Below, piece by piece: positions 1 to 21,226 of a stretch of 21,226 nucleotides of DNA. The translations under genes were made by a program, and so were the position numbers. The notes below the pieces were generated by a model. The model was not told the origin of the DNA. It ran no database searches and saw only the letters and a program-made list of their open reading frames with translations. The stretch comes from Candidatus Tayloriibacteriota bacterium. GTDB taxonomy: Bacteria > Patescibacteriota > Minisyncoccia > Phycocordibacterales > GWA1-40-21. The number at the start of each line of letters is the position of its first letter. The stretch's first letter is position 1. The DNA lies in assembly GCA_026395155.1 (NCBI GenBank), contig JAPLZG010000083.1, positions 1 to 21,226 on the forward strand, written 5' to 3'.

Positions 1-246
1 CAGCAATATCCTTCTGTTTGTGACAACACAAATACAAGGCATGAAGTCTATCTCTGTCACATTCTCTCAAATGTCTAAATGTTTGTCTTTTTTTCATACA
101 ATTCTATATTACAGAATTGCATTTCAAAAGAGAATTAACATATGGTTCAATAGCTTGGAATTACCCCTAAGGTATAAAATATCGAGATGTTATACACAAA
201 AAAAAGAACGTACTCAAAGTCCGACATTTTCCCGCCAAAAATAAAA

Positions 247-278
247 CCGCGTGTTTTGCTCGGAAGCAAAACACGCGG
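247..278 (-). terminator. Intrinsic terminator-like hairpin downstream of the 298-885 gene
   Basis: 14-bp stem ccgcgtgttttgct / loop cgga / agcaaaacacgcgg. On the minus strand it is followed by TTTTATTTTT (complement of 236-246). Confidence 0.7.
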
Positions 279-297
279 AGTTTAGCAGGATCAAGTC

Positions 298-885
298 CTA
301 CTTGTTGGGCACCGCAGCTGGTTCATCGGGAGACCATTCACGGACAAGCCGGCAAGATCCCCAGCTCCACCTGTCACCGCCAAAGAAAAGAGAGCGAACA
401 CAACGACTTCCATCGGTGAAGCAGTAAATTGTCCCCCAGAAATACACTGCTTTACCCTTCCAACTTTTCGGAATCAACTCCGGATGCGCCAGGAAGAAGT
501 CGAGCAGGTTGGCGTTGTAGGGATTCTTAGTTTCAACCTTCTTACAAAGATCATTGCCCACAGTCCAATCTCTCTTCTGTTGTTCTTCCGAGAGGTAGAG
601 GTCTACCATATTCGGACGGAACGGAATCTTGCCACCTTTCGTGTGGGACTCAACCTTCCAGCCTTCGGGAATAAAGGGGTCGGCGTCGAGATCCACTTTC
701 GCAATAATCTCAACTCTCCCCTCCGCCACCGCTTGGAGTTCCAACATCACACGATCAAACGGGAGCGTTCCTTCCTGAATTCGCCGAAGGATATCATCCT
801 TGCGAATTTCAAATTGACCACGCAGATCCGTCGGCAGTTTTCCCTTCACGCAACCGTCTTCTCCGACAACTTTAGTCGTCTTCAT
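298..885 (-). CDS. Hypothetical protein, about 195 aa, G+C-rich relative to its neighbours
   Basis: The ORF track gives 298-978. The internal Met (MKTTKVVGEDG...) at 885 is preceded by GGAG 8 nt upstream, so the start is trimmed. No family recognised (C-terminal YFWGTIY...W..W motif). Confidence 0.6.
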   Translation of the reverse strand: MKTTKVVGEDGCVKGKLPTDLRGQFEIRKDDILRRIQEGTLPFDRVMLELQAVAEGRVEIIAKVDLDADPFIPEGWKVESHTKGGKIPFRPNMVDLYLSEEQQKRDWTVGNDLCKKVETKNPYNANLLDFFLAHPELIPKSWKGKAVYFWGTIYCFTDGSRCVRSLFFGGDRWSWGSCRLVREWSPDEPAAVPNK

Positions 886-1180
886 GACAGTTTCTCCTAT
901 TTTCAGCGTCTTATTATTATTTCTCCGAGACATTCGGAGCGATAATTTACGACACCAGCTCACAAAGAGCAATTCCAAAAAACTATATCATATTTGATTA
1001 TAAAGTCAAACTCATTTTTAATTTTTATTGAGAATTGGACGGGAAAAAATTGAACCTTTTTCCGACAAAAAATAAAAGTCGGAAGCAAAACTGGGCGGAA
1101 GCATCACAATTGTGGAACCACGACACGACGACGGTCGCCGGCATTCCAGACGGTGTTTAGCGACAGCAGAAAGCATGCGT

Positions 1181-1411
1181 TTACGCTATTGGTGTTTCGG
1201 GATTTGGGAAGGTTGCCTTTTCGAGTAGGTACTGGAGTTGTTCATAGGGTATATCGAATTCTACAATCGGGCAGTTATGAAGAAGAATTCCTGATGACTT
1301 TTTCGAAACCCTCGCATACACCTTGATAATGTCGCTTACTCGCACACTGGCACCATCGTATTCCAGCATTTTTGCGCCATCAACATTCGACCAGATACGA
1401 ATCTTATCCAT
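1181..1411 (-). CDS. Hypothetical small protein, about 76 aa
   Basis: The ORF track gives 1181-1486. The Met at 1411 (MDKIRIWSNVDG...) is preceded by GGAAGGGAG with 7-nt spacing. G+C-richer than the surrounding sequence. Confidence 0.5.
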   Translation of the reverse strand: MDKIRIWSNVDGAKMLEYDGASVRVSDIIKVYARVSKKSSGILLHNCPIVEFDIPYEQLQYLLEKATFPNPETPIA

Positions 1412-1997
1412 TGAGCATCTCCCTTCCTTTTGGGTTGTTTCTTTTTTGCTGGACTCTTCGCCACAGCTTTCAAGTGATTTTTTCAAATCAACTAAAAGCT
1501 GTGGCGAAATTTTCGTCTCTTTTAAAAGAACTTATTTAGTTAGTATTTTATCACAATAAAACAATAAAATCAATCCCAATACGCTATACATATGGCGTAT
1601 TGAAAAATATCCTTATTTAAAGCCATATCCTTGATATTCTAAAATACCCTTATTTTTCAACATGCTCATACTCATACTCATACTATCTTACCCAGTTGCA
1701 CGAAAAAACCCTTGTATTATAATATTAAATAGGTCTTGAGCTATCTGTGGTGAGCCTAATCTGGCTTACAAAAGGAAAACACAGAGAAATTTAAGATAAA
1801 ATTTTAATAGAAAAAATAATTTAAATTAGAGTGTAAATGCATAACACTTTAATTTCAAATAAGATGAATCCCGTTAGAGATAGTTAAATATCATTCAATG
1901 ATATTTAACGCAGAGAATAACTATTCTCAATGTCATAACAGGATTTATATTAATTTAGATCAAGTGCAAATTCATAACACTCTGATCTCTAAACGGG

Positions 1998-2270
1998 ATG
2001 AATAAAGCATCATTGGTTGACGCAGTTCACGGAGTTCTAAATGGAACAAAGGTTCAAGCGGAACAAGTTGTTGACGTAGTTTTTGATTCAATTGTCGGTA
2101 GTCTAAAGAAAGGAGAAGAAGTTTCTGTTGCAGGTCTTGGTATTTTCTCTGTAAAAGCAAGAGCAGCAAGACAAGCAAGAAACCCAAGAACAGGTGAGAC
2201 TCTCCAAGTCCCTGCTATGAATGTTCCAAAATTCAGAGCTGCAAAAGCTTTGAAGGAAGCAGTTAAGTAA
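1998..2270 (+). CDS. hup: HU/IHF-family nucleoid DNA-binding protein
   Basis: 90 aa. The sequence MNKASLVDAV...GLGIFSVKARAARQARNPRTGETLQVPAMNVPKFRAAKALKEAV carries the typical HU arm motif (R-NP-TGE...P). Confidence 0.95.
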   Translation: MNKASLVDAVHGVLNGTKVQAEQVVDVVFDSIVGSLKKGEEVSVAGLGIFSVKARAARQARNPRTGETLQVPAMNVPKFRAAKALKEAVK

Positions 2271-2310
2271 GAGGAATATTGAATTTGGAATATAGAATAT
2301 AGAAAAAAAG

Positions 2311-2332
2311 TCACCCGAAAGGGTGATTTTTT
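2311..2332 (+). terminator. Intrinsic terminator of hup
   Basis: tcaccc-gaaa-gggtga followed by TTTTTT. An A-run precedes it, so it could act in both directions. Confidence 0.85.
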
Positions 2333-2400
2333 GTTTTCTTAAAGTGAAGCTTATTTAACCGCCGGAAAAGCGAACATAACTCAGAAAAATACAAAAGAAA

Positions 2401-2426
2401 ATCGCGCCATCCAGAGATGGCGCGAT
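2401..2426 (-). terminator. Intrinsic terminator-like hairpin after the 2456-3267 minus-strand gene pair
   Basis: atcgcgccatc-caga-gatggcgcgat. The minus-strand downstream sequence is T-rich (tttcttttgt). Confidence 0.65.
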
Positions 2427-2455
2427 GTCGATTCGAAAAGAATCCACTAAACTGA

Positions 2456-2770
2456 CTACGCCTTGAAATTACAGATATCATCAAGAGTAATCGCTTGATC
2501 AACCTCGACAACATTTAGACTGATTGTACCGAGAATAGCTCCTTTGATGGAGTAAAACTCGTTAAGGATTGTCTGGCAACACACTTCAGCTGTTGCCTTC
2601 TTTTCAGCAGAAGAACCAACTGCTTGCGATGTAATTTCACAGATACGACGACGTGCGATAAGCGCAAGCTTCACAACATCATCGAAAGCATCCTTTCCAT
2701 CCTGTGTTTTACAACAGGCATCAAAAAGGTCTTTCGCCTTGGTGACATGAATTCGAACACTCGTTTTCAT
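2456..2770 (-). CDS. Hypothetical protein, 104 aa
   Basis: Intact ORF lying 2 nt downstream of the 2773-3267 ORF, an operon-like arrangement. No family recognised. Confidence 0.6.
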   Translation of the reverse strand: MKTSVRIHVTKAKDLFDACCKTQDGKDAFDDVVKLALIARRRICEITSQAVGSSAEKKATAEVCCQTILNEFYSIKGAILGTISLNVVEVDQAITLDDICNFKA

Positions 2771-2772
2771 CT

Positions 2773-3267
2773 CTAATCCCCTTTCAAGGCCATTTTTCTA
2801 GCCATGTTTGAGACCGACAGGACCCAATTCGTTTGAACTTTCCTTTCATATCCTATCACATCTCTCCATGAATTGTCAATACTCTTACTTTCACAATAAC
2901 GAGATAAAGCATTCGCATTCGACATCCAAGAATCATGAGCCATTCTTCTGGAATGATCTGCTTGATTTTTTGTTATTCTATCAATTTCTTTGTCCATTCT
3001 TGCAAGAGTAAGATTATCTATGGTAGAAATATATCTAAGCAATGATTTCAAAAAATCATCAAAAAGTTCTTTGGCAATTCCATCAATTTTAGAAACTTCC
3101 TTTAAATCAAAAAGTGAAGAAATATTTTTATCTATTTCCACAGAAGAAAGATCATACCCTTCAATTTTTGGGGTAGTTGGCTTTTCTTCTTCACCAAAAT
3201 CAGGAAAATCATGACCTTTTTCATGACTACTCAAATGTTCCCATGCTTCGTTTAAATTTAATGACAT
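2773..3267 (-). CDS. Hypothetical protein, 164 aa
   Basis: Intact ORF with AT-rich codon usage like the host backbone. No family recognised. Confidence 0.6.
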   Translation of the reverse strand: MSLNLNEAWEHLSSHEKGHDFPDFGEEEKPTTPKIEGYDLSSVEIDKNISSLFDLKEVSKIDGIAKELFDDFLKSLLRYISTIDNLTLARMDKEIDRITKNQADHSRRMAHDSWMSNANALSRYCESKSIDNSWRDVIGYERKVQTNWVLSVSNMARKMALKGD

Positions 3268-3283
3268 ATTTTTACTTATTCTG

Positions 3284-3354
3284 TGCGGGTAAGGCGAATC
3301 GAACGCCTAACCGGAGTTTGGAAAACTCCTATTTTACCATTAAACTATACCCGC
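3284..3354 (-). tRNA. tRNA-Gly (anticodon UCC), no encoded CCA
   Basis: The reverse complement gcgggtatagtttaatggtaaaataggagttttccaaactccggttaggcgttcgattcgccttacccgca folds as a cloverleaf. The anticodon loop is tt-TCC-aa and the T-loop is ggttcgattc-like. Confidence 0.9.
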
Positions 3355-3434
3355 ATTATTTAAATCCTTCACCAAATTGAACCAAATACAACTAACAAAA
3401 CATATTATACACAAAATTTAAGATTCTCAAAATT

Positions 3435-3728
3435 TTAAATCTTTATCACCTCATCAAAATCATCCTCCTTTTCAACTTTCTTTCTTCTTTCAAAACCACA
3501 TTGCATACATTTATGAGTTATAAAATATTCGCCATTTTCTAATTTTACAGAAATCGGTTTCATCATACCGCCACAGATTTCTTCCCTATCACCCGGATTT
3601 ACATCTACGTGCTTACTCCAGAGACATTTTGGACAATGATTGGTAAAACCATTCCCTATCACTAGATTGCCACAATTTCCGCATTTAAAGTTCTCAATTT
3701 TCCTTTGAAAGTTTTTTGTTTGATCCAT
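3435..3728 (-). CDS. RNHCP-domain zinc-binding protein
   Basis: 97 aa with CGNCG ... TNHCPKCLWSKHVD ... CMQCG, matching the RNHCP-domain signature (R/T-NHCP-x-CL-x-S-x-H-V-D). Confidence 0.8.
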   Translation of the reverse strand: MDQTKNFQRKIENFKCGNCGNLVIGNGFTNHCPKCLWSKHVDVNPGDREEICGGMMKPISVKLENGEYFITHKCMQCGFERRKKVEKEDDFDEVIKI

Positions 3729-3739
3729 TACATTATTTC

Positions 3740-3785
3740 TTATTCGTATTCATTCGTATCATTAGTATAATTCGTATATTGGTAT
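3740..3785. repeat. Dispersed ATACGAAT-type repeat, copy 1
   Basis: ttattcgtattcattcgtatcattagtataattcgtatattggtat lies between the nadK stop and the RNHCP start. Confidence 0.8.
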
Positions 3786-3787
3786 GT

Positions 3788-4483
3788 TTAACTTAATACT
3801 CTTATTATCTTCGCCTTGTTTGCTGATTTTTTAATTATTATCTCATCATTGTCTTCGAGCAATATTTCACTTTCCCCATTATCAGCATAAACAAGCGCAG
3901 GTCCACGAATTATTTTAATTTTTATATTTGAATCTTCTTTAAGAACCATATGATCAGATTGTTCAGTACTATTATTGAAAGCAACTCCGATACCTATTTC
4001 AAAAAAACTATCAGCAATAGATCTGTAATATCCAGTAGAACCAAAAGGTGTTGCAATAATTACTCCATCCCCTATTATTTGTCCGCCAATTTTTTTATCA
4101 TTAACAAATAACTCATATCTTATCGCTCTCCTAGGATTAAAATTATGAACAACTATTTCGTTTAAACCAACCAATTTTTTTCCTTCAAAAAAAGCTGAGA
4201 TTTTCATCTCTTTTTCAATTATATATTTCCTAGAAATAACCTTTTTTAATAATTCTTCTTTGGGAATATTATGACCCTTTTTGCATGTTTCACTTCTCTT
4301 AACAATAAATTTTGGAATTCCGGGATACTTTGCTTCGGCTTTCATAAAAGTTCCATCGCCTCCATAACTTGCAACAACATCTGGTTTTTCTTTTTTATCA
4401 GAATCATCAATAATCTTAAAACCGATCTTTTTTACCAAATCGATTATTTCGTCTCTTTTTTTACCATGGATAATAATTTTCAT
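3788..4483 (-). CDS. nadK: NAD(+) kinase
   Basis: 231 aa with the GGDGT motif (SYGGDGTFMKA), NEIVV, and GDGVIIATPFGSTGYYRS, the NAD kinase C-terminal signature. Confidence 0.9.
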   Translation of the reverse strand: MKIIIHGKKRDEIIDLVKKIGFKIIDDSDKKEKPDVVASYGGDGTFMKAEAKYPGIPKFIVKRSETCKKGHNIPKEELLKKVISRKYIIEKEMKISAFFEGKKLVGLNEIVVHNFNPRRAIRYELFVNDKKIGGQIIGDGVIIATPFGSTGYYRSIADSFFEIGIGVAFNNSTEQSDHMVLKEDSNIKIKIIRGPALVYADNGESEILLEDNDEIIIKKSANKAKIIRVLS

Positions 4484-4651
4484 AATATATTTAATTTATC
4501 ACAATATTCTTCCATAAAAAACAAATTTGTGCTAGTATTTGCAGACAATCAAAATATCGGAGTATAGCCCGACAACATGATTACATATTAAACGGGTAAA
4601 TGTAACGACAGCTTTAAATTTCAGTTATCATCTTGAAAAATAATTAAATAT

Positions 4652-4722
4652 CGGAGTGTAGTGTAACGGTAGCATTCGTGCTTTGGGAGCATGCGATCCG
4701 GGTTCGAATCCCGGCACTCCGA
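4652..4722 (+). tRNA. tRNA-Pro (anticodon UGG), no encoded CCA
   Basis: cggagtgtagtgtaacggtagcattcgtgctttgggagcatgcgatccgggttcgaatcccggcactccga has a 7-bp acceptor stem. The anticodon loop is tt-TGG-ga and the T-arm is ccggg-ttcgaat-cccgg. Confidence 0.9.
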
Positions 4723-5001
4723 CAAATGAGAATGACCCTATTGGGGCTATTTTCATTTGTCGGAGTGAACGAGCAAAAGTCTTTGCTCGTAGGTTGAAAA
4801 GTGAATACTTGGAACTTTTCAAAGACGGAACGAGCAAGGGCGAATGAGTCGGGATCGAGAAATTTTTCAGCAGAAAAATATTCGTGATACTGACCCTGTA
4901 AGGGTCGAAATTCCCGGCACGTCCTCGTAAAGCCCTGGGAGTGCTTTACGAGGATTCTATCTTCTCTGCATTGCTTGCGTCCGGGATTCAAACAGCAGTT
5001 T

Positions 5002-5706
5002 TTAAACCTCCTTATACTCAAACATTTCTGGTGGAAAATTCACCCCTTTTTTCATAACAGTGTCATCAGCTCCAATAAAATATAATTCTTTTGGACTAGC
5101 ATATATTGCATAGCCACCCCCTCCACCCAATCCCCCAACATAATATGCATCGGGTTTAATTGTCGGTAAACTAAGATTCTGTCCAGATGCAAGCTGCATC
5201 GGAATAGTAGGAACAAAATCTTCTTCCCCCAATAACATTGTAGTTTTTAATTCACCACTATCAATCATTTTTTGTAAGTGTCTAATTTCTTCTACTGATA
5301 ATCCTTCTCCACCGATAGTCTTTTCTGCACCTATAGTTTTGTTAGTAAGTTTCTTTAATGCTGAAACAATGTGACCAAGATAATCACTATCTCTTACTAT
5401 TTCTCCTCCACTTTCAGGATCATTTATTACATTGGGTGAAATATGGATAATTGAAACACTGTCTGGAGTCTGCATAATCAAACCACTACATTCATAAAAA
5501 CCCTTAGCCAATATTGCACTGTTATGACTGACACGTCCCTCTACCCCACTTCCTTTTTTGTAATCAAACTCTACTTCTGGAAGCTTTGCCCTATCTTCTC
5601 TAAATTGTTCTTGGACTTTCAGGTTATCTCCTCTTTTCTCTCTTTCTACTTTAGAAAATGACTTAATCCAAGCTCCAAATCTATCAAAAGGACTATCAGT
5701 AGTCAT
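5002..5706 (-). CDS. Hypothetical protein, 234 aa
   Basis: Long intact ORF with host-like composition. No family recognised. Confidence 0.6.
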   Translation of the reverse strand: MTTDSPFDRFGAWIKSFSKVEREKRGDNLKVQEQFREDRAKLPEVEFDYKKGSGVEGRVSHNSAILAKGFYECSGLIMQTPDSVSIIHISPNVINDPESGGEIVRDSDYLGHIVSALKKLTNKTIGAEKTIGGEGLSVEEIRHLQKMIDSGELKTTMLLGEEDFVPTIPMQLASGQNLSLPTIKPDAYYVGGLGGGGGYAIYASPKELYFIGADDTVMKKGVNFPPEMFEYKEV

Positions 5707-5765
5707 TTCTCTTTCTTTTCTATATTCTTCTCTCGGCTTGAAAACAGCTCTCCATCTTTTTCTTT

Positions 5766-5954
5766 TTATTTTTTTTCTGCAGAAGAAATCCCCAAAGATT
5801 TTCTAATTTCTTCTATTCTAGCAATGTCAGGGTTATCAATATCTGATACAAGAGCATCTCTTTTGACTTCCAAAGATTCCACCTGGGGTCTTTGTGTTTC
5901 ACCCTGATCAATTCTCCCCTCTTGATTTACAATTTGTGGTTGTTCAAAATTCAT
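5766..5954 (-). CDS. Hypothetical small protein, about 62 aa
   Basis: The ORF track gives 5766-6050. The N-terminal 32 codons overlap a structured inverted repeat, so the internal Met (MNFEQPQIVNQ...) at 5954 is preferred. Confidence 0.45.
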   Translation of the reverse strand: MNFEQPQIVNQEGRIDQGETQRPQVESLEVKRDALVSDIDNPDIARIEEIRKSLGISSAEKK

Positions 5955-6102
5955 TTTTTTATTATACCTTATTATTTCTGATCTGCTCACTAGCGAGCGA
6001 GTTTTCTCTTTTAAAAACCATTTAGCAGCGCGACGGCGCGAGAATAGCAAATTTTCAGCAGAAAATTATGCGCGGTTTTTAAAAGAGAAAACGAGCGAGC
6101 CT

Positions 6103-7704
6103 CTACTCTACGAAATGACTCTTCCTTATCATCTTTATCTCCTCTTCATTTTCTTCTTCCTTTTTTTTCTTTCCCTCCTCACCCATTTCTTTCAATTCCT
6201 TTTCTGGTAATTTAATAAGCTTAATTGATCTTTCACTCAAATATTCTTCTGTATTTAATTTTGGATTTTCCAAAACTTCTTCAAGAAGCGCGTGAAGAAC
6301 AAAACCAATTTTTGGCCCAGCTTTTTCTCCGGTAACTTCCATAAGTTTTACTCCATCCATTTTAAGCATACCAACAGAAATCGGATCCCTCACGGCTTCA
6401 TCTATCATCGCATGGTATTTTCTAAGTCTATAAGGACTTTCTTTCGGCCTCCCCATCCCGATTCTGTCACAACTTCTCACATTCATAAGATCCCAAATAT
6501 CTTCCTTCCCAACTTTTGCAACAATTCTTCGAACAGCAGACAAACTTATCTGCTCTGTATCAGCAAAAAACATATGCCACCTTACAAGCCTTGTTACTTT
6601 TTCAATAACTTTTTTAGGATATCTCAAATCTTGCAAAATCTTTTCTGTAATTCTTGCGCCTATTACTTCATGACCATAAAAAGTTGGTTTTACCTCGCCG
6701 TAGCTTTGAGCGGAGGCGGGCTTCGCTTCTCCAGTCCTTGCCTCGCCAGAGCTTCGAGCGACGGCGGGTCTTTTAGATTTTGGTTTCCCGATATCATGTA
6801 AAAGCACTGCAAGTCTAATTTCCAAATCCCATTTTTTATCTGCAGAATGTTGTAAAGCAATTAAAGAATGTTCCCAAACATCATATTTGTGAGCTCCTCC
6901 TTGTTTTACATCAATGGTTTTTTCTAGTTCTGGAATTATATATTTCAATAAATCATATTTTTTACAAGATTTAATCCCCTTCATCGGCTCATCCGACATT
7001 ATTATTTTAGAAAACTCATCGCGTATTCTCTCCTTTGCAATTTTTTCTAGAAGACTTCCCTGCTTCAATAGTGCGTCCTCTGTATTTTTGTCAATTTTGA
7101 AATCAATATTATTTGCAATTCTCACAGCACGCAAAATTCTAAGACCATCTTCTTGAAATCTTTCATGTGGATCACCAACAGTTTTTAAAATTTTATTTTT
7201 TAAATCTTCTTGACCATTATAAAAATCCTCAATCTCGCCTTTATAAAAATCTTTCTTGCTTGCCACGAGGTCAGCAGACTTTTCGTGGCTTCCCTCTCCG
7301 ATAATTTTTAGTGCAATAGCATTTATTGTAAAATCTCTTCTATGCAAATCATCATCAAGCTTTTCACTAAAAATAACACTATCCGGCCTTCTATTGTCAG
7401 AATATTCTGCTTCAAGTCTATAAGGTGTTATTTCGATAACCTTAAGAGTTTCATCTGTAACACTTTCATTTACAACACCAACTGTTCCATAATTATTTTC
7501 ATAAAAAGTCTTTGGAAAAATTTTAATTATATCTTCTGGCTTTGCATTTGTTGTTATATCCCAATCACTTGGTTTCCTTCCAATTAAAATATCCCGAACA
7601 CAACCCCCAACAAGATATGCCTCAAAACCAGCTTTTTTCAAAACTTCTGTCGCGTCTTTTATTTCTTTTGGTATCGGCCCAAATTCTTTTACTGCTTTTC
7701 TCAT
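6103..7704 (-). CDS. cca: CCA-adding tRNA nucleotidyltransferase (poly(A) polymerase family head plus HD domain)
   Basis: 533 aa with GGCVRDILIGRKPSDWDITT, RRDFTINA and LLHDIGKP. A G+C-rich insertion of about 26 aa lies in the HD region (see findings). Confidence 0.9.
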   Translation of the reverse strand: MRKAVKEFGPIPKEIKDATEVLKKAGFEAYLVGGCVRDILIGRKPSDWDITTNAKPEDIIKIFPKTFYENNYGTVGVVNESVTDETLKVIEITPYRLEAEYSDNRRPDSVIFSEKLDDDLHRRDFTINAIALKIIGEGSHEKSADLVASKKDFYKGEIEDFYNGQEDLKNKILKTVGDPHERFQEDGLRILRAVRIANNIDFKIDKNTEDALLKQGSLLEKIAKERIRDEFSKIIMSDEPMKGIKSCKKYDLLKYIIPELEKTIDVKQGGAHKYDVWEHSLIALQHSADKKWDLEIRLAVLLHDIGKPKSKRPAVARSSGEARTGEAKPASAQSYGEVKPTFYGHEVIGARITEKILQDLRYPKKVIEKVTRLVRWHMFFADTEQISLSAVRRIVAKVGKEDIWDLMNVRSCDRIGMGRPKESPYRLRKYHAMIDEAVRDPISVGMLKMDGVKLMEVTGEKAGPKIGFVLHALLEEVLENPKLNTEEYLSERSIKLIKLPEKELKEMGEEGKKKKEEENEEEIKMIRKSHFVE

Positions 7705-7748
7705 TTGTTTGATTTTATCAAATAATTACCTAAATATAAACTCACTTG

Positions 7749-7820
7749 TGCCCCCGGAAGGAATTGAACCTTCATCACTGGTTTCGAAGACCAATACTCT
7801 ATCCGTTAAGCTACAGGGGC
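7749..7820 (-). tRNA. tRNA-Arg (anticodon UCG), no encoded CCA
   Basis: The reverse complement gcccctgtagcttaacggatagagtattggtcttcgaaaccagtgatgaaggttcaattccttccgggggca folds as a cloverleaf. The anticodon loop is ct-TCG-aa. Confidence 0.9.
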
Positions 7821-7925
7821 AACAACATCATCATACGTTAAATTGACCTAAAATAAAAGTTATAATCATTTTGTTACCTATAATCGGACTTGCGTCTTAT
7901 ACTTAATTGATATATCATTATAAAT

Positions 7926-8609
7926 ATGAGAAAAGATAAACAACTAGCACTAAAATTAAGAAAAACTGGAAAAAGCTATAATGAAATAAAAATGGAGCTA
8001 AAAGTCCCCAAAAGTACACTATCGGACTGGTTTCGTGATCAAAAATGGTCAAACAAAATTGCGATAGATCTTAGAAAAAAGGCTGACATTGGCCATATAG
8101 TCAGGATTAAAGAACTAAATAAAATTAGAGGTGAAAATTTAGAGAGATTATATAAAGAGGCAGAAAAAGAAGCTATTGAAGATTATTCAGAGTTAAAAAA
8201 TCACCCTCTTTTTGTTGCAGGCCTTATGATTTACTGGGGTGAAGGAAATAAAGCATCTCCAAATCGCTGCGGAATAGCAAATACAGAGCCTGCTATGATA
8301 AAACTATTTATGTCGTTTTTATTTAACATTTGTTGTATTCCTAAAAACAAAGCTAAAGCATGGATACTACTATATCCTGATTTAAATGAAAAAAAATGTA
8401 AAGAGTACTGGATTCAAAATACCGGTTTGAGGTATGAAGATTTTAACAAAAGTATTATAATACAAGGTAGACACAAGACGAAAAGACTCAATTTTGGAGT
8501 TTGCAATTTTGGAGCAAGTAGTGCATACTTGAAGCACAAAATTTTAATTTGGATTAATCTTTTGTCTAAAGATCTTACAAAAGAAAATTATAAAGCGGGC
8601 ATAGTTTAG
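7926..8609 (+). CDS. N-terminal HTH plus LAGLIDADG-like (homing-endonuclease-like) domain protein
   Basis: 227 aa. The N-terminus has a resolvase-type HTH (GKSYNEIKMELKVPKSTLSDW). The central segment AGLMIYWGEGNK...IANTEPAMIKLFMSFL resembles LAGLIDADG-type endonuclease folds. The last 15 nt overlap tRNA-Gly(GCC). Confidence 0.55.
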   Translation: MRKDKQLALKLRKTGKSYNEIKMELKVPKSTLSDWFRDQKWSNKIAIDLRKKADIGHIVRIKELNKIRGENLERLYKEAEKEAIEDYSELKNHPLFVAGLMIYWGEGNKASPNRCGIANTEPAMIKLFMSFLFNICCIPKNKAKAWILLYPDLNEKKCKEYWIQNTGLRYEDFNKSIIIQGRHKTKRLNFGVCNFGASSAYLKHKILIWINLLSKDLTKENYKAGIV

Positions 8610-8665
8610 TGGTAGGACGAGACATTGCCAATGTTTAGGTGGGAGTTCGATTCTCCCTGCCCGCA
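8595..8665 (+). tRNA. tRNA-Gly (anticodon GCC), no encoded CCA
   Basis: gcgggcatagtttagtggtaggacgagacattgccaatgtttaggtgggagttcgattctccctgcccgca folds as a cloverleaf. The anticodon loop is tt-GCC-aa. Confidence 0.9.
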
Positions 8666-8671
8666 CATATT

Positions 8672-8700
8672 AAAAAAATTCCCGGATGAGGGAATTTTTT
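8672..8700 (+). terminator. Intrinsic terminator after tRNA-Gly(GCC), the core of a longer 8659-8714 inverted repeat
   Basis: aaaaaaattccc-ggatga-gggaatttttt. The outer arms gcccgcacatatt / aatatgtgcgggc extend the pairing into the tRNA 3' acceptor strand. Confidence 0.8.
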
Positions 8701-9132
8701 TAATATGTGCGGGCGAAAAATCAATTTCATTTATTTTTTTCTCAAAACCATCACCTAACCCTTCGAATATCTCAGGGCAAGCAACCAAAAGCTACCACCT
8801 ATCTTTAAGGACACTCTCCTTTTTAAAAAGACATACAACGACACAAAAATAATAAACCATAAATATACGACAATTTTTAAATCTTATAAAATAACATTAT
8901 TTCATCAAAACTGTGGATAACTATGTTTATATGTGAATTAAAGACAGTCTAATAGATTTCACATGAAATCAGACTTTTAATGGTCTTTTAACTAAAATAC
9001 GGCTAAAAATATGTTTTATACGTCTTTTATTACGCTGCCTTATGACTTGTCCAATACAAAGTATGTACTAAGAAACACTCTTCCTGTTTCAGATGAAACA
9101 TAGCCAAAATTAGAAAATTACTATTTTATCTG

Positions 9133-9180
9133 TCATTCCCGCCTCCTCTCGATGAAACTCGAGATAAATCGCGGGAATGA
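9133..9180. repeat. REP-like nested palindrome (tcattcccgc ... gcgggaatga)
   Basis: 10-bp outer inverted repeat enclosing the tctcga-tgaaac-tcgaga hairpin. The same attcccgc/gcgggaat arms recur at 20015-20034. Confidence 0.7.
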
Positions 9181-9207
9181 AAGAGTTATGATAGAATATA
9201 ATGAAAC

Positions 9208-9603
9208 ATGGCTTTAAAAACCCAAAAACAAGTGACCGGGACGTTAGGAGAAGATCTTGCCTGTAGGTTTCTGATGAAACATGGTTTTGAAATTGTTGAA
9301 AGAAACTACTGGCAAAAGTGTGGGGAAATAGACATAATAGCCAAAAACAAGGGTATTCTTCATTTTATTGAGGTAAAAAGTGTTTCGTGTGAAAACATTA
9401 ACAATGTTTCAGATAACGGGTATCGACCTGAAGATAACTTGCACTCCTGGAAATTAGAAAGATTAAAAAAGACAATTCAAGTATATTTAAACAATAAGTC
9501 TGTTTCATCTGAAACAGTTTGGAAATTTGATGTTATCACGGTTTATATTGATACAAATAACAAAGTTTCACGTGTAAACTTCCTAGAAAACATCATATTA
9601 TAG
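9208..9603 (+). CDS. yraN: YraN-family (UPF0102) endonuclease-like protein
   Basis: 131 aa. The segment GEDLACRFLMKHGFEIVERNYWQKCGEIDIIAKNKGILHFIEVKS is the typical YraN core. Confidence 0.85.
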   Translation: MALKTQKQVTGTLGEDLACRFLMKHGFEIVERNYWQKCGEIDIIAKNKGILHFIEVKSVSCENINNVSDNGYRPEDNLHSWKLERLKKTIQVYLNNKSVSSETVWKFDVITVYIDTNNKVSRVNFLENIIL

Positions 9604-9737
9604 CCAGTGAATAGGTTTTAGGTGCTAGTTTCTAGGTTTTAGTATCAAAAATCTATATTATAGGCCGTATTTTTATGTTTCACATGAAATCATCTGTATT
9701 CATCTCCTCCGAATAGTGTAGTACGAAGTACTTCCAA

Positions 9738-9832
9738 TAAATCCCATCCTTGGTTGAGGAGGGGTGGTGAGTCTGCGAACCGGGGTGGTGTGTTTGGAGG
9801 AGTACCGAGTCTTCGAGGGGAGGTGGTGTAAT
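9738..9832. repeat. G+C-rich conserved element, copy A (candidate structured RNA or protein-binding array)
   Basis: Aligns along about 95 nt with 20440-20543. Shared features are aaatcccat, a ccttNNttRagg hairpin, GGGGTGGTGAGTCTGCGAACCGGGGYGGTGTGT and GAGGGGAGGTGGTGT. Confidence 0.7.
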
Positions 9833-9974
9833 CTCCTCTATTCCAAACTTAAAGACAAAAAAACCATATCTTAAGCCAAATTTTATGTTTCATGTGAAAA
9901 AAAGTAGGCCACCCCACACCTTTTTATAAATATGCAACCCCAAATACCAAGATCATACGGACTCGTGCTTGTAT

Positions 9975-10019
9975 TATTCGTATCCATTCGTATCATTAGT
10001 ATAATTCGTATATTGGTAT
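9975..10019. repeat. Dispersed ATACGAAT-type repeat, copy 2
   Basis: ttattcgtatccattcgtatcattagtataattcgtatattggtat is near-identical to 3740-3785 and 17260-17305. It is flanked by a 37-nt direct duplication (9935-9971 / 10034-10071). Confidence 0.8.
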
Positions 10020-10605
10020 TATTCATTCGTTAACAACCCCAAACACCAAAGGTCATACGGACTCGTGCTTGGGAAAGCAGAAGGATGGACTATTCGTCCC
10101 CGCACTCGTCCTGGATTGGTGAGGGGTTAGGAAAATACAGTCGCTTCACTCGTTATTTTCCACAAAAAAAACCGCCCTAACTCTGAGCAGAGCAGTGGGC
10201 GGGTCGAAAAGCGACACCTCGTGAGTTTGCATCCCCTTAAAACATCTTACCGTTTTATAAAAAATGTTTGTAGGATAGATGTAAGGGAAGGAAAAAAGAT
10301 GTGAACATCACCAAGCGAACTTTTCAATTTCGAAGCGCGATCAACGCTTCAGAAAGAACATTCAACTAGATTGTCGAGGAGAACAAGAAACTTGAGTTGC
10401 ATGTCTAATTTCTTATTTGACTTTCCAATTGATCCTTAGTAATTAAAGGACATTCATTATATGACTACAAATAAGGATATTATTTCTAATAATTTTAGAA
10501 TTAAAATATTTTATTCAGTTAAAATTATTTACTTGCCATACATTTTAACAAATTTTGCTTTTTATTTTTAAAAAAATAAATTTAATTCATAAAAAAATAT
10601 CTTTG

Positions 10606-10614
10606 TGATATAAT
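10606..10614 (+). promoter_or_regulatory. Extended -10 promoter element upstream of the TrmB-like gene
   Basis: TGaTATAAT lies 17 nt upstream of the ATG at 10631. No clear -35 element was found. Confidence 0.4.
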
Positions 10615-10630
10615 AAAAAGTATAAAAGAT

Positions 10631-11377
10631 ATGTTTGAAAAATATTTAAAAGAAATTGGATTGAGTGAAAAAGAAGCAGAAGTTTATCTAGCACTTTTAC
10701 GAGGTGACAGTTTTTCAATATTAGAAATTTCTAAAAAAACAAAAATAAATCGAACAACAATTTATCCTGTAATAAAATCTTTATCTGAAAAAGGTTTAGT
10801 TAGTGAAACAACCACAAATACAAAAGTAAATTACCAAGCTGAATCTCCAGATAGATTAGAAACTTTTATAGAGAGACAAAAGATACTTCTCGAAGAGAAT
10901 TCAAAGAAAATGAAGGATATTATTCCTCAATTAAAAAGTACTCAAAGGGAAGTGGGGGAGAGACCTGTTGTGAAATATTTTGAAGGTAAAGAGGGAATAA
11001 TAAGCGTAAATGAAGATCTCTTTAGTAATCCAGTAGAGGGGGAAAAGGCTTATATGATATATTCTAAAGATCTTGTGAATGAGGTCTTTAAAAAAGATGA
11101 AACAGCCAAATTTAAAAATAACAGAATTAAAGAAAAAATAAAAGGAATATCAATATATAATTATAAAGATAATAGTATTCCGAGTGATGAAACTTCAACA
11201 AGACTAAAAATTGATGAAAACAAATACCCCATAAATTGCGATATATCAATATACAAGGATAAAATTAGAATAGCTACGTTGAAAAAAAATCTATCAGGAA
11301 TTTATATTCAGAGTACCGATCTAGCGGAGACTATGAAAAGTTTAATTAGACTGATTCATGATTTACTAGCTAAATAA
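10631..11377 (+). CDS. TrmB-family transcriptional regulator
   Basis: 248 aa. The N-terminus LGLSEKEAEVYLALLRGDSFSILEISKKTKINRTTIYPVIKSLSEKGLVS is a typical TrmB winged-helix domain. Confidence 0.8.
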   Translation: MFEKYLKEIGLSEKEAEVYLALLRGDSFSILEISKKTKINRTTIYPVIKSLSEKGLVSETTTNTKVNYQAESPDRLETFIERQKILLEENSKKMKDIIPQLKSTQREVGERPVVKYFEGKEGIISVNEDLFSNPVEGEKAYMIYSKDLVNEVFKKDETAKFKNNRIKEKIKGISIYNYKDNSIPSDETSTRLKIDENKYPINCDISIYKDKIRIATLKKNLSGIYIQSTDLAETMKSLIRLIHDLLAK

Positions 11378-11386
11378 ATTAAAAGA

Positions 11387-11415
11387 GGGGCTCGGATGAA
11401 AATCATCCGAGCCCC
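11387..11415 (+). terminator. Strong hairpin after the TrmB-like gene, a terminator candidate without a clean U-tract
   Basis: ggggctcggatga-aaa-tcatccgagcccc forms a 13-bp stem. The downstream sequence ttgagcc is not T-rich. Confidence 0.5.
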
Positions 11416-11802
11416 TTGAGCCAAAAGGTCATTGAAATTAACACCTTTTGATACTAAGCTGTGTGTTTTAGTCTCACCTCCGAAGTTGGTTGTTGAAGAA
11501 CATAAAATACCCGACATCTGAAACAAGTATAGCAAATTAAAAATCTTTGTCAAGCAATTTTGACAGTTTTATCTATTTTGTATCTATAAATGCTAAAATG
11601 TGCCCGATTTATATGGGTATTTTTGATATTAGCTAAAAAATAGGTGTTTTTGACCAAAAACACACTGAAATTAGTACAAAATGGTAAAAGTTTATGTCAA
11701 AATTTAATGTATTATGTTTATGCTCGTTGACATTATATACCATATTTAATCTTTATTCATAGCCATATTTTTTATATCTAAAAAAGAAAATGTCATTTTC
11801 AC

Positions 11803-11830
11803 TTGACAAAAACATGATTTCATATATACT
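11803..11830 (+). promoter_or_regulatory. Sigma-70-type promoter of the hammerhead island
   Basis: TTGACA (11803-11808), a 16-nt spacer, then TATACT (11825-11830). A TGTCA-N8-TGACA inverted repeat (11791-11808) overlaps the -35 element. Confidence 0.6.
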
Positions 11831-11855
11831 GTCTTTAGAAAGTTAATTTTGATCC

Positions 11856-11909
11856 GTTTCCTTCTGAGTGCTTCCGCCTAGATAATATCGCGGACACTCA
11901 GAAGGGAAC
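11856..11909 (+). other. Long leader hairpin at the 5' end of the island transcript
   Basis: gtttccttctgagtg pairs with cactcagaagggaac (15 bp). An inner tccgc/gcgga stem carries a 12-nt loop. Confidence 0.7.
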
Positions 11910-12003
11910 AGATCAGTCTGAAGTTCATCGTCAGAAAAACTTTCCTAAGTTTATTAAATAGGAGGTAACATTCAGAACCAAATCTGAAAATGGGGATACC
12001 AAC

Positions 12004-12075
12004 ATGACATACTACGTCGTGAATGGTGTCGTCTTCATGAGCCATAAAGAGGCTCTTGAAGCGATGCGGGGTTAA
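12004..12075 (+). CDS. Possible 23-aa micro-ORF (MTYYVVNGVVFMSHKEALEAMRG)
   Basis: ATG-to-TAA frame read directly from the sequence. No convincing SD lies at the correct spacing; the AGGAGG at 11960-11965 is too far upstream. Confidence 0.2.
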   Translation: MTYYVVNGVVFMSHKEALEAMRG

Positions 12076-12135
12076 ACTCCCCATTATCCGAGCAAACAGC
12101 TCGTTGCGACAAAATCCGGTCGCCTAAAAGCAGGT

Positions 12136-12223
12136 AAAAAGTTTTGTCACAGTTTTACTTTGAAAAAATGTGAGCCTAGAGGAAGCAGAGCCTCACCGAG
12201 ACGAAAGTTTCGGTTTCTGTCTC
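12136..12223 (+). repeat. Left copy of the 88-nt perfect direct repeat, ending 2 nt past the HHR1 cleavage site
   Basis: aaaaagttttgtcacagttttactttgaaaaaatgtgagcctagaggaagcagagcctcaccgagacgaaagtttcggtttctgtctc is identical to 14081-14168. Weaker similarity extends about 28 nt further upstream. Confidence 0.95.
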
Positions 12224-12291
12224 CGACCCAGTCGGACTGATGAGTTTTCCATTACAATCTCTAGTGAGGTTGGTGGTATGACGAAACAGAG
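12214..12291 (+). ncRNA. Hammerhead ribozyme HHR1 (type III topology, long stem II); predicted cleavage after C12221
   Basis: uuucuGUC, then stem I tccgac-cca-gtcgga, then CUGAUGA (12237-12243). A 39-nt imperfect stem II follows, then GAAA (12283-12286), then cagag pairing with uucug. Confidence 0.9.
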
Positions 12292-12318
12292 TGTTCTTTA
12301 AAATTAAAAGGAAAAAAA

Positions 12319-12519
12319 GTGAGTACAAATAAAACTTTCACAATCGGGGAATTTGTTTTTATTTTAGTGGGTGTGGTTTTTTTGTTAATTGCAATCTACT
12401 ACACCACGGTAGCTTTTATTCACAAAGAGACGCCCCCGATTCAATCCAATATCGCGGAACTAATGGGGATCTTGAATCTCTTTACAGCTTTTATATTAAG
12501 GGCTGCACTCAAAAAATAA
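12319..12519 (+). CDS. Small membrane protein, 66 aa, two predicted TM helices
   Basis: GTG start with AAAGGA 6 nt upstream. Hydrophobic segments are FVFILVGVVFLLIAIYYTTVAF and LMGILNLFTAFILRAAL. Confidence 0.6.
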   Translation: MSTNKTFTIGEFVFILVGVVFLLIAIYYTTVAFIHKETPPIQSNIAELMGILNLFTAFILRAALKK

Positions 12520-12572
12520 CGTAAAGAAATGGGTACGTTTAAACCCCATTCAACCCGGATATGATATCTGGG

Positions 12573-12655
12573 TTCTGTCCTGAGATAGGTTTTCTCAGAT
12601 GATGAGTCCAAACCTAAATCAATTTTATTGATCGACAGAGAAGGACGAAACAGAA
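12573..12655 (+). ncRNA. Hammerhead-like motif HHR2 (type III topology, variant core AUGAUGA); predicted cleavage after C12579
   Basis: uucuGUC, then stem I ctgaga-taggttt-tctcag, then AUGAUGA (A in place of C3). Stem II is gtcc...ggac with an inner atcaat/attgat hairpin. GAAA (12647-12650) follows, then cagaa pairing perfectly with uucug. Confidence 0.55.
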
Positions 12656-12730
12656 GTTCTTTGTAAAGACGTTCAGATAATCGTCTTTAAACAATCTGCG
12701 TAAAGCATGCGTTAATGCCTCGGAGAAAAC

Positions 12731-12871
12731 ATGCCACAGGGAAGGCGAGAGCTTACCTGCACTAAGTGCAAAAAGGTTTTCAAAACACATTCGTCCAATC
12801 GGACATTGTGTCACACCTGCAAGCCTAAGTGCAGAGAGCGTCACTACTTCAAAAAAGTAGCGACACTCTAG
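12731..12871 (+). CDS. Zinc-ribbon small protein, 46 aa (not in the supplied ORF track)
   Basis: MPQGRRELTCTKCKKVFKTHSSNRTLCHTCKPKCRERHYFKKVATL has paired CxxC motifs (C10/C13 and C27/C30). GGAG lies 6 nt upstream of the ATG. Confidence 0.6.
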   Translation: MPQGRRELTCTKCKKVFKTHSSNRTLCHTCKPKCRERHYFKKVATL

Positions 12872-13049
12872 CCAAGCGCAGTATCTTCCGGAAGGTCTAA
12901 GAGTCAGACCGTTTTGCGAACCGGACGAGGTGGAGAAAACCACCTTTAGAACAGAAGTAAGTAAGGGCACATAACTCTACATAATGTCCTGGAAACAAAA
13001 ATCCGTGGAGAAAACCACGTGAAAAACCCGAACATGCAATGTGTTCGGT

Positions 13050-13102
13050 TTCTGTCTCACGATATGTTTCGTGACTGATGAGTCCAGAAGGACGAAACAG
13101 AA
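13050..13102 (+). ncRNA. Hammerhead ribozyme HHR3 (minimal type III); predicted cleavage after C13056
   Basis: uucuGUC, then stem I tcacga-tatgtt-tcgtga, then CUGAUGA (13075-13081). Stem II is gtcc-agaa-ggac, followed by GAAA (13094-13097) and cagaa. Confidence 0.92.
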
Positions 13103-13153
13103 TCCCAGTAGTAGAGCAAAGCTTACTACGGGGCAAGTGTTCTTTTAAAAAAC

Positions 13154-13207
13154 GTCCTGCGTTTTAATTTGAAATTATTTTTTTAATTTTAAATTAAAAC
13201 GCAGGAC
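13154..13207. other. Long perfect AT-rich hairpin inside the non-coding unit
   Basis: gtcctgcgttttaattt pairs with aaattaaaacgcaggac (17 bp), plus inner aaatta/taattt pairing. The minus-strand reading is followed by a T-run, so it would look like a minus-strand terminator. Confidence 0.75.
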
Positions 13208-13480
13208 CCTTGCAGGGGTTTGGCTAATTGCCCTCAGGTTGGGTGCACTCTCCTGAGAACTGAGTAGATTTAAGACTCAGAGCGAAATATCTCTTTACGA
13301 AGAGTATTTCGGTAGGGGTGTTCTAAAATACCTCACACTGCACGGCATGGAGATGTCGTTAATCCAAAACTAAAGCGAAAACTCACGTCCCGCATTTTTA
13401 GGGACGTCGACTTCGCTTAATGTTTGGGATATCTCCCGAGGGTGTTGTTGGGTGTCTGAATACATCCAACAGCATCCTCG

Positions 13481-13558
13481 TCTCTGTCTCCGACCCAGTC
13501 GGACTGATGAGTTTTTCATTACAATCTCTTGCGAGGTTGGTGATAAGACGAAACAGAG
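13481..13558 (+). ncRNA. Hammerhead ribozyme HHR4 (type III, long stem II, paralogue of HHR1); predicted cleavage after C13488
   Basis: cucuGUC, then stem I tccgac-cca-gtcgga, then CUGAUGA (13504-13510). A 39-nt stem II follows, then GAAA (13550-13553), then cagag pairing perfectly with cucug. Confidence 0.9.
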
Positions 13559-13581
13559 TGTTCTTTACAAGGATTTCCAAA

Positions 13582-13794
13582 ATGAAAAAGCAGACAATTC
13601 GAGACATAGTGATAGAAAAAGCGAGTAGTCGAATTAATAATGATGAGATATCGGATTACAAAGATTTTGCGGACGCTCTCAGTAGTAACATTGGCGACAT
13701 TTTGCTTCTTCGTCCGAGAATTGCCAGCCTTTTTGAGGATATGCCGGATGGCTTTCAGAGCCCTCGTGGATTCTCTGATTGGTTGGTTCAATGA
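13582..13794 (+). CDS. Hypothetical small protein, 70 aa
   Basis: ATG preceded by AAGGA. The ORF-track N-terminus (13420-13581) runs through HHR4 and is rejected. The protein begins MKKQTIRDIVIEKASSRINNDE... Confidence 0.6.
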   Translation: MKKQTIRDIVIEKASSRINNDEISDYKDFADALSSNIGDILLLRPRIASLFEDMPDGFQSPRGFSDWLVQ

Positions 13795-13864
13795 TGTTGC
13801 TGATTAACATTCAAAATCAGACGGCCCCAACCCGATGTTGGGAAGATTTATTTCTGAGGATTTT

Positions 13865-14008
13865 ATGAGTCTAGCCGGGATTAAAACGGGATCGGGACAT
13901 ACCAAGGGACACTCCAACAAGAAAAGGTGGACAACCCATCAAATCTTGAAGGAGTCTTCCAAAAGGAAGTCTCGCATTCTCGGGCGGCTGGAATGCCGTC
14001 AGATCTGA
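13865..14008 (+). CDS. Possible basic small protein, 47 aa
   Basis: MSLAGIKTGSGHTKGHSNKKRWTTHQILKESSKRKSRILGRLECRQI, with GAGG 5 nt upstream of the ATG. Not in the ORF track. Confidence 0.35.
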   Translation: MSLAGIKTGSGHTKGHSNKKRWTTHQILKESSKRKSRILGRLECRQI

Positions 14009-14080
14009 ATTAATCAACAGACTTAAGCAACTCTTCAAAGACAATTGAAGTTTCCACAAATCCGGTGGTAGAAAAAAAGG

Positions 14081-14168
14081 AAAAAGTTTTGTCACAGTTT
14101 TACTTTGAAAAAATGTGAGCCTAGAGGAAGCAGAGCCTCACCGAGACGAAAGTTTCGGTTTCTGTCTC
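14081..14168 (+). repeat. Right copy of the 88-nt perfect direct repeat, ending 2 nt past the HHR5 cleavage site
   Basis: Identical to 12136-12223 at an offset of exactly 1945 nt. Confidence 0.95.
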
Positions 14169-14212
14169 ACGATATGTTTCGTGACTGATGAGCTCATAAG
14201 AGCGAAACAGAA
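14160..14212 (+). ncRNA. Hammerhead ribozyme HHR5 (minimal type III, paralogue of HHR3); predicted cleavage after C14166
   Basis: uucuGUC, then stem I tcacga-tatgtt-tcgtga, then CUGAUGA (14185-14191). Stem II is gctc-ataa-gagc, followed by GAAA (14204-14207) and cagaa. Confidence 0.92.
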
Positions 14213-14234
14213 AATGTTCTTTGAAAGGTATTTT

Positions 14235-14456
14235 ATGGAAAGTTATCATTTCCGAAAAATGGTTTCAACCCTTCATAAAAAAAATGGTAAGAAAGGCACA
14301 TGCCCAATGTGCACACTTCGACAAGCATTGCTTTCTGGAGAAGTCACCGAGTTTGACCTCCTAAACCTTCGTGGATTCGGAAATCAAAGCCTAAATCAAG
14401 TCTACGGTTTCATGGGTTTAGAACGTAAAGTGACCTTGACGAAAATGGTTTCGTGA
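14235..14456 (+). CDS. Small protein with a helix-hairpin-helix-like motif, 73 aa
   Basis: ATG preceded by AAAGG. LLNLRGFGNQSLNQVYGFMGL resembles the RpoA-CTD-type HhH (L-x-GFG-x-x-SL-x-x-I/V). The ORF-track N-terminus runs through HHR5 and is rejected. Confidence 0.6.
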   Translation: MESYHFRKMVSTLHKKNGKKGTCPMCTLRQALLSGEVTEFDLLNLRGFGNQSLNQVYGFMGLERKVTLTKMVS

Positions 14457-14737
14457 ACTTGGCCAAAACAGAGTTCTCTTGCAAGTAGTAATCAACTTGA
14501 CCGCCCTTGTCGTGGGTTAAAAAATTACGAATATTTTAGGAGTGTTAGAAAACAACCCCTCGTAAGGTGTCGAGACAAAAAAACACCCCTATTTCTGCCT
14601 GGCCAAGAAATAGTGACCCGAGATAAAGGGAAGCGGCCCCTCTGAAAGGTATTCCTGAGTAAAGACGCCTTAGAAATAAGGTTTGAGGAACAAAATCCTC
14701 ATATTAAGGTCTTGGAATACTGAGTAAGTTGATTCTT

Positions 14738-14765
14738 ACACCTCCAGAAATGGGGGTGTTTTTTT
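14738..14765 (+). terminator. Intrinsic terminator closing the hammerhead island
   Basis: acacctcc-agaaat-gggggtgt forms 8 bp with one G-U pair, followed by TTTTTT. Confidence 0.85.
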
Positions 14766-14869
14766 GTTTGACTTTAAAAAAATAATTGATAATGTTTAAT
14801 TAGATCTTGAGGAATAATTCCGAATGTACTGGATTCTCGTAACGACAAAACCAAGAAAGTGAGTTAAAG

Positions 14870-15220
14870 ATGAAGAGAATGCTTTTACTTTTTGGTATTT
14901 TCTTTCAGGTGTATTTGTCCTTTGTATATTTTGAAATCGTCGTCATAGATGGTCATAGTATGGATCCAACCATACATAATGGGCAGATTTGTATTATGTT
15001 TAAAAAACCAAATCCGGCACCAGGGGACATAGTTGAAGCCATCGATAACGAGGATACGGTAGTGTGTAAAAGATTAATCCAATATATCGATGGTGAAATG
15101 TTCTTAATTGGTGATAACAGGGATAACAGTCTCGACAGTCGAGTTTTAGGAACTGTTCCAATGTCTAGATACAAAGGGAAAATTGTAGCTATTTTGCCAT
15201 TTACTAAATCAACAATGTGA
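14870..15220 (+). CDS. lepB: Signal peptidase I (S26 family), unusually short at 116 aa
   Basis: N-terminal TM helix, GHSMDPT (catalytic Ser box), VCKRL (Lys box) and GDNRDNSLDSR (box E). Confidence 0.8.
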   Translation: MKRMLLLFGIFFQVYLSFVYFEIVVIDGHSMDPTIHNGQICIMFKKPNPAPGDIVEAIDNEDTVVCKRLIQYIDGEMFLIGDNRDNSLDSRVLGTVPMSRYKGKIVAILPFTKSTM

Positions 15221-15265
15221 GAAAATTGATTTCTTCAAGAATGATATTTTCCGCTTGAATAAGGC

Positions 15266-15294
15266 GGGTTGCGTAGTCGCAACCCACTTTTTTT
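15266..15294 (+). terminator. Intrinsic terminator of the signal peptidase gene
   Basis: gggttgcg-tagt-cgcaaccc, then ac plus TTTTTTT. Confidence 0.85.
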
Positions 15295-15472
15295 ATGTCT
15301 AGATTTTCAAATTACTTTTTCTTAACTTACTATTTAAGTACATACACCATGGTGTATGTAAAACTTTCTCTATAACGAAAGTTTATTAATTTAATTTTTT
15401 ACTTCAACTCCAAAAATACAGGGCACCCATATAGTAGAAAATCAGAATTTTTTATTATAGGTCAAGATGATC

Positions 15473-16306
15473 TTACTTTAGTTCCAATAATACTGGACAG
15501 TGGTCACTACCAAACATATCATCAAGTATTTCTGCTTTTTTTATTTTATCTTTTAGATTTGGGGAAACAAAAAAATAATCCAAACGCCAGCCAACATTTC
15601 TATCACGAGCAAAAGTTTTCATATCCCACCAAGAATATTTTATTGTTTCAGGATGAAGTGAGCGGAAAGTATCCGTATATCCAGCTCCGACAACTTTATC
15701 AAGCCAATCTCTTTCAATTCGCAAAAAACCAGTATGGTTTGAATTTTCTTTTGGTCGCGCAATATCTATTTCGTTATGTGCAGTATTTATATCACCACAA
15801 AAAATAATTTCTTTTGCCTGCCCTGAGCTTGTCGAAGGGCCGGACTTCCTCAACTTTTCAATAAATTTCAAAAAATGATCATAAAACTCTAATTTATATT
15901 TTAATCTCTCAGGATCCACACCTCCGTTAGGGAAGTACCCATTGATTACAACCAATTCTTCCTTGAGGTCGGTCCTCAAGGAATTAATACGGCTTAAATA
16001 AATGATTATTAAACGGCCTTCCTTATCCAATTCTGGAATTCCCAATCCATATTCTACATTCGATATTCGATATTCAATATTCGATTTCACATATATTGCA
16101 ACTCCACTGTATCCTTTTCGCATTTTTGAATGATCAAAATATGCATGATATCCAGCAGGGGAAACAACCTCTTGTGGAAGTTGCTCGGGATGGGCCTTTG
16201 TTTCTTGTAAACAAAAAATATCTGGATCAACTTCAAAAATAGAATTGAAAGCTCCTTTTTTATAAAAAGCGCGAAGTCCGTTTACGTTCCAAGAAAGTAA
16301 TTTCAT
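15473..16306 (-). CDS. xth: Exodeoxyribonuclease III / AP endonuclease
   Basis: 277 aa with MKLLSWNVNGLRA, CLQETK, GDINTAHNEIDI and SDHCPV. It carries two short G+C-rich palindromic inserts (see findings). Confidence 0.92.
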   Translation of the reverse strand: MKLLSWNVNGLRAFYKKGAFNSIFEVDPDIFCLQETKAHPEQLPQEVVSPAGYHAYFDHSKMRKGYSGVAIYVKSNIEYRISNVEYGLGIPELDKEGRLIIIYLSRINSLRTDLKEELVVINGYFPNGGVDPERLKYKLEFYDHFLKFIEKLRKSGPSTSSGQAKEIIFCGDINTAHNEIDIARPKENSNHTGFLRIERDWLDKVVGAGYTDTFRSLHPETIKYSWWDMKTFARDRNVGWRLDYFFVSPNLKDKIKKAEILDDMFGSDHCPVLLELK

Positions 16307-16386
16307 ATTTCAATAATAACATGAAATTAGTATGAGTATCAAAGAAAGTATGTGTATGGGTATTAGAAAGAGTATGAGTATGGGAA

Positions 16387-16794
16387 TTATAAAGGTTTGC
16401 AATCAAAAGCTGATTTGGCTAGTCCTGAGATAAGTCTTAAACATTTATAAATATTTTCCTTTGCTATTTTATAATCACTTTCAGAAACATAACCCAAATC
16501 AAGAGCAATTTTTAATTGATTATCTGTTTCATACAAAGAACCTTTAGCAATAGCGTAAAATTGTGTTTTATCTTTCTTAGTATTTCTACCAAAACCTTCA
16601 GCGATATTTGAAGTTACAGATACAACCGCTCTTTTAATTTGTGATGTAAGACCAAACTTTTCATCTTCTGGAAACTTCTTTGCTAATTTATATACAAAAA
16701 GTACCAATTTGTGACTTTCTTGCCAAGCAAACAAATCAGAAAAATCTTTTATTATTTTCTGTGTATTATACTCATACTTTATACCCATACTCAT
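16387..16794 (-). CDS. Four-helix-bundle protein (23S rRNA intervening-sequence protein family)
   Basis: 135 aa. FAWQESHKLVLFVYKLAKKFPEDEKFGLTSQIKRAVVSVTSNIAEGFGR is the family signature. Confidence 0.85.
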   Translation of the reverse strand: MSMGIKYEYNTQKIIKDFSDLFAWQESHKLVLFVYKLAKKFPEDEKFGLTSQIKRAVVSVTSNIAEGFGRNTKKDKTQFYAIAKGSLYETDNQLKIALDLGYVSESDYKIAKENIYKCLRLISGLAKSAFDCKPL

Positions 16795-16803
16795 ACGCTT
16801 TAA

Positions 16804-17139
16804 TTATTTCAAAAAAGTAAAAAGATTCCCAATAACTGGGAGTGGTTTTAGTTGTTTATTCAAAACATTCTTAATTCCAACAATAAGCAAAGCAATCATT
16901 GCAATATTCCAAAGTCCTTTGAAAAGGGAAAGGACGCCGAGCCACCAAGGAAGAAAATCTAATCCAAAATTTCCAACGACGGCCACAGCAAGCAAAATTA
17001 TTCCCTGATTGATATGAAAATTTAGAAATGATGAACGATTCTTCACTGCAAGTAGGGGAATAAGAAATAAAATATAAGCTAAAATACTCCAAAGCTTGTC
17101 GTGATCTATTTCGTGATTATTTGATGATTCTGGGTTCAT
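16804..17139 (-). CDS. Small integral membrane protein (DUF4870-like)
   Basis: 111 aa with three hydrophobic segments. The motif LWSILAYILFLIPLL...FHINQG is typical of that family. Confidence 0.65.
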   Translation of the reverse strand: MNPESSNNHEIDHDKLWSILAYILFLIPLLAVKNRSSFLNFHINQGIILLAVAVVGNFGLDFLPWWLGVLSLFKGLWNIAMIALLIVGIKNVLNKQLKPLPVIGNLFTFLK

Positions 17140-17222
17140 GATTTTTGATTTGAGTTAAATTAATAATAAAAACATTATAACATAAGATGGATTACCACGA
17201 GATTACTCTCGCAAAGACAAAT

Positions 17223-17254
17223 CAGAGGGGTTTGGCTCCCGCTAAACCCCTCTG
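17223..17254 (-). terminator. Hairpin downstream of the recombinase gene (terminator candidate)
   Basis: cagagggg-N16-cccctctg. The minus-strand downstream sequence atttgtcttt is moderately T-rich. Confidence 0.45.
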
Positions 17255-17259
17255 TTGTA

Positions 17260-17305
17260 TTATTCGTATCCATTCGTATCATTAGTACCATTAGTATATT
17301 GGTAT
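17260..17305. repeat. Dispersed ATACGAAT-type repeat, copy 3
   Basis: ttattcgtatccattcgtatcattagtaccattagtatattggtat abuts the stop codon of the Xer-type recombinase gene. Confidence 0.8.
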
Positions 17306-18279
17306 TATGGTTTATTATGAAACTTTTTGTGGATATCTCGAAGATGTTTATCTGTAATATGTGTATAAATCTGAGTTGTAGCTATATTTGCGTGACCAAG
17401 CATCATTTGAACAGAACGAATATCTGCTCCATTTGAAAGTAAGTCTGTGGCGAAGCAATGGCGGATGACATGGGGTGTCACTTTTTTTGTAATTCCTGCA
17501 ATTGTTGCATATTTTTTTACAATTCTTTCTATTGTACGATGATCAAGACCTTTTAAAATTTCTTTACTTAAGACTCCACCCTTTTTATTTTTATTAGAAG
17601 CTTTTTTCTCATTATAAACAGGAACAAAAAGAGCATCCGACATATCTTTCCTTAAAGCTAAATATTCTTTAATAGCTTTTTTGGCTTCATCAGAAAGAAA
17701 GACCACACGCACTTTATTACCTTTTCCACGGATGGAAAATTCATCCATATTTAAATCCAAATCATTTCCAAGCGAACAAAGTTCGGCTACACGCAAACCA
17801 GTAGAGAAAAGCAATTCCAAAATTGCCTTGTCACGAGCCTTTCTTTCAGGATTTTCTTCTTTATTTGGAGCATCCATAAGACGTTTTAATTCTGCGGGGG
17901 AAATCACATCAATTGAACGTTCACCAACTTTTGCAAGCTCTATATTATCGGCTGGAAGGGAAGTAACGCCACGACGAGTAAGAAATTTAAGAAAAGTTCG
18001 CAAAGCAATCAAATAATAATTTTGAGTTTTTTTACTCATCGTACCACCAGCTGAAACTGGCTCTCCAAATAAGTGATATGCTTTTGCACCAGGTCTACGG
18101 TTGAGCCAGATACGAAATTCGCGAACTTTTTCATTGGTAATATCCTTTGGATCAGTAATTTTAGATTGACTTAAAAAAACTGTTAAATAATGGTCGTAGT
18201 TTCCAATAGTTTTCACCGCTCGTCCTTTTTCTATCTCGATATATTCGAGAAATTGAGTTTTTAGTTCGTTGATGGTCAT
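17305..18279 (-). CDS. Tyrosine recombinase, XerC/XerD family
   Basis: 324 aa with an N-terminal SAM-like domain. The C-terminus has RHCFATDLLSNGADIRSVQMMLGHANIATTQIYTH, giving the R..H-x-x-R..Y catalytic pattern. Confidence 0.9.
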   Translation of the reverse strand: MTINELKTQFLEYIEIEKGRAVKTIGNYDHYLTVFLSQSKITDPKDITNEKVREFRIWLNRRPGAKAYHLFGEPVSAGGTMSKKTQNYYLIALRTFLKFLTRRGVTSLPADNIELAKVGERSIDVISPAELKRLMDAPNKEENPERKARDKAILELLFSTGLRVAELCSLGNDLDLNMDEFSIRGKGNKVRVVFLSDEAKKAIKEYLALRKDMSDALFVPVYNEKKASNKNKKGGVLSKEILKGLDHRTIERIVKKYATIAGITKKVTPHVIRHCFATDLLSNGADIRSVQMMLGHANIATTQIYTHITDKHLRDIHKKFHNKP

Positions 18280-18635
18280 AGATTTTAGATTCTAGATTTC
18301 AGATTTTAGAATAATTCATGAAACCTAAATTCCTTGGATAATAATAGCATAAATACATGTCGCACAATAATTGGGGATGAATATTGAATGTAGAATATTG
18401 AATTTTGTTTCACCAAAGATACAATGCGATATCAGCTTTTTCTGGATTCGTAGCCATTCGTTCACCCTATAAAGTTTGGACTGACGTCCCCCACCAGTGT
18501 ACTTGTGGGGGACAGTAAAATCTTTGATTTTACATCAGTCCAAAATTTATTGGGTAAATTATCAGTAGAGTGCAAAAATGGGTGGGGTTATTCAAGGATT
18601 TGCATATTTGTCTTAAGTATGCTAAATTATGTGGT

Positions 18636-18896
18636 ATGTTAACTAAAACAAAAAAGCAAAAAATAATTAAGGAAGTGGCAATACATGACACAGACACTGG
18701 TTCTCCAGAGGTTCAAGTTGCTATGCTTTCTAAGAAAATTGATGAATTAACTAAGCATTTGAAGAAAAATGCTAAAGATAATCACTCAAGAAGAGGTCTT
18801 CTCGGAATGGTTGCTGATAGAAGAAATCACCTTAAATACTTACAGAAGAATGCACCAAAGAGATACGACGCTATAATGAAGAAAATCGGTTTATAA
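18636..18896 (+). CDS. rpsO: 30S ribosomal protein S15
   Basis: 86 aa from the internal Met: MLTKTKKQKIIKE...DTGSPEVQVAMLSKKIDELTKHLKKNAKDNHSRRGLLGMVADRRNHLKYL. The upstream 22 codons of the ORF track are rejected. Confidence 0.9.
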   Translation: MLTKTKKQKIIKEVAIHDTDTGSPEVQVAMLSKKIDELTKHLKKNAKDNHSRRGLLGMVADRRNHLKYLQKNAPKRYDAIMKKIGL

Positions 18897-18997
18897 TTCA
18901 GACGCAGACTAAACGCTGACCCCAGTAGTAGAAATCAGAATTTCACTACGAGGTAAACTTTTCGCGGACTTCACGCAGAAAAAATACACAAAAAAAT

Positions 18998-19028
18998 AAA
19001 ATCTGCCTTCTGGCAGATTTTATTTTTT
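18998..19028 (+). terminator. Intrinsic terminator of rpsO
   Basis: aaaatctgcc-ttct-ggcagatttt followed by aTTTTTT. Confidence 0.85.
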
Positions 19029-19092
19029 AGAGAATATTGCACCACAAGAGTATTTCGATTTTCTAATTGCTTCGCTCAAGAAAATTAGGTCA

Positions 19093-19179
19093 AATATTGA
19101 ATGTAGAATATTGTGGAGGAATTTGCCGTAGGCAAATTCCTCCAGCTATTTCTTAATTTAATATTCTACATTCAATATT
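19093..19179. mobile_element. MITE-like 87-bp palindromic element with 20-bp terminal inverted repeats
   Basis: aatattgaatgtagaatatt (19093-19112) pairs with aatattctacattcaatatt (19160-19179). An inner 13-bp hairpin ggaggaatttgcc-gta-ggcaaattcctcc is enclosed. A solo arm copy lies at 18380-18400. Confidence 0.5.
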
Positions 19180-19376
19180 CAAAATGGTATAATAAATGCA
19201 GGTCGAAATAATAGCTACTAGCTTTTAGCTTATAGCTGTTAGTAAATTTAATAGTTTTAATAAATAGGAGTGTAACCCCAGTGAAATATCCGTCTACGAC
19301 GGAGAAAAACTTCAGAAAGTTTTTATTTCACGGGGTGATGATTTTTATAGTCATTATCATTCCTTAAAAATCAATC

Positions 19377-19904
19377 ATGTCTGTTATAAAACACAAAAGT
19401 CAAAGAGTTGGAATTTTTATAGATACACAAAACCTTTATCATTCAGCAAAAAATTTATATGGAGCAAAAGTAAATTTTGGACAAGTTGTCAAAGATGCTT
19501 TAGATGGAAGAGTTTTAATAAGAGCAACGGCTTATGTCATAACTACAGAATCTGGAGATGAAAAAAGTTTTTTTGAAGCTTTAACTAAAGTTGGAATAAC
19601 TACAAAGACAAAAAACTTACAAATTTTCCCTGGTGGTTCAAAAAAGGCCGATTGGGATGTTGGTATGGCAATAGATGCAATATCACTTGCCGGAAAAGTA
19701 GATGCTGTTGTCCTCATAACAGGGGATGGAGACTTTATTCCACTAGTTGAATACTTAAAAATAAATCATGGGTGCCAAGTAGAATGTGTTTCATTTGGAA
19801 AATCAACATCATCAAAGCTTATAGAAGCAGTCGATGGATTTATGGACTTGGATCAGAATCCGAGAAAGTATTTGCTTGGAACCCCCACAGGAAGAAGAAC
19901 ATAA
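19377..19904 (+). CDS. NYN-domain (LabA/DUF88-like) putative ribonuclease
   Basis: 175 aa with RVGIFIDTQNLYHSAK...VVLITGDGDFIPLVEYLK..G..VE, the acidic-residue pattern of NYN/PIN-like domains. Confidence 0.8.
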   Translation: MSVIKHKSQRVGIFIDTQNLYHSAKNLYGAKVNFGQVVKDALDGRVLIRATAYVITTESGDEKSFFEALTKVGITTKTKNLQIFPGGSKKADWDVGMAIDAISLAGKVDAVVLITGDGDFIPLVEYLKINHGCQVECVSFGKSTSSKLIEAVDGFMDLDQNPRKYLLGTPTGRRT

Positions 19905-19943
19905 TTGTTATAAATGTTGTAATTGTCATAAATGTAGGAGAAA

Positions 19944-20034
19944 GAGGGGATTTTCGCCTTTGTCTCGCCGAAGCATCTTGCAAAGGCGGAGAGCGAAAAT
20001 CCTCTCTTTTTGTCATTCCCGCGCAGGCGGGAAT
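19944..20034. repeat. Pair of G+C-rich REP-like palindromes
   Basis: gaggggattttcgc (19944-19957) pairs with gcgaaaatcctctc (19993-20006). The attcccgc-gcag-gcgggaat hairpin follows at 20015-20034. Overlapping ORFs in several frames are artefacts of this repeat. Confidence 0.7.
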
Positions 20035-20083
20035 CCAGTTCTTTATGTATTGACAATGTAATGACATTGTATATACTTAAAAT

Positions 20084-20275
20084 ATGAAAAAGAAAAGTAA
20101 TAGGATGACAGCGACCTTCCAATTTAGGATAAGTGTTGAAGATAAAAATAAGTTAAAGAAAATATGCGCAAAACAAGGATTGACTATCTCGGCAGCAGTT
20201 CGAATGTTTTTTAGCGAATGCATACGCTTAGGCAGGCTTCCTTTTACTTATACAGGGGAAGAAATTAAAAAATAA
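20084..20275 (+). CDS. RelB/DinJ-family antitoxin-like protein, with no adjacent toxin ORF
   Basis: 63 aa. FQFRISVEDKNKLKKICAKQGLTISAAVRMFFSECIRLGRLPF is the DinJ-type ribbon-helix-helix pattern. The start could instead be the Met at 20105. Confidence 0.7.
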   Translation: MKKKSNRMTATFQFRISVEDKNKLKKICAKQGLTISAAVRMFFSECIRLGRLPFTYTGEEIKK

Positions 20276-20439
20276 GAATGCACCACTTCAAAACCAACCA
20301 CCTCGTCATCAGAATGCCACTCATCATTACATAATCAGTACACCTTTCGCTTTCTGAATACAGAATACTCAAGGTTTTTCATTTGGGTCACCATACCCAA
20401 ATTTCAACCTTAAACAAGGCGGAGATTCAGAAAAGTCCG

Positions 20440-20543
20440 AAATCCCATTAGATCCCCACCTTAGTTAAGGCGGGGTGGTGAGTCTGCGAACCGGGGCGGT
20501 GTGTCTGAGGAGCACCCGAGTCCTCGAGGGGGAGGTGGTGTGA
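20440..20543. repeat. G+C-rich conserved element, copy B
   Basis: Aligns with 9738-9832, with substitutions compatible with maintained pairing (gagga..tcctc versus gagga..tcttc). Confidence 0.7.
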
Positions 20544-20698
20544 TTTGTAACTGAAATTCGCTATAATCAACTTTTAGATACACCATGGTGTATCTAAAAG
20601 TAAATATATAGCCATGTTCAAGCTATTGCATTTATTTTGAGGGGGGGGGTAAAATGGTATCAAGTCGGAAAAATTTTATAAATTAATCAAATAAAAAT

Positions 20699-21226
20699 AT
20701 GTTAGACAAAGCACCAACAGACGATATGTCACAAACACCAACGGTTATACCAGATGTAGAAAATATAGGGGAAAAAGGAACAGAAGAAAGCAGTGCTTTA
20801 TTTAGAAAATTCCCAGGTTTTTTTAGTGAGCCACAAAACAAATCTCTGTATGAAGACGGCAATTATTCAGAGAAGAACATTTTTATGCTTGAATACTTTA
20901 AAAGTAAGGTGGTCGAAACAGATAATTTTATTGCTCTAGTAATGGACTACGCAGAAAGAGGGTATGTATTTAATGAAACTGCCGCTAAAGTATTAAAAAT
21001 TGTGTTTAGAAGAAAAGACGGGTGGGAGGAAAAGACAATAAAAGAAAGTTACTGGATAGATGACGGGCCTAAAAGTGGGATGGATTGGGGGCAACCAAGA
21101 TTATTAATAGAAGATAAAGGCTCAGATAAATTTATTGTTAGTCTTTTAGGCTACGAAAAAGACACTGTTAATGCCAGATTTGAAGTAGACCTATCAAAAA
21201 AAGCAGAAATCGAAAAAATAGCCTAA
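20699..21226 (+). CDS. Hypothetical protein, 175 aa
   Basis: Intact ORF ending in TAA at the window edge. No family recognised. Confidence 0.55.
   Translation: MLDKAPTDDMSQTPTVIPDVENIGEKGTEESSALFRKFPGFFSEPQNKSLYEDGNYSEKNIFMLEYFKSKVVETDNFIALVMDYAERGYVFNETAAKVLKIVFRRKDGWEEKTIKESYWIDDGPKSGMDWGQPRLLIEDKGSDKFIVSLLGYEKDTVNARFEVDLSKKAEIEKIA

Follow-up and report, generated by a model that had tools for sequence, protein, structure and literature searches.

Five type III hammerhead motifs within one transcription unit of a Candidatus Taylorbacteria chromosome

Layout of the array and its cassettes

The window, i.e. the whole stretch of 21,226 nucleotides analysed here, is from the chromosome of Candidatus Taylorbacteria (Patescibacteria), a bacterium with a tiny genome. 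Its plus strand carries an array of five type III hammerheads (HH1 to HH5) within one transcription unit of about 3 kb. The following features were recognized, with positions counted from the start of the window.

10631-11377, plus: TrmB/TrmBL2-like DNA-binding protein gene (Pfam TrmB HTH, E 1.4e-15)
11525-11802, no strand assigned: intergenic block lying 5' of the array promoter, conserved with 69-78% identity in L018, L194, L190 and L117
11553-11526, minus: divergent promoter-like site within this block (promoter scan)
11803-11830, plus: sigma-70-type promoter, TTGACA-16-TATACT
11837-12221, plus: leader fragment F1 (fold z-score -10.7)
11850-11915, plus: 21-bp hairpin in F1 (inverted repeat I4)
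12004-12075, plus: 23-aa ORF in F1
12137-12214, plus: first copy of pre-hammerhead RNA module B, with 3'-terminal hairpin 12195-12214
12214-12292, plus: HH1, type III, extended stem II; predicted cleavage after C12221
12319-12519, plus: 66-aa ORF, GTG start (ORF list)
12572-12656, plus: HH2, variant core AUGAUGA, branched stem II; predicted cleavage site after C12579
12731-12871, plus: 46-aa ORF with CxxC...CxxC (ORF list; weak zinc-ribbon match, E 0.004)
12885-13049, plus: pre-hammerhead RNA module A, structured, about 165 nt
13049-13103, plus: HH3, compact type III; predicted cleavage after C13056
13104-13480, plus: non-coding structured body of fragment F4 (13057-13488)
13481-13559, plus: HH4, type III (repeat D2); predicted cleavage after C13488
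13582-13794, plus: putative 70-aa ORF (ORF list)
13865-14008, plus: putative 47-aa ORF (ORF list)
14082-14159, plus: second copy of module B, with 3'-terminal hairpin 14140-14159
14159-14213, plus: HH5, compact type III; predicted cleavage after C14166
14235-14456, plus: 73-aa ORF, conserved small four-helix protein
14457-14737, plus: 3' part of the last fragment, non-coding and conserved
14738-14765, plus: intrinsic terminator
12293-12299, 12656-12662, 13139-13145, 13560-13566 and 14216-14222, plus: GUUCUUU motif 3' of the hammerheads (repeat family D4)

An earlier note on this DNA had placed a promoter and a terminator at these ends, and both were recovered: the promoter matches at 11 of 12 positions, and the terminator consists of a 9-bp stem (14738-14759) followed by the T run TTTTTTTG. 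Both promoter hexamers are kept, with a drifting spacer, in up to four related loci (among them L018, L194 and L190). The array can be read from its sequence as a single transcription unit reaching from promoter to terminator, although internal promoters are possible. The G+C enrichment and the lack of a long ORF that had been remarked on were likewise seen. G+C is 0.41-0.44 inside the array versus 0.29-0.37 in neighbouring bins, and the longest mechanical plus-strand ORFs (124 and 113 aa) run through HH4/HH5, while the credible ones span 23-73 aa. No family match was obtained for minus-strand ORFs (up to 118 aa).

Evidence of conservation was found for only two of the six small ORFs. The 23-aa peptide is kept in L117 (E 1.7e-4) and L194, and the 73-aa protein (AF2 pLDDT 84.5) is homologous to P0001 (53% identity, E 1e-14) and P0003. 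The P0001 gene also has a hammerhead and GUGUUCUUU upstream, and the hammerhead-gene unit is kept in an unrelated metagenome contig. The 66-aa ORF shows hydrophobic, membrane-like stretches by eye and yielded neither a family match nor a homologue; its initiation region is also present in L093. Family matches were absent for the 70-aa and 47-aa ORFs as well.

Several parts of the unit are structured RNAs. The F4 body has an MFE of -184 kcal/mol versus -110 +/- 5 (z -14.4) and holds no plus-strand ORF of more than 29 aa wholly inside; a 35-aa ORF (13041-13148, plus) passes through HH3. The first hairpin of F4 is kept in L018 with compensatory changes, and its 3' tail pairs with ACAGA of HH3 in the MFE fold. 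Module A occurs in 10 copies in nine loci, a type III hammerhead lies directly 3' of all 10, and it was never seen without one. Compensatory changes affect 12 of its 40 predicted pairs, and it has no Rfam match. In its consensus fold an invariant ACAGAA is base-paired to UUCUGU of the next hammerhead, a pairing broken in one of nine sequences. Copy 1 of module B is part of a 97-nt repeat with 96% identity to 14072-14168, and the module B core GAGCCNNGAGGAAGCAGAGCCUC is conserved across 10 copies from nine loci with one G-to-U change (L031). The modules reassort at hammerheads: module A precedes different cassettes depending on the locus, and module B stands before both HH1 and HH5. The 3' region of the last fragment shows 74% identity over 325 nt in L194, and its start is also found in L192 and L188.

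The five hammerhead motifs

A descriptor was built from NUH, stem I (closed, 4 bp or more), NUGANGA, stem II (closed, 3 bp or more), GAAA and stem III (open, 4 bp or more). Exactly five matches were obtained in the 21-kb window, all on the plus strand and none on the minus strand, and they give the same five type III motifs and cleavage sites that the earlier note had named. Dinucleotide shuffles of the window (n=300) contained 0.057 motifs on average and one at most. All five motifs align end to end with RF00008 (Hammerhead_3; model positions 1-54 of 54), with 46.1 (HH5), 43.3 (HH3), 37.1 (HH4), 28.9 (HH1) and 25.6 bits (HH2) and whole-window E-values of 2e-7, 1e-6, 7e-5, 0.016 and 0.14, respectively. 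Because all these scores lie under the curated gathering score of 48.5 bits, a default Rfam scan of the window lists none of the five. The earlier note had offered covariance-model thresholds as a check; by the letter of that check all five motifs fall short, but their E-values and the covariation in relatives support them, and the cut-off is therefore considered conservative here. A family covariance model built from 52 relatives together with HH3 and HH5 gave 71 bits for HH3 and HH5, a value that is partly circular as both belong to the training set.

The core is canonical in four of the five hammerheads. HH2 is the exception and carries the AUGAUGA core pointed out before (C3 to A), for which the Rfam alignment flags a non-canonical 3-8 pair. 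Its closest relatives, the L194 copies with an HH2-type stem II insert, retain CUGAUGA, and the sequence indicates that HH2 is probably impaired by the A replacing C3. HH1 and HH4 share 92% identity, as do HH3 and HH5, and the stem II extension of HH1 is common to HH4, L024 and L188, with compensatory changes. The MFE structure equals the hammerhead fold in HH1, HH3 and HH5, in which the upstream hairpin stacks on stem III. The HH2 MFE is not a hammerhead fold, and the stem II insert of HH4 pairs with the 5' strands of stem III and stem I in an alternative MFE fold.

Stem III is identical in all five array hammerheads (UUCUGUC / GAAACAGA), while stems I and II vary, and a hairpin abuts stem III in each case. 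GUUCUUU follows 23% (strict) to 38% (relaxed) of Patescibacteria-type hammerheads, compared with 0% (strict) and at most 6% (relaxed) of viral ones. Its pairing with the ribosome-binding site reached 1.6 pairs versus 1.1 expected in what is a weak test.

Relatives in Patescibacteria and viruses

The fetched loci contain 53 same-strand arrays of two to nine hammerheads each, with a median spacing of 677 nt and usually one small ORF per interval. An alignment of 54 hammerheads (52 relatives, HH3 and HH5) shows 99% pairing in stems I and II, and 225 double-change cells were counted versus 67 in shuffles. Core and covarying stems are retained over hundreds of copies in several Patescibacteria lineages; the family was also found in 68 viral contigs. 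CUGU/ACAG is retained in about 70% of the family members outside search-pattern selection, and core mutations were seen in HH2 and in the L188 copy. In 21 of 23 loci the G+C content of the array exceeds that of its flanks (mean difference +6.9 points). About 7 of 63 cassette ORFs have a Pfam match, and most are orphans. One cassette of L024 appears strongly G+C-rich by eye within an AT-rich genome.

The search for syntenic islands suggested earlier was productive, as arrays occupy the same locus in at least two related genomes, where they lie between the TrmBL2-like regulator and xth/xer and contain differing cassettes. L018 and L194 have the upstream block (290 nt), the promoter and the TrmB-like gene in common with the window; xth and xer are common to L018 and L024, and the TrmB-like gene of L024 has only 25% identity and is in divergent orientation. 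Hammerhead number and cassette content vary among these loci. The TrmB-like protein of the window (AF2 pLDDT 89.5) gave a full-length match to TrmBL2 (Foldseek E 2e-11). Its homologues recur at the promoter-proximal end of arrays, in 35 of 125 Patescibacteria-type loci (28%) and none of the 68 viral loci, and two of four contexts sampled from the protein side were linked to arrays. A tyrosine recombinase gene 2.5 kb downstream of the array is XerC/D-like (XerD 232 bits versus 123 for the integron-integrase model, all under cut-offs) and in relatives it shows synteny with S15, NYN and xth.

Proposed function and comparison with known systems

The sequence comparisons establish the motifs, their covariation across the family, the promoter conservation and the repeated occurrence of such arrays. 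Cleavage, RNA ends and stabilities at this locus, like the function of the array, are inferred from its sequence. The best explanation, with a probability of roughly 0.6, is a sigma-70-driven, terminator-closed unit whose hammerheads cut the transcript and insulate its cassettes. Active hammerheads would cut after GUC as the RNA is made and release up to six RNAs of about 385, 358, 477, 432, 678 and 600 nt. The count of about six RNAs given before holds as an upper bound and not as a firm number, because HH2 has A at C3 and the MFE structures of HH2 and HH4 differ from the hammerhead fold; with HH2 dead, the 358- and 477-nt pieces would remain joined (835 nt). The cleavage chemistry proposed earlier is sound as a deduction from the anatomy, since type III topology would leave a 5'-OH on the piece that starts with the ribozyme body. 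Each released piece would thus begin with a 5'-OH on a compact ribozyme, followed by GUUCUUU and then by either a small ORF with its ribosome-binding site or a non-coding RNA, and would end in a hairpin or conserved structured module and UCUGUC with a 2',3'-cyclic phosphate. Both types of ends should withstand 5'-end-dependent and 3' exonucleolytic decay, and the hammerheads may therefore serve as built-in insulators that uncouple neighbouring cassettes and allow stability and translation to be set separately for each RNA. Cassette swapping may in addition use the near-identical ribozyme repeats as homology, which would explain the differing cassettes at the same locus in relatives. The adjacent TrmBL2-like protein is likely to act as the transcriptional regulator of the unit.

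Such repeats could also be mainly selfish or structural elements of horizontally moving cassettes that provide recombination homology, with cleavage being incidental or mildly harmful to the host. This reading is rather unlikely. The elevated G+C of the arrays and of the L024 cassette, the mostly orphan ORFs and the variable content of syntenic loci agree with it, and the core mutations in HH2 and the L188 copy are expected under weak selection. However, catalytic cores and covarying stems have been kept in hundreds of copies across several lineages, the conserved accessory modules, hairpin and promoter point to a selected RNA-level function, and high G+C may reflect RNA structure because the non-coding fragments are the most structured. 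It is quite improbable that the island represents an integrated mobile element or the remnant of a prophage, with hammerheads that process phage-type transcripts. Published clusters lie near integrases and within prophages, and the window combines a nearby tyrosine recombinase with a G+C content atypical for the host and a hammerhead family shared with viral contigs. Nevertheless, phage structural, replication or lysis genes are absent from the window, no DNA match was found among 50,697 phage records, and the XerC/D-like assignment and synteny of the recombinase, the same chromosomal position of the array in at least two related genomes and the lack of TrmB-like neighbours in viral loci all argue against this origin.

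The shared stem III allows any fragment tail to rebuild a nicked hammerhead, and excised pieces might therefore be ligated into circles, like those of retrozymes and viroid-like RNAs, or joined in new orders. The 3' tail of a fragment would pair with its own 5' ribozyme body and be sealed by the reverse reaction or an RtcB-type ligase, with a back-splice or permuted junction such as ...CGTCTCTGTC joined to TCACGATATG... as the predicted product. The invariance of stem III next to differing stems I and II, the retention of CUGU/ACAG in the family, the closed and viroid-like stable F4 and the invariant tail-complementary stretches in modules A and B (GAACAGAAG and GCAGAG) are in line with such products. 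They are nonetheless unlikely, as spliced or circular products of natural clusters were sought and none found (Perreault 2011, PMC3088659), MFE closure is confined to F4 while the F3 and F5 tails pair elsewhere, upstream tail-complementary motifs are modestly enriched family-wide (30% versus 16-19%), the window contains no RNA ligase gene and the proposed long-range pairing is broken in L093. The constant association of module A with a hammerhead, its ACAGAA pairing and the HH4 alternative fold could suggest conditional cleavage, in which upstream modules or long stem II inserts compete with stem III/I and switch the amount of RNA released. Such a switch is very improbable: the competing module A pairs are invariant and therefore lack covariation support, they are disrupted in one of nine sequences, local hammerhead stems are favoured when folding occurs co-transcriptionally, and neither a recognizable ligand or aptamer nor an Rfam match was found.

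The earlier view that this is not a described system is unsound, because clustered hammerheads and polycistronic processing were reported in 2011 and in later reviews. Multiple hammerheads flank single genes or short gene blocks, polycistronic constructs of about 2 kb are cleaved in vitro, the A. tumefaciens trio is cleaved in E. coli, and processing into gene-length mRNAs was proposed (Perreault 2011, PMC3088659). The small ORFs flanked by clusters of this kind are noted to be non-conserved (De la Pena 2017, PMC6155905), and the idea of differing stability or translation was repeated (Weinberg 2019, PMC6765202). As in the window, these clusters (for example the A. tumefaciens ardA trio, C. 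scindens and A. caulinodans) place several same-strand hammerheads around single small genes of one transcript, with variable genes between them. The published clusters contain a mixture of types I, II and III and are located in prophages close to integrases, whereas the window array consists of type III only. It lies on a Patescibacteria chromosome with no phage genes, a TrmBL2-like gene is its neighbour and the locus is syntenic in relatives; it also adds the abutting hairpin, GUUCUUU, modules A and B and non-coding cassettes. Four aspects were not found in the literature searched: an array in a Taylorbacteria chromosome without phage genes, the abundance of the family in Patescibacteria (53 same-strand arrays in the fetched loci), the conserved locus from TrmBL2-like gene to xth/xer with differing cassettes, and the lineage-specific accessories (abutting hairpin, GUUCUUU and two modules always preceding a hammerhead). 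The 5' UTR hammerhead of the HF1/HF2 haloarchaeal virus helicase transcript (Perreault 2011, PMC3088659) is also located few nucleotides upstream of a start codon, with the mapped 5' end at the cleavage site, but is a single ribozyme with a variant core in a lytic virus.

Plant and animal retrozymes and viroid-like circular RNAs (type III or I) likewise have tandem same-strand hammerheads with matching stem III that bracket a very stable non-coding RNA (here F4, 432 nt) and juxtapose the cut ends in a rebuilt hammerhead. Unlike retrozymes, the window array has no obvious long terminal repeats, most of its intervals carry ORFs with ribosome-binding sites, and its host is bacterial. Chromosomal integron arrays resemble it in being promoter-proximal and co-oriented, with mostly orphan small genes, structured repeats of 50-130 nt between them, cassettes that differ between related genomes, an atypical base composition and a nearby tyrosine recombinase. 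This resemblance is best seen as an organisational analogy only, as hammerheads with a conserved catalytic core take the place of attC repeats, there is no attI, and the recombinase is Xer-like, distant and convergent. Synthetic insulators of the RiboJ type place a hammerhead and a hairpin between a promoter or cistrons and a gene; these engineered parts are single and derived from a plant satellite RNA. In them a self-cleaving hammerhead just upstream of a ribosome-binding site removes the upstream context and leaves a 5'-OH on a structured end, and this is the function that is proposed for the natural copies. In contrast to the synthetic part, the natural arrays would in addition define how the preceding RNA ends at its 3' side.

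Detection of the five hammerheads

Rfam covariance models were run over the whole window with E-value reporting, and Hammerhead_3 (RF00008) was aligned in full length (model positions 1-54) at five plus-strand sites, HH1 to HH5, with E-values of 2e-7 to 0.14. No other ribozyme class was detected in this run.

Hammerheads aligned with Hammerhead_3 (RF00008) in the window
12214-12292, + strand: HH1, 28.9 bits, predicted cleavage after 12221
12572-12656, + strand: HH2, 25.6 bits, predicted cleavage after 12579
13049-13103, + strand: HH3, 43.3 bits, predicted cleavage after 13056
13481-13559, + strand: HH4, 37.1 bits, predicted cleavage after 13488
14159-14213, + strand: HH5, 46.1 bits, predicted cleavage after 14166

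The same five motifs and cleavage positions had been predicted in an earlier note and were also obtained with a descriptor of our own (NUH, closed stem I, NUGANGA, closed stem II, GAAA, open stem III). Its matches in the window are exactly these plus-strand motifs, with none on the minus strand and a chance level of 0.057 motifs per window (mean of 300 dinucleotide shuffles). The descriptor replaced a family model, R1, which copes poorly with long stem II inserts and misaligned HH1, HH2 and HH4. Closed stems I and II and an open stem III are present in all five motifs according to both the descriptor and the Rfam alignments. The type III core of CUGAUGA, GAAA and GUC is found in four of the five, and HH2 departs from it at C3, where an A gives AUGAUGA. 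In predicted minimum-energy folds, the hammerhead junction is formed by HH1, HH3 and HH5, and other folds are adopted by HH2 and HH4.

With default settings, the only Rfam matches in the window were four tRNAs, and no hammerhead was reported. The covariance-model check suggested in the earlier note is divided: all five motifs align end to end, and all score under the RF00008 gathering cut-off of 48.5 bits, HH5 coming closest. This shortfall is attributed to the long stem II inserts, the E-values also being adduced. The default-scan miss was rejected as a refutation in the light of the E-values and of the covariation described below, and the array of five hammerheads is real. The surroundings proposed for it were likewise recovered. 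A consensus scan returned both the promoter TTGACA-16-TATACT (11803-11830), with 11 of 12 positions matched, and the terminator (14738-14765); the G+C content is 0.41-0.44 within the array against 0.29-0.37 beside it; and no long ORF is present, the credible ORFs spanning 23-73 aa. Another hammerhead, degenerate and the sixth in number, was considered at about 14440-14480 and rejected, as the conserved start of a terminal non-coding region (seen also in L188, L192 and L194, three of the loci fetched from other genomes or contigs as carriers of related hammerheads) fits better.

The hammerhead family and its accessory RNAs

One genome per species was scanned with the exact pattern UCUGUC..CUGAUGAG..CGAAACAGA, which yielded at least 119 matching loci where about 8 were expected by chance (own estimate). 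Those among the matches listed belong overwhelmingly to Saccharibacteria, Paceibacterota and other Patescibacteria, and the pattern is also carried by 68 viral contigs. Covariation was analyzed in 54 compact hammerheads (52 from matching loci, HH3 and HH5), in which stem III is invariant because the search pattern fixes it. Within this set, 99% of the cells in stems I and II are paired and double changes are abundant, occurring at nine of the ten variable pairs; the covariation score of 0.68 compares with 0.20 for shuffles, and slid controls do not exceed 0.13. Compact (HH3, HH5), extended stem II (HH1, HH4) and branched stem II (HH2) subtypes were each found again outside the window with compensatory changes, and the canonical core is retained in relatives of HH2. 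A second core variant in the family, CUGAUGU (A9 to U), was seen at L188 20-100, in the hammerhead that precedes a homologue of the window's 73-aa protein.

The fetched loci include at least 53 same-strand arrays of 2-9 hammerheads with a median spacing of 677 nt. Among the matches listed, each interval usually holds one small, mostly orphan ORF, and the G+C content exceeds that of the flanks in 21 of 23 arrays. The largest array seen is on a Dehalococcoidia MAG contig (L005, 445-7339): its nine type III hammerheads share one strand over less than 8 kb and are accompanied by paralogous cassette proteins.

Several RNA elements accompany the hammerheads. In every window copy and in most relatives, the 5' strand of stem III borders directly on a hairpin, and GUUCUUU follows every window hammerhead, either a few nucleotides away or, at HH3, past one extra hairpin. 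Among the matches listed, the strict motif comes after 23% of the Patescibacteria-type hammerheads and relaxed forms after up to 38%; of the viral hammerheads, none is followed by the strict form and at most 6% by relaxed forms. Two roles for this motif were rejected: as an anti-Shine-Dalgarno element, its distance to the ribosome binding site varies from 2 to 110 nt and pairing barely exceeds the shuffled control, and as a -35 box, its corresponding -10 would lie within the ORF. Two larger structured RNAs, modules A and B, precede hammerheads in the window and elsewhere.

Copies of the two modules
Module A: window 12885-13049; L018 2326-2493; L093 3383-3559 (- strand); L189; L190 (two copies); L191-L194
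Module B: window 12137-12214 and 14082-14159; L190; L194; L053; L063; L031; L022; L008; L197

Module A is a structured RNA of about 165 nt, and each of its 10 copies at nine loci is directly followed by a type III hammerhead. Five helices are backed by compensatory changes, a GGGCACAUNACUCUANAUAAUGUCC stretch is invariant, and Rfam gives no match. Module B has a conserved core, GAGCCNNGAGGAAGCAGAGCCUC, with a single change in one of ten copies, followed by a variable hairpin. Part of each module is complementary to the UCUGU tail expected after cleavage; as a general family feature, such tail-complementary motifs were rejected, their enrichment being modest only.

The locus, its regulator and the predicted fragments

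The array is flanked by genes for a CCA-adding enzyme, NAD kinase, exonuclease III (xth), a signal peptidase, a 23S-IVS protein, a Xer-type recombinase, ribosomal protein S15, a NYN protein and four tRNAs. No phage gene families were found in the window, PHROG scans giving generic matches only, and its DNA matched nothing among 50,697 phage records by megablast or blastn. A TrmB-like ORF next to the promoter-proximal end of the array (10631-11377) has an identical counterpart among the proteins of a Candidatus Taylorbacteria MAG. The window is Patescibacteria chromosome and not prophage.

The syntenic islands for which a search of related genomes had been proposed do exist. L018 carries the TrmB-like gene, a 290-nt intergenic block, the promoter, xth and the Xer gene in the same order as the window at about 70-78% identity, and its array at the corresponding place holds four hammerheads with cassettes unlike those of the window. 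Regulator, intergenic block and promoter are also common to L194 and L190, which have at least five hammerheads each; L024 has xth and xer in common with the window, and its two hammerheads are contained in about 1.5 kb. Among related loci the promoter hexamers are conserved and the spacer drifts. At 35 of 125 Patescibacteria-type loci among the matches listed, and at none of the 68 viral loci, a TrmB-like homologue adjoins the array at its 5' end, oriented either in tandem or divergently. Sampling from the protein side placed a hammerhead about 1 kb downstream of TrmB-like genes in two of four contexts. The modelled protein matches archaeal TrmBL2 over its full length, and more than 500 homologues were counted in Patescibacteria. 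At L197 7770-9819, a family hammerhead stands between a TrmB-like gene, 1 kb upstream of it, and a TROVE/Ro60 homologue, which follows after about 100 nt.

Other elements of the window were recorded alongside. Between the regulator gene and the array, 11380-11553 (- strand) holds a strong promoter-like site (TTGACA-16-TATACT with TG) facing a minus-strand terminator about 110 nt away, a pair that may mark the gene of a small RNA some 140 nt long. A 54-nt repeat occurs three times (3735-3788, 9969-10022 and 17255-17308; 89-94% identical); at least two copies abut 3' ends of minus-strand genes, and two bracket a 7.3-kb segment with the regulator gene, the array and xth. An 87-nt element, G+C-rich in an AT-rich genome, is present at 9734-9820 and 20445-20531 (80% identical) and has no Rfam match. 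Near-palindromic AATATTGAATGTAGAATATTG boxes (2275-2295, 18380-18400, 19093-19113) and short TTCNATATTC tandem repeats (16038-16096, 19150-19194) lie near gene starts and may be operator sites.

The six RNA pieces predicted between promoter, cleavage sites and terminator (F1-F6) have fold z-scores of -10.7, -3.7, -5.8, -14.4, -2.4 and -4.1, compared with -0.1 to -1.4 for flanking genes. The most structured, F4 (13057-13488, between HH3 and HH4), is non-coding with a predicted fold of -184 kcal/mol, in which its own two ends would re-form a hammerhead. It contains a 24-bp AT-rich hairpin (13154-13207) that is kept in L018 with compensatory changes. For the 66-aa and 73-aa ORFs, word-based homologue searches were empty. 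Three relatives of the 73-aa protein turned up when the search was made exhaustive; the protein itself gives a weak RNA polymerase alpha-CTD-like hint, and even the best PDB match to its model is not significant (E 2.1). The unit of hammerhead and 73-aa gene is conserved whole elsewhere, which ties the ribozyme to its downstream gene. Minus-strand ORFs of 68-118 aa within the unit were rejected, having no family matches and overlapping RNA-level conservation in all frames. A 23-aa leader ORF (12004-12075, MTYYVVNGVVFMSHKEALEAMRG) is conserved in the array leaders of L117 and L194. The non-coding tail past the last ORF (14457-14765) is 74% identical in L194, and 23 nt within it (14575-14597) are complementary to the 3' half of the terminator (14745-14767).

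Proposed function and comparison with known systems

The reading preferred here, given a probability of about 0.6, is that the hammerheads self-cleave co-transcriptionally and separate the cassettes, the ORFs or non-coding RNAs between them. Up to six RNAs would result, each with a 5'-OH ribozyme fold as a cap and a 3' end formed by a hairpin or module with a cyclic phosphate. Their expected lengths are about 385, 358, 477, 432, 678 and 600 nt, and an inactive HH2 would leave one RNA of 835 nt in place of the 358- and 477-nt pieces. The ribozymes would insulate the cassettes from one another, so that stability and translation could be set individually. Comparison of the loci shows that modules have been reassorted at hammerheads. 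That the hammerheads are selfish cassette repeats seems doubtful. Ligation or circularization of the excised pieces, a bacterial counterpart of retrozyme-type circular-RNA factories, is considered unlikely. One stem III is common to all hammerheads, by which each piece could rebuild a nicked hammerhead and be sealed, and the predicted fold of F4 juxtaposes its ends, which indicates compatibility with a circular RNA only; circles and spliced products were, however, sought in clusters of this kind and none were found (Perreault 2011, PMC3088659). The products would be circular non-coding RNAs (notably the 432-nt F4, with viroid-like stability), small-protein mRNAs in circular form or pieces ligated in a changed order, modules A and B would guide end capture, and the permuted junction of an F4 circle would read CGTCTCTGTC joined to TCACGATATG. 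A prophage remnant is improbable in view of the missing phage genes and phage DNA matches, the Xer-like recombinase and the synteny in relatives, and conditional switches are very improbable.

Four features appear to be unreported so far: the non-phage chromosomal setting that is syntenic in relatives, the lineage-wide abundance, the linked regulator and the conserved accessory RNAs. They render the purpose of bacterial hammerheads, a question standing since 2011, more tractable. At this locus five ribozymes form a clean array at a stable place in the chromosome, with a promoter that is conserved, a candidate for the regulator, and conserved RNA partners of which every copy seen goes with a hammerhead. 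Some Saccharibacteria can now be cultivated and genetically altered, and the abundance of the family in Patescibacteria including these organisms makes hammerhead function experimentally testable. The reduced genomes of Patescibacteria are without much of the usual regulatory machinery; if the arrays prove to serve lineage-wide expression and exchange of small, horizontally acquired cassettes, this would be a distinctive part of the biology of such genomes.

A hammerhead array as such is ordinary for the field, and the earlier view that this is not a described system is contradicted by three papers. Clustered hammerheads flanking genes were described, their cleavage was shown and mRNA processing was proposed by Perreault 2011 (PMC3088659). 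De la Pena 2017 (PMC6155905) reported clusters flanking small non-conserved ORFs and called their role an open question, and the idea of differing stability or translation was repeated by Weinberg 2019 (PMC6765202). An incomplete literature search found no papers tying hammerheads to Patescibacteria, and published metagenomic matches may hold unlabelled ones. The window resembles the clusters of Perreault 2011 in having five hammerheads in 1.95 kb, spaced 358-678 nt apart with small ORFs between them, a pattern also seen in the at least 53 other arrays of the family. Those clusters are prophage- or integrase-linked, whereas the array studied here has no phage genes, a Xer-like recombinase and a syntenic locus. 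In retrozymes the ribozyme is contained in LTRs, with primer-binding and polypurine sites; the repeats found in the window are 59-97 nt long. An integron was rejected, as the recombinase is Xer-like, scoring 232 bits against XerD and 123 bits, short of the cut-off of 265, against the integron-integrase model. The integron integrase adjoins its array, whereas this recombinase is encoded on the opposite strand, 2.5 kb past the terminator; and where integrons have attC between cassettes, the inter-cassette repeats of the window are hammerheads with a conserved catalytic core.

Follow-up and report, generated by a model that had tools for sequence, protein, structure and literature searches.

What brings two identical 88-nt sequences, in direct orientation on one strand, to end just past the cleavage sites of two hammerhead ribozymes of different types? 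This question is raised by the window, i.e., the 21,226-nt stretch of DNA from a Candidatus Tayloriibacteriota bacterium (contig JAPLZG010000083.1) that was analyzed here. The original prediction considered that the two cleavages might release a retrozyme-like or circular RNA, and a bacterial unit of this kind would have been remarkable if true. Our analysis identifies the repeat copies as a conserved small RNA element lying immediately 5' of two of the five hammerheads. With some reserve, we favor a ribozyme-punctuated operon in which two old copies of an RNA motif were homogenized at the DNA level, and not a mobile or circular unit.

The repeats and the five hammerheads

Sequence comparison within the window reproduced both the coordinates and the identity of the repeats that had been predicted: 12136-12223 equals 14081-14168 (100% over 88 nt, spacing 1945 nt), and chance cannot account for a perfect 88-mer repeat in 21 kb. 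Extended into the flanks, the match covers 12127-12223 and 14072-14168 (97 nt, 96%). The identity ends, as predicted, 2 nt beyond the scissile bond (12223/14168), following the GUC triplets at 12219-12221 (HHR1) and 14164-14166 (HHR5), and past it the ribozyme bodies differ, being A-type in HHR1 and B-type in HHR5. Since the last 2 nt (UC) are common to HHR1, HHR3, HHR4, and HHR5, the breakpoint can be placed only within CUGUC|UC. The repeat holds just the stem III 5' strand of a hammerhead, and there is no ribozyme within it.

An Rfam covariance search yielded five matches to RF00008 (type III hammerhead), all on the + strand, with E-values from 5.5e-8 to 0.036. All five scores are below the Rfam gathering threshold of 48.5 bits, long stem II inserts having lowered them. 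Our own descriptor scan, which gave 163 matches in 718 kb of real sequence compared with about 0.2 in shuffles, places cleavage after 12221, 12579, 13056, 13488, and 14166. The repeats and ribozymes are as follows.

12136..12223, + strand: 88-nt perfect repeat, copy 1, in which the 3' portion of the motif is followed by a hairpin (12195-12214) and then by the 5' strand of stem III, GUC included
12214..12292, + strand: HHR1, A-type with long stem II (RF00008 28.9 bits, E 0.004; descriptor scan), predicted cleavage after 12221
12572..12656, + strand: HHR2, C-type with long stem II (RF00008 25.6 bits, E 0.036), where the cleavage site would follow 12579
13049..13103, + strand: HHR3, B-type, minimal (RF00008 43.3 bits, E 3.3e-7), predicted cleavage after 13056
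13481..13559, + strand: HHR4, A-type, paralogue of HHR1 (RF00008 37.1 bits, E 1.9e-5), predicted cleavage after 13488
14081..14168, + strand: 88-nt perfect repeat, copy 2 (sequence comparison)
14159..14213, + strand: HHR5, B-type, minimal, paralogue of HHR3 (RF00008 46.1 bits, E 5.5e-8), predicted cleavage after 14166

The five hammerheads thus listed lie within 2 kb on one strand, with 0-2 small ORFs between neighbors, and the Rfam search and the descriptor scan both recovered the predicted order rep-A, C, B, A, rep-B. The proposed paralogies were borne out as well, since HHR1 and HHR4 are 92% identical over 91 nt and HHR3 and HHR5 are 92% identical over 59 nt. In the Rfam alignments, three helices surround the core; loops close stems I and II, and stem III is open. 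HHR1, HHR3, HHR4, and HHR5 carry CUGAUGAG, CGAAAC, and GUC, i.e., an intact core and triplet when set against the CUGAUGA ... GAAA core and the NUH cleavage triplet that define the type III hammerhead. The core of HHR2 deviates from this pattern and reads AUGAUGA for CUGAUGA (A at 12599), a variant found in just 1 of the 149 unique hammerheads of the data set, at a position that is otherwise invariant. The minimum-energy fold is the hammerhead fold for HHR1, HHR3, and HHR5; that of HHR4 has stems I and III formed, and that of HHR2 is not a hammerhead fold. Judged by its core and its predicted fold, the activity of HHR2 is doubtful.

The rep motif and the genes of the array

The 88-nt repeat includes the 3' two-thirds of an approximately 100-nt structured RNA, which we refer to as the rep motif and which occurs twice in the window.

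12095..12194, + strand: rep motif, copy 1, with a P0 hairpin, a linker, a P1 hairpin, and the invariant GAGCC-NN-GAGGAAGCAGAGCCUC (covariance model R1, 105.5 bits)
14042..14139, + strand: rep motif, copy 2 (covariance model R1, 92.5 bits)

Immediately 5' of the repeat, the two copies agree at 26 of 41 positions (63%). The weaker similarity that had been noticed upstream is therefore real, and it is part of the motif as well, falling in its 5' hairpin domain, in which the copies differ by compensatory changes (GCGAC..GTCGC versus CCAC..GTGG). In an alignment of 19 motif sequences, such changes affect 5 of 5 pairs of P0 and 4 of 9 pairs of P1, and 91.8% of the cells are paired, compared with 80.7% in shuffles (none of 500 shuffles reached 91.8%) and 30-52% in slid-alignment controls. 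Rfam 15, searched at E up to 10 over 10500-16000, returned RF00008 plus chance-level matches and no other family, and the motif regions of seven other loci, searched at E up to 0.5, returned no match. The rep motif is a previously uncatalogued structured RNA.

The motif is present in >50 contigs, and all of those with a taxon label are Patescibacteria (CPR). The pattern TTTGTC..GAGGAAGCAGAGCCTC matches 52 metagenome loci and several GTDB genomes labeled CPR, with 0 matches among the IMG/VR contigs (2.9 million viral contigs). The 88-nt repeat is 59-83% identical (median 70%) to 43 other motif copies. In addition, the motif keeps company with a few small genes, namely a 23-codon micro-ORF, a small basic protein, and Csx3-like proteins, the former two of which are found in the window among the following features.

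10631..11377, + strand: TrmB-like winged-helix regulator gene (Pfam PF01978, E 1.4e-15), directly 5' of the array
11477..11830, + strand: AT-rich control region with palindromes, conserved (75-78% to L107 7843-7508 and L008 790-1077)
11803-11830, + strand: promoter-like site TTGACA-16-TATACT (11/12 match)
11845..11925, + strand: long 5' leader hairpin of the first cassette, seen in the sequence, with an equivalent at L042 4700-4775
12005..12076, + strand: 23-codon micro-ORF (MTYYVVNGVVFMSHKEALEAMRG) 5' of motif copy 1, conserved, with orthologues directly 5' of the motif in L042, L066/L078, and L107
12319..12519, + strand: small ORF, 66 aa, hydrophobic, cassette cargo, with no Pfam match and no homologue in any locus compared
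12731..12871, + strand: small ORF, 46 aa, zinc-ribbon-like (weak PF13717 match, below cut-off)
12882..13048, + strand: conserved non-coding block 5' of HHR3 (80-82% to L008 2323-2539 and L107 4759-4545)
13154..13207, + strand: 24-bp near-perfect hairpin opening the ORF-free cassette 13104-13480, conserved in L008, L066, and L107
13582..13794, + strand: small ORF, 70 aa, with a 43% identical homologue in the same cassette of L072/L099
13835..14008, + strand: small basic ORF, 57 aa, of the G-S-G-x-x-K-G-H-S motif family, 5' of motif copy 2, 79% identical in L072/L099
14235..14456, + strand: small ORF, 73 aa, no Pfam match
14447..14767, + strand: 3' terminal non-coding region, conserved (74% to L107 4198-3902)
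14738-14759, + strand: terminator-like hairpin and T-run (terminator scan; inverted repeat)

The regulator is 80.6% identical to that of L107 and 75% identical to that of L042, most window ORFs have no homologue in any compared locus, and the array is flanked by housekeeping genes. The block 5' of HHR3 contains two hairpins with the same loop (12929-12944 and 13004-13019) and a third (13028-13048) that abuts HHR3 stem III.

Both motif contexts of the window recur elsewhere. The order micro-ORF, motif, hammerhead is found in L042, L066/L078, and L107, and the order 70-aa ORF, basic ORF, motif in L072/L099, with members of the basic-ORF family also preceding the motif in L023, L026, L077, and L043. 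The junction between motif and A-type hammerhead is present in L014 and L042, that between motif and B-type hammerhead in L066, L078, and L080, and L070 and L110 likewise carry two motif copies within one array.

Origin of the identical repeats

According to the explanation that we favor, the region from ~11.8 to 14.77 kb would form one + strand operon 3' of the TrmB-like regulator on a Patescibacteria (CPR) chromosome. Its transcript would be punctuated by the five type III hammerheads, four of them with intact cores, whose self-cleavage would produce discrete RNAs, so that the hammerheads probably chop one long transcript of this ultra-small bacterium into gene-sized pieces. At its 5' end, each RNA would have a ribozyme body with a 5'-OH and then a GUUCUUU-type leader, followed by a small ORF or a structured RNA, and it would end in a stable hairpin and UUCUGUC with a 2',3'-cyclic phosphate; these termini may have a stabilizing role. 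Such processing has a precedent: polycistronic RNA is cleaved, both in vitro and in E. coli, by hammerheads that flank variable genes in clusters (PMC3088659). The repeat itself would consist of the motif's 3' two-thirds, the hairpin located 5' of every hammerhead in this family, and the stem III 5' strand. The two motif copies would be old paralogues, one placed after the micro-ORF and linked to an A-type hammerhead, the other placed after the small basic protein gene and linked to a B-type hammerhead, and their perfect identity would stem from recent gene conversion or homologous recombination. The converted tract would end at CUGUC|UC because this is the last sequence that A-type and B-type ribozymes have in common. 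Indeed, 100% identity over 88 nt, compared with 63% just 5' and a median of 70% elsewhere, points to a recent DNA-level homogenization that halted where homology halts.

Mosaicism is also evident in other hammerheads. HHR3 combines parts of two L107 paralogues: it resembles one of them in its upstream hairpin and stem II and the other in its stem I and downstream hairpin. Among the L023 hammerheads, some have stem I in common and differ in stem II, and vice versa. Repeats that halt at the start of stem I are found in L024 (109 nt), L004 (60 nt), and L006 (35 nt). The exchange points are thus not tied to the scissile bond. One alternative in the original prediction, that the locus records recombination at ribozyme junctions, fits the comparative data, though as mosaicism at the level of DNA.

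An RNA of 1945 nt would result from cuts at 12221 and 14166, and ligation of its ends would recreate the HHR1 context, which is how the original prediction arrived at a prokaryotic retrozyme-like or circular-RNA element. The near-uniform stem III across the array, which would allow any 5' product to pair with any 3' product, is in keeping with this idea, and the possibility that clustered hammerheads yield circular products has been raised earlier (PMC3088659); however, that study sought circular or spliced products and detected none. Moreover, three internal hammerheads (12579, 13056, and 13488), two of them with intact cores, would cut the unit into pieces of 358, 477, 432, and 678 nt, the first two remaining joined as 835 nt if HHR2 is dead. 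The repeats hold no complete ribozyme, the unit contains four small ORFs, and the repeat is a motif conserved in many genomes, each window copy having a separate orthologous gene partner. As for the hallmarks that the original prediction proposed to look for, there is no target-site duplication at the repeat flanks (left ..CCTAAAAGCAGGT, right ACGATATGTT..), the motif homology continuing 5' of the repeat, and neither a reverse transcriptase nor RtcB is encoded among the screened ORFs of the 21-kb window. The circular unit is thus unsupported, and we regard it as highly improbable. Simple tandem duplication, the null hypothesis at the outset, would explain same-strand direct repeats 1945 nt apart, but the copies neither enclose nor adjoin any other duplication of comparable identity. 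Identity instead runs from 92% (A-type and B-type paralogues) to 100% (repeat) and 63% (adjoining 5' part), and the copies, whose 5' parts are old and diverged, have different orthologous gene partners; we reject this origin as the least credible of all.

A cassette could also have been gained at the DNA level, when a 1945-bp segment, possibly a circular DNA, entered an array of micro-ORF, motif, and B-type hammerhead by a single crossover within the motif. Such a crossover in shared sequence yields exactly these flanking direct repeats, L066/L078 display the state expected after precise loss of the segment (micro-ORF, motif, B-type hammerhead), and cassette order in the window differs even from that of the closest relative, L107. 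Nevertheless, the micro-ORF is followed by the motif and an A-type hammerhead in L042 as well (regulator 75% identical), so the left junction need not be new, and the 5' parts of the copies have diverged and match different orthologues, which means that both copies would have had to pre-exist or that the crossover fell at the left edge of the 88 nt. We consider this route unlikely, though it deserves to be kept in mind. The chances are slimmer that the arrangement is an assembly artefact or graph ambiguity, standing for a chromosome with one copy and, in addition, either a separate strain variant or a circle of 1945 bp. With two paths into an exact 88-nt repeat and two out of it, the graph can be threaded either way, the source is apparently a metagenome-assembled CPR genome whose window proteins have no independent assembly, and contigs L069, L092, L093, and L115 end within or beside a motif or hammerhead; against this, ordinary reads are longer than 88 nt, independent assemblies of other genomes contain both junction types, and the paired motif copies of L070 and L110 parallel those seen here. 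Finally, cleavage and re-ligation might join heterologous cassette RNAs that are then copied back to DNA, with scissile sites as exchange points. The breakpoint is indeed internal to the ribozyme, falling between the stem III strands and within CUGUC|UC, where it leaves a U.G wobble in stem III of HHR1, and RNA-level cutting and joining would leave the same pattern; in addition, similarity around hammerheads often begins or ends at the cleavage site. Since stem I is the most variable segment, however, apparent breakpoints at that site are expected anyway, switch points also occur at CUGAUGAG and the 3' core inside single ribozymes, and none of the screened window ORFs encodes a reverse transcriptase. 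RNA-level shuffling is accordingly very unlikely in our estimation.

Hammerhead arrays in other genomes and related systems

The window locus is a member of a widespread class in which a TrmB-like regulator precedes an array of hypervariable small genes punctuated by hammerheads. Its fixed grammar comprises the regulator, a control region, and cassettes bounded by hairpin, hammerhead, and GUUCUUU leader. TrmB homologues adjoin hammerhead arrays in 25 of 61 GTDB loci (13 upstream on the same strand, most others divergent), and of 38 multi-hammerhead loci, 36 have all their ribozymes on the same strand. The hairpin ends 0-2 nt before stem III in 88% of 123 hammerheads, and a GUUCUUU-like motif occurs 3' of 56% of hammerheads compared with 6% at control positions. 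The cargo is hypervariable, given that 112 hammerhead-led ORFs fall into 95 clusters, most of them without a Pfam match.

We assign the window array to the known clustered hammerheads, as a new form of them. The clusters described in bacterial prophage regions (Perreault et al. 2011, PMC3088659) likewise consist of several closely spaced ribozymes on one strand, flank genes, singly or in short blocks, whose identity varies, and were proposed, as we propose here, to process a polycistronic RNA into gene-length pieces. A winged-helix regulator gene is close by in both cases, TrmB-like here and, according to the legend of Figure S2 of that paper, marR in the Agrobacterium tumefaciens example. Unlike those prophage clusters, the window is without phage genes, and the hammerhead pattern has almost no counterpart in viral sequence (3 matches among 2.9 million viral contigs, and no match in the phage and plasmid collections searched). 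Also distinct from the earlier clusters are the link to a TrmB-like regulator, the hairpin abutting stem III, the GUUCUUU leader motif, and the extra RNA motif in some cassettes. 

Integron gene-cassette arrays offer an analogy only. At one end they too have a regulator and promoter, and then come small, hypervariable, mostly uncharacterized genes with a recurring structured element between genes at which modules are re-assorted; here, however, no integrase lies beside the array, and the recurring element is a ribozyme acting in RNA, not attC. Since stem III is near-identical across the array, cleaved cassette RNAs could circularize or join, by the reverse ligation reaction or RtcB. It seems improbable, all the same, that the TrmB-linked arrays of Patescibacteria are an integron-like cassette system with ribozyme sites as functional joints; if they were, the junctions of the motif with A-type and B-type hammerheads would record such exchanges.

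Retrozymes are non-autonomous retroelements with hammerheads that occur in plants and in metazoans (PMC7229834 for the metazoan ones). The window locus resembles them in its hammerhead-associated direct repeats and in that two cleavages would release a defined RNA. Retrozymes, however, carry a whole ribozyme in each long repeat, non-coding cargo free of internal ribozymes, and flanking target-site duplications, and they exist in many copies that depend on retrotransposon reverse transcriptases, whereas the window repeat ends 2 nt past the scissile bond, its unit has three hammerheads and four ORFs, and neither target-site duplications at the repeats nor a reverse transcriptase among the screened ORFs were found.

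RAGATH motifs, named in work from the Breaker and Weinberg laboratories, are RNAs associated with genes associated with twister and hammerhead ribozymes. Like them, the rep motif is a conserved structured RNA that recurs beside self-cleaving ribozymes. RAGATH-18 was later identified as an IS607 TnpB guide RNA (PMC11061315); the rep motif has no TnpB or IscB gene beside it, and its variable 3' part is a hairpin and not a guide-like single strand.

Our literature search found no paper tying self-cleaving ribozymes to Patescibacteria, yet hammerhead arrays are common in genomes labeled as such. These arrays provide a defined, testable system for the old question of why self-cleaving ribozymes sit between bacterial genes. 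In some loci, the punctuation position is occupied by long hairpins or by a weak twister-like Rfam match in place of a hammerhead.

Hammerheads of the array and limits of the repeat

Sequence comparison showed that positions 12136-12223 and 14081-14168 are 100% identical over 88 nt (96% over 97 nt with flanks included), at an offset of 1945 nt. Five hammerheads match the Rfam type III model (RF00008), and their cleavage sites were placed by a descriptor scan in which the core, the cleavage triplet, and all three helices were required.

12214-12292, + strand, HHR1 (long stem II, A-type), cleavage after 12221
12572-12656, + strand, HHR2 (C-type), cleavage after 12579
13049-13103, + strand, HHR3 (minimal, B-type), cleavage after 13056
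13481-13559, + strand, HHR4 (A-type), cleavage after 13488
14159-14213, + strand, HHR5 (B-type), cleavage after 14166

All five Rfam scores (46.1 to 25.6 bits, E = 5.5e-8 to 0.036) lie below the gathering score of 48.5 bits, and the descriptor scan returned 163 matches in 718 kb of related sequence versus ~0.2 in shuffles. Both paralogue pairs, HHR1/HHR4 and HHR3/HHR5, are 92% identical. Repeat identity stops 2 nt past the GUC, and since those UC bases are common to four of the five ribozymes, the breakpoint can be placed only within CUGUC|UC. Taken together, sequence comparison, Rfam, and the descriptor scan bear out the original prediction as to the repeat, the hammerheads, their paralogy, and the boundary, with one correction, which concerns the core of HHR2. 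This core reads AUGAUGA for CUGAUGA, an A at 12599 replacing the invariant C of the first core position, and it is the sole such case among the 149 unique hammerheads that we collected. At minimum energy, HHR2 also folds differently from a hammerhead, and it may be inactive. An Rfam search of the window array for other ribozyme classes found hammerheads only, plus chance-level microRNA-like matches on a big hairpin.

To judge from its gene content, the window resembles chromosomal DNA from a small bacterium of low G+C content; its products include a CCA-adding enzyme, NAD kinase, HU, exonuclease III, a Xer-like recombinase, and ribosomal protein S15, along with four tRNAs. The array itself is set within the following features.

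10631-11377, TrmB-like regulator gene, directly upstream of the array
11803-11830, promoter-like site (11/12 matches), upstream bracket of the array
14738-14759, terminator-like hairpin, downstream bracket of the array

The block common to the window and L107, the closest relative found, spans 10625-14763, i.e., from regulator to terminator, and the regulator is 80.6% identical between the two.

A structured RNA motif and its gene partners

Both GTDB loci and 52 metagenome contigs contain further instances of the invariant repeat core, GAGGAAGCAGAGCCTC, with TTTGTC and a hairpin ahead of it, and the viral contig scan gave no match to the motif pattern. In an alignment of 19 full-length copies, compensatory changes occur at all 5 pairs of a 5' hairpin (P0) and at 4 of 9 pairs of a second hairpin (P1), and the copies also share a conserved loop AAAAUCC(A/G) and an invariant 3' segment. 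The loop is possibly pseudoknotted with a downstream GGGU. Paired cells make up 91.8% of this alignment versus 80.7% in shuffles, none of the 500 shuffles reaching the observed value, and slid controls gave 30-52%. No Rfam 15 family matches the motif. Under its covariance model, the window copies reach 105.5 bits (12095-12194) and 92.5 bits (14042-14139). We conclude from these comparisons that the 88-nt repeat is the 3' two-thirds of the motif, followed by a hairpin of the general kind that precedes hammerheads (12195-12214) and by the stem III 5' strand. Further upstream, the similarity that the original prediction had described as weaker is real, and it corresponds to the P0 domain. A hammerhead directly follows the motif in only ~40% of copies.

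Several other identities were considered for the motif. It has a hammerhead-like topology (UUUUGUC, hairpin, GAGAG, CC-UAGA-GG, AA, GCAGAG) but lacks the core nucleotides and does not match RF00008, and we keep a degenerate hammerhead as a lead only. A resemblance to SRP RNA (GGAAGCAG) was rejected, as Rfam does not support it and the two differ in architecture. The invariant GCAGAG (12185-12190 and 14130-14135) resembles the ribozyme's own 3' strand, ACAGAG, and shows complementarity to UUUCUG, the 5' strand of stem III in the adjacent hammerhead (12215-12220 and 14160-14165), a pairing that could act as a competitor helix delaying cleavage. We did not adopt this switch, given that L107 does not preserve the pairing and that the motif often occurs without a hammerhead.

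The two window copies have different gene partners, both of which recur in other genomes.

12005-12076, 23-codon micro-ORF, precedes motif copy 1
13835-14008, small basic ORF, precedes motif copy 2

Orthologues of the micro-ORF (M-x-Y-Y-V-V-N/D-G-x-V-..-A-x-x-A) lie upstream of the motif in loci L042 (4813-4884), L066/L078 (pattern recorded for L066), and L107 (~6781-6712, - strand), always at a distance of ~65 nt, and in L042 the motif is followed by an A-type ribozyme, the same as window copy 1. A long 5' hairpin precedes the micro-ORF in the window and in L042, and the two together look like a regulatory leader cassette. The basic ORF is 79% identical to one that stands before the motif in L072/L099, with a 70-aa ORF upstream as in the window, and members of its family also precede the motif in L023/L026/L077 and L043. 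In seven metagenome contigs (L071, L076, L088, L106, L112, L068, and L109), Csx3-like genes (PF09620) lie directly upstream of the motif, ending 70-100 nt before it. The next gene in L106 and L116 resembles, as judged by eye, a DHH-type phosphoesterase, and such neighbours hint at a possible link to cyclic-oligonucleotide signalling. Junctions of the motif with B-type ribozymes were found in L066, L078, and L080, and those with A-type ribozymes in L014 and L042. Since both types are present in other genomes, the window junctions are ordinary for the family and do not represent a fresh chimera.

Hammerhead arrays across genomes

A search of GTDB species representatives with the pattern TCTGTCTC..CTGATGAG..CGAAACAGA uncovered 61 loci, and those that carry a taxon label are mostly from Patescibacteria (Paceibacterota, Saccharibacteria, Nomurabacteria, and others). 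The same pattern occurred in 3 of 2.9 million viral contigs, each time as a single ribozyme without an array, and a blastn comparison of 11450-14800 with phage and plasmid collections gave no match. TrmB-like homologues adjoin the array in 25 of the 61 loci, co-directional with it in close relatives and mostly divergent in distant ones. All ribozymes lie on one strand in 36 of 38 multi-hammerhead loci. The ORFs behind the ribozymes are hypervariable (112 unique proteins in 95 clusters, median length 105 aa), and only a few have Pfam matches, to assorted families (methyltransferases, a sigma factor, Csx3, and others). This architecture fits the known class of clustered hammerheads flanking variable genes (PMC3088659), for which cleavage of polycistronic RNA was demonstrated in vitro and in E. 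coli, and for which circular or spliced products were looked for and not detected (PMC3088659). Our literature search for hammerhead or self-cleaving ribozymes in CPR, Patescibacteria, Parcubacteria, or Saccharibacteria brought up no relevant work.

The 123 unique hammerheads analyzed share features on both sides of the ribozyme. In 88% of them, a predicted hairpin ends 0-2 nt before stem III, and folding energies over the 40 upstream nt average -10.2 kcal/mol versus -4.9 in shuffles. A GUUCUUU-like motif lies within a few bases 3' of 56% of them versus 6% at random positions, and in the window GUUCUUU(A/G)AA follows each hammerhead (12294-12306, 12658-12668, 13141-13153, 13561-13571, and 14217-14227). 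A similar GUCUUUAGAAA is found at the predicted transcription start (11836-11846), and GUUCUUU also occurs 3' of non-hammerhead punctuation hairpins in contig L110. This motif thus seems to mark the 5' end of every cassette RNA, a cassette being a segment of the array bounded by such punctuation elements.

In some loci, the punctuation position is filled by a non-hammerhead element. In L110, a ~19-bp imperfect hairpin followed by GUUCUUU (4998-5053, 5656-5711, and 6649-6704) holds the place of hammerheads elsewhere, and it may be an RNase III-type processing site. Likewise, the L107 array contains a weak twister-P1 match (5173-5238, - strand, 36.7 bits, E = 1.9e-4, below the gathering score), and mixed ribozyme classes may serve as punctuation. 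L110 also carries two copies of the RNA motif within a 244-nt repeat (95%) at a spacing of 993 nt.

We propose that transcription would start at ~11837 and end at ~14767, and that the transcript would cleave itself co-transcriptionally at four or five sites, as suggested by motif integrity and precedent. Each product would begin with a folded ribozyme body bearing a 5'-OH, followed by the GUUCUUU leader, and would end in a hairpin and a short tail with a cyclic phosphate. Ends of this kind would plausibly determine how stable each RNA is and uncouple cassette expression, with the RNA motif forming the 3' domain of two products.

The 1945-nt unit and the origin of the identical copies

The original prediction had raised a retrozyme-like element or a circular 1945-nt RNA, released by cleavage at HHR1 and HHR5. 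Several observations argue against it: the repeats do not contain a ribozyme, the three internal hammerheads would cut the unit into pieces of 358, 477, 432, and 678 nt (the first two staying joined as 835 nt if HHR2 is dead), four ORFs lie inside the unit, no target-site duplication flanks it, and the window ORFs scanned included no reverse transcriptase or RtcB. As stem III varies little over the array, circularisation of a single-cassette RNA is chemically permitted, and we consider it to be of low probability.

The simplest account of the identical copies would be recent gene conversion or homologous recombination between old paralogues. The 88 nt share 59-83% identity (median 70%) with 43 other motif copies, and only 26 of the 41 nt adjoining the repeat match between the two window copies, versus 100% over the 88 nt. 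A conversion tract cannot pass CUGUC|UC, since past this point A-type and B-type ribozymes have no sequence in common. Within a locus, the similarity of one hammerhead neighbourhood to another often starts or stops at the cleavage site (L024, 109 nt upstream only; L004; L006), and many matches cover the ribozyme body only; such breakpoints are expected anyway, because stem I is the most variable segment. HHR3 is a mosaic of two L107 paralogues, its upstream hairpin and stem II resembling one and its stem I and downstream hairpin the other, and among the L023 ribozymes some share stem I without stem II and some the reverse. Where resolution allows, the switch points are multiple. We read this patchwork as the product of DNA-level conversion among dispersed 50-nt repeats and not of a single RNA cut-and-join.

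Exact-protein look-ups of three window ORFs returned no record of an independent assembly of the locus, and an exact repeat of 88 nt makes the assembly graph ambiguous over the copies. Contig ends at cleavage sites were rejected as a sign of RNA-derived assemblies, given that repeats break assemblies at the same places.

Further elements were observed in and around the array. A strong promoter-like site on the - strand (11526-11553; TTGACA-16-TATACT plus TG upstream), partly inside a conserved control region, is aimed at the bidirectional terminator behind the TrmB-like gene (11386-11416) and could direct synthesis of a short RNA of ~120 nt, either antisense or a small RNA. Hairpins at 12929-12944 (GGUG-GAGAAAA-CCACC) and 13004-13019 (CGUG-GAGAAAA-CCACG) have the same loop and lie upstream of HHR3, in conserved non-coding sequence whose counterparts in L008 and L107 are 80-82% identical to it. 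An inverted repeat (14575-14597/14745-14767; 23 nt, 96% complementary, 147 nt enclosed), whose second arm overlaps the terminator-like hairpin, lies in a region with 74% conservation in L107 and could represent either an alternative structure or a small RNA gene. Outside the array, a G+C-rich direct repeat (9734-9820/20445-20531; 87 nt, 80% identical, 10.7 kb apart), without an Rfam match at the gathering score, may be another uncatalogued RNA or regulatory element. Finally, a 54-nt AT-rich intergenic element built of TTCGTAT/TAGTAT units occurs in three copies (3735-3788, 9969-10022, and 17255-17308) that are 89-94% identical, and it could serve as a lineage-specific promoter or protein-binding repeat.

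Follow-up and report, generated by a model that had tools for sequence, protein, structure and literature searches.

Five predicted hammerhead ribozymes among small genes of a Candidatus Tayloriibacteriota genome, one of them with an uncompensated change at core position 3

Background

The elements described here were located in a 21,226-nt stretch of DNA (the window, read on the forward strand; element coordinates are counted from its first letter). With the type III hammerhead ribozyme (Rfam RF00008, clan CL00010) they share the three-way junction, the open stem III, the closed stems I and II, the GUC triplet, the A15.1-U16.1 pair and the core CUGAUGA...GAAA (AUGAUGA in one of them, HHR2). 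They differ from RF00008 in that the copies of their subfamily fall below the curated score, have a constant stem III and, in two classes, carry long stem II insertions, and in that HHR2 has an A at core position 3 (A3).

Clusters of hammerheads that flank one gene or a short block of genes were described from prophage-related DNA by Perreault et al. (2011, PMC3088659); ribozymes punctuating small-gene operons have been a known arrangement since 2011. In the clusters of that paper, as in the present locus, hammerheads on the same strand bracket one or two small, variable genes, and processing of a polycistronic RNA has been inferred. The array reported here differs from those clusters in being chromosomal, in belonging to a very small genome, in its link to a TrmB-family regulator and in that phage structural genes were not found nearby. 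Natural core variants given in the same paper are a covariation from C3-G8 to U3-A8, A6C and U10.1-U11.1, and its core-variant section (section 8) reports no A3 variant. Like these variants, HHR2 deviates, as few hammerheads do, at a conserved core position and is otherwise typical in its gene context, but the position-3 variant given there is compensated (U3-A8), whereas the A3 of HHR2 is not. Copies with U10.1.U11.1 were also present in the clade studied here.

In VIPR systems, hammerhead-interspersed vrRNA arrays separate short RNA units, each vrRNA unit having 9-16 tandem YNNGG (GGY/NN) repeats between ribozymes (bioRxiv 10.64898/2026.04.26.720920). The hammerheads in the window likewise separate short units, but these mostly encode small proteins. 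No run of four or more GGY/NN pentamers was found on either strand of the window (the best nine-unit stretch scored 20/27), and the absence of these repeats ruled out reading the locus as a VIPR vrRNA array. As for a RAMP-like gene, none of the 20 ORFs scanned with Pfam had a RAMP match.

Identification of the hammerheads

A descriptor scan of the window returned exactly five hammerheads, all on the plus strand, and none on the minus strand:

12214 to 12292, plus strand: HHR1, type III, with a long stem II (12244-12282); cleavage predicted after C12221.
12572 to 12656, plus strand: HHR2, type III, core AUGAUGA, with an extended stem II of the CCUAAA class; cleavage site predicted after C12579.
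13049 to 13103, plus strand: HHR3, compact type III, stem II GUCC/GGAC; cleavage predicted after C13056.
13481 to 13559, plus strand: HHR4, type III, paralogue of HHR1 (92% identical), repeat family D2; cleavage predicted after C13488.
14159 to 14213, plus strand: HHR5, paralogue of HHR3 (92% identical), stem II GCUC/GAGC, repeat family D3; cleavage predicted after C14166.

In all five, three helices surround the core, with stems I and II closed and stem III open, and the stem lengths given by the scan were 6, 3-5 and 6-7 bp. CUGAUGA, GAAA and GUC are all present in HHR1, HHR3, HHR4 and HHR5, and for HHR1, HHR3 and HHR5 the minimum-free-energy fold was the hammerhead fold. The compact class has a conserved loop I (UGUGU-like) and a conserved loop II (AAAA), a tertiary contact between them being a candidate.

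At the RF00008 gathering threshold of 48.5 bits, an Rfam search found no hammerhead in the window. The five elements surfaced only under an E-value threshold, with scores of 46.1 (HHR5), 43.3 (HHR3), 37.1 (HHR4), 28.9 (HHR1) and 25.6 bits (HHR2), E-values from 3.5e-8 to 0.023 (0.0026 for HHR1) and an alignment spanning model positions 1-54 in each case. Every relative found also scored below this threshold, the best reaching 48.3 bits; a whole hammerhead sub-lineage is missed by the standard Rfam threshold. A model built from nine relatives and containing no sequence of the window (R1) recovered all five elements and gave no other match in the window, with scores of 55.8 for HHR5, 49.2 for HHR3, 36.7 for HHR2 and 25.7 bits for HHR1. 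The same five elements were the sole hammerhead matches in the 897-kb genome. By sequence and fold, the five are genuine type III hammerheads, for which self-cleavage is predicted, and the motifs appear to be real hammerheads under selection, not look-alikes. The explanation that we favour as a whole, to which we assign a probability of roughly 60%, is that these are genuine hammerheads of a lineage-specific subfamily carried on one transcript, with helices under selection, stem II alleles that have recombined and an HHR2 that is slow or dead.

Gene context of the array

All five hammerheads fall within 2 kb and are interspersed with small ORFs, in the following surroundings:

10631 to 11377, plus strand: gene for a TrmB-family HTH regulator, upstream of the array (Pfam PF01978, E = 1.4e-15).
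11803 to 11830, plus strand: best promoter-like site upstream of the array (11/12 consensus positions; a consensus match only).
12319 to 12519, plus strand: 66-aa hydrophobic ORF between HHR1 and HHR2 (no Pfam family; marginal PHROG match, E = 0.099).
12731 to 12871, plus strand: 46-aa Cys-rich, zinc-ribbon-like ORF between HHR2 and HHR3 (weak Zn_ribbon match).
13582 to 13794, plus strand: 70-aa ORF after HHR4.
14235 to 14456, plus strand: 73-aa ORF after HHR5 (no family match in Pfam or PHROG).
14738 to 14759, plus strand: terminator-like hairpin and T run, downstream of the array.

Homologues of two of these ORFs were also found between hammerheads in related genomes, that of the 46-aa ORF (71% identical) between two hammerheads in G072 and that of the 70-aa ORF (56% identical) in G067. 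The cargo ORFs as a group are hypervariable across relatives, few of the 292 clustering together, and TrmB homologues adjoin hammerhead arrays at more than 20 related loci. GC content is 42-44% in the array versus about 30-38% in the surrounding segments. One inter-ribozyme unit appears to be non-coding. No phage structural families were found near the array with Pfam and PHROG; a tyrosine recombinase is encoded at 17305-18279, 3 kb away, and its neighbours are housekeeping genes.

In the arrangement that we propose, one transcript would run from the promoter-like site near 11.8 kb, downstream of the gene for the TrmB-family regulator, to the terminator-like hairpin near 14.75 kb. Each hammerhead precedes a non-coding stretch or a tiny orphan gene, in some cases a pair of them, and self-cleavage after the GUC triplet would split the transcript into separate RNAs.

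Covariation among homologues

Homologues occur in 15 of 53 genomes of the family and in 36 of 151 genomes of the order. The genomes of this one order are very small (0.4-1.4 Mb, Patescibacteria-like), and the subfamily is common among them, with hammerhead matches in about a quarter of the sampled genomes of these ultra-small bacteria. The sequence-only reading had proposed that selection acts on the helices at the level of RNA and had suggested a structure-aware alignment of homologues as a check. In such an alignment (A4), comprising 123 distinct homologues, all from small genomes related to this one, 96.7% of the cells were paired, compared with 72.7% after shuffling and 28-47% once the partners were slid, and double-change cells numbered 487, as against 122 after shuffling. 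Alignment of A4 to the structure of the model biases these pair counts towards that structure, a bias offset in part only by the slid and shuffled controls and by RNAalifold. The observed covariation score was reached by none of 500 shuffles, a count that is not readable as a probability because the sequences of relatives are mutually dependent. Changes on both sides were seen at 14 of the 16 pairs, and RNAalifold independently predicted the three helices, all 13 of its predicted pairs carrying compensatory changes. It is thus strongly supported, from the sequences compared, that the helices are held by purifying selection for RNA pairing, and the support comes chiefly from the 123 homologues and less from the two pairs of paralogues on which the proposal had been founded. 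Stem III of the subfamily was unusually constant (CUGUC/GAAACAG).

In two classes of the subfamily, stem II carries a long and conserved insertion. An alignment of seven sequences (A6) for the long stem II of HHR1 and HHR4 contained 16 pairs, of which 5 covaried, with 96.4% pairing. Members of this class were seen in family f1 only (genomes G006, G009, G027 and G067). Its search pattern, TGATGAGN{6,9}TACAN{10,20}TTGNNGNNANGACGAAAC, in which the true second gap is 13 nt, matched both copies within the window and had no match in viral contigs or in another 400 genomes from the order.

Differences between paralogues

The paralogue differences that had first suggested selection were all found as described. 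Stem II is GUCC-AGAA-GGAC in HHR3 (13082-13093) and GCUC-AUAA-GAGC in HHR5 (14192-14203), that is, pairs 10.2/11.2 and 10.3/11.3 go from U-A and C-G to C-G and U-A with pairing retained. In the long stem II, C12249-G12276 of HHR1 corresponds to U13516-A13543 of HHR4, a U-A pair that is unique in the class (at columns 38-65 of A6, six sequences have C-G and one has U-A). The apical loop reads UAGU in HHR1, compared with UUGC in HHR4, and the basal pairing is better in HHR4, with U-A at 10.4/11.4 where HHR1 has a U.U mismatch. In stem III, U12215.G12291 of HHR1 is replaced by C13482-G13558 in HHR4. When an equal number of random substitutions was placed on HHR1, the probability that no pair was lost and the core stayed untouched was 0.0016, and that of at least one compensatory pair was 0.053; for HHR3 versus HHR5, random placement gave at least two compensatory pairs with a probability of 0.0004. 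The differences between HHR1 and HHR4 are substitutions that preserve pairs.

For HHR3 and HHR5, the pairing is kept, and the difference matches the two dominant stem II alleles of the family (GUCC/GGAC in 55 and GCUC/GAGC in 28 of the 123 homologues). All five differences fall in the 12-nt stem-loop II, and no mismatched intermediate between the two alleles was seen among the 123, in which they exist in paired form only. Since HHR3 and HHR5 carry two common alleles and their differences are confined to stem-loop II, a swap of an allele or segment is at least as likely as stepwise compensation in place, and on balance the more likely of the two, and the exchange probably came through recombination between hammerhead modules. 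Mosaic repeats (D1-D3) show that recombination has occurred at the locus, among them:

12127 to 12223, plus strand: 97-nt 5' flank of HHR1, repeat family D1, with a copy at 14072-14168 before HHR5 (96% identity).

The D1 repeat stops 2 nt past the cleavage site, which makes HHR1 a mosaic of the flank of HHR5 and an HHR4-like body.

With a locus that is demonstrably mosaic, and with HHR3 and HHR5 differing by two common alleles within one stem-loop, the pair-preserving differences between paralogues could all have arisen as side effects when other copies recombined with them or converted them, or by chance, and would then carry no evidence of local selection. We regard this as very unlikely, because mismatched intermediates numbered 0 of 123, the changes between HHR1 and HHR4 are dispersed and leave every pair unbroken (P = 0.0016), and the U-A pair of HHR4 is found in no other member of its class.

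Core position 3 of HHR2

The HHR2 core had been described as AUGAUGA with the remaining core kept, and this was confirmed:

12599, plus strand: A at core position 3 of HHR2 (consensus C), which breaks the C3-G8 pair.

GAAA, the GUC cleavage triplet and all other core bases are intact, and so are stems I (6 bp), II (4 bp basal) and III (6 bp) in the descriptor scan. An alternative register giving HHR2 a C3 was ruled out, as A precedes UGAUGA and the G closing stem I follows further 5'. The expectation of the sequence-only reading, that C3 pairs with G8 and that an A3 variant is slow or inactive, agrees with the biochemistry: in a comprehensive mutagenesis of a type III hammerhead, C3/G8 single mutants were all low in activity, and among pair mutants activity was rescued by the G:C swap only (PMC9901934). 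HHR2 retains G8, hence its A3 is uncompensated, and the published mutagenesis predicts low activity for it. With A at position 3, HHR2 is a hammerhead by descent and fold and a putative working ribozyme only; judged from its sequence, it most likely cuts slowly or not at all. The ensemble probability of the hammerhead fold was 0.9% for HHR2 and 2% for HHR1 in a thermodynamic model without tertiary contacts, and the low value for HHR2 is not decisive, as that of HHR1 is similar and the model ignores such contacts.

Position 3 was C in 122 of the 123 distinct homologues and A in HHR2. Core singletons in other genomes were a G to A change at position 8 and an A to U change at position 9, and singletons at positions 3, 8 and 9 form the pattern expected of sporadic hits; U4 to C was recurrent in the clade (7/123). 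In the genomes of 185,579 species, no other well-folded A3 hammerhead with the same stem III was found: the A3 pattern gave 16 matches, against about 11 estimated by chance, with stem I in none of them (longest run 3 bp) and stem II in one. Viral contigs gave 4 matches with A3, non-canonical-looking by eye, versus 69 with C3. No orthologue of HHR2 was found in a DNA search of 61 relatives, in the five closest array-bearing genomes or in metagenome contigs searched with a 26-letter pattern of 25 specified bases. As a singleton with no orthologue found, A3 gives no evidence of conservation. The simplest history for HHR2, structurally complete and with a unique C3-to-A change unable to pair with G8, would be a recent mutation that took away the function of one copy in a birth-and-death family. 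An impaired HHR2 would keep the 66-aa and 46-aa cistrons together on a single RNA.

Tolerance to core changes varies among hammerhead scaffolds (PMC3884650 and work cited there), and the clade tolerates a recurrent U4 to C change, so that inactivity of A3 in the scaffold of HHR2 is not guaranteed. HHR2 might therefore cleave about normally, the A3.G8 mismatch being tolerated, for example, through a candidate pseudoknot between loop I and stem II that would stabilise the active core. We consider this decidedly improbable, given that no C3/G8 single mutant was active in the comprehensive mutagenesis (PMC9901934) and that A3 occurs in 1 of 123 homologues and is absent from the well-folded pattern matches in 185,579 genomes. 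More improbable still is an error of assembly or sequencing at 12599 in this metagenome-assembled genome, or an A carried by a minority, with C3 in the real population; the genome is a draft (136 contigs, 88% complete) and one base would suffice, but single-base consensus errors outside homopolymers are rare and the neighbouring sequence shows no other anomaly. HHR2 is a ready natural test of the cost of an uncompensated C3-to-A change in a tertiary-stabilised scaffold.

Complementarity between loop I and stem II of HHR2

Two segments of HHR2 are perfectly complementary to each other:

12586 to 12592, plus strand: loop I of HHR2, UAGGUUU.
12610 to 12616, plus strand: AAACCUA, candidate pseudoknot partner of loop I, directly 3' of the 5' strand of basal stem II.

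Among the 123 homologues, complementarity of more than 4 nt between loop I and stem II was found in HHR2 only (7 nt; shuffle P = 0.007, uncorrected). It looks like a maintained tertiary contact and, as such, would count against simple decay, as do the perfect state of every other core base and of all three stems.

This complementarity, unique and suggestive of ongoing selection on folding, together with the intact remaining core and three stems, could mean that HHR2 is attenuated on purpose, selection keeping A3 so that partial or conditional cutting sets the proportion in which the 66-aa and 46-aa messages stay joined or are separated; slower hammerhead variants of phages have been suggested to be possibly regulated (Perreault et al., PMC3088659). 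Against this, A3 is a singleton for which no orthologue and no sign of conservation were found, equally rare singletons occur at other invariant core positions, as random hits would, and no ligand-binding or switch element is evident. We therefore hold deliberate attenuation to be unlikely. Its more specific form, in which an uncompensated A3 within a perfect scaffold having its own 7-bp pseudoknot tunes the separation of the 66-aa and 46-aa messages in a naturally attenuated or conditional ribozyme, seems to us decidedly doubtful; if true, HHR2 would be the first natural hammerhead with position 3 as a rate dial.

A segment at 12933-12956 complementary to the 5' half of HHR2 was considered as a sequestering partner and rejected, as it is not conserved in G072 and was estimated to lie within chance. 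In relatives of the CCUAAA class, a GCC/GGC internal helix occupies the place where HHR2 has AAACCUA.

Hammerhead elements and their detection

Five hammerhead elements, numbered 5′ to 3′, were located in the window; their scores against RF00008, the Rfam type III hammerhead model, are given in parentheses.

12214-12292, + strand, HHR1 (28.9 bits)
12572-12656, + strand, HHR2 (25.6 bits)
13049-13103, + strand, HHR3 (43.3 bits)
13481-13559, + strand, HHR4 (37.1 bits)
14159-14213, + strand, HHR5 (46.1 bits)

Because all five scored below the gathering score of 48.5, a default Rfam search was silent on them. A descriptor scan of the window (NUH, stem I hairpin, NUGANGA, stem II hairpin, GAAA, stem III) returned the same five elements, all on the + strand, and no hammerhead on the - strand; the whole genome (897 kb, 136 contigs) contained no further hammerhead matches. 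As type III hammerheads, the elements have the fold, the covariation and, in four of five copies, the core, whereas the curated Rfam score is missed by all five and C3 by HHR2.

Similar hammerhead clusters came to light when related genomes were searched by DNA and with RF00008. A covariance model (R1), trained on nine compact hammerheads of relatives without any window sequence, recovered all five window copies (55.8, 49.2, 36.7, 27.2 and 25.7 bits) and had matches in 15 of 53 family genomes and 36 of 151 sampled order genomes, often 2-9 per positive genome, the positive relatives all having genomes of 0.4-1.4 Mb, a size suggestive of Patescibacteria/CPR. The best RF00008 score in the lineage was 48.3, none reaching the threshold; the lineage's hammerheads are therefore invisible to standard annotation, which overlooks a family present in about a quarter of the order's sampled genomes.

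Covariation among homologues

The helices had been proposed to be under selection as RNA on the basis of the window paralogues, and a structure-aware alignment of homologues (125 matches from fetched clusters, 123 distinct) supported and greatly strengthened this proposal by revealing strong covariation. Standard pairs occupied 96.7% of the cells, compared with 72.7% in shuffles and 28-47% with the partners displaced by 1-3 columns; changes on both sides of a pair were found in 487 cells versus 122, and the covariation score was 0.695 versus 0.228, matched by none of 500 shuffles, a very large margin even though the alignment was fitted to R1 and the relatives are non-independent. RNAalifold, using its own structure prediction, produced the three hammerhead helices, with compensatory changes in 13 of 13 predicted pairs. 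The long stem II class, to which HHR1 and HHR4 belong, was found among relatives only in one family, f1 (G006 twice, G009, G027 and G067); over 7 sequences, its 16 pairs were 96.4% paired and five covaried.

Some relatives (e.g., L178, L144, L119, L187 and L129) open stem II with a U10.1.U11.1 mismatch, a form known from Perreault 2011 (PMC3088659); three copies, including L149 and L179, have A10.1.A11.1 instead, of which no mention was found there.

Differences between paralogues

Direct reading bore out the differences listed in the sequence-only reading: stem II is GUCC/GGAC in HHR3 and GCUC/GAGC in HHR5, and from HHR1 to HHR4, C12249-G12276 of the long stem II becomes U13516-A13543, the apical loop UAGU becomes UUGC, basal pairing improves from a U.U mismatch to U-A, and U12215.G12291 of stem III becomes C13482-G13558. 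HHR1 and HHR4 differ at six positions (one compensatory pair, G.U to G-C, mismatch to pair, and two apical-loop bases), with no pair broken and the core untouched. When six random substitutions were placed on HHR1, no pair was lost and the core was spared with a probability of 0.0016, and one or more compensatory pairs arose with a probability of 0.053. Among the 7 long stem II sequences, the U-A of HHR4 is the sole departure from C-G at that pair, and, measured against the consensus of the class, the U.U of HHR1 is a defect.

HHR3 and HHR5 have an identical stem I and five base differences within the ribozyme, all in the 12-nt stem-loop II and including 2 compensatory pairs (at least two by chance, P = 0.0004). 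Both stem II forms are family alleles, GUCC/GGAC occurring in 55 and GCUC/GAGC in 28 of the 123 copies, with no mismatched intermediates of the two among these homologues, and a single loop substitution separates each stem-loop from a common family allele. Furthermore, the mosaic nature of the locus is plain to see: the 97 nt 5′ of the HHR1 cleavage site are 96% identical to the HHR5 counterpart, and the HHR1 body is HHR4-like. Since the HHR3/HHR5 differences are confined to stem-loop II, involve common alleles and lie in a mosaic locus, a swap of an allele or segment between hammerhead modules is no less likely than compensation step by step within the locus; what keeps the stem II alleles matched is still selection on pairing. 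Stem III (CUGU/ACAG) also varies much less than stem I: each of its pairs is the same in 98-103 of the 123 copies, with free covariation at every stem I pair. Together with the mosaic HHR1, this is in keeping with module exchange at or near the cleavage site.

Core variation and the A3 of HHR2

As had been reported, the HHR2 core reads AUGAUGA, with A at position 3 (A3, base 12599) and the rest canonical. Core bases among the 123 homologues were as follows.

Position 3: C 122, A 1 (HHR2 alone)
Position 4: U 116, C 7 (recurrent)
Position 7: U 112, C 11 (recurrent)
Position 8: G 122, A 1 (singleton, G027)
Position 9: A 122, U 1 (singleton, G072)

To judge from this distribution, variation at positions 4 and 7 looks tolerated, and the single changes at 3, 8 and 9 resemble sporadic hits. 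The position 8 singleton (CUGAUAA) is L122, G027:C4:117981-118037, and that at position 9 (CUGAUGU), L145:2212-2268:-, heads a unit containing a homologue of the 46-aa window ORF. Position 4 is generally regarded as an invariant U. The seven CCGAUGA copies, otherwise canonical, came from six loci in five genomes (L175, L176 in G014; L119/L135 in G062; L166 in G060; L190 in G097; L141 in G006), a recurrence suggesting that the clade tolerates U4 to C.

A scan for A3 using the family stem III plus AUGAUGAG in one genome per species (185,579 species) gave 16 matches, about as many as the roughly 11 estimated by chance; stem I was absent from all 16 and stem II present in only one. When viral contigs were scanned with this pattern and any base allowed at position 3, 69 matches had C3 and 4 had A3, the latter appearing non-canonical by eye. 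In a type III hammerhead examined through a comprehensive set of single and double mutants, every change of the C3/G8 pair gave low activity save for the G:C swap (PMC9901934), and the natural covariation at this pair is U3-A8 (PMC3088659). A3 with G8 is therefore expected to be strongly impaired, and we lean towards regarding HHR2 as an impaired copy. No HHR2 orthologue, against which to assess the conservation of A3, was found in the related genomes and metagenome contigs searched.

Some features of HHR2 speak against its simple decay. Its stems are perfect, all core bases other than A3 are retained, and all 7 nt of loop I (UAGGUUU, 12586-12592) are Watson-Crick complementary to AAACCUA (12610-12616), directly after basal stem II, whereas such complementarity is at most 4 nt in every other family member (P = 0.007 by shuffling, a post hoc value without correction). 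Since in class relatives this CCUAAA segment forms part of an internal GCC/GGC helix instead, HHR2 may have swapped that architecture for a candidate pseudoknot of the kind described by Perreault et al. (PMC3088659).

Locus context and proposed processing

Three features flank the array.

10631-11377, + strand, TrmB-family regulator gene, followed by an AT-rich spacer
11803-11830, + strand, best promoter-like site, in the spacer
14738-14759, + strand, terminator-like hairpin downstream of the array

The array has a GC content of 42-44%, versus about 30-38% in surrounding windows. The inter-ribozyme ORFs (66, 46, 70, 57 and 73 aa) had no family assignment, and one unit is apparently non-coding. 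Regulator homologues lie beside hammerhead arrays at more than 20 related loci, and the cargo is hypervariable, 292 ORFs forming only a few small clusters. The array shares its layout with the clustered hammerheads of prophage-like DNA, but is chromosomal and regulator-linked, and no phage structural families were found near it. A VIPR ribozyme-vrRNA array (bioRxiv 10.64898/2026.04.26.720920) was ruled out because the window has no run of four or more GGY/NN repeats.

The array most likely works through putative cleavage of a single transcript after every GUC, as Perreault et al. (PMC3088659) put forward for prophage hammerhead clusters; the upstream products would end in a hairpin and a 2′,3′-cyclic phosphate, and the downstream products would start with a folded ribozyme. 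A slow or dead HHR2 would leave the 66-aa and 46-aa cistrons joined.

In the 117 family copies with flanks, the 45 nt 5′ of the hammerhead had a median MFE of -12.7 versus -6.5 kcal/mol in controls (P = 1e-21), and an [AU]UCUUU box lay within 21 nt after the hammerhead in 66 (56%) versus a 3% background. A stable hairpin abuts the 5′ side family-wide, its loop often ending in UAAAA. The non-coding region 12875-13000, which follows the 46-aa ORF, shares about 90% identity with its G072 counterpart and so exceeds the ORF in conservation (71% aa). This region folds into several hairpins, has no Rfam match and looks like the 3′ half of a hammerhead in degenerate form, CGGACGAG-hairpin-CUUUAGAACAGAAG. 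Just 3′ of HHR3, the hairpin CCCAGUAGUAGAGCAAAGCUUACUACGGGGCAAG (13101-13138) has 94-97% identical copies in many related genomes, several per genome and also where hammerhead matches are absent; three relative copies examined lay within about 15-80 nt of a tRNA gene. Finally, the motif GCCUAGAGGAAGCAGAGCCUC occurs upstream of HHR1 (12174-12194) and HHR5 (14119-14139), and nearly identically upstream of a hammerhead in G171, from another family, and in G043.
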